Under the pieces are notes generated by a model, which worked only from the letters and a program-made list of their open reading frames with translations, ran no database searches and had not been told where the DNA came from. A stretch of DNA of 50,857 nt. Source: Catajapyx aquilonaris (lineage: Eukaryota). Of the stretch, positions 1 through 50,857 are shown piece after piece. Location: NCBI GenBank assembly GCA_000934665.2, contig KZ538729.1, forward strand, positions 1-50,857, written 5' to 3'. Each line of letters starts with the position of its first letter. Within the stretch, counting starts at the first letter, position 1. The translations under genes and the position numbers were made by a program.

Positions 1-618
1 TGCAACAGAGTGATGGAATGTATGTTTACGGGCATGGGCTAGCTAGTTATGAACAAAAATCCCAAATCCCAGACCAAGGCTAGTTCCCCATTAGGCGCAC
101 ACCGCAACCAGAAAACCCTTTTAGGTAGGAAAAGAGCAGGAAAATATTTTTCTTCATTTTATCAATAATGTTTTTGACAATGCGTAACAAACTTTATTTC
201 TATTTTTTTCAATTCGAAAAATGCATTCTGGCTGCTGTGCAAACGAACCTTGTAATCGCATATTATCATCACGAGTAGGCTCTAATGATTCCTTACATGA
301 AAATTTATAGGGTAAGATTTTTTTATCTGATCGTAAAACAATGCAGCTTAACACCTTGTATTATTTTGCAGTACCATACTCTAAAAGTAACTCACTTTGA
401 ATGCACATAGGTACAGTTTTAACGTCTCTATATGGAATTTTAAGTTGTGTTTTAAACTCTTTTTTATTTAGAATTATGTACCTATCGGCATAAGCCAGCA
501 TATACCATCAGAGCACTAGCAAAGTATCAAAGCTTCGTTAAAATATTAGTCCTCTCCGACGATAATGGCGAGTCAAGATAATCACAAAAATTAATAGCAG
601 GATTTACTTTCAACTCAC

Positions 619-3122
619 ATTTTTCATTAGTGCGTCCAAGTGACGGCCTTCTTTAACCATCAACGTCTCTATCATACCATCGCTCTTTGCTGTTTTCTCT
701 AGTTTGAGAGTTCCTATTTCCGACAATATGTTGACTGCTTCTTTTACGGTAGAAGTTTCGTAGTCATGCCACCTATAAAAATACACATGCCGAGCACTGT
801 TAAAAAGGTACACGTGAATATAGCTGCCACAGTTAAAATGTAAATAAATAGGTAAAAATGGAAAGGGTCTAAACCACCTCTTTCCAAAATGGAGATATTA
901 TTAGGTAAATGTTCTGTTCATAAAGGGAATAGCATTATTACGTCCTAATTCCAATAGGATACCAAGAAAATATCCAGCCACATATGGGAAGGTTCATATA
1001 AGAGAGACGCAACTTTAAACCACTGTATATTAAGTTAATGAAGGGGATATTTTAGGCTTGATATTTCCCTCTACGACTATACCGCTACTCTGTAGGCCTA
1101 CACCTGAAGTAAAGCACTCAAAACAAAAGGAAATTCAGACTTCCTCTTAAGTAGTTAAGTATTGATAACCTCATACTGTACTGTACTAAGTCTAAATGCA
1201 CATCGGTCTTGCATAGTCCCTTTTAATAAACAGTACATTGTGTTAAGTAGATAAGTGATGTCCATTATTGAATTAATTTCTCGTAACTGGAACAGCAGTA
1301 CCTGATGGGATGGAATATTATGCATTTACAGGAAATTATGATAAAAATATGGCAAACATAACATGCTGGGGTCCAATATTCAATTTGCATAATTAAAAAA
1401 AAAAATCTAGTTCACATAGAATGTTAAAAGGCTAGGTATAACTTAGCCTACATATTGTTCTCAAAACGGATTAATAAAATAATGCTGTATAAGTATTCAA
1501 TATCATATCATGTGCGGTTGTTTGTGCCCATATGCTGAAACACCAGGCTCAGCATTATAGGCAGGTCAGAGGTCAGACCCATCGCCTTGTATGGATGGAA
1601 ACGCTGCCTTGTGATGCTAAATGGGATAATATATTATTATACTGTTTAGTATAGGCATACAGGTGTTTGGAAGTATTATGAAAGGGTAATATCACAGGTA
1701 GAAGGCGCTATTCTAAATAGATAGGCCTACGTCATGGCATGATGGCGTCAACAGAGGTTAGAGCCCTGCCAAAAGTTTGGCATAAAGTTCAAAACCGATA
1801 TCGGGTCAGGGTTGAAAATTGTACGTTCTTTAGTCGTATTTAAAGTCATACCTTGTATAGAGTACTAAACTACAGTATTAGCGCTGAACACTGATCAGTA
1901 GTGATCAGCATTATCCGTGAAAATGAGGCGTATTTCTACGCATTCATGTCATTCGGGGCAGTCCTGACTGGACAGCGATTTTGAACAAATCGCTGCTTAC
2001 CAAAATCACAATTTATAGCTTTTTTACCACGCTTTTAGTAGGGCTGTTTGTTACTGTGATTTTTATGACAAAATGCCACACGACAATTCGAGTCAAATCG
2101 GTGTCTCCTACCTGAGGTATGTATGACGCATTTATATAGTACTAGCTGCGGCACCCGGCGTTGCCCGGGAAGAAATGAATGAAGGGAAAACACCTGCCAG
2201 TAGCCCCGTCAGCTGTCTGTCTTTCTGTGTGTCCGCCCACCAATGCCATCTCCTGCTACTCCAACATTTTCAACCTCTCCCGCCTGTATAACGGCAACCG
2301 TCATTTGCCTGCCATATCTGTCATCAACTCCTAACACCTCCCTCCTCTTCCGTCCTGGGGGTGGAGCACAGATGGCAGGCAGATGACGGTTGGCAGGCGG
2401 ACAGACGGAAAGACAGACAGACTCACGAACGGCTTTATTTATATAGATTATTTTCCAAACACGCTGTAGCATCTCATATAGATTTGACCCCATTTTACAT
2501 TTGCTTCATTGTAGTCGTTACTTACGGGTGATTTGGCATGTTCTTCTCAATCATTTCTTGCGTTGCTTTGTTGACGTTGCAAATTGTTACCCCAGGAAAT
2601 GGAATTTTGTATATTGGTGCACTTGTAGACTCGACAGCAGTTGACATAGGACTCTTGGAATATGTATCGAAAATAGGGTACAACAAACAAACAGCTCCTA
2701 TAATCGCCAGGGTGCAGAGAAGAAACCATAAGGCTCTGAAAATGAAAATGTTCATTTCATCTTTCATGATTGAAGGAAAAATATGTAGGCTAAAAGATAT
2801 TTACCAGCATAAGTAGTACTCACTTTTCTGGTCTAAAAGTATCGTCTGCTGTGATGTACTTGAGTCCATGTAAAGAAGTGTTCTGGCAATAATCTGACAT
2901 GCAGTGGCGTAAGTAATCAAGTTTGTTCCTTCTGGGAGGGCCATTTTGAGCCATTCTTCTTTCTGCTGCCAACCTGGAAGTGACATGACCTAACTTGATC
3001 TCCCATGGATAAGGATTAGGTTGCACAATGCTCTTCGCTGGCATCCATCCCATTATCTTCCGTATGTCTGGTCTGGTGGAAAACAGGCTTCCGGGGTGAC
3101 CTGGATTCGGTGGATTCTCCAT
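619..3122 (-). CDS. ppk: Pickpocket/DEG-ENaC channel copy A, 5' part only (exons 3122-2824, 2735-2526, 772-619; remainder presumably beyond the left edge)
   Basis: Exon 1 ends ...DYCQNTSLHGLKYI (pre-TM1 HG motif). Exon 2 has TM1 (ALWFLLCTLAIIGAVCLL) and IPFPGVTICNVNK. Introns are GT-AG with consistent phases, and exons 2 and 3 (210, 154 nt) match copy B. Orthology to a specific Drosophila ppk cannot be assigned. Confidence 0.9.
2142..2447 (-). mobile_element. Non-autonomous Helitron in intron 2 of copy A
   Basis: The minus strand begins TCTATATAAATAAA, carries a (GTCT)n tract, and ends with the hairpin CCCGGGCAACGCCGGG followed by CTAG. It is inserted between A and T with no TSD. Confidence 0.8.
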
Positions 3123-3387
3123 GTTGATTGTTAACGCCTGCAGTAGAAAGATAAATGTACTTATAGACTATGTTCGAGTCAGGTTATTTTTAGTTCATCG
3201 CAGTAATGAAAAACTAACTTATATGAACTATTTTTGTAAGGGAAGAGAAATGGAAGGACACTAGGAACAGAATATAATATTATTAAATGTACATTTTGCA
3301 TGTTTGTTCTACAAATTAAATTCAGTGGTAAGTTCTGTTCTCAAGACCGGATCTTGTAAGTAATAAGAAATCTTCCGTTCAGATCTA

Positions 3388-4224
3388 CAAGGTGTTTCAA
3401 AAGTCGGTACCTATATTTTTATTTACGAATAACTTTCCAACGAGTACACCTACGGAAGTGATATATGATTCAAAATGTGCGGGAATTCATGAGAATTTAC
3501 CTGGGTGACACTTTGATACTGTGGCACTGCTAGCGAGTGCAACTTTACACTTCTTCCGCGGTGGCGCTGTTAGCGGGCACAGGTTGACACTTCTTGCCGT
3601 GGTGGCAGCTGTGAACAAAATGTCGCACCACCTCTCTCGCTCTCTGTGGTATCACAGGCCAGCCCCCGAACACTCCGACCCCATCCGTATGTCCAGGCAG
3701 GTGGTCCAACATTTTGTTCACAGCTGCCCCCGTTATCAGCGCCACCACGGCAACAAGTGTCAACCTGCGCCCGCTAATAGCGCCACCGTGGAAGAAGTGG
3801 GGGGTGTGGTGGGAAAACATGATAACTGACAAAGGCGTAATTTTTCAGGAGAGCGAATTAAAGTTTGCATTTTCTTAACAAATCATATCTAGGGAATGCT
3901 GGTATGGATCTAGTTAGTCCATGTGGCCGTCTCGTGCATGATACATGAACTTGGAGTATACCAAACTGTTTGTCATGTCTTATACATAGTTGCTAGGTGT
4001 TTAGGTAAAAAATGACAAAAATGTCAGTTATCATGTTTTTCCACCACACCCTTGAAGTGTAAAGCTGCGCTCGCTAGCAGTGTCACAGTAGCAAAGTGTC
4101 ACCCAGATAAATCCTCATGAATTCCCGCACATTTTTAATCATAACTTATATCACTTCCGTAGGTGTACTCGTTGGAAAGTTATTCGGAAATAAAAATAGG
4201 TATACCGACTTTTGAAACACCCTG
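3388..4224. mobile_element. Tc1/mariner-type MITE with two internal hairpins
   Basis: Imperfect TIRs of about 165 bp (CA(A/G)GGTGTTTCAAAAGTCGGTA...) flanked by TA on both sides. Confidence 0.85.
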
Positions 4225-4391
4225 TACAAGTAGTTCAGAGAGATGTTTCTCAAGATTCGGCCAAATTGTCTGGGAGAAAAAAGTAAGCCTATTAACGGAA
4301 GTTCATCCCTGAAAATTGCATATTACAAAATTATGTACAAATACATAGTAAGTCTCAGATGTACGTTTCGTCCGTTAATATGAATCAATTT

Positions 4392-4735
4392 GGGGAGACG
4401 GAGTGGCGCCGCGGTAACGCGCGCGCCCACGGAAGTTAAGGTCCCGGGTTCAATCCCCACCCGGGGGTTCCCACCTTCTTTCGTGCAGAGTTGGGCCATC
4501 TCTGGCTTCGTTTCGGGTGGCAATTTCCGGCAGACTAAGCCACCCGGGGGAGTTCACAAAATGACGATTAGAGACATTGCACTTGCACTTTGCACATCCC
4601 CTCCCACCCACCCTTGGAGCATACTAATTAAGATTCTTCTTAAACTCGCTCCAAAAACAATTCCAAAGGTGGCAACCCACCCCCCCCCCCTAAGGAGTAG
4701 TATAACTCCCCCCGTGGGGTAATGAAAAAAAACAA
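4392..4735 (+). mobile_element. tRNA-derived SINE
   Basis: A-box-like GTGGCGCCGCGG, B-box GGTTCAATCCC, A-rich tail, 12-bp TSD ATGAATCAATTT (4380-4391 / 4736-4747). A close copy lies at 46956. Confidence 0.88.
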
Positions 4736-4749
4736 ATGAATCAATTTTA

Positions 4750-5622
4750 TTTTTACACGCTTTATATTAGCTTCACCGTCACGGGTGTGTGTGAGTGTGC
4801 GTGCAGCGAGTTCGCAATTTCCACACTATCTAGTGGTAGGTAGTCACGTCAGTGGGTGAGTTCGCAACATCCACGCCAGACTGCGCGGCGGAGTGACAGG
4901 CTCTCATAATAGAGTTCGCTACCTCCACACTAGAGGGCGGGAGTAGACACAAGAGACTGTCATCTTAGATGGCGCGACTACTCGCCTTTCCTCCATCATC
5001 CACCACCGAAACACCGTCACTTCCCCATTATATCACCAGACAGTTACACCCGGTTACACATCACCTCCTCATCAGGACCAAGGAACTTACTGTAAGTGTT
5101 CTTTCTTTTCTCTCCATAAATGTGGCATTGTATATGCTACATATCGGCAGTGACAGCCGCACAAACACACCGAAAATCGGTGTCATTCTAATTCTGAGCT
5201 ATTAAATCACATTTTCTTCTAATCCATGACGTCTTTTATTTCAATGTACACTCTAACACTACTACTACCTAACTCCCCATGTACTGTTCACGCCATTCCT
5301 TCCACTTTATCACTAAAAACAGTTAAAATAAAAATAAATAAATTAACCTTTTTAAGAACACGCTCTATCTTTCCAAGTGCACTAAAAATTAGAAAATAAT
5401 TTCTTCCAGAATCTTCAGCTTTCTCTTCGACATTGAACTAAACAGAAGATTCATTACTTTCCTCCCATATAGGTATTGTTTTGCTTTCCTTATATTCTCA
5501 TAAGGCCTACGTGACAAAAAATAAAGCGTGGTCACTAATTACACATTTCATACATCCATACTATTGAACATTACCATATTCAGTATTAAATGTAATATGT
5601 TAGTACCCACGCTTTAATTTTT
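4750..5622. mobile_element. Possible Helentron-associated (HINE/DINE-like) element
   Basis: Starts TTTTACACGCTTTATATTAGCTTCACC followed by a (GT)-like tract and three GAGTTCGC..CCAC repeats spaced about 50 bp apart. It has a subterminal inverted TAAAGCGTG (5522) and a terminal hairpin at 5520-5620. Boundaries are uncertain and overlap the foldback element below. Confidence 0.45.
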
Positions 5623-6092
5623 GTTATGTGGGCCTTATGAGAACCAGGGTCACCTACATGAGTGCCTCCCCCACCTAGACAGGGTATTGTCTCTTCGCCA
5701 TATTGGATCTAAATCACGTAGGAGCTACATGCAGTGAAAAAAAAACAATTGAAAAAAAAACAAAAAAAATCGCTTGCCAATTCCCTATCCTGCAGCATGC
5801 AATCTAGATCCAATATGGCCGCCCCATAAGGACTACGTGAAGACAATACCCTGGTTAGGGTGGGGGAGGCAACCATGTAGGGGACCCTGATGAGAACATA
5901 AGTAAAGCAAAACAATACTGCAGTAGCTGAATACCATCATGGAAGTAAAGCAATGAATCTTCTGCACCTAGTCCGTGATCTTCTGTTTAGTTCAATATCA
6001 AAGAGAAAGCCGAAGATTCTGGAAGAAATTATTTTCCAATTTTTAGTGCACTTGGAAATAAAGCGTATAAAGCGTGTTCTTAAAAAGGTTTT
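5343..6092. repeat. Large foldback (nested inverted repeats), probably a decayed MITE
   Basis: 5343-5468 is the imperfect reverse complement of 5939-6092, and 5634-5711 pairs with 5804-5902. Confidence 0.7.
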
Positions 6093-6650
6093 TTATGAAT
6101 TTTTATTTAAAAGTTACGTTGTTGTTATGCTCCTAGTGTTTATTTGAAATGGATCAGTCATTTGTTTACATTAACATGTATTTAGTGTAAGGTCAACTAT
6201 GTAATACGCAGCTCCCTGGTCATTCGTACTAAAATATAGATGAAAAAAAGTGTTCGCAATATTGTCATTTTAAACGTTTAAAGTTTTATCATCTGTGCCT
6301 TGCACATTTCTACGTGCTTTTGCACAGAGGGTGGTAGGCTAACTCCTGGATCGTTTGCAAGCGAAATGAATTTCACTTATGTCATAGGAGATTGCATAAT
6401 TTTTGTCTGCAAGGCTTTAATTACCTCATGCAGGGCAATAAAGTTTTTAATTGGTTACCATTGCTTGTTTAGGGAATATCCTTTATATTATACAACACGT
6501 CTAGCAACACTGTAAGAATGGAAATGCCGTGCAGGATATTATCTTTAAACTGTATGTTCACGCAGACGTGTAGCTTACGTCTCATGCTGTAGTGTAACTT
6601 CCATTTGTTATAAATTTATGTAAAATTTTATAACAAATGGAGGAAATATA

Positions 6651-7056
6651 CAGGGTGGTCCAACTTTTTTTGTCCGAACAGCTATTGACAAATTCGGCCT
6701 AAGCTGCTTATGTTGTAGTGCGTTACCTGGCAACCCCGGCCGGCGGGCCAATTCAAACATCAGCACGTGGAGACAAGTGCTAAGTGTTCTTTCCATTGTC
6801 ATTGGCTTGTTCTTAGTAACATCATTATTTTCCCTGCTTACCCCTTGCTACTGATTTGTAAGCAGGCAGAGACCCGTCGCTGGGTCGTCCGCGTCACTCA
6901 CTCGATTTGTAAACAGTGGCAACAATGGAAGCGCTCTCCATGGGCTGATGTTTGAATTGGCCCGCCGGACAGGGTTGCCAGGTAACTCACTACAACATAA
7001 GCAGCTTAGGCCGAATTTGTCAATAGCTGTTCGGACAAAAAAGTTGGACCACCCTG
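6651..7056. mobile_element. Tc1/mariner-type MITE
   Basis: TIRs of about 120 bp (CAGGGTGGTCCAACTTTTTT... / ...AAAAAAGTTGGACCACCCTG) with TA flanks. Confidence 0.88.
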
Positions 7057-9087
7057 TATATATATAATTGAATGGTTTGGTGCGAAAACAGGATAAGTCC
7101 ACTTTTGGCTGAAAATGAGTCATGGGTGTTTCTACCATCTTGGGACCATTATGCATCATTCGGCATCATTTGGCATGGATATGCAAAATTAGGCGCTAAT
7201 CTCTAAGGCTCGAAGATTTCCCGAATATAAATAGTGTTTTTGAACAGTATTAGTTAAAGTCATGCGCAATATAAATGTGGATATGCTCAGGTATATACGT
7301 AAGGGAAGCTGGTTTGATAAATGTTACAAGTTTTTCCAAATGACAGTGTGCGTGCACATTATTTTGTAACGCGGTAATGCGGTGCGAATTAGGTATTTTC
7401 AGACGGGTTTATCATGCAATAATATTATTATCTACGTACATACCTCAGAGTAGACGAAATTGTTCTTCACCTGCTCACATGATGCAATAGTAGAGTATTC
7501 GGAATCGGAAAAATGACTTCAAGTTTCATCCCAGCACTTTCAGCACCTGACTCACTGACGGCCAACGTTGTTCTGATCAGTTCTGACTATTAAGTACTGG
7601 GAAATTCTCCAGAAAAAGTTTTAGGCAATTACACAACGCTGGGCATGTGGTTTTGCCCCAGCAGCGTGTCTGGCACAGGCCATTGTTCACGGCAGCATTG
7701 AAAAGAGGAGAACGGATTCGATCGTGGAGGGATTCTACGAATTTGACTCTTTTAAGAATGACGTAGACAGTTTCACGGATCTGCCTTATGTAACCGCTTG
7801 TAAAATTACAGCGTTGTCAGAGTGTTACAAAAACACGTAAGGTAGTTTTTTCTCAGCAGTTGCTCATTTCAATTAGGGCAAATACCAATTCAGTCCAATA
7901 CAATGCAATGCGCAATGCAAAACGCTGATGCTTTTCATGGTATAGCATGTCAGTGGCATTGCAGCCGATACTGTATAAGTTAAATTTCTAAACACTCGGT
8001 TTACAGGAGAACGAGTGGCGGCAAAAATATTTGGAGGACAACACAGCCATCATGCTTGGTCATAACTTATACGTCGTGTCTTAGGATTACTTTTGGTCCA
8101 GACTTTGGGTCGGGTCGTCTCTTTCATCTGCATCCTAAATAGTAATTCTGCAACAACAACCTCCACCTCCCTGAATTTCCAACGTCAACACCGAATAAGA
8201 TTACTATTATACATTGTGCATACATTGATATAGTCTCGAGTTATACAGTTAATGTTGTATTTAGCTTCAACCCTGAAATCATGTTAATTTCTTTGACCTC
8301 TACCTTCATATACTATTTTACGAGTTATTTCAATAATATTTATGATTACAGTAGTGGTCAAAAAGGTTGTCACTTTTTATGCAAATATCATGAGGCATTG
8401 GATTCTTATCAATGTGGAATGAAACAGCAAGAAGTATACTTAATTTGTCATTGCATTATTTATTATTGTGCTAGTTACAGCGCAGGTGATACGACAATCG
8501 CAGGAACAATTAGCAAGAAATTACAAACCCAGGTGATTTACGCCCGATTAAATTATATTGAAGAATTCAATAAATTACCGGTACCGTAATTGGAAATGAT
8601 TGCGTCTCGTACCTTTCCTACCACTACCACACGTAGAAATATATTGTGCCAGGGTGTCGGATGCTCCAGCAGCTTGATTTCATCTCTGGCTGGAGAGCCT
8701 AAAAGCCCTAAATGATGTTTTCGCAAATGCGAGAATTATTTCATAAGTACTACGTAAATAAACCATATGTTTCGATGCAAAAAAACATAGGCGTCAGGGA
8801 ACAAGAAGTACCGTACCTCGAATAAGCATCAAACTTGCTATTTTCCTGTATGAAATGAAGTAGGTTTTATGGCTTCCGTTCCAAGATAATGATGTCACAT
8901 GCCATTCAGTAGTTGCTTGATTAGTGTGGATGCACTACCTACTTTTCGTTCGAGTCACTTAATATTCATATGTTAATCTTATAGCCTTTATTGTAATAAT
9001 CAATTTATATCAATAATATATTATTATGTAATATAATGGCTATAAAGGCTCAATATAATATAATATAATATAACTGGGTTTTTGTGT

Positions 9088-12817
<3,730 letters not shown>

Positions 12818-13068
12818 TTTAAACCATTTATTCCACTGCTGGAAAGTGTGATCACAATTACGTTTTAGTTCAAATTTTCATTCCTGGAGGATGTTCAAAA
12901 TACGTCATTCTTAGAAAAACAGCCCCGAATTCCTACTTCTCATTTTCCATCAGCATGATATTTTTGTGATTGCAAGTGCTTTGTACTGCCTTCCTGGCAC
13001 CATGTCCAATATGACTGGTTTGAGTCAACAGATTTTCTGTATTCACTAGTATGTAAGCAATATATTGA

Positions 13069-13194
13069 GACATTACACTTGCACTAGTGTCCCCCCCCCC
13101 CCTCATTATCCCTATCCTGTCCCCTGCACCGAATGGTAGTATTCCACCCCCTTAAGAGGGCCTAGGGCCCTAGCACGGGGTACAACAACAAAAA
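13069..13194 (+). mobile_element. 5'-truncated SINE (core plus tail)
   Basis: GACATTACACTTGCAC...TATTCCACCCCCTTAAGAGGGCCTAGGGCCCTAGCACGGGGTA matches the 3' end of the SINE at 37618-37965. Confidence 0.75.
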
Positions 13195-16100
13195 TTGCAA
13201 TAAGGACAACTATTTATTTTAGAGCTAGTTGCATGAAATCCAATTATGGCAAATCTCAGATTATGTACGGGTATTCGCAATTCATAATCCGACAAAATAG
13301 ACGATTTCGTCTCGATTTTGCCTTCACAAAGCCGGCCCTTACTGTGCACCAATTTTTGTCCATCCAGTCCCTTGATGAACACAGTATTTTGGAATAATGC
13401 ACCATCATTCGGAGCCCTCAATAGTTAACAGGTATACAAAACAGAGACACATACCTTGTACTCTGTAATCCTCACCTCCTCACATGGCACCCATACAGAA
13501 CACTCGTTGCGAGACAGATGACTCAATTTCTCCAAATGCACTGGTTTCTGATTGATTTGCATTTGACTTTGAAGTAAATTGTCATGAGTTTGTTTAGAAA
13601 CGCTTTCATTTGGTCGGACAATGGCGGGCATGACCGTAGTTACAATTGAATGTCTAGGTTGCGTGTCAGTTGTTACATATTGACCTTGAAAATGGGTTTG
13701 CTGGATTAATTGTTATTGCAAAATGTTGCGTGACAAGCATTATTGATATGAAATTTACACCATGTATGGCTTGCGGAAATAATGAAACCTAATGGAGTTG
13801 GTAGTCATAGAGTTATTCAGACCTTACATCGAATAAAAATGGCTGAAGAGAATAGGTGAAAACGAATGGCAAAAAGTTCTTGTGCTAACGGACTGCACAG
13901 CAAAGGAGCAGTGCAGATACCACAGATAGCAGCTGCAAATGTGATGAAGTATTCAACAGCTTCCGGCCTATCTCTTCTCAGAAGTAGAGTATGAATGGTG
14001 GTTATGTCATGATAATGGAGCTGGAGGTGAAAATTATTTACTGAGCAGGTCATTTCTTTTTCAGACAGTCATCTCGGAACTGGAGGGGAATAATAAATAG
14101 GTCTGTAGGAATAGTACACGAAGCAAGCTCTGTTTTATCTGGACTTCGCAAGGTCAGAGTGAGTAATGACATGATCACATTTTTCGTCTAAATTGAGTTC
14201 TTTGATGTACTATTATTAGCATGATTTAAAGAATGTAATAATTTCAAATTTTAAATACCTCATTTGAATATCGCTTTTGACCGTCAGAAAACTAATCTTC
14301 TCATTTCCTGTCTCGGAAATTATTAATCGCGAATAAAAGATGCATGAAAGGTTGAAAGGTGACCACCAATTAGGATATCATCCGTGTCTGAGAAGATTCT
14401 ATTAACCTGTAAAAGTAGGATAATTTTTAGGAGTAATTAAAATATTTCATAATACAACTTTGTTTATTACGTAGGTCTGATCATGCGCCTACTAGCCTAC
14501 TTCACATTGAAATTTTAAGTCCGTATTAATTAATCAGTTAATCATCATTATGGTGCCTATTAATTACACCGTAGTACCGACAGCGTCATGTGACAGAAAT
14601 TTTGAAGAATTTTTATACCTTGTGTTCCATAAGTAAGCGAGCTGCCTTTATTTGTAGAAATATCGCTGATGATAATATATTCCAACTTGTTCCGGTAATC
14701 TCACCTTTTTTTAGCAATGAATAATATTACAGGAAGTGTTGGAAAGCCCAATGGAATTTTCAACAATGCATATGATGTCACTTACAGACTGAAGTTGTGA
14801 GCATAGATAACCTTTAATATCTATGGTTGTGAGGTCACAGGGACGGATGTAAATTATTAAAGTCAGAAATATTTGTACCAATAAGGATGATGAAACTTAT
14901 GATGCACATGGTGTATGTAACTAGTGGTAAGGCTGTTCAATGTTCATGATGCTGTAGCACAAAAAATGGAGGTCCTAAAAATGTCACTTTTCCATTTAAA
15001 CTTTTGTTCTTACACAACATTCTGTGATAAGGAACTTAACTGTCCTCGGTGTGTGTTTGCTGACTTGATGGTTTGGCAATATATAGTAGTTTGTCTCTAG
15101 ACCTTAATAACCTTTTTCCCGCTGTCTTTCCTCCATTATTTACAAGCACTTTAGATGCTGTTGTTTATTGAAGGTCTCTATGCCTCCCGCGGCCCGCAAG
15201 TGTGCCCGAAAAAGATACACATTAGAAAGTGGAATATCTCAGCTCTGGGTAGGAATAGGAGTGTGAAATTTTTCTGAACGATTGCAAATTCACTCTTTTG
15301 CATTTTTGGTAGCAAGTAATGCGCGGTGTTGATAACCCATGGTTTACGTGGAAATCAGCATTTTTTCCGATTAAAAGATTGTCACGGGAGCTGAGAGGAT
15401 CCTTAGATTTTTCTCACAATTCTCACAATTACAGATAACGCCCAACATTATTATGGCTGCATATGTTCACTAAAGGTGATATTTAATTTAAAATTATTTT
15501 GCAACACTCGTTACACAGCTTCAGGCCCTTCTGCAGGAGTAGGACAATGGGGAACCCTAATTTTGGATATATATCATTCTTGTTTCAGTGAACAATTGGA
15601 AACTATGAGTCAACCATCATCCATACCGACAGTATAATATTGCCATAAAAATAAAAATAAAAATAATCTACGGCTCCTGACGCCACCTGATAACATACTG
15701 TATATTTTACAGCAAGTGAATTTTAAAGTCGCGAATTTGTAATGAGGATTTCAGAAATATCGGAATGGATAAGTTATAATATAATAATATATACTGTAAT
15801 ATAATAAGTTAGAAGTTATAAGATACTTTTCATATTGTATCACTGAGAGCAAGTTTCACAAAAATTGTGACCGTTCAGGGCAAAAAACCCTCCTGGAACA
15901 CAGACTTTTACGCATATTCAAACAGGTTATCAACATCGCTAGAATCAAATATATTTTGTTGACACAAAAATCGTGTATTTGCAATAGTTGACTAGGTAAA
16001 GAAAAAGGACAGCGTTCTCGAAGTCTAAGTGGTTTAGCCTATCTTAAAACTGCTACAAAAGGTCAGCGCTGTTATCAAAGCAGGCTATAGTGAAATACCC

Positions 16101-16200
16101 ACCGGACCATGAAGTTCCTGATCACAGTAAACAATTTTGTGATTGAATAATCGTGTGTAACTGATGTGACAATTTAATGCATCCAGTCATTTTATGAATA

Positions 16201-19200
16201 TTATTGTCGAGCGCGTTCAGGGGCGTTTGTTTTTGTGAAGTTCTTCCTCCACCGCAACAGTGGTCGTAGAGTGAAGAAGTACACGAATTCAGCTCCACTG
16301 ACAAAGCTGAATCCAATGAATAGCCCAACTATTCCTCCAAAGGCAGCTGAAATAAAAATTCACATTTAACGACCATATCCACTAACACAAAAACTCAAAA
16401 ATGCCCAACATCAACATGAGCAATGACAAATAGCAAAATCATGATTTGCAAATCCGGATTACTCAGAAGCACAGCACTCTTTTGGCCTTATTTGACCTTA
16501 ACCTGAAAATTTTATTTATAGACCCCTGATAGACCCTAAGCAAGGGGACGTGTGCTAAAACCCAAGTTCAGCATCAAACCATCTGCGAGGTTGCGATAGA
16601 TAAAGAAATACGTCAAATTTTATAGGTTGGCATCATTGACTTGATGCTAAGATCACTAGAGTAAAACAATTCTGAAGTGGCGAAACATTTGAAATTTTTT
16701 TGGTGTGATGTCGGCGCTTTGGTCTGAACAGTTTGGGTGATTCTCAAATGAGTTCGGTTCCATTTGAACTTAGGCCTTCTGGAAAAGCGACTAAGCCCTG
16801 ACTGCACATGAAAAGTCTTAAACCAGCATTACTAAAAGTGGTTCAGTTAATTTACTAGTAGCTTATCTTTGACTACTCAGACCATAGCCCAAACCTTGCA
16901 AAGAGTTTCCTTCACTTGCTTCACTTCCAGAAAATTTATGACAGGAAATAAGCTGTAGAGAGAGTGATCAACTGACAAAGCAATAGACTGAACTGATAGT
17001 GCTCTACACTATAGTGTATAGGCTTATAACAACTATTACTATACTACGGTGTTTTGGATCCAAACGAGCATCACTTGCACTAAAATTCCTAGAAACCCAA
17101 ATGAAACAGTGTCCTACACATTGCTGATCTTATTGTTAGCTACACATACTTTCACGCCAAAATGGCCCTTACTTAATGAAATGTGAAACTGCCGTCCAAG
17201 TAACTGCATTCCGAGTTTGAATGGGCACAAAACCTCTCAAGCATTGTTTTGAACAATAGTATGCTGATCAAAAAATGGAGGAAATTTCATTTAGTCGGCT
17301 AACTAGTCAAACTTTATGGCATACAGTACCTATTACATCGATCCAGGTGTACACCAGGCTTCGCTTGTACTTGACGTAATACAAGTCCTTGAAGAAAACT
17401 CGGAGGAGTACGAGGTTTTTTCTTAAAATAGTAGTAAAAGTAATATTATGATCGGTTGTTATAGTCTTATGAAAATACTGTGACTTACATATCGATAGTA
17501 TTGTCGCTTATTATTGTGCCTATTTTGCTGGTTGGTACAGGGAACTGAGCAGACGTAACTTCCGTAACGTACGATACGTCGTCACAACTGGAACGACATC
17601 TGCAACCGTTCATGGTTTTGGTGGCTTCCAATCCTTCAATTACTTCACTTCCCGGAGGTTTTATGGAATAAAACCTTTCTGTAATAAAAAAGGAGTTATA
17701 TTAATGTCCATCGCCAGAAAAATGTTGATCTGAATGAATGTTTTGTGTTTATGTAAGTTACCTATGTTAGCGTTAATGCACTGAATTCCATCATAGTTAC
17801 ACGGAACTGACGTGTCTGAAATGGAAATTCATTATTTGGAATGACTATTAGGCTCCTAATTTATTATGTTAGAGAATAGTAGGTGAGGTGTAAAAGCCTC
17901 CAGAAAATTAAAACCACTATCATATGAACAAAAATCAATGCATAAGTAGCAGTGAAAATATTAATAATGGTAACAACAATGACAACAATAATAATAATGG
18001 TGGTTTACTGAGTTGAGCGTAGAGATAAGGAACGCAATTGCATCTTTTCTTCATTGAAGAGACTTGGCATTCCAGGAGGCAGTTCTCATAACTGTAAGTG
18101 GTGTAAAAATTGAGTGTCTCGTCTGTTTGGAAAAAGCAGTCTCTTTTGTCCTTGGGTACACTTTTGATTATGTCGTCGGTGTCGGTAGACGTGGCCGACA
18201 CAGCTGCATACACTTCTCGACCCGCAGGGACGAGGAACCCTTTGGTCGACACGCTTGGAAAATCTTCAGGATGATGCACTATTACCTGAAGGAGAAATGG
18301 GCCACATTTCTAGTTTAATTTTGAAGCCAGGGTCAGGATCTCTCTGATAATAATGTTTTTGTTTTTCCCATATTTTTCATATTTACCTTTACTGCATATT
18401 TTTCTAATTTTTAAAACACAGAGTCGATCTCTTATTAGGGAATTGCTAGTTTGGATACTGAGCTCCTAATGAAGCAGCTGTATCAATAGTTTCCCCGATA
18501 CTGACAAACGTACTGACCTTGAACCCGTAGAACTCGTTGCTAGGAGCAAAATAGCTATGGGCGTCAGGATTGAGAAGGACGCTGAGCCCTATGTTAGGTC
18601 CGGCTCCGTTCACGTGGCGTATCTTAATTTTTTCGTGAACAGAAGAATTCACCGTAGATGGCGACGTGGTCTGAGTATCTGAAGTAGTTGTTTCGGTAGG
18701 CACACTTGCCTCTGTAGGCATTTCGGCAGGGTAATCAAACGAGTGATTTTCTCTGCAAATTAAACGCGAATTCCACAAGTTGTGAATGTTCCAGAACTGC
18801 TCGATTGTAGGGTAGAGTAGGAAGGAATCGGATTCTTTACATTTCAAATATACATATGAAATTATTGGCTCTCACACTTAAGAAAATTTATTATTTCTGA
18901 GTATTCAATGTGGCGGCACAACTGCGTTCAATTCATGGTCTTAGAATACTAAGGTCTGGACACTCCCTCTTATCGCTATTATGTGGCGACCCTACCGGAC
19001 GACGCTGAACTAAGGTAGAAGAGAAGCCGCTACATGCTGGCCCAACATGGCCGCCGGCGACCATGTCGGGTCCCCCAATGTAGCGCTTCCCTTTTCTACC
19101 TATAAAGTTCAGCGTAGTCGCTAGAGTCGCCACATAATAGCACAATGAAAAGCTGTCTCATGGCGCTCTCAGGTGAGCATCTCATGCAAAACGCCCCGGC

Positions 19201-20333
19201 AGGCGATAAGGTAAGATTGTAGGGGAAGTGTCCGGGGGCTGGTTCAATTCTTTCCCACTCTCTTCTACACATGAAAGTATGGTAAGAAAGTTGATGACAT
19301 AGGCTTACTTGAATCCTTTTCCTGGTTTCCTCATCGGAATGGAATTAAAGGACCAACAGTACCCCTCGTCGGTTCGACGCCTTTGAAACAAATCGCCGCA
19401 AGGTGTTTGAATGCCTTGCCACCAGCAATAGAGGGTCATTCTGTCCAGTGGTTGGGACACCTACACTCAGAAAGATTTGTTACTCTCACTGTTGCAGAAC
19501 TATCTTAGTGAAACAGATTGGATTATACTGTACACACATTTCTCATGAGCTCGTCCAAATGGTAGCGTTCTCTTGTCATCAAATATTTAATATCGTCACC
19601 GTCTTTCGAGGATTTTTCCAGCTTGAGAGCTCCTATTTCAGATAATATGTTGACGACTTCTTCCACAGTTTCTATTTTGTACTGATTGTACCACCTATTG
19701 GCATAAAAACAGTCACTGTAAATTTAGCGCGGCTATAGATAATCTGGATATACGTACGGGTGATTTGGCATGTTCTTCTCAATCATATCTCGAGTGGCTT
19801 TGTTGACATTGCAAATTGTTACTCCCGGAAATGGGATTCTGTATATGGGTGCACTTGTAGACTCAACAGCTGTCGTTATGGGATGCAGAGAATATCGACT
19901 GAATATGGGATACAGTATCCAAATTGCCCCTGTGATTGCCAGGGTGCTGAGGCAAAACCACAATAATCTGAAAAGAAAATAGATATGTCAACCTGAATAA
20001 TTGACTTTCAAAAGAGAATCGGACTTACTTTTCACATGGGAATGTATTTTTTGCAGCGATGTATTTGAGCCCATGTAGAGAAGTGTTTTCGCAATAATCC
20101 GTCAAACAGTGTTGAGCATAATTCCGTTTGGTAGATTTTCTGGAAGAGCCACGTGAAATATTTTCTTTTCCGGCAACGCAACTGGAATTAGTCAAATATC
20201 CTAATTTAGCTTCCCATGGATACTGTCCTGGATGCACAACACTCTGCTCTGGCGCCCATGCCAAAATTTTCTTGACGTCCGGTCGATTTGAAAACCAGTT
20301 ACCGGTTTGTTGCGGCTCATCAAGGTGTTCCAT
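16201..20333 (-). CDS. ppk: Pickpocket/DEG-ENaC channel copy C, complete, 10 exons, ~605 aa (20333-20029, 19967-19758, 19694-19538, 19460-19309, 18752-18518, 18285-18009, 17815-17762, 17678-17489, 17421-17330, 16346-16201)
   Basis: Same motifs and near-identical exon sizes to copy B. TM2 reads AAFGGIVGLFIGFSFVSGAEFVYFF. Exons sum to 1818 nt, in frame. Confidence 0.93.
18975..19141. repeat. Small inverted-repeat element in intron 4 of copy C
   Basis: GCTATTATGTGGCGAC..ACGCTGAACT pairs with AGTTCAGCGT..GTCGCCACATAATAGC. Confidence 0.6.
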
Positions 20334-22301
20334 TGTTTACTATTTAGTAAACTCCTGGACTTCCTAAAAATAACTCATTTTAGTTCACATTTTACCATAC
20401 CAGAGGGTGAGTCACTGAATCCCACCAAACTTTGGCATTGTCGTAGTCATAATTTGTGGAATTCAGCATCACCAGTCATCGACGGTGTTAAAAAAATGCA
20501 CTTTCAAACATTGAAAAATTACGTTCATATTTTGAAAATTTACCATGCAGTCGAATAGGTGATAAAATTTTTGAGTGGCTCATTGTCTGTCAAAGTTAGC
20601 GTATTTATTGGCTATTTAATGTCTGGTTGTAACAATTTACATTATAATACTATCAGGAAAAAAGCGAATCGATTTAAATAATTTGAACTGAATTTTACAC
20701 TGAACAATTTCTTTGAAAGCCGTGTATGCTACTTACCTTCGAGCAAGACACGTAAGCCTCACATGCTCCCATAAGGCGCACTGAGCAGGTCGGTACTACA
20801 TACAATCATTCTCTTTGCACTCATTGCATCTGATTGCCTGCCTGCACCTATGCGCGAGCATTACATCTGGTTTATTGGCCCTGATATTTTTGGCTAATTA
20901 TCGGACAATGGAGGGCTGGTGATAACGTCCGGGTAGCGTGTTTGATTCGAGGCATTGTCCAATACTATCTTCAAAGATGTCTATAGGATTTAATAATGGC
21001 GGAGTGTTTTCTTTTCCGAGAATGATGCGCTTGCATGACTGTGAAGAATAATGGCCCAAAGTGGTTTTTACACATTTGCGTGCGCATTCGGATACATAAT
21101 TTACGGCCGTCAGGTTTTAACTAAAGTATGGAATACATTAGAAACCCTATTTCGTTTCAAGAACACTCAATTGACGTTTACACAGTCATTTTCTTTGTTC
21201 AATTTATAGTTTTCTTTTCTGCCTCTAAGGCTGGTTGGTTGAAGGGGAATAAGATCTGACACCCAGTGTGACTTATCACCCCCGAGGCTATTATGATGAC
21301 AGTTTGTGGGATACCGCATACAGGAATAATGATAGGAAAGGTGGGAAGGAACCTCAACATACTCGTATACTATACAGTAGACTTAGCTTCCTTCCGCTAA
21401 TATGGCTCTGATGAGATTTTTATCTTTAGAAGTAAATATCTAGGTAAATATTAATAACACGACTCAATAATGGACTCTATTCTGCATTGGTTTTCAATTT
21501 ATAAAAATTTATTGAACCATCAATCACATTTTCAAAGAAAATACTGATGCGAAACATTAATATAAACCCATGTCGTTGCACCGTGTAAATAAAATAGTTC
21601 TGATTAAAGACAACACATTTTACAGGAATATGTGCACCAAAAAATAATTAACACTAGTTGAAGAGTGGGACAGGTTGAATTAAATCTAATAACTCAAAAA
21701 CTATTTTGAATGGACGTTTTCCAGCATGGACTTCCTCCACCTTCCCATCAACTGTGATTCCATGCCAGTAATAACTTAGGTGCCGTATAGGGAAAAAGCA
21801 GAGAGAAGAGATAGGTTTTCCTGACACTCGAATAATTATTTTCCGAGACTATAATTTTTTAAAGCAAGCCATTAATTCAAAACGATGAAATTCAAAGGTC
21901 ATGCATGAACATGAACACACTCTTGGGCATAAGACCATGCATGCTTTTATAATAAAAAATTGAATATGGACATTTAAATAAGTGACTGCCCTGTGGGGCA
22001 TACCGGTACTGAAACAATTGGGTGTGTGGTATGATAATGACCGTATCGAAATTCGATTCTGTGGCTTATGGCCGCATTTCCTTTTATAGCCCACAAATCA
22101 AAAAGTGAATGAAAATTGAGTAGAAAAGCATTGGTAAAAGGCCAGGAAGCCGCAACCACACATAATTGTCAGATTCTGACACAGATGTATGTATTCTGCA
22201 TCAATTGAGTGGCAAATATAGATAGCATTTTTGATTAATTTATGGATTCACTATATTTCCAAGTGTTACATCTTTAGCCCAAGAAACAATAATATTCAAC
22301 A

Positions 22302-23101
22302 TACTATCGGGTTCAAATACTTTTGGCCACTTTATCCTGGTCTTGAAGCAACCTTCACACACACACCACACACAGTTCTGTTCTGAATTAGCTGTGGGGA
22401 CGTAAAAATTCCACTTTTCGAAGCTAGTGTAAACTAACCTAACCTAACCTAACCTAACCTACCCTACCCTACCCTACCCTACCCTACCCTACCTAAACTA
22501 CCCTACCCTCACTCACCTAGGCTGAGAAAAATGGACTTTTGTGAAACCCTACGAATGAAAATAGTGGGGACATGTCCCCACTATTTTTTTACGTCCCCAC
22601 TGTAATAGTACACAGCGCGTGTTTTTTTAGTGGGGACCTGAAAATGTCCCCACAATTAAATTGTGGGGACACATGTCCCCACAGCTATAGTAAAATCACA
22701 AAAAAACACAAACTTCCGTCCCCTGAGCTAATGCAAGACCCGTACACACAGGCGCGCATTCCTATCCTTGTGAGGTTTTTCCAAAATTTCAAATTTAAAA
22801 CTAACCTAACCTAACCTAACCTACAAGGAAACACGAAATTTTGGTGAAATATATTTTACTGTCTTTATGAGGTATTTTTCTATTTTACCCTATCCTTGTG
22901 AGGCCTGTGTTCACTATGAGGTACAGGAAAACTACCTCGTAATGACAAAATTCCTCACAAGGATAGGAAAAACGCGAAAAAAATTCCTCACAAGGATAGC
23001 CAGACGCGTCCACACCCACACACCTCCTTAACGTGGGGCATGTGCGAAGGGTTGCTTCAAGACCAGGATAAAGTGACCAAAAGTATTTGAACCAGATAGT
23101 A
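22302..23101. mobile_element. Composite TIR element containing (CCTAA)n/(CCCTA)n tracts and GTGGGGAC/GTCCCCAC palindromes
   Basis: TIRs of about 60 bp (TACTATCGGGTTCAAATACTTTTGG..TTGAAGCAACC / GGTTGCTTCAAG..CCAAAAGTATTTGAACCAGATAGTA). Internal CCTATCCTTGTGAGG occurs as both direct and inverted copies. Confidence 0.7.
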
Positions 23102-23481
23102 CCCCCCGAGTACCCCCACACCACTGTTTGCCTGCCTCACCCTTACCCGGACAGGTTGGACCACTTGCAGACCCAATCTAAACATGATAAATACATAGCG
23201 TAATATTGTAAGGTCATATTCTGAATGTAAAAATGAATATGATAGTATGAAGCTTTAGGAATAATAACAGCCTTAGCAACAATTATTCGAAAATATTTTT
23301 CAAATAACATTTCCGTGCAAAAATGATTCAACCTGTCTGGTTTTCCCATAATGCTAAGTTGTAGTGCGACTTAACAAATGTGAAAATATAATAACAGTGG
23401 TAAATAAACCCGATTATTTCATATGTCGGTTTTAACTGCGATCTACTTATGCTATAGAAGGAAGTTTTAAGCATCCTCTTA

Positions 23482-23748
23482 GGGGTCGTCCATATACCAC
23501 GTGACATATTTTTGGCCACTTTTTGACCCCCCCCCCCCCAGTGACCGACCGTGGTATCCATTGGAACCCCCCCCNNNNNNNNNNNNNNNNNNNNNNNNNN
23601 NNNNNNNNNNNNNNNNNNNNNNNNNNNNNNNNNNNNNNNNNNNNNNNNNNNNNNNNNNNNNNNNNNNNNNNNNNNNNNNNNNNNNNNNNNNNNNNNNNNN
23701 NNNCCCCCCCCTCCCCCCAAAACGGTCACGTGGTATATGGACGACCTC
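23482..23748. mobile_element. PIF/Harbinger (Tourist-like) MITE spanning an assembly gap
   Basis: TIR GGGGTCGTCCATATACCACGTGAC / GTCACGTGGTATATGGACGACCTC with TTA on both flanks. Confidence 0.8.
23575..23703. other. Assembly gap (N run) between poly-C tracts
   Basis: Run of N bases. Confidence 1.
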
Positions 23749-24124
23749 TTATGGAGATTATGGGTTACCAGATTAGATCAATATTGAATGTCACTATTTT
23801 GGTGCGAAAAAGGCACATTGTGAAAAGGGTATTAGATTAAGTTACAAACTGTAAGTCAAAATCACATTTCTGAACTGTGGATTTTGATTGGCATACATAC
23901 TTGATTTCGTAGTCTATTTGTTCTTCGGGCGCCACTTGACGAGTCATTTCAGTAATGACTGTAGTACCTTTTTCAGGTGCTCAATCTTCTCAAAGTACCA
24001 ATCTTCTCTTCACAGCTTATTGCACTTCATCACATTAAAGACACAAGAGAGGGATAGTTCTAGCATACGCGACAGGTGCGTAAAGGTAAATCAATACAAG
24101 TGCCACAGAGACACAAAAATCCGT

Positions 24125-26925
24125 TCATTCTTGATGCCACTTGAGGAACAGTCGAATGGTGAAGAAGTAGATCATTTCCACTCCGCTCAGAAGACTGAAC
24201 CCGACAAAGAGTCCAACGATACCGCCGAAAGCGGCTGCCAAAGAAGTGAATTATTCAATACAGAGCTACTAAGCTACGTCTTCTGCGAAATAGGGCGTAG
24301 GGGTGAATGGCGGGAATGAAATATTTAGATGTCGTGGCAGGTCAAAAATAATATACTCACCGACCAGATCGTTCCATTTGTAGACGATATCTCGACGATA
24401 GCGGATGAAGTATAGATCTTTGAAGAATACACGCAGCAGAACCAGGTTTTCTCTAGAATCAGGAAGGTTATAATCAATTTGGTGTTACCTGTAGCCATAT
24501 ATTATCCACTGTGCAGGTTCGATATCTAAAAGATAATATATCGGATGCGCGGGAAAAAGTGCATAAGTAAAAAAAACGCTCTTTTCCCCCCGAATCCGAG
24601 TCTTATCAATGACCTCATTGATAAGACTCGGATTCGGGGGAAAAAGAGCGCAAGTCCAAAAATGATTATTTTTTGACTTATGCACTTTTTCCCGCGCATC
24701 CGAGATATATGAACATGGAGGTACAACGACTTGATTTTTGCACCACGTGATCTAGAAATCCGAAACACAACCAATTTCCTTTTCCCAGCAAAACTTTTAA
24801 GGCTCATTTTTATTATGTAAAAATTGATCTAAGTTTGCATACCTGGGGAAAAGAAATGGCTGCGTGTAAAAATCATGATATGGCTGGTATCACCGAAGTG
24901 CAACCGTTGCGCCAGCATCGTAAAAAGTGATTTACCATCACGACAACCTTTTTAATGGGCGTCAACAGGGAAGGTCGTCATATAGTTCTTATTAACCAAC
25001 AGACTGTAGTAGGGTAGCTATTTGTTCATTTTGAGAAAACGTTATAATTATATTACTTTATTTATACCTTTGAGAATAGACACAGTACGCATGTTAAATC
25101 AAAATATAAAAATCGAAATTTCTGAAAATTTTGCAGGTGATGACTCCAATATGTAAGCTCAAAAATAATCATGGAAGATATTATTGATATTACAGGCTAG
25201 AGTGACGTACATAGTTAAACCGTTTGTTTCGTTGACCATCTTTTCAAATTTGGACGGGTCTCGTGGATATTTGGCCGATGACACCTCTGTTACATATGAC
25301 GTTTCGGTACATCCTGGTTGACATGAGCACCTCATAGACTTCGCTGTTTTGTCCAGACCCTCCACGTTCTCGTTTGGGTTCAAAGCTTGAAATTTACCTG
25401 CAGAGGCATAAAAGGACATGAAGGGCATCCTGACAGTAGTATGTTAGTAGTTACGTTGCATTGTCCTAACACCCTTAAGTAAAGAATACAGAATGATAAA
25501 TTAAATGCATATTCTGCATAAACTATTTTGATTCTTGTCCATTATACAGGACGGTACGAGGCTACGCTTTCGTAACAGGAGACCCCGCACTTTTACATAT
25601 TTTCTTAGGCGTGTATCCGCTGAAGGAGAGGAATGTATCCGCGGGAAGGAAGGTTAGGTCATGGGGTAGGTTGGTGCACCGTGACCCTACCCCTGCCACA
25701 TCCGGTCTCCTATACGAAAGTCCTTCCCGGTACGATACTTACGTTTATTCTTCACCAAACACTGAAGTTGCTTGAAGCTGCACGTTGGCGTCTTGTCTGA
25801 GAATTTATTTTGTAATAATTATGTAACTATTGGTGTAATCTGAACACGACTCATTTGAAATAAACTAATACAAACTCATAACTTACCTAATAGAGAAAAT
25901 ATGTAAGGCACGCAGTGGCACGTCCTGTTCATGGACAATACCTGGCATTCCAAGAGACAGTTTGGGTAGGTGTAGGAGGAGTAAAAGGCCAGATTTTGTT
26001 CATCACCAAAAATGCAGTCCCGATCTTCAACTCGCAAGCCACGAATATCATTGGTGCTGTGTGTCCGAGTGGCCGTCGTGGCCACGAACACTTCATTTCC
26101 GGGTGATACAAGAAAACCCTTGGTGTTCACGTACGGGAAGTCTTCCGGGTGATGGACTCGCACCTGGAATCCGAAGAAATCCTCGGAAACCGCGCAATAT
26201 TCGTGCAGGTCCGGATTTAAGAGCACCATCAGCCCCATATTGGCTCCAGATCCGTTCACACGGCGATGCTCTACTGTTCCCTTGTGAGGAGTGCCGTTTG
26301 GCTTAGGGTCTGTAACATTGGTGTAATCGTTGTCGTGGTAATGGGGAGCCTCGGAGTATGAAGGTGGGATTGTCGTGGTTACAGATTCTTTTGGAGTTGT
26401 TTCATAGGATTCTTCGTATTCGTACGTCTCAAGTGAGTGGGATGACCTGCAGAAACGGAAAATTTTTGACATTAGCATATGGGATTCCCATGATTTTTCA
26501 CTTCAGGGGATATTTTTTACTAAGGCTGGCCCAATTTCTCTATATCTTGTAGTAGGCCTATACTGACTGTAGAACGTTCGATACATTATTTTAGGCATTA
26601 TAAGTAACTTAAGTTAGTTGTTGAATTGAATGTAGGCTAATGATTACTCTTATATTTCCAGGGATGGTGGTCTGGTGGTTACGCCACTGGCGAGCCAAGC
26701 GGGAGGCCGGGGTTCAAATCCCGTCCCCGTCACCTCTGCTTGGCCGGGTCTTTTTCCGCTTTTCACCCGACATGCCGGGGAAGAATTGCACTCCCTACTC
26801 TGCCCAGGGCCAGGAGAAAAGGCCTGGTGTTTAAATAATGTCAGAAATGACTACCGCACGGCGCACGGCGCCCTCCCTTGGGAACCTCCCCTTCCCCCCT
26901 AAGAGGGCTCCACCCTATCATGGGG

Positions 26926-26980
<55 letters not shown>

Positions 26981-28615
26981 ATATTTCCAGGAGAGACGAT
27001 ATTGGGACTACCTGACATTAAGCAACATGCAATAGTGCAGCAATAGTGGATTAACGGAGTCAATCAGAGTGACTAACGTGAGGCTTGTTTCCTGGATTAG
27101 ATCCCTCATGCCTTTGGAGTTGAAGGACCAGCAGAATCCGTTTTCAGTTCTTCGCAGGTCGAAGAGCGTGCTGCAGTTTTGAACGCTTCCCATCCACCAA
27201 CACTTGAGTGCCATTCTCTCGATCGGTTGCATCACCTTAACAAAGATATATTGTTAGACAACTTTTAGGACATACTTATTGAAGTTACTGCTTGACACTG
27301 GAGGAAGTTGGGGGCTAAGATTGCGTTGCACCACAACAGACTAGACTGTTCCCATCTTCAGGGGAGAAGCGTGGGGTAACCGCTACAGTTTGTGCAATAA
27401 TGGATGGCATTCACGTGCCTCTTCCCTTCAAGACAAAAACAGACAGGTCCAAAGTGATCAGCGTATTTTTACCAGCCCACGTTACTCTTGTGTCAAGCAA
27501 TAATCAACCACAATTTTGACTCAAACGTTTTTCATCAAGCTGTCCAGCTGCTTCTGCTTCTTGTTCATAAGGCTTTTGAGCCTCCTGGTTGTTGCAGAGT
27601 ACTCGTTCAGCTCCATGCTCAATTCGGGTTTAGCTAGCAGCTTGGCCAGATCAACAATTGTTTTGTTCTTGAATTCTCTCCATCTGAAATCATTCCACGT
27701 CTGTATTGCCTTCCTATACTCAAAAATGCCGTAACTAAAATGTGCAGTTAGTTCTAGTTCTATTTTTAAAAATCTGGCTGGAATAGTCGTAACTGACAGT
27801 GAGCTAGGCAAATAAATCTAGAACCTATTGCACATTGCAAAATTAATGCAACGTTTTGTGTAGGGCGACAGTGTGCTTTAATTGTAAAATGCGAATTTTG
27901 GTGATAAAGAATATCCTCTACACGTATTCAGAAGAGTATAGAAGGCAACTTACTCTTGACTTTCAGTAGCAACTTTGTTAATTAGGGAGGCCACTCCTTT
28001 GTTAACGTTGCATATAGTAACAGCAGGAAAAGGGACTTTCCATATTGGTACACTGGTAGATTCCACAGTGGTAATTATAGGGGAATTGATATACCGTTGA
28101 AACACTGGCAGCAGGAAGTACACCGTACCTCCCAATGCCGCCAAACAGCAAAATATCCAGAGAAATCTGCGTCAAGAAATAACGTAACATTATGCGGTAT
28201 ATTCGTCACTTGCACAGCCATTTTGCAACACTGTGTAACATATCAGCATTTTTCACTTTCACGTGAATTCAAAATCTGAGAATGACTTTTGAAAAAAACA
28301 ACTTATGAGGGGTATTTCTATGTAACGAATTATATACAGTATATCAAGTACAGCCACAATAATACTCATTGGTGTAACCTACCTTTCAGCACAGTGATTC
28401 CCATCTCTGGTTATATACTTCAATCCATGTAGCGACGTGTTGTCCAAATAATCCTTGATACGTCTATATATAAAAGACGTTTTATTTGCCTTGTCGCCCT
28501 TGGATCGATGTAAATAGTGCGGCAGCCCAAATTCCTTATCCCATGCGTAATAAGGAACCATAAACGATGGAGGAGGCTTCTTTACGCGAAAACTGGCAAC
28601 CTGACTGGGATTCAT
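24125..28615 (-). CDS. ppk: Pickpocket/DEG-ENaC channel copy D, complete, 9 exons, ~587 aa (28615-28383, 28166-27954, 27683-27527, 27235-27078, 26446-25887, 25796-25743, 25397-25211, 24452-24361, 24234-24125)
   Basis: NTSLHG, FPAVTICN, TENGFCWSFN, GLMVLLNP, YTYPNCLLEC, CSCQPGC, TM2 AAFGGIVGLFVGFSLLSGVEMIYFF. Exons sum to 1764 nt, in frame. Confidence 0.93.
24541..24703. repeat. Long hairpin in intron 7 of copy D
   Basis: TCGGATGCGCGGGAAAAAGTGCATAAGT..CCGAATCCGAGTCTTATCAATGA-CC-TCATTGATAAGACTCGGATTCGG..ACTTATGCACTTTTTCCCGCGCATCCGA. Confidence 0.8.
26661..26980 (+). mobile_element. tRNA-derived SINE (second head type) in intron 4 of copy D
   Basis: A-box-like GGTGGTCTGGTGGTTA, B-box GGTTCAAATCC, (AAAT)n tail, TSD ATATTTCCA(GG) on both sides. 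Confidence 0.85.
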
Positions 28616-31600
28616 GATAGAAACTGCAACACATGCATTGGAAATGATAACCGAGTGATGAGTGGAAATCTGACCCTGAAAACGACAGATGTACCTTTAC
28701 CTACTGCGCCGAAACATGACCACATGCATATGAAACACTTGACTTAACACAAATTAGCCTATTACCATCATCTTGATCAATACACGGTGGCCCCATTTGC
28801 TGGCAGGTTTTGGAAAATTTGTGTTTTTTAATTTTTTTGCGAATAAGGGGTTAAGGAACTCGCTTTAGTTTTCTGTACAGAATCCTAAATATTTTAGGCG
28901 TACGATATAATTAATTTTGATGATAAAGATGCTATCCGCCTACAAAACGTGACCCTCTCAAGGTCATATTGATTGTAGCCCCACTTAGTGTTTCTAAGCT
29001 TCATTAGCCACGTGCGTTTTACTTACATTGAATTTCGCATTTTGCATGCTGGCAGTTTCCTGAGGTCATGAATCACACGCTATGTAATTTGCTGTTTCCA
29101 AACACCCGGTGAATGTCGTATAAATGTCAAACTGGCAACTACACTGATCAATTTGCTTTAGTGACCATATATCTTTTCCTGTGTGCATTATTAGTCATAT
29201 GAGGGGGGCCTCCACCCTTCACACCCGGACATCGTCTGGGAATGCTGGGAAAAGTGCTGGGTGTTGGAACGACTATAAGGGGATATACTAAAATAAAGAT
29301 ATGAAAATACTACCCCTTTCTCTTTCGATCTAGTAATTTCATACATTTTCAATACTCGTCTCTCATTGAAATTACAGAGTGTGTACCTGTTCAGCCTCTA
29401 AAACTTGGATGAATGTGACCCAAATCAGAGAAACCCGGTTAGAATTTATTCCTTTCAATGGTGAGAAAACTGGGACAGTTTCAGGGAGGCGTAACCCATG
29501 CGCCAAACATTTGAATTCTTTAACTGTATTTTTAGTCGTAATTGCGCCCTATAGCATACCTATTGCGCAGGTGTGAGGTCGGGGGCTTCTAGGAAGATCC
29601 ATTGTCTCAGTGTTTTTCATTAGGCTGGTGTTTTATCACGAACATACTTCACCTCATTGTGGTGCGCGCTTTGACCACACAGTATAGCCTGATATATTTA
29701 CTGCAGGTCAGGGTCTTAGCAATTTTGGAGGTTTTTTCCTCTCTGTCCTACCCCATATGCCCTGTGACAAAAGAAACTGGGACTATAGGCAACAAAATAA
29801 TGCATATACATTTGCACTGTAAATGAGATCCGCCCAGCTGATTGTTATCAAACGAAGCTTTGCAACAGGATCTACTGGCATCAATGAATGACACGATCGA
29901 TAGGCTGACGTGACTGATATCGCGTGGTCAATGGCGTAAATAAAGCTGTGGTTTTGGACATAAAATTGTAGGCCAATATGTGTAGTAGTATAGCCTGTAA
30001 TATACAGGATATAGCAATTTCCACAATTAATAATGAAGCTGGAAGACATAGCCTGACTGGTATAACACGCAGATTATTCTATAGCCACAGTATTAGAATT
30101 TTTCCCTCCTATTTGCGTTTGTTTTACGGTTCGTTAGCAGTTTCGTGTCTGGTGGATTTCCACTTGCCAGGTCACTCATGGATGAGAAGGCACTATAGGG
30201 CGAGGCGGGGGGAGGTGTTATTGGGCAAGCTATATGCTGGGCAGAAGAATGTGCGACTTGACCTTTGCCTGGAGAGGGGCATAGCATTTTATGGTGCTGT
30301 GTTAGCACTATAAGTTTAACGTAGACTCTAAGCTTACATCTTTTTATTAGCAATTTCTTCGCAATGGATATAATTATTTCATTTGACAAAATATCTCTGA
30401 GCGTTTATTTATAACGGTTATTTCTTCACTTTCACTCTCATGTTTTTCAGAAATCCAGTGTAAGTCGTCACCAGAATCAATTAATAAGTTACTATATTCT
30501 TTTATAGCACTGCAGGGAATAAAGTGTGTAATAATCGTATTAGCATATTATGCTTTTTTAGAAGTATACCAGCTATTTCCAATTTACAAAACGAAGTTTT
30601 TAGACATTTTTCCGGCTCGATCCGCTCGCCAATCGCCATCATAACAAAATCTAATCCATAATTTGCCAAGCTTTCCAAAAATTCCATTCTGCTCGACCAC
30701 ATGCAACTTATTGGCAGTCATTATCAAAAATTATACGCATCCGTGTAGGCAGTTACATGTTAGTTCCGTACTGTACGACTATACAAGGAGACTTTTTCTA
30801 CCTCCCGTTCAACAGAGACTCATTTTCACAATCTTGTAAAATACACTCTATGCACAAGTAAAATTTCGAATAATTGCACATTACAAGCTATAATCAAAAT
30901 ATAATACAGCGTAACCAAGAGCTTGGTGTAACCAACCAAACTGTTCCTGCTGGAGGGAAAGTTTCGTTCAGAGGAAAAACGGAATATCCCAACCGACCTC
31001 CAATTTTGAGATTGTAGTGCTGTTGTACTCTCCTGCCATCTACCTTTCATGTGCTGAAGTACCAAATTAATTGGGATATGTCAAACTTCCACTTGTAAAA
31101 TTTGTCCGTAGTGGAAAAACCAACTGTGGAGAAACACAAAAAGGAATTATTCTCAAAATGAACTCCGGTTGGGATATGCCGTTCTTCCTCTGAGCGCCTC
31201 AATTGTAAACATGATTCTGGATAAAGAGAAAATAATAAGACAATGTTACAGTATCGTTTTCTTTTATTTTACGTGGCTATATATGGATATTTTACTACGA
31301 TATACGTACATGAAATAATATGGGGTATGTACTGTAGGCCTACGTATGTTACATTCAACAAGTTAAAATGACTGCCGGATTTGAAGTTCGCTTTGTGACC
31401 TGATGTTTAGGTGTACAAGATGCAAAAAAAAATTTTATTCGCCGAGTCAGGTAGTGTCCAACAGGACTACATACATAATGTATTCATCCCTCTTGGCAGT
31501 GTCATCAATATAATACACATAGAGTATAAGGCTATTATATTCATCCCCAGCAGCATTTTCACTCGTAAAATGTGCAGTCCTATCTGGTAGTGCAATGATA

Positions 31601-32146
31601 CAATATGCAGGGTGAGTCAGAACTTCCATGGTACTCGTTGTCTTGATACAAGTGCAAAATAATGCAGGGGTTAGACATGTCGAAAACAACAGTCGACGTA
31701 GAAAACAATGAGCATTGGAGATTGGACTACCCCTATAGCCTACATATGTGGCAACCACTCACGAAGCCGTTCGCCGGCAGATTAAAACGCGAAAAGAGTG
31801 ATTGCCTAAAGTTTTTTTTTCTAAATTCAATCTGACCCATTTTGAAGGCCTACGAGCTCTGGTTGCCTGTAGTAGGGAGCAGGATATGAGAATGTGATAA
31901 TAATGGTTAGCCTACTGGGAATGCATAATATGAATTTTTCAAGGAGGGAGGGTTACCTGGAGTTTTGAGTTGCCCTGTAAATTGTACACACAATACAGTA
32001 TAATATTAGGTGAGAATTAGCAAAAGTCGAGATAAACGAAATAGCACAAGCATTTTTCTACAAGTTATACTAAATACGCGAATTAGCCAGCAGGAAATCA
32101 ATACGCTCTACGTACAGCATAAGACTAACCATTTGTATATGAGAAA

Positions 32147-35100
32147 TTAGTCTTTATGCCACTTCAAGAACAATCGAATTGTAAAGAAGTATAAAATTTC
32201 TACTCCGCTCAGAAGGCTAAATCCAACGAAGAGGCCTACGATGCCGCCACAAGCCGCTGACAGAAAGAAGAGAAGAGTTATTTAGTTATTTTGGTTTGCG
32301 GGTAAAGGCGGGTACACACTCTGTATCCGTCTATTCAATAGAGAGAGAGGGAGAGGGAGACTGCAATGACTGCAAATAAAAGATTATTATACTCACCCAC
32401 TAAATCGTTCCATTTGTATACCACATCTCTCCTGTATCTGATGTAGTATAAGTCTTTGAAGAAGACACGAAGAAATATGAGGTTTTCTCTAAAGTTGATA
32501 TGAAAATAAGTTTGTGAAAAATTACAATCGTATTTTGTTACTATATACGTACGGTTTAAGGCCGTTAGTGTCTTTGATGAAAGATCGGTAGCTGGTGGGG
32601 TCTCTCGGAAATTTGGCCCAAGACAATTCAGTCATGTACGATGTTTCATTACATCCTGGTTGGCATGTGCACTTCATTGACTTCGTTCCTTTATCCAAGC
32701 CGTCAACTTTCTCGTTAGGATGCAATGTTTGGAACTTGTCTTTTGTTGGGAAAGGAATAGTAAGTTTGAATAATATTAACATTGGTTCATTTGTCCAGAA
32801 GTAGTCATATTTTTCAGCAGAATTACTTACGTTTGTTCTTCACCAAACATTGCAGCTGCTTGAAGGTGCAGGTCGGAGTTTTGTCTGAAAAAATTTCATA
32901 ATTCATTATCAATGGTACAATATTATTTTGCATCATTATGCAACTCACGCAATAGGGAATAAATGTAAGGTACACAGTCGCAGGTCCGGTTCATGGATAA
33001 AACCTGGCATTCCAAGAGGCAATTTGGATAGGTGTAGGACGAATAAAAGGCTAGATTTTGCTCATCATTAAAAATGCAGTCTCGATCATCCACGCTAAGA
33101 GCACGAATGTCGTTGGTGCTTCGAGTACGAGTAGCTGTTGTAGCCACGAACACTTCATTTCCAGGCGATACCAGAAATCCTTTCGAGGTCACATATGGGA
33201 AGTCTTCTGGGTGATGGACTCGCACCTGGAATCCTGAAAATTCCTCCGATACTGCGTAGTATTCGTGTACATCCGGGTTTAAGAGCACCATCAGTCCAGT
33301 ATTTGCTCCCGATCCATTCACACGACGCTTTGCCGAATTTTTTCGAGACCTCCTTCGTCTGCGCTCTCTAGTTTCGGTCATATTTTCGACGTCATAGTCG
33401 TCGTCGTCGTCATAGAAAGAGGGAATTTCAGTGGTGGTTACTTTCGGAGTTGACCTTTGTGTCGACTCTTCTACCGACGATTCCAGTATGTGGGATGTTC
33501 TGAAATATCCATAAGTCCAGGCGAGTATTAAATATTTAAATAATTTATTACTGATGTTCAACTTGCCAGCTGATGCTATTAAATCTTAACTACTGTACAT
33601 GATTAGAATATGCCTATACTGTACCTATATTGTATAAGCAAAATGGGGTCCTAGCCTACATTTTGCAACCCATGTAAAAAAATCGTTTGTATTTTTACAT
33701 TAATTTTGGTGTTTTTTGTTTGAAGAAATGAATATTAGTTTTCGAGCTATGATCGCTCTAAGATCATAATAATTATACGCTATCGTATTACCCTCTGACA
33801 TCACTGTTGTCCAAAGACAGGTGCAGAGGCAGGAATGCACCCGGATTGCTTTGTTCCTTTGTTTGTTACCTATATACCTAACAACGGAATCGAACGGCCA
33901 CGAGGCAACGGCCTGCTGTGACGTCACTGTTGTCCACTTGGTTAGGCAGGAGTGGAAATGCGCTTTTTAGGCCACGCCCCCGTTTTTCCCGTCAATCTGC
34001 GAGTGACTTTTAAACCCCCGATAATTGATAAAGGAATGACATTTTGGTGCCGAAAAGTGGTGTAATGCATGTTTATATGTATGGTTGAGCTATTCGTGTA
34101 CAGATTACCCAAATCCCAGGCCAAGGCTAGGACCCCATTGTTGAGCCGATGAGTAATCTAGGAGAATGATTAAGATATGAATTAAACTTACGTGAGGCTT
34201 CCTTCTGATATTAAGTCCTTCATGTCTTTTGAGTTGAACGACCAGCAGAACCCACCTTCAGTTCGTCTCAGTTGGAATAGAGTGCTGCAATTTTGGACAT
34301 TGCCCATCCACCAACATTTGAGCGCCATTCTCTCTATTGGTTGCATCACCTGATCAAACCAAACGCATTACATTAACTAATGGATGCTCTCTTTTTTTGG
34401 AAAAAAATGAAAGGAAAACTGACCGTTTTCATGAGGTTGTCCAGATGTACTTTCATTTGGGTCATGACATTCTTGACCCTACGTGTCGTGTCGGAATATT
34501 CGTTTAACTCCATGCTCAAATCTGGATTTGCCAACACTTTTGTCAACTCATGAATAGTGGCTGGTTGAAATACGTTCCATCTGAAAATGAGTTGAGAAAA
34601 GTGAGCTTTGCGCTCTTACTTTTAGGTCCAAATTGCGCAGCTTACTCCCGATTCTCGGCGGCCACTTTTTGAATGAGGGACTTGACCCCTTTGTTGACAT
34701 TGCAGATGGTGACTGCAGGGAATGACACCTTCCAAATAGGCATGCTGGTAGAATCTACTGTTGTAATTATGGGGGAATTGAAATACCGTTGAAATATGGG
34801 AAGCAGAAAGTACACCGTTCCTGCCATTGCAGCCAAACAGCAAAATATCCAAATCAATCTATACGAGGAACAACAGATAACAAAATTAACCACATAATTT
34901 AAATACTTGCGGACGTCTTTTACGAACAAGAAAAGCCATCACTCTACATGACTAACCTTTCAAAGCAATGATTTCCGTCCTTTGTAATATACTTGAGTCC
35001 ATGTATGGACGTGTTATCCAAATAATCCTTGCATCGTCTGTAAATACACCAGGGTTTGCTAGCCTTCTCAACATTTGATCTGTGCAAATAGTGTGGTAGG

Positions 35101-35189
35101 CCAAATTCCTTATCCCAGGCGTAATAAGGAATTATAAATGACTGAGGACTTCTTTTCGGACTTGCTTTGGCCATCCCGATGCGATTCAT
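32147..35189 (-). CDS. ppk: Pickpocket/DEG-ENaC channel copy E, complete, 9 exons, ~584 aa (35189-34957, 34858-34646, 34580-34424, 34349-34192, 33499-32949, 32884-32831, 32739-32553, 32488-32397, 32256-32147)
   Basis: Closest paralog of D, with identical exon sizes except exon 5. NTSIHG, FPAVTICN, TM2 AACGGIVGLFVGFSLLSGVEILYFF. Exons sum to 1755 nt, in frame. Confidence 0.92.
33642..34139. mobile_element. MITE-like element in intron 4 of copy E; the right end of a related copy lies at about 57-91
   Basis: TIR AATGGGGTCCTAGCCT / AGGCTAGGACCCCATT. The related sequence AAATCCCAGACCAAGGCTAGTTCCCCATT occurs at the window start. Confidence 0.6.
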
Positions 35190-36791
35190 GATCTTCAGGC
35201 CTACTTTCAATACAAATGAGAGTCAAGTGACCAAAGGGGGAATGTGTGGTATTAGAAGCGATAGCCTTGTGAACCTGTCCATATGGCCTTTAATGCCTGA
35301 CTTCGTACAATCACTATTTTGATCAATACGTAATTACTAGAATTCCCTGACATAGGTGTTATACCTAAGTTCCTATGCAGCAATTTATTTCGTCATAAGT
35401 TATTTGTTTTAGGATAAATGATCTTTTTTGTCGGACATTTTATTTTAAAAATAATAGTGTGTGTTGAATGCTAATATATTATATTATATTTACGTGTACA
35501 TGCAAGCCTTTGCTTTACGTAATTATTTTAAGACGTGATTTTTCACCTCAGAGGTCTTTTAACTTTTAATTTGATTTCCAAGTTGAGGCAGCATTATTAT
35601 TATTATTTAGACTGACGTGTTACACAGTATTTGTAAATATTAGTAGAATAATGCAATAGTCACTTCTCCGAATAGCATGACCTTTACATTGCGCATGTGT
35701 AATCAATCCTAATTATGAAGGTCACTATATTGATCACTATTCTTTCTAATCCTCAACCGTCATTATTGTGCGCCACATGTTTTGTTCACGCCTAATTGAA
35801 TATTTTGTCCTCATTTGCATTACGTGTAGAAGCCATATGATACTTTATAATTAATCGCTGTTATCTGCAACAGAGCAGAAACATATTGGTCCTCCTCCCG
35901 GGAAGGTCACGTAAGAATAATATATCCGCCTTTGTCGTCTATTATTAATTACCATGTCCTTAAGTGCGTGTTAGTACAGTGTGAAACGAAAATTTCCTCC
36001 TGGCATAATTTCGTGAAGGAATGGTGCGAGGTCTTATTTTCAATGACAATCATTGTCTCCGCTGATGGTTCTTCGGAGCAGATTGGTGAGCGGTACTTGT
36101 TGTGCGTCTACTATTGTTACAACCGGTGCGATCGGGATATGTACAGTTTTTGAGTGGCGGAAGCATTTCTATAGGGTCTGTCCGATCAGTGGTACGCGAC
36201 AGAAAAGAAACGCATCGTTGTTTCCACCGGGAATGATTGGGTTCTTAGCGGTTATATCTGTTGTTATGCATCGTTGCCGTAGTTCGTTGCCTTCTAGAAT
36301 GTTTTTGTTGGAGATAGTGGATGGCAAGGGGGAGGGGGAGGAGTGGTGAAGATGAGGCAGCAGGAGGTCTTCCTGCTCCTCAGTTACAGGGCATGACCGT
36401 GCATGACTGCAAACTTGTGGCAATAAAAATGTGTTGTTGCGAATCAGTTATGAATGGAATGGCGAATTTGTGTTTGTCAATTTTTGGCGTAAAAAATTGT
36501 TTACATATTATAGAGAAACAATGTGGCCACTCTTCTTGGCAAATTATTGCATTTCACGGGAGACTGTCCTTTTGTGGTCGTTCACGCATCAGTGATGTTG
36601 CATTAAATTATCTAATGTGACAGGAACAATAAACTGTATTGAAATTGTGATGGTAGATGGACTTTTTGTGACAAAAAAATGGTGAGTTCTACGTATTGCT
36701 AGGTTCGTATCCTAAAAACTAATATTAATTAATTTGATAACTGAAGGTCGCCCCGAATAATGTTGTAAGTGATTATTGTAACGCATGCCAC

Positions 36792-36794
<3 letters not shown>

Positions 36795-36862
<68 letters not shown>

Positions 36863-37192
36863 CCGTGGTAGAGCTTGACCTCATCTGAGGTAATCAGCAC
36901 GGACCTTTATTTATTACATCAAGTACATTTTTGAGCCTTTTTACGTGGCGCCCGGGCCCACGGGCAGGATGACAGGAGGGGATGTGCAAGGTGCAGTGCA
37001 ATGTCTTTATGTGGCCATTTTTAGTGAACTCCCCCGGGTGGTTTAGTCTGTAGGAAATACCACCCGAGACGAAGCCAGAGGTGACCCAATGAACTCTGCA
37101 CGAGATGAAGGGGGTGTCCCCGGGTTGGGATCGAACCCGGGACCTTAACATCCGTGGGCGCGTACGTTACCGCAGCACCACTCCGCCTCCCC
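36795..37192 (-). mobile_element. tRNA-derived SINE with an alternative 3' tail ending in (TTA)n
   Basis: Head and body match the 4392 copy. B-box GGTTCGATCCC. 15-bp TSD AACGCATGCCACTTA (36780-36794 / 37193-37207). Confidence 0.88.
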
Positions 37193-37617
37193 AACGCATG
37201 CCACTTACAACATTATTCGGGGCGACTCTTGACAGGCCAGTATAGCCTATTTTTTAAATGGCAAACTTAATCACCACTGAAAATTTTGAAATTAGGAGAG
37301 AACGGAAGAACTGCAAGAAAATTCATTCTGGCATGGTGAGAACCCGTCGAAACTCTCCCCATACAAGGAAATCCTCTTCTGTCCGATCCGGGAATCGCAC
37401 TAGTGACTTCAGAAGTGGTATGGCATGACCTAACCACTACGTCATCATCTTGCTGCCTGCATAATGAGAGTCATAATTATGAGCAGCACGGACGTCGTAT
37501 TTGCCACGGATACATATAAAATTAATATAACTTAATAAAAATGCATGAGATTTCAGAGTACACACTCTTTGAAAGTTGTAGTTTGTACACTCCGATGGTA
37601 GCCTAAGAAATAAATCG

Positions 37618-37965
37618 TTTTTTTTACGTTACCCCGTGCTAGGGCCATAGGCCCTTATAGGGGGTGGAATACCACCATTTTTCCTTCAATTTTCTGATTT
37701 TTTTCTTCTAACTCCGGTGCAAGAATGAAAGGACATGAGGTAAGGATATAGGGATTTTGGGGGAGGGAACATTGGTGCAAGTGCAATGTCGGTAAAGGGG
37801 TCATGTGCTGTTCCCCAGGAGGTTATAGGTTGCCAGACACCTCCTTGGTGCAGGTCAGAGGCCCTCCTGACGCAGGTGAAAAGAAAGTTCCCCAGGCGGG
37901 GATCGAACCTGGGGCCTTTCACTCAGCAAGCCGAGACGTTACCATCACGGCCACCACACCTCCCC
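37618..37965 (-). mobile_element. tRNA-derived SINE (third head type)
   Basis: Head GGGGAGGTGTGGTGGCCGTGATGGTAACG, B-box GGTTCGATCCCC, A tail, TSD AAGAAATAAATC (37605-37616 / 37966-37977). Confidence 0.85.
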
Positions 37966-38021
37966 AAGAAATAAATCATTAGACCTACCTCGTTCAGGCC
38001 TAATTAATACACTTTTGTTCC

Positions 38022-38077
<56 letters not shown>

Positions 38078-38082
38078 TGGTA

Positions 38083-38390
38083 CAGTAGAACCCTGATTAT
38101 CCGACTCCTCGGTTTATCCGCTCGGCAATAAATATATATTTTCTCATGAAATATTGTAATGTTCTACGCATTTGTTTCTTTTGCCTTAATAATTGTAAAT
38201 ACAGTACAGTATAGAGTGTGTGTATAAAAGAAAAATACTTCACTATTTCTTAGAAAACCATAATATTGTACGTTATTAAATGTTTAATGTTTTTTGTTGT
38301 GTTTCATTGAAGTTTTTTTACTCCTCGGATTATCCGACCTTTTCTGTTATCCGATACGACCATGCCCCGGTCCCCTGGGTGACGGATAAT
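38083..38390. mobile_element. pogo/Tc1-like MITE remnant
   Basis: Starts TA|CAGTAGAACCCTGATTATCCG, has repeated TTATCCG motifs and an inverted CGGATAAT near the end. The right TIR is incomplete. Confidence 0.5.
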
Positions 38391-39106
38391 AATAGTAACC
38401 GGTTAATGTCTGCAATTAAGAACGACCTGAATCTCACTGGAATTACTTCCAGAATTGAAGATTTATTTCATTTTCAATATTGCACTTACGATATCTCATG
38501 CGATTGCGTTTTTTTCTTCAAATATTCAAACCCTGTAATTCACTGTCATGAAAACTGACTTGACCATTATAAAGTATAAGCGTCGGCGATTATATTGCAA
38601 AATGTTTAACCAAATTTCGACCAAAATGTGACTCTGATCGATCTGCATTTTTAAGATTCTTAGGAGCATTCTTAAGATAATTATGTTACATAACATATAA
38701 GCCAAGAGTCACGTTTTGTTCCCACACCTGCCCCCCCCCCCCACCAGTTTCCATTACTTCTTCAAGATTAATCCTTTTTCACATTTCTACCCGGATTATC
38801 CTCCACTGCCGGATCTCACGTCCCTTTTTAAAAGAGGAAGCGTCACCCTCACCTGTAAAGACACTGTATCCTACGGTACTTTTTGTGGCGGGACAATCAT
38901 TTTACGTCACTCCGGATATTTAGTTATGCATGGCTTGTTAATTTATGCGCGGCAGTTCATAATGACACAATGGCGTCTGAGGAAAGAGCTGGGATGCTGC
39001 TCAGGAATGTTCTGAAGCAGTCTGTAAGAAGGTGAGGACCGAGAAAGATATCCGGAGAAAAGGAATGTCCGACTTATTGTGAGATAGAGGACCGGTGTCC
39101 ATCAGG

Positions 39107-39368
39107 ATGCTGCCAGGACACCTGTCTGCATGGATTATCATGCTGGTCACGTGTGTATTTCCTGTGAGCGAAGTTGCGCTTGGACTTCCGACCAATTCGA
39201 CAAGGAATAGGGACGACAAATGTGAGATCTAATGTTCAATATTCCTCTAATTAGCTTGCTATGACTTACATCATGACACTGCATAATAATTACGATACGT
39301 ATGAATATTTTGTCCTAATTTTTGTGTGCGTCGTTTTGTGGGCTACAGGAACGCCCAGAAGTGAAGGG

Positions 39369-39443
<75 letters not shown>

Positions 39444-42400
39444 CACGTAATACATTTTTGCCGCAAAATACCGAAAAGCTGACAATTACATCATTAAAAA
39501 TAAATTCTGTAGTTACCTGTAAATTACTCAAATGCTCTTGATCTGTTTGCAAAAGTGTAGACGATAATAGTGTCGCATGTGTCAGGAGGCGTATACTCAT
39601 CCAGGTCACTCGCAATCGACAAACTCGATTGACGTCAAAATGACGTCGCCAATTCTCCTCGCCCTGCCCTGGTCATCATTGGCGACGTCATTTTGACGTC
39701 AATCGACTTTGTCGATTGCGAGTGACCTTGATGAGTATACGGCTCCTATATAAGTTATTGTATGGTATAAAAGTAAATTATAAAAATTTGCTGAACAGCA
39801 TAGCCCTATTGCACTTTCTTAAGCTTCCAGCATTTACTAGCATGACATTACATACGTGGAGTGGTGCTCAACGACAAAATAATAATAATACCAAACATTT
39901 CCCATGCGACTATATTTAAATCTTTTTACCCAACCTATATTTATTATTAATAGAATTGTGATTAACTGGATTCATCATAATCACTGATATCAAATATTGT
40001 TCAACAGTATTCCCCATCTTCTCCGTCTTCCGATTCAAGAACGAACCTTGCACAACATCAGGTGACGAAGAAGGCACCTGTTATACCAGGTAAAAAAAAA
40101 AGTAGCACACATTGTATTGCCGACAAAATGGGATCGATCACTTTAATAGCCTTGAAATGAGGCCTAATTTTTTTTTAGTGTGCTTTACGGTCGGCTGATG
40201 TCTCCTTAAGCGGAAACAGCTGGGTTACTGTCACGAGACAGTTACCTCACTCAAATGTTACTTGGGCGTTGTGTTCCACATTTATAAACTCATTATGCAA
40301 GGCTATGAGTGTGAGACAATTGGGGAATGGCAAAGGAACAAAAGGGGTTCTGACACAGTATAATTATGTCACGATTTTTTTCCGTCTTTCTTAGGGAAGA
40401 ATGCATCAAACGTGGAGGAATTGCATATGTTGGATGTGGAATTCCGTTCGCCGTTTGTTGTGTCTGTAGGTCGAGATAAATAATTGAAGGTCACTTTTGA
40501 GCACTCATTATTATTACCGTACTTGTATTTCTTGCAGTTTCGTTTACATGTGGAGCTCAGAGCACATACAACAGTTCCTATTTTATTAGCCCTCACTATC
40601 CAGCACCATATTGGGAAGAGAGTATATGCATCCACAAGGTCATATTGGTGAGTATTGCTCACTCACTACTGTCAGTACTCAGTGAGTATTGCTCACTCAG
40701 AGCTACTGATTTCCCAATAATAATTGCCCCCAATATTCATCTGCAAATGTATTTGCGATTTTAACTAATATGAACTTGAAAAGTAAATAAAGGGTTGAGT
40801 CACATTAAACTGGGGGCAAGTTGCAAAGATGTCCAGGACAAACATTGTATTTGGTTTGGTGTCACCTTTACTCATAGAGATGGATAAACTGTTGCCATCT
40901 AAGTGACCACTTAGGGCCCACCTTGATTAACTTTAATTATCTCGAACTTTGTAATATTTTTCAGAGGCATTGCCTAGATTTTATGGCTCTATGTACAGTG
41001 CAAGTTTCCTGTGTAACATAACAATCAGAATGAGCTAATCATAATGCAGCATAATAATATTATGCTTGCTTAATATGTCAGCGTTACCTGTGAAATGGTA
41101 GTTACAATAAGTAGTATTATTGCATCCCTTATCCACTTTCAGCCAAATAATTGCTGCCAAGTAAAAGTAGTGTTTGAAGACGTGGACATGAGGTCACCGC
41201 ATAAACGAGGAGATTGTTGGGCGGATTCACTAGTGATTGAAGGAACAGATTCCTACTTGCCGCCTCTATGTGGGAAACTTACTGGACAACACTGTAAGTA
41301 TAGCCACATTTTATTATGTACGATTTGTGTTCTGGCACATAAACGCACTTTGTAAAAATAAACACATAGCATAAAATGGCTGTTAGTATTGTGTGTGGAT
41401 TTCATCTCATGAACTTATGAAAACTAAAGGGCATGTACAGGAGCATTATATTTTTAAACATTTCAGTGTATCTGAGCGTGGGAAACGCTGGCTATGTAAG
41501 CTTTCAGATCAAGTCTCATGGGCACCACATGAAACGTCGATGGAAAATTTTAGTGACACAAATACAGTGTTGCGCTGCTACAATGGGTGAGCTATTTCTG
41601 TCATAAAATGAGCGTTGATTTATTACTTACTGGTTCACTCTTTCAGCCCCTCCTGGTTGCTACCAGTATTACACCGGATCTTTAACAGGGACGGTGTTGA
41701 GCTTTAATGCTCAAGGGCACAAGCCATGGAATATGAACAAACTTAATTATGGAGTGTGTGTCAGAAAGGAGAAAGGATTTTGCGCTATTCAGGTATTTGT
41801 TATTCAAGCAATTATTTATTAATATTCGTGGTGTCATAACTCATAAGGGATAATGCAATCTACTTCAAACTCGCATATCTCGAAATCATTACAATGTGAC
41901 TGTGATTGTTCTGAATTTTAAATCGTCAGTTATATTTAGAAAGTTCATGCAAATATGTGACTGTTATTTTCTCATCAGTGGTCAGTTTGTCGCGGCGGTC
42001 GCAAGCTTCCCGACACTGACGACAAGTCACCGCTCGAAAATCTGTCACCCGTGCAGTTATGCAGTCTCAAAAAGGTTGCCAACACATTGCTGTCCAGAGG
42101 AATGATGCTGCCAGAAATTCTTCGAACAATATCGTGCAACTCCACCGAATCTGTCACAATGGCAATTCCCATCGGGGCTACAATGACGCCACCTGTCGTG
42201 ACAGCGGCATACGACAGCCATTTTGATTCACCTCTTAACGTTACCGATGATTTTGCCGCTACCACAGAACTACCTCCCGTTACTACTGGACTTCCGATTC
42301 TATTGACATCTGCCAGACCTTTGGAGCCACCTAGACAAGTCAAACACTATGATACCAACTTTAACGTCGACCTACCTGCCCATTTTCAAAACGCTATTTG

Positions 42401-45196
42401 GGAAAAGTTCATGGCCGTCATCAAACCCATTGTTGCACAACAATTAGAGTCTCTTGGACTGGGAAATCAGCAGATGCAGTTTAATGCTTTGATACCGAAG
42501 GAGTCTGAGTACTTACTATCGGAGAAGATAGCTAATAACCTGGCAACGCAACAGAACTTCAACCCGTACAATCAACTTTGCAGCCAAAATCTTTCATCTG
42601 GTTTCATTCTCTTCGACAACATGACCATACCTCTACCACCGATTGCTTCGTGCAACCAATCTAACCCACAAACGTCGCCAGAGCTTACCACCATCATTGA
42701 TGTGCCTCCAATCGAAGTATTGCCAACCACCGTCTCATACACAACAACAGACATTGTCATAACCCCTCCTGAACAGATCCTAATTCCTGCTTTTACTGTA
42801 GGGTCACCCGTAACGGAAACTCAAGCCGTTACGGATGTGCCTGGAATTCCAGTTGGGTCTGGGCAGCAGGTGCCAGGGTATCCCGGTGGAGGTTTCTCAC
42901 CTGGTAGTTCAATGTTAGGGTTTCCTATTGCCAATCCTGGTACATACCCTGGTTATCCTGGTGCTATATTTCCAGGTTATCCTGGAGCAATAGTGCCCGG
43001 TTATCCTGGGGCTATAGCACCAGGATATCCTGTTGGATATCCCCCAGGATTCATACCGTCTTTTCCCAATGGGGTAATATCTGGAGTTCCTATAAACGGG
43101 GTTTACAATGGATATCCTTGGGCCCCAGCTGGTATATCAGGAATTCCTGTCCTTCCTCCATCCAATGAAATTCCCGGTAGTGTTGCCACAGATATTCCAG
43201 GATATCCCATAGGAGGTAATTCAGGTGTTACAGATGCCACAGAATCATCTGTTCCTGGAGTTCCTGTGGAAAATCCCTATGGGAGTATACCTGGATATCC
43301 TAGTGCCGTAGTTCCTGCAATTCCAGTTGGACCTGTGTCACAGGGTATTCCAGGATTCCCTGCAGGAACAGTCACTGGCATTCCAATTGGTTCTCCGTCT
43401 CAGGGAATTCCAGAAACTCCAGGAAATATTCCTGCAACTCAAATTGGCCCTTCTTCCTCAATGCCAGGAAATCCTGGCAGTGTTATTCCTGGTACACCTG
43501 TAATTGGGACTCCTGGGGGAGGTGCTCCAGTAGCTGTCCCTGGTGGTGTTATTGGCCCTTCTTCCTCAATGCCAGGAAATCCTGGCAATGTTATTCCTGG
43601 TACACCTGTAATTGGGACTCCTGGGGGAGGTGCTCCAGTAGCTGTTCCTGGTGGTGTTATTGGCCCTTCTTCATCCATAAATCCAGGCATTTCTGGAGGC
43701 ATGATAGCAGGAGTTCCTGTTGGTCCCCCTTCAACGGGAATATCAGGAGGTACCATTCCTGGAAGTTCAGTTCCGGGAGTCCCAATAAGTCCTGCAGGAA
43801 TTCCAGGAGGTTCTATTGGTACCGTTCCTGGAGGAGCAATACCTGGCATACCAGTTAATCCACCAACCTCTGGAATTTCTGGGGGAGCAAATCCAGGAAT
43901 TCCTCCAGGAACTGGATTTCCTGGCGGCATGATACCTGGGATTCCAGGGATTATAATTCCGGGAGCACCTGTGGGACCTTCTGTAATTCCCGCGGGAGCA
44001 ATTCCAGGAATACCAATGGGACCTGGATTTCCGGGAGGTATAATACCTGGAGCTACGAGTCCTACTGAAACAGTTCCTGGAATTACTGTCACTGGGGCTC
44101 CAGGAGGCGCATTTCCTGGAACATCTGCAGGACCTGGATTTCCTGTAGGACTCATTCCTGGCATTCCTGGTGGTGCTATTCCTGGAGCAGGGCCAGGAAT
44201 TTCTGGAGGCTTAATTCCAGGAGCCCCGATTAGTCCCCTTGGAAACCCTGGAGGAGTCACTCCTATAACTCCCGCAGGTCCCGCTCCAATAGGTCCAGGA
44301 TTACCAGGAGGATTCATTCCTGGTATCCCAGTCAACATTCCTTCAGCAATAATCCCCGGAATCCCCGGTGTTCCGGTTCCAGCCATTCCAGGAGGCCCTG
44401 GTCTAGTCCCTCTAGGTTCTATTCCTGGAATTCCTGGGGCTGACATTCCGGCGATCCCAGTAGGCCCGGGAGGATCAATCACAGGTGCTGGCGGTATCGC
44501 AGGTGGTGTCGCAGGGGGTATCGCTGGGGGTGTAGTGCCCATTATTCCCATAGGTCCTCCGGGTCCTATATTCCCGCCTGGTACTACCACTGTGAATCCA
44601 ACTGAAACCCCGACGACAACCATGGGTCCTGTTAATCCAAATACAACTTCGGGCCCTCTTCCGTTGCCACTTCCCATACCTATACCGATACCGATTCCTA
44701 TCATTATTATTGGGGGTGGAGGTGGTGGAGGTGGAGGAGGAGGTGGTGGTGGAGGTGGTGGTGGTGGTGGTGGTGGTGGGGATGGTGGTGGTGGGGATGG
44801 GCATGGGCATGAGCATGAGCCTTATAAATATCCTGCCTACATTCATGGAGGAATTCCGGCAAAGAAGCTGTGGCGTAAAGGATTTATCATATGTAAGTAG
44901 TACTTCATGAGATAATAAACCGTACATTAAACTGAACAAGTGCATATGCCAGGCGCTTGAATACTTACGTGTTTTCCTAAGAGCCGTGCCTGTTCTGTCT
45001 CTGAAATAGATGGAAATACTGTACTTGCAAAATTATATCAGTTTATAATGTTATGAAGATATATTAGAGGTTTAACAGCTCTTATTTTGTCATTTCAGCT
45101 GACACGGAGCCATTCATGATGCATTTTATCACCCAAGGTCACAAGGATGTGGAGCCATTCTGCATCAAGTGGCACCTAATTCAGTGCGAAAATTAG
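39107..45196 (+). CDS. Secreted arthropod-type CUB-domain protein with a giant Gly/Pro-rich insert, 9 exons, ~1268 aa (39107-39221, 40008-40089, 40395-40465, 40538-40647, 41143-41293, 41467-41586, 41647-41792, 41979-44892, 45099-45196)
   Basis: Signal-peptide-like MLPGHLSAWIIMLVTCVFPVSEVALG. Cys-rich module LFPIFSVFRFKNEPC..GTCYTREECIKRGG..C..FAVCC. CUB motifs YFISPHYP, CQVKVVFED, LCGKLTGQHLY, RRWKILVTQIQC. Second domain APPGCYQYYTG..SFN..YGVCVRKEKGFCAIQW, with a final exon SDTEPFMMHFIT..FCIKWHLIQC*. All introns GT-AG; exons sum to 3807 nt, in frame. Confidence 0.85.
39584..39747. repeat. Near-perfect hairpin/MITE in intron 1 of the CUB gene
   Basis: Arms of about 70 bp (AGGAGGCGTATACTCATC..GACGTCGCCAAT / ATTGGCGACGTC..GATGAGTATACGGCTCCT) around a loop of about 24 nt. 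Confidence 0.85.
43443..43690 (+). repeat. 108-bp (36-aa) coding tandem repeat, two copies plus a partial third
   Basis: IGPSSSMPGNPG(S/N)VIPGTPVIGTPGGGAPVAVPGGV starts at 43443 and 43551, with a partial copy at 43659. Confidence 0.95.
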
Positions 45197-45809
45197 ATCA
45201 GTGACAGAAGACATTATGAAAACTTTATTTGACGAAAGTTGGGTCTGTTAATTACATTGGTGGTATTTTTTTGGCTGCGGCCAGTATTACCTCTGCCTGA
45301 ATATTGAAATTTCCAACACACTAAGTTTGTTATTCAGCCTATTATAAACATAATACTCTCTTTTAACAGGCAGCCGCTGTGATTGACATGATTATTGTCA
45401 AGGAATGATAGTAATTTATTAGAGTGCTTGTAGGTGAATAAAGTATGCCATAATGTATAGTTGTATGGGCACTTTTGCTTAAGCCATAGGACCCATAGGA
45501 AAGTCTGGGGCCCGTCACCTTACTTATTTGGTCAGATCTCTCGCTTTTCTATAAACGTGACCAAGGCAGCCTGACTTGCCCTTTGATGATGCGGTCAGTT
45601 GACAGAAAATGGGTTTTAAAAGTGGCCGTCATGGCTTACAGATGTACTGTAAATTAGTGCCCTCTTAGATATTATTTTTTGCCAACATATCATATCTTTG
45701 TATGCAATTTGGCTAATAAAGCTCCGTGCGATATACCTTAAGAAAACAAGGTGAGAGCACTACTTGAAATGTACATAAGTTATTCATGTATGAAATGTAT
45801 TTATGACTT

Positions 45810-47542
45810 TTAATGGCGAACGCGTAAAATGGGTGCGTTTCTATTTATTTTAATTGTCCTACTTCCTATCAGATGTTTCTTTTTGTTGAATTGGAACCAT
45901 GGATGAATAAAGAAATAATATATTATTTCCGCCAGGCTTATGATGCTAACGCCCATAAATAGGCCCATAATTCCACCAATGGAAGCTGTAAGAAAAATTA
46001 ACGTAAATTAATAATAGTTTCGAAAATACGTAAGCAACAGGTAAATGTATAATTATAGATTTGTTTCTTAGCCACCATAATATGAGGTATTATGCAGCCC
46101 TTGCTTCCCACATTTGCCTTTAACAGAAGATGAACTACGTAAACTTGTCTTACTTGCAACCCTTACCACCCGAGCGTTACAGAATTATTATCAATTTTGT
46201 TTCCCGAAAATCATTGCGAAGGATTCCTTAGAATCCATACATGCATTTTATTATCGTACCTATCATGTCGTTCCAGGTGTACAATATTCCTCGGTAATGG
46301 ACTGGATAATACCATTCTCGATAATAAACCCGAAGCTGGATCAAGTTGCTCCTGGAACAGTAAAATAAAAAATAGATTGGCTTTGATGCAACCCTTTCCT
46401 GGATTTCCAGGACACTAGACGCCGCAGATTTTATCCAGCGATAGCATCAGAAAGAATGGGATTCAGAATCGATTTTGTCGTTGGCGGCAATAATTTTTAG
46501 TGAAAATCGGAAATACGTAATAATTCAGAAGTACCGTAACAGTGAAGCTCAGTAAAATGTTTTTCTCCCGGTTTTTTGAGATATGAAATGGGTTTTGATT
46601 TCAACGTTGAAGTGGCACCAGGAAGAATGGGAGGGTGCTGGTCCTTGATTTCACAGTATGGCAACCCTTCAATGAAGACAACATTACAACGAGCATACGA
46701 ATTTAATTCAATGTCAGTTTAAGGTGCACAGTATGGTGACTATTTAAAAAAATAGGGAGTAATCTACCATTGCTTTAAATTGCCTTAATTAAATGTAAAA
46801 TTCCAATTTTCTCCTACAGCATTTACGAAGTTGAAAACTGCGATTTCTCTGAATTCAAACCTTGATTTTCAATTAACATTGATTAAATTATTAGAAAACA
46901 GAAAAGCTTTAGAGTTTGATATCATTTCCTATATATACATATTCCCACTAAAATAGGGAGATGAAGTGGCGTCGCGGTAACGGATATGAAGGTCCGGGGT
47001 TCAATCCCCACCTGGGGTTCCCACCTTTATCCGTGCAGAGTTGGGCCATCTCTGGCTTCATTTCGGGTGGAAATTTCCTAAAGACTAATCCACCCGGGGA
47101 GTTCACAAAATGACCAATTAACGACAGCGCACATGCACTTTGCACATCCCCTCCTACCAACCCTTGGAGTAATTCATAAGATTTTCTTAACACGCTCCAA
47201 CAAATCCCGATGGTGGTAATCCACCCCCTTCCCAAGGAGTAAGTAGCTCCCTAAGTGGGGCAATGAAAAAAAATAATATTCCCACTAAAAATTATAGCCA
47301 TCAGCAACAAAACAGAGCCTGGTATATAGGCTACATATCCTTTGGAACAGTATGGCAGGGTCCTTACAAGTTGACACCATCAGAGTTGCTCGACATCAAG
47401 TCCCTGTTTGCATGAAATGGAGCAACGCTTATGTCAGTCGAGTAGAAGCAAAATGAACAGCTGAAGGAGCAGCTGCAGTCCATTCCTTTCTCTTCTATTC
47501 CATTTTCTCTGATATTCATAGAGTTGAAACGCTCTGTAATAT

Positions 47543-47618
<76 letters not shown>

Positions 47619-49171
47619 CAAGGACTTGCGGAAATTGGTGATGGCACATATTGATGCTGTAAAGTTGCAGGTGGATCCAGAATTTGCGACTGCAATATAT
47701 AATGGCATGTCTCAAAAAAATGTGCTGATAAAGTGCCCAACATTTCTATATTAAATACTGTATAATATTTCAGAGGAGAACATAATACCGTGTGCTTCAG
47801 TGTTGGGCTTGTATTGTACAGCCTATACCGTAGTGGAAAGGATGTTATGCAGGATCGTTTTTTGCTGAGACTTGCCACAATTATTAATGGAAGTTGTTCT
47901 AATTGATGAGAAATTTAAACTAAATTTTGTGTATTATACCACTAATTCAAAAATCCGCAATAGAAATCGACATTTTGGAATTTTAAAATATTAAAATTTC
48001 TACTGGATGCGCCAAGAACCGTAGCTTTTTCTTTAAAGTAATGGTGCTGTAGCTAATCGCTTTTAGAGTTTATCCAATTGTTAACTTAAACTGTACCGTA
48101 ATGAATGAAATTAATGTGTTCAAACCACGCAAAAATTTGGCCGATAACATTTTTTCTGGATTTTCCGCACTTGACCTGCCATTTGGATTGCATGCGGGAG
48201 GTGGTCTCTGGACCTTGAGCCATCAGTATAGCATACACTATTGTGCAGCAAGGATTCCGGATAGCATACTGCTGATTGAGATCGACCGGCACAACAAAAT
48301 ATTGATTGCGATCAACGGATACTTCAGCTTCTTACACATCATCCGAAGTGAAGGAGTAAGCCCCGTTTGGAATGTTAATCTTGGTGAGTACCGAATTTTT
48401 GATAGTCTCTTAATAAGCATTTAAGTGCAAAAAAATCGCTTACTATTACATAAAATCCTGCACATTTAATTATTCTGCTATTATACTTACCCACACTCTC
48501 GTAATAGTTATATGGGATGCATCCACACGTTCGATTGAAGGTTTGGATGCGGCATTCAATTAGGCAGTTGTAAAACGTGTAAGTGGAAAAGAAGGTCATG
48601 TTATTTTCGTTGGCATACAAGCACTGCCTAAAATCAGGAGGATATTTCTTCAGAGCGGATGTCAGGTCGTTCAGATGAGGGGTAACTGACACGAACACTT
48701 CGTGTCCAGGAGATATTACGAATCCTTGGTGGGACACATCCGGAAAGTCCAGAGAATTGTGCAGAAGAATCTAAAATGAGTTAAGATGACTATACAAGTT
48801 AGCCTATTGATTTATTTTTTGTACCACTATTTTGCAAGTATGACCAGTTTTTACATTTTGGTCCTTTTCAAAAACCTCAGGGACACGTAGTGGTATATGG
48901 CGGAAAAGAAAATCACTTTTTTGCACTTTTTCGCCCTTGATGTAAAAAGTGGTAATGGTCATTTGTTAGGTTTGTTTTTAAGACTTTTAATGAAACTGTC
49001 AACTTTACTGCATTTATTAACTTTAAATGACTTACTTGGAATCCATCATAAGTATCTATTGTCGTGCTGTATTCTTCCATTAGAGGATTTAGTAGAACTA
49101 TAAGACCCATATGAGCTCCAGCACCATGAAGGCGATAAATCGGTGTTATATTTTGTGACTGACCACTGTCC
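45810..49171 (-). CDS. ppk: Pickpocket/DEG-ENaC channel copy G (divergent), 3' part only (49171-49036, 48770-48491, 47689-47630, 47533-47368, 46351-46260, 45985-45810; 5' exons presumably beyond the right edge)
   Basis: RLHGAGAHMGLIVLLNP..DGFQ|ILLHNSLDFP, YTFYNCLIEC..CGCIPY, DCSCSFSC, LRVYY..YTWNDMI, TM2 ASIGGIMGLFMGVSIISLAEIIYYFF. One intron requires a GC donor. Confidence 0.88.
46956..47275 (+). mobile_element. tRNA-derived SINE in an intron of copy G
   Basis: Homologous to 4392-4735 along its length. 15-bp TSD ATATTCCCACTAAAA (46939-46953 / 47276-47290). Confidence 0.88.
47544..47617. repeat. (AAT)n microsatellite; similar tracts at 38022-38076, 39369-39441 and 49791-49839
   Basis: Directly visible in the sequence. 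Confidence 0.95.
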
Positions 49172-49789
49172 CTGTTAGTGAAAAATACATTTATGATATG
49201 TCCATTTTATGTGCTTCTCTTCTACTCAGTTTATATCGTTAGTCATTGTGCTCTTCTATACAAAACGAAATTTTTCTTGATTAACATGGGATTTGGATGC
49301 TGTGGTAGATGAGACGTGCGCCTTCAGCTGGCTATGTTGATTTTTGGAGAATTTATTTGAAAAACATTTACTGCCAAATTGTACTGTTGGAATACAGTAA
49401 TCCTTTCCATTGAACACTAGCATGATTTGATGAAAATCTCGTAGGGCTGAAATTTTTAGCCCATTCCAGATGCAGTTGTAGTACGGAGAGTTTCTTTTTT
49501 TAAATGCAGGGTGATTCAAGATGCTTGTCCTACTAATATGACTATTATTTTGTTGGAATTAATCTGATGATTCTGTGACTTTTGCATGATTACTTTCTAT
49601 GGTTGTCAAAATATTAGCCACTAATATTAGATAACGCTACCCATCCTTTAAAACCTGCAAGGGAGTCTGGCATGCACAAAGTGGGTTCTATCATTGACAT
49701 GAGATGCCGATTGTTCCAATGGGCTGGAAAGTCTTGGCAGGTTAAGCGCTGGAATGGGTGATTCAGTTCCGCCAGCCCACAGTTCAGTC

Positions 49790-49841
<52 letters not shown>

Positions 49842-50479
49842 TATTTTGATAACTATTGAAGGCAACTGTGCAAAAGTAACCGCTAAAAATAATCAGCTGA
49901 ATGCCAACAAATAACCTTTTTAGTCTGACAAAAATTTGTATATCGAGTAATCTTGAAAGACAGTAGTATGTTGTACTATACGCACGTAATTTATTTATTA
50001 TTCATTTAATTTATTTCAATTACCCATTATAGCTATTGATCCTTTGCTGGTATAATCAGGCCTTTGGAAACAAGATTCACGAAATTATTCACTGAACTAT
50101 GCAAATTTTTTTTTTAAAACAAAAAACAAAAAAAACACAAATTGAGAATAGAGGTCAAGGTTTTACTGGACATTTTAAAAACTTAGGATTGTCCACACAG
50201 TATAAAAACCTCACACAAACTGTCACGCTTAGGGCGGGTTTCACCAAGCCAGGTTTTGATAAAACCCCGGTTCTTTCGGAAAATCCCTATTAGGGGGCAC
50301 GGCAGTGCCCCCGCCAAGTTCTCGCCGCACTGCCGGACCACCTTTACCCGACACAACTCACGTCATTTTGACCCCCTCGAATCTTCGCACTGGTGAACAC
50401 ACGTGGCTTCAAAATTTTATTTGGGTAGATAAAAATCGATTAAAAATAATGCCCCCTTACTTCCATGTTCATATCTCTT

Positions 50480-50760
50480 TTCATTTCCGACTTAAAAAAT
50501 CCTAAAAACTCCCAAAACGGCCAAAATGTGACACTGACTGACTCACTCACTCACTCACTCACTCACTCACTGATCATCAAAATTATACGGCACTTCCAGT
50601 GGTCCTAGGATGCTGAAATTTGGTATGCTGGTAGATCTTGTCAAACAAACACCAGAATAAATCTGAAAACGGCACTTTTTTGAGTCAAAATGCTCCCAAA
50701 AAAATATTTTCACGAAGTCTGCTGCTGCTGACCAGATGCGGCATTTTTAACACGGATTAC
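50480..50760 (+). mobile_element. Possible Helitron/HINE-like fragment with a (CTCA)n tract
   Basis: CTGACTGACTCACTCAC..GATCATCAAAA..CCTAGGATGCTGAAATTTGGTATG resembles the microsatellite-bearing rolling-circle elements of insects. The termini were not identified. Confidence 0.35.
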
Positions 50761-50857
50761 TTTTTACTTTGAATTTCCATCAGTTATGCTGGTGCTCCTC
50801 CTGCCTTCATCCCCACGTTCTCATCTCCTCACCCCCCCTCCCTTCCCCCCCCCCTCC

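Follow-up and report, generated by a model that had tools for sequence, protein, structure and literature searches.

The sequence of a 50,857-nucleotide window of Catajapyx aquilonaris DNA (contig KZ538729.1) supports the proposal of an earlier note that it encodes a secreted CUB-family protein in which a single giant coding exon interrupts the second CUB-like domain (domain 2). The forward-strand gene model comprises nine exons, eight GT-AG introns and one stop codon (Table 1). Its coding sequence of 3807 nt translates into 1268 aa, with a hydrophobic stretch in exon 1 (aa 9-27) where hydropathy over 19 residues peaks at 2.02, no later window being stronger, and a C-terminus two residues past the last cysteine. 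Exon 8 and intron 8, with T-GTAAGT at 44892 and AG at 45098, are present exactly as the note described; on a crude consensus scale these splice sites score 4.0 (donor) and 8.3 (acceptor), among the best of the eight introns, the acceptor being the strongest of the gene. We infer that exons 7, 8 and 9 are joined by splicing as modelled. By frame check, skipping of exon 8 would break the frame and give 271 aa, and no alternative middle exon was found in introns 7 or 8 or downstream. The remark that the open reading frame track misses eight of the nine exons agrees with a list of frames of at least 100 aa, which contains exon 8 only.

Table 1 Features of the nine-exon gene, in order along the window
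Feature	Positions	Strand	Description
Exon 1	39107-39221	+	Start codon, probable signal peptide, short pro-like segment
Exons 2-3	40008-40089, 40395-40465	+	Small N-terminal six-Cys family module
Exons 4-6	40538-40647, 41143-41293, 41467-41586	+	First CUB domain, from homologue alignment and paralogue matches
Exon 7	41647-41792	+	N-terminal portion of domain 2 (CUB-like, CUB_animal)
Cys262	41781-41783	+	In exon 7
Exon 8	41979-44892	+	2914 nt, codes 971 aa
Exon 8 start	41979-42176	+	W-x-x-C, followed by two cysteines (exon positions 28 and 53)
Cys269	41988-41990	+	Exon 8 start, within W-x-x-C
Spacer	42177-42848	+	Non-repetitive, Thr/Pro- and Asn/Gln/Leu-rich
Tyr-bearing Gly/Pro block	42849-43313	+	GYP x9, 12 of 12 core Tyr
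8-aa repeat	42951-43032	+	Inside the Tyr-bearing block
Internal donor-like site	43216-43221	+	Phase 1; best of 171 exon 8 GT sites, score 4.5
Hydrophobic polymer	43314-44573	+	Gly/Pro/Ile/Val, 420 aa
Exon 8 end	44574-44892	+	Thr/Pro stretch, (LP/IP)n, poly-Gly, His patch, basic 24-aa tail
Candidate alternative 3' end	44893-44931	+	AATAAA at 44914, ATTAAA at 44926; without exon 9
Read-through stop	44898-44900	+	6 nt into intron 8
Exon 9	45099-45196	+	Last two strands of domain 2, then stop
Cys1258	45161-45163	+	In exon 9
Cys1266	45185-45187	+	In exon 9

Sequence comparison places the gene in an arthropod family of secreted CUB (PF00431) + CUB_animal (PF26080) proteins, exemplified by Strigamia T1IMY6 and T1JEW3, Allacma CAG7717029, Cherax XP_053629373 and Ephemera KAF4518763; the name CUB_animal is that of the Atlas clusters lying closest to homologue P0036, at scores of 0.94-0.95. 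Exons 2, 4, 5 and 6 align to homologues, exon 3 lying outside the alignment, and give the six-Cys module, which also rests on the list of cysteines, followed by the first CUB domain. Exon 4 scanned alone matched Pfam CUB with E 0.003 and 18.3 bits, under the 21.4 cut-off. The predicted fold of homologue P0055 (pLDDT 89.5) comprises two CUB domains, with structure matches at Z 13.2 (rmsd 2.1, 111 aligned) and Z 12.6 (rmsd 2.6, 108 aligned). We found no study of this expanded family in the literature.

Both flanks of domain 2 are recognizable. Exon 7 has 63 database matches at E ≤ 0.001 (26-62% identity), and an HMM of 11 homologue domains detected the N-terminal half, PxGCxQY..SFN..YxxCxRxExGFC, with 57.6 bits (E 2.5e-19). 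Exon 9, which the earlier note had called typical CUB last strands, ranks first among 2246 open reading frames of the window, and its score was reached by none of 2000 shuffles (1618 scored); its resemblance to the family pattern PF..T..GFxLxYxQxxC is nevertheless weak (10.0 bits, E 0.08). It keeps P4, F5 and F20, while G19 is changed, PF replacing the family GF. The domain is split with its flanks retained, as proposed, but not cleanly: of the middle signatures, CxxDY occurs in 28 of 31 paralogue regions and FCG in 30, yet both are absent here, a middle-exon HMM matched no frame of 41793-45300, and hhalign gave a probability of 0.1.

The genome holds at least 31 other copies of domain 2. Middle exons extracted from 20 of 31 paralogue matches are 64-75 aa long and start with [WY]-x-x-C, a start that the extraction pattern itself required; in many, a start in phase 0 is combined with a phase-1 donor at ~200 nt. 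Exon 8 occupies the same place, with identical W-x-x-C start and phases, and is ~14-fold larger. The intron before W-x-x-C is common to the C1 paralogue (G000:C1:20492-21725) and most contig-8 paralogues. The two cysteines at exon positions 28 and 53 fall inside the paralogue ranges of 26-31 and 47-58 (n = 18), with a chance of ~1% estimated post hoc, and non-Cys similarity of the exon 8 start to the middle exon was not significant (137 of 500 shuffles). Possibly, this start is a diverged leftover of the ancestral middle exon. At the 3' end of exon 8 no such vestige was found, 147 of 1000 shuffles reaching the same score.

Exon 8 is almost certainly coding. It has no in-frame stop, compared with 15-64 in each of the other five frames, and its open run of 971 codons far exceeds the longest of 220 codons in 1000 base shuffles. 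Every spacing within repeat families D1, D2, D4, D7 and D8 is a multiple of 3. Mismatch rates by codon position are 0.29/0.22/0.48, and silent differences separate 108 of the 223 codon pairs coding for the same residue, both counted over overlapping families; the seven copies of PGYP all have distinct DNA. The repeats are under codon-level selection. Because they keep frame and drift mainly at third positions, the exon is not only coding but old. A mis-assembly, mobile element or pseudogene is highly improbable. The assembly is fragmented (20,583 contigs), no search returned a homologue of exon 8 or an orthologue of the gene, and the gene sits on a long branch in a rough tree. Against an artefact, positions 38000-46000 contain no N, the nine exons are in frame, exon 8 starts and ends with family-typical junctions, and protein and DNA searches, both giving lower bounds, find it single-copy. 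We regard the gene as an intact, functional, divergent member of its family.

The polymer of ~950 aa announced in the earlier note is indeed housed in one exon, but the Gly/Pro polymer proper covers only 575 of its 971 aa (42849-44573). The first 290 aa of exon 8 are Thr/Pro/Asn/Gln/Leu-rich, with 5-15% Pro, 3-5% Gly and six N-glycosylation sequons. Their spacer holds a second Cys pair (QLCS..SCN, exon positions 201 and 225) and an internal repeat whose score was matched by 39 of 2000 shuffles, and has one genomic copy as a lower bound. The 575-aa core is 25% Gly and 22% Pro (47% together), 77% non-polar (GAPVLI) and hydrophobic (GRAVY +0.44), with 12% Ser+Thr, eight acidic residues and neither Lys nor Arg. 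Its 420-aa hydrophobic block (27% Gly, 23% Pro, three acidic residues) also has no Tyr and carries 108-nt and 111-nt repeats. The basic tail of the exon runs into the phase-1 donor.

All the motifs listed in the note were found in exon 8 (IPG 24, VPG 9, GPG 6, PGYPG 4, with (PI)n, poly-Gly and the His patch). In the core, hPG occurs 33 times against 7.4 in shuffles, PG pairs 65 against 32.5, hPGhP 11 against 0.5 and GYP 9 against 0.6, the last two never reached in 1000 shuffles; hGG (one occurrence) and GxxGxxG are rarer than in shuffles. PG pairs and high Gly+Pro mark elastomeric proteins in the cited passages of PMC5424786 and bioRxiv 10.1101/2024.12.03.626628. From composition we infer an elastomer role, elasticity, phase separation and dityrosine links. 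The product is likely a structural part of an extracellular secretion or matrix, such as cuticle, egg coat, glue or a silk-like secretion; for a structural matrix role as such we see slightly better than even chances, and for the polymer-in-CUB architecture together with a matrix-type role even ones.

The note did not recognise this architecture, for which two relatives provide precedents; inserts within this domain are not unique to the window gene. P0036, an unnamed Logan protein of 642 aa, likewise has a long low-complexity insert in domain 2 with both flanks kept. This insert of 293 aa lies before an abbreviated C..D..IP..LC core and is K/P/L/E-rich, charged and partly helical, not Gly/Pro-rich; in the predicted model its flanks reach ~88-96, with one block of 63-67 each, and the insert is mostly of low confidence. 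The C1 paralogue, again with both flanks kept, has ~210 extra aa (Ala/Thr/Val/His, not Gly/Pro-rich) in its last exon, with 224 A/T/V/S residues where others have ~10-15. Both inserts are at least threefold shorter than that of the window gene. From the YxxC cysteine to the last strand the window gene spans 1002 aa. Among 19 complete database domains, the same distance is 61-170 aa in all but P0036, where it is 351. Such unrelated inserts and variable loop lengths, together with the Thr/Pro-rich, sequon-bearing first 290 aa, would suit another reading, in which gene and splicing are unchanged but the insert is a disordered spacer, passive or mucin-like, tolerated by the family and playing no part in elasticity or assembly. 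We consider this doubtful, since the core is hydrophobic, uncharged by Lys or Arg and poor in Ser+Thr, its motifs are ordered far beyond composition, all its Tyr lies in a single block, and hGG and GxxGxxG fall short of expectation.

Looping-out of the insert, proposed in the note, gains independent support from two Cys pairs that covary in the family, the partners of each lying on opposite sides of the insert. Pair B (WxxC with GFC) is complete in 27 and missing in 19 of 46 rows of the comparison, with no discordant case; pair A is complete in 24, missing in 19 and discordant in three of 46, the rows being non-independent, as the 19 lacking pair A are one contig-8 cluster and one close copy. 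Since all four cysteines are retained here, a stapled loop is supported. They also stand in antiparallel register (262+1266 = 1528, 269+1258 = 1527). From domain 2 onward the full isoform has 10 cysteines, an even count, and the read-through form nine. The full isoform, with exons 8 and 9, is quite probably produced; given that isoform, the insert would probably be a disulfide-closed loop hanging out of domain 2.

Two other transcript forms bear on this reading. Exon 8 might be mainly terminal, giving a protein in which a Gly/Pro tail hangs free from the CUB head, domain 2 is dead and exon 9 is a relic or minor form. The frame stops 6 nt into intron 8 with AATAAA 14 nt further, the domain 2 middle signatures are lost and exon 9 is divergent; yet AATAAA is common in an intron of 34% GC (1.2 kb hold five hexamers of this kind), the donor matches GTAAGT in full, the read-through Cys count is odd, and exon 9 is open, in phase, behind the strongest acceptor and in possession of both partner cysteines, which makes this form unlikely. 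It is also very unlikely that part of exon 8 is spliced out, from 43216 to exon 9 or to acceptors 43467 or 43575, so that the insert is shorter or has several lengths. The 43216 site equals the best true donor in score, its phase is right and the products stay in frame (709 aa, without the hydrophobic block, by frame check, and 1184 aa), but among 171 GT sites chance alone would be expected to yield one with a high score. Moreover, the segment to be removed has the clearest codon-level selection and ~50% GC, against 30-36% in four true introns, and is therefore coded in at least one form.

Under the looped reading, an ancestral middle exon of ~200 nt would have grown internally to 2914 nt by in-frame insertion and repeated duplication. 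After secretion, the strand ending at the exon 8 start would pair antiparallel with the last strand of exon 9, locked by Cys262-Cys1266 and Cys269-Cys1258 disulfides, leaving ~900 aa as a disordered loop that is closed covalently. Like the hydrophobic domains of tropoelastin, the hPG-rich block, hydrophobic and without charge, may self-associate, with Pro preventing amyloid; oxidation may cross-link the Tyr block, and the chain would be anchored to partners by the CUB head. At its furthest, and only tentatively, the protein could be a natural ring-polymer elastomer: an elastin-like, independently evolved hPGhP/GYP chain of ~900 residues, its ends clamped by a CUB domain that can finish folding only when the strand from the distant C-terminus comes back and the two cross-strand disulfides lock it. 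Such chains would coacervate into an arthropod matrix in which the CUB heads are the nodes. If so, CUB_animal would be a clamp that can be reused to display different polymers, a possibility at which P0036 and the C1 paralogue also hint; the hPGhP grammar would allow the Gly/Pro elasticity rule to be tested independently on a natural sequence, and the expanded CUB + CUB_animal family would have its first functional lead. Even a merely tolerated spacer would represent extreme exon growth inside a domain.

With CUB + CUB_animal proteins the gene shares the six-Cys module, first CUB, N-terminal half of domain 2 and, weakly, the last strands, its start being probably signal-like as well; it differs in having neither CxxDY nor FCG and a far longer domain-2 loop. 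High Gly+Pro, non-polar character and many hPG turns recall tropoelastin hydrophobic domains (cited passages of PMC5424786 and bioRxiv 10.1101/2024.12.03.626628). However, the elastin motifs are absent (VPGVG 0, hPGhGG 0), hPGhP with Ile is favoured, the Lys/Ala cross-link domains by which the cited part of PMC13052691 defines elastin cross-linking have no counterpart in the Lys-free core, and the polymer is one exon fused into a globular domain; it is elastin-like in composition only, with no homology implied. Pro-resilin of the Drosophila CG15920 type is likewise an arthropod protein with Gly/Pro-rich repeats and Tyr able to form dityrosine (cited part of PMC3233583). Its YGAP-type repeats, GGRPSDSYGAPGGGN and AQTPSSQYGAP in the cited parts of PMC13052691 and PMC3233583, have no equivalent in the polymer (YGAP 0, YGxP 0), whose Tyr is limited to one 155-aa block, and no R&R chitin-binding Pfam match was found on the eight of nine exons scanned (exons 1, 2 and 4-9). 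These counts and the hydrophobic, uncharged core do not support the resilin-like character that the note had suggested. The R&R consensus is missing from some resilin-like candidates. Flagelliform spidroin, defined by GPGGX repeats and spidroin terminal domains, also has a long Gly/Pro repeat region flanked by folded ends. This likeness too is not supported, GPGG occurring once (shuffle mean 2.0) and the same eight exons giving no spidroin terminal-domain Pfam match; here, the polymer appears to have the two halves of a single CUB domain at its ends. The known elastomeric proteins in this comparison are linear chains, with cross-link domains at the ends or scattered along them, and a polymer looped shut by one folded domain would, if real, be a different design.

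The gene under study, which lies on contig C1380 (its full length forms the window) of a 286-Mb eukaryotic assembly of 20,583 contigs, is a real, intact gene of unusual anatomy and represents a novel variant within a known family. The nine-exon model put forward in the earlier note proved exact: all eight introns are GT-AG, and the 3807-nt coding sequence encodes 1268 residues with a single stop. Six amiloride-sensitive channel (ENaC/ASC) genes stand in tandem on the minus strand of the window. The fifth has its first exon near 35.2 kb and the sixth its last exon at 46007-45813; the CUB gene lies between these two on the opposite (plus) strand and is arranged tail to tail with the sixth. A nested position within an ENaC intron was accordingly rejected, since the gene stands between two ENaC genes. 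Abutting (AGT)n and (TGA)n microsatellites lie within an ENaC gene region, and (AAT)n tracts are numerous elsewhere in the window. The dispersed short repeats, one of which carries a tRNA-like GGGATCGAACC box, are probably SINE-like elements. Intron 1 contains a near-perfect, MITE-like inverted repeat with 70-nt arms (96% complementary) and a 24-nt spacer.

Locations of features in the window and on other contigs of the same genome (G000:Cn)
Feature	Location	Strand	Remark
Tandem ENaC/ASC (pickpocket-like) array, six genes	600-35300 and 45813-50857	minus	first and last genes cut by contig ends; CUB gene between copies 5 and 6
Exon 8	41979-44892	plus	2914 nt
Gly/Pro-rich part of exon 8	42849-44573	plus	575 aa
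Antisense frame, rejected	43439-44821	minus	460 aa
Inverted repeat, intron 1	39584-39747
Dispersed short repeats	37117-37146, 37889-37918, about 4326-4766, 46951-47250
(AGT)21 abutting (TGA)19	12110-12227
(TAACC)n	22430-22509
Cluster of 22 CUB_animal domain-2 copies	G000:C8:62000-133100		L048-L055
C1 paralogue	G000:C1:20492-21238	minus	L042
Paralogues with tandem last coding exon	G000:C1439:45043-45410, G000:C319:102900-103363		two copies in each

Only one of the frames of exon 8 is open along its length, while base shuffles of the exon yielded at most 220 open codons in 1000 trials. Its first 290 codons (GC 47%, GC3 0.46) resemble exons 1-7 (0.45), unlike four introns of the gene (GC 30-36%), and genome searches, in which copy counts are lower bounds, found the exon as single-copy. 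In the Gly/Pro part, every spacing in each of five repeat families is a multiple of three, mismatches concentrate at the third codon position (0.48 vs 0.29 and 0.22; the families overlap), and silent differences occur in 108 of 223 same-residue codon pairs from these overlapping families. Judged by its sequence, this part bears the signature of protein-level selection. The long antisense frame was rejected as a gene and appears to be a mirror of the Gly/Pro codons; a Pfam Toxin_32 match on exon 7 (E 0.051, 13.9 bits vs a cut-off of 25) was attributed to chance. Shorter forms are allowed by a strong in-phase donor at 43216 within exon 8 and by an AATAAA just downstream of the exon-8 read-through stop; skipping of exon 8 breaks the frame.

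Exon 7 used as a query retrieved 63 database proteins, and the homologues that carry names are arthropod proteins. Full-length members consist, from the N to the C terminus, of a signal-like start, a six-Cys module, a CUB domain and a second CUB-like domain (domain 2); the Atlas family name is CUB_animal (PF26080). Structure models were made for two database homologues, P0055 and P0036. A sequence search with P0055 for solved structures gave no match, and each half of its model (pLDDT 89.5) matched solved CUB domains (Z 13.2, rmsd 2.1, 111 residues aligned, and Z 12.6, rmsd 2.6, 108 aligned). At least 31 further copies of exon 7 are present in the genome stretches examined, 22 of them clustered on contig 8. 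Two paralogues carry their last coding exon in tandem. A 15-gene tree did not resolve the position of the window's gene. Our literature search, covering mainly open-access text, found no study of CUB_animal and nothing on CUB, Drosophila and apical matrix together; none of the titles listed concerned an insert of this kind.

The earlier note had proposed that a polymer encoded by exon 8 splits a CUB-like domain. The insert indeed lies within domain 2, but the split is not a clean one, as the CxxDY and FCG signatures, found downstream of 28 and 30 of the 31 paralogue matches, respectively, are absent from exon 8, and three profile tests detected no trace of this middle in the window's domain 2. 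In the paralogues, the exon following exon 7 encodes 64-75 residues (20 extracted from 31). Because it opens with the same W-x-x-C and, in many paralogues, shares the phase-0 start and phase-1 end, exon 8 is, by these sequence landmarks, its counterpart, some fourteen times longer. The exon-8 cysteines at positions 28 and 53 fall within the paralogue ranges of 26-31 and 47-58 (n = 18), a match with a chance of about 1% in a post hoc test that places Cys within the first 290 residues; similarity at other residues is not significant. Since this spacing is retained, the first 65 residues may be a remnant that has diverged heavily, the growth having taken place 3' of it. A second such pair (QLCS..SCN), located 173 residues further on and whose similarity was reached by 39 of 2000 shuffles, may be an old duplicate. 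The middle hairpin of domain 2 would be either rebuilt by the remnant or lost. A hidden ordinary middle exon within introns 7 or 8 was rejected, as was the idea that exon 8 keeps a vestige of the domain core at its 3' end.

Of the 2246 ORFs of the window, none matches the last strands of the family better than exon 9, although its match is weak (E 0.08; reached by 0 of 2000 shuffles). Cysteine covariation is the stronger argument for exon-9 use and domain closure. In a set of 27 paralogues and 19 database domains (four of 31 paralogues unscored per pair, two mis-anchored P0005 rows left out), the Cys of W-x-x-C and that of GFC occur together in 27 cases, are both missing in 19 and never occur singly; for the Cys at the exon-7 end and the terminal Cys, the counts are 24, 19 and 3. 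We claim no p-value, as the rows are related. Gain and loss of the two pairs are separate events, one being kept in most contig-8 genes and the other in most database proteins; in most copies of the contig-8 cluster both cysteines of one pair are lost, and the terminal Cys is missing. All four cysteines are retained in the window's gene, where the insert separates the two members of each pair and the register is antiparallel (position sums 1528 and 1527). The corresponding residues of the P0055 model are at the ends of strands 181-194 and 274-283, which we take to be neighbours in the CUB sandwich. The simplest reading of the sequence is that a double disulfide staple closes a loop of about 900 residues, an architecture that is moderately supported. 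Scores of 0.18 and 0.16 came from a three-piece complex prediction (exon 7, the first 66 residues of exon 8, and exon 9), run without alignments, where the mark to reach was 0.34.

Long domain-2 inserts have precedents, as they also occur in P0036 and in the C1 paralogue; neither is Gly/Pro-rich like that of the window. P0036, an unnamed 642-residue protein from a 2589-nt contig and a single-member cluster, carries a charged, low-complexity, K/P/L/E-rich and partly helical insert of 293 residues at nearly the same place, with both flanks confidently predicted in its model. In the C1 paralogue, the last exon of domain 2 includes a segment of 224 residues (Ala/Thr/Val/Ser/Gly/His) at a point where others have about 10-15. 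The stretch of domain 2 from the YxxC cysteine to the last strand measures 1002 residues in the window's gene, compared with 351 in P0036 and 61-170 in the remaining 18 of 19 complete domains. Among proteins of 534-1700 residues, no homologue was found for exon-8 residues 1-300 (2083 candidates) or 285-700 (8000 candidates). The Atlas search with exon 8 gave no usable match, a metagenome scan with exon 7 confirmed none of 597 pattern matches, and a profile search among proteins of 1011-2885 residues returned only two fish multi-CUB proteins, which is weak evidence. Since these searches yielded no orthologue, how old and how conserved the insert may be is judged from evidence internal to the gene.

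Within exon 8, Gly/Pro-rich sequence is confined to the 575-residue core (G 25%, P 22%, non-polar 77%, GRAVY +0.44), which contains no Lys or Arg. Relative to shuffles it is enriched in hPG (h, hydrophobic; 33 vs 7.4), hPGhP (11 vs 0.5) and GYP (9 vs 0.6), and all 12 of its Tyr fall within the first 155 residues. High Gly and Pro content together with hydrophobicity marks elastomeric proteins (PMC5424786), and the composition of the core suggests an elastomeric matrix role. An anchoring role of the CUB head is plausible by analogy, because CUB domains in general mediate protein binding (PMC10214685). The elastin-like character suggested in the earlier note holds for composition, namely high Gly and Pro content and hPG; VPGVG and hPGhGG, both elastin's, are absent, as are the Lys/Ala cross-link domains described in PMC13052691. 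The resilin-like part of the suggestion fails, since the YGAP repeat and the R&R domain, described for resilin in PMC3233583, are absent, the latter giving no Pfam match in the eight of nine exons scanned. Lacking these repeat units, cross-link domains and R&R domain, the core is, on sequence grounds, neither elastin nor resilin. In tropoelastin, whose unit is hPGhGG, PG pairs form transient turns (bioRxiv 10.1101/2024.12.03.626628), and the core may, by analogy, work like elastin's hydrophobic domains.
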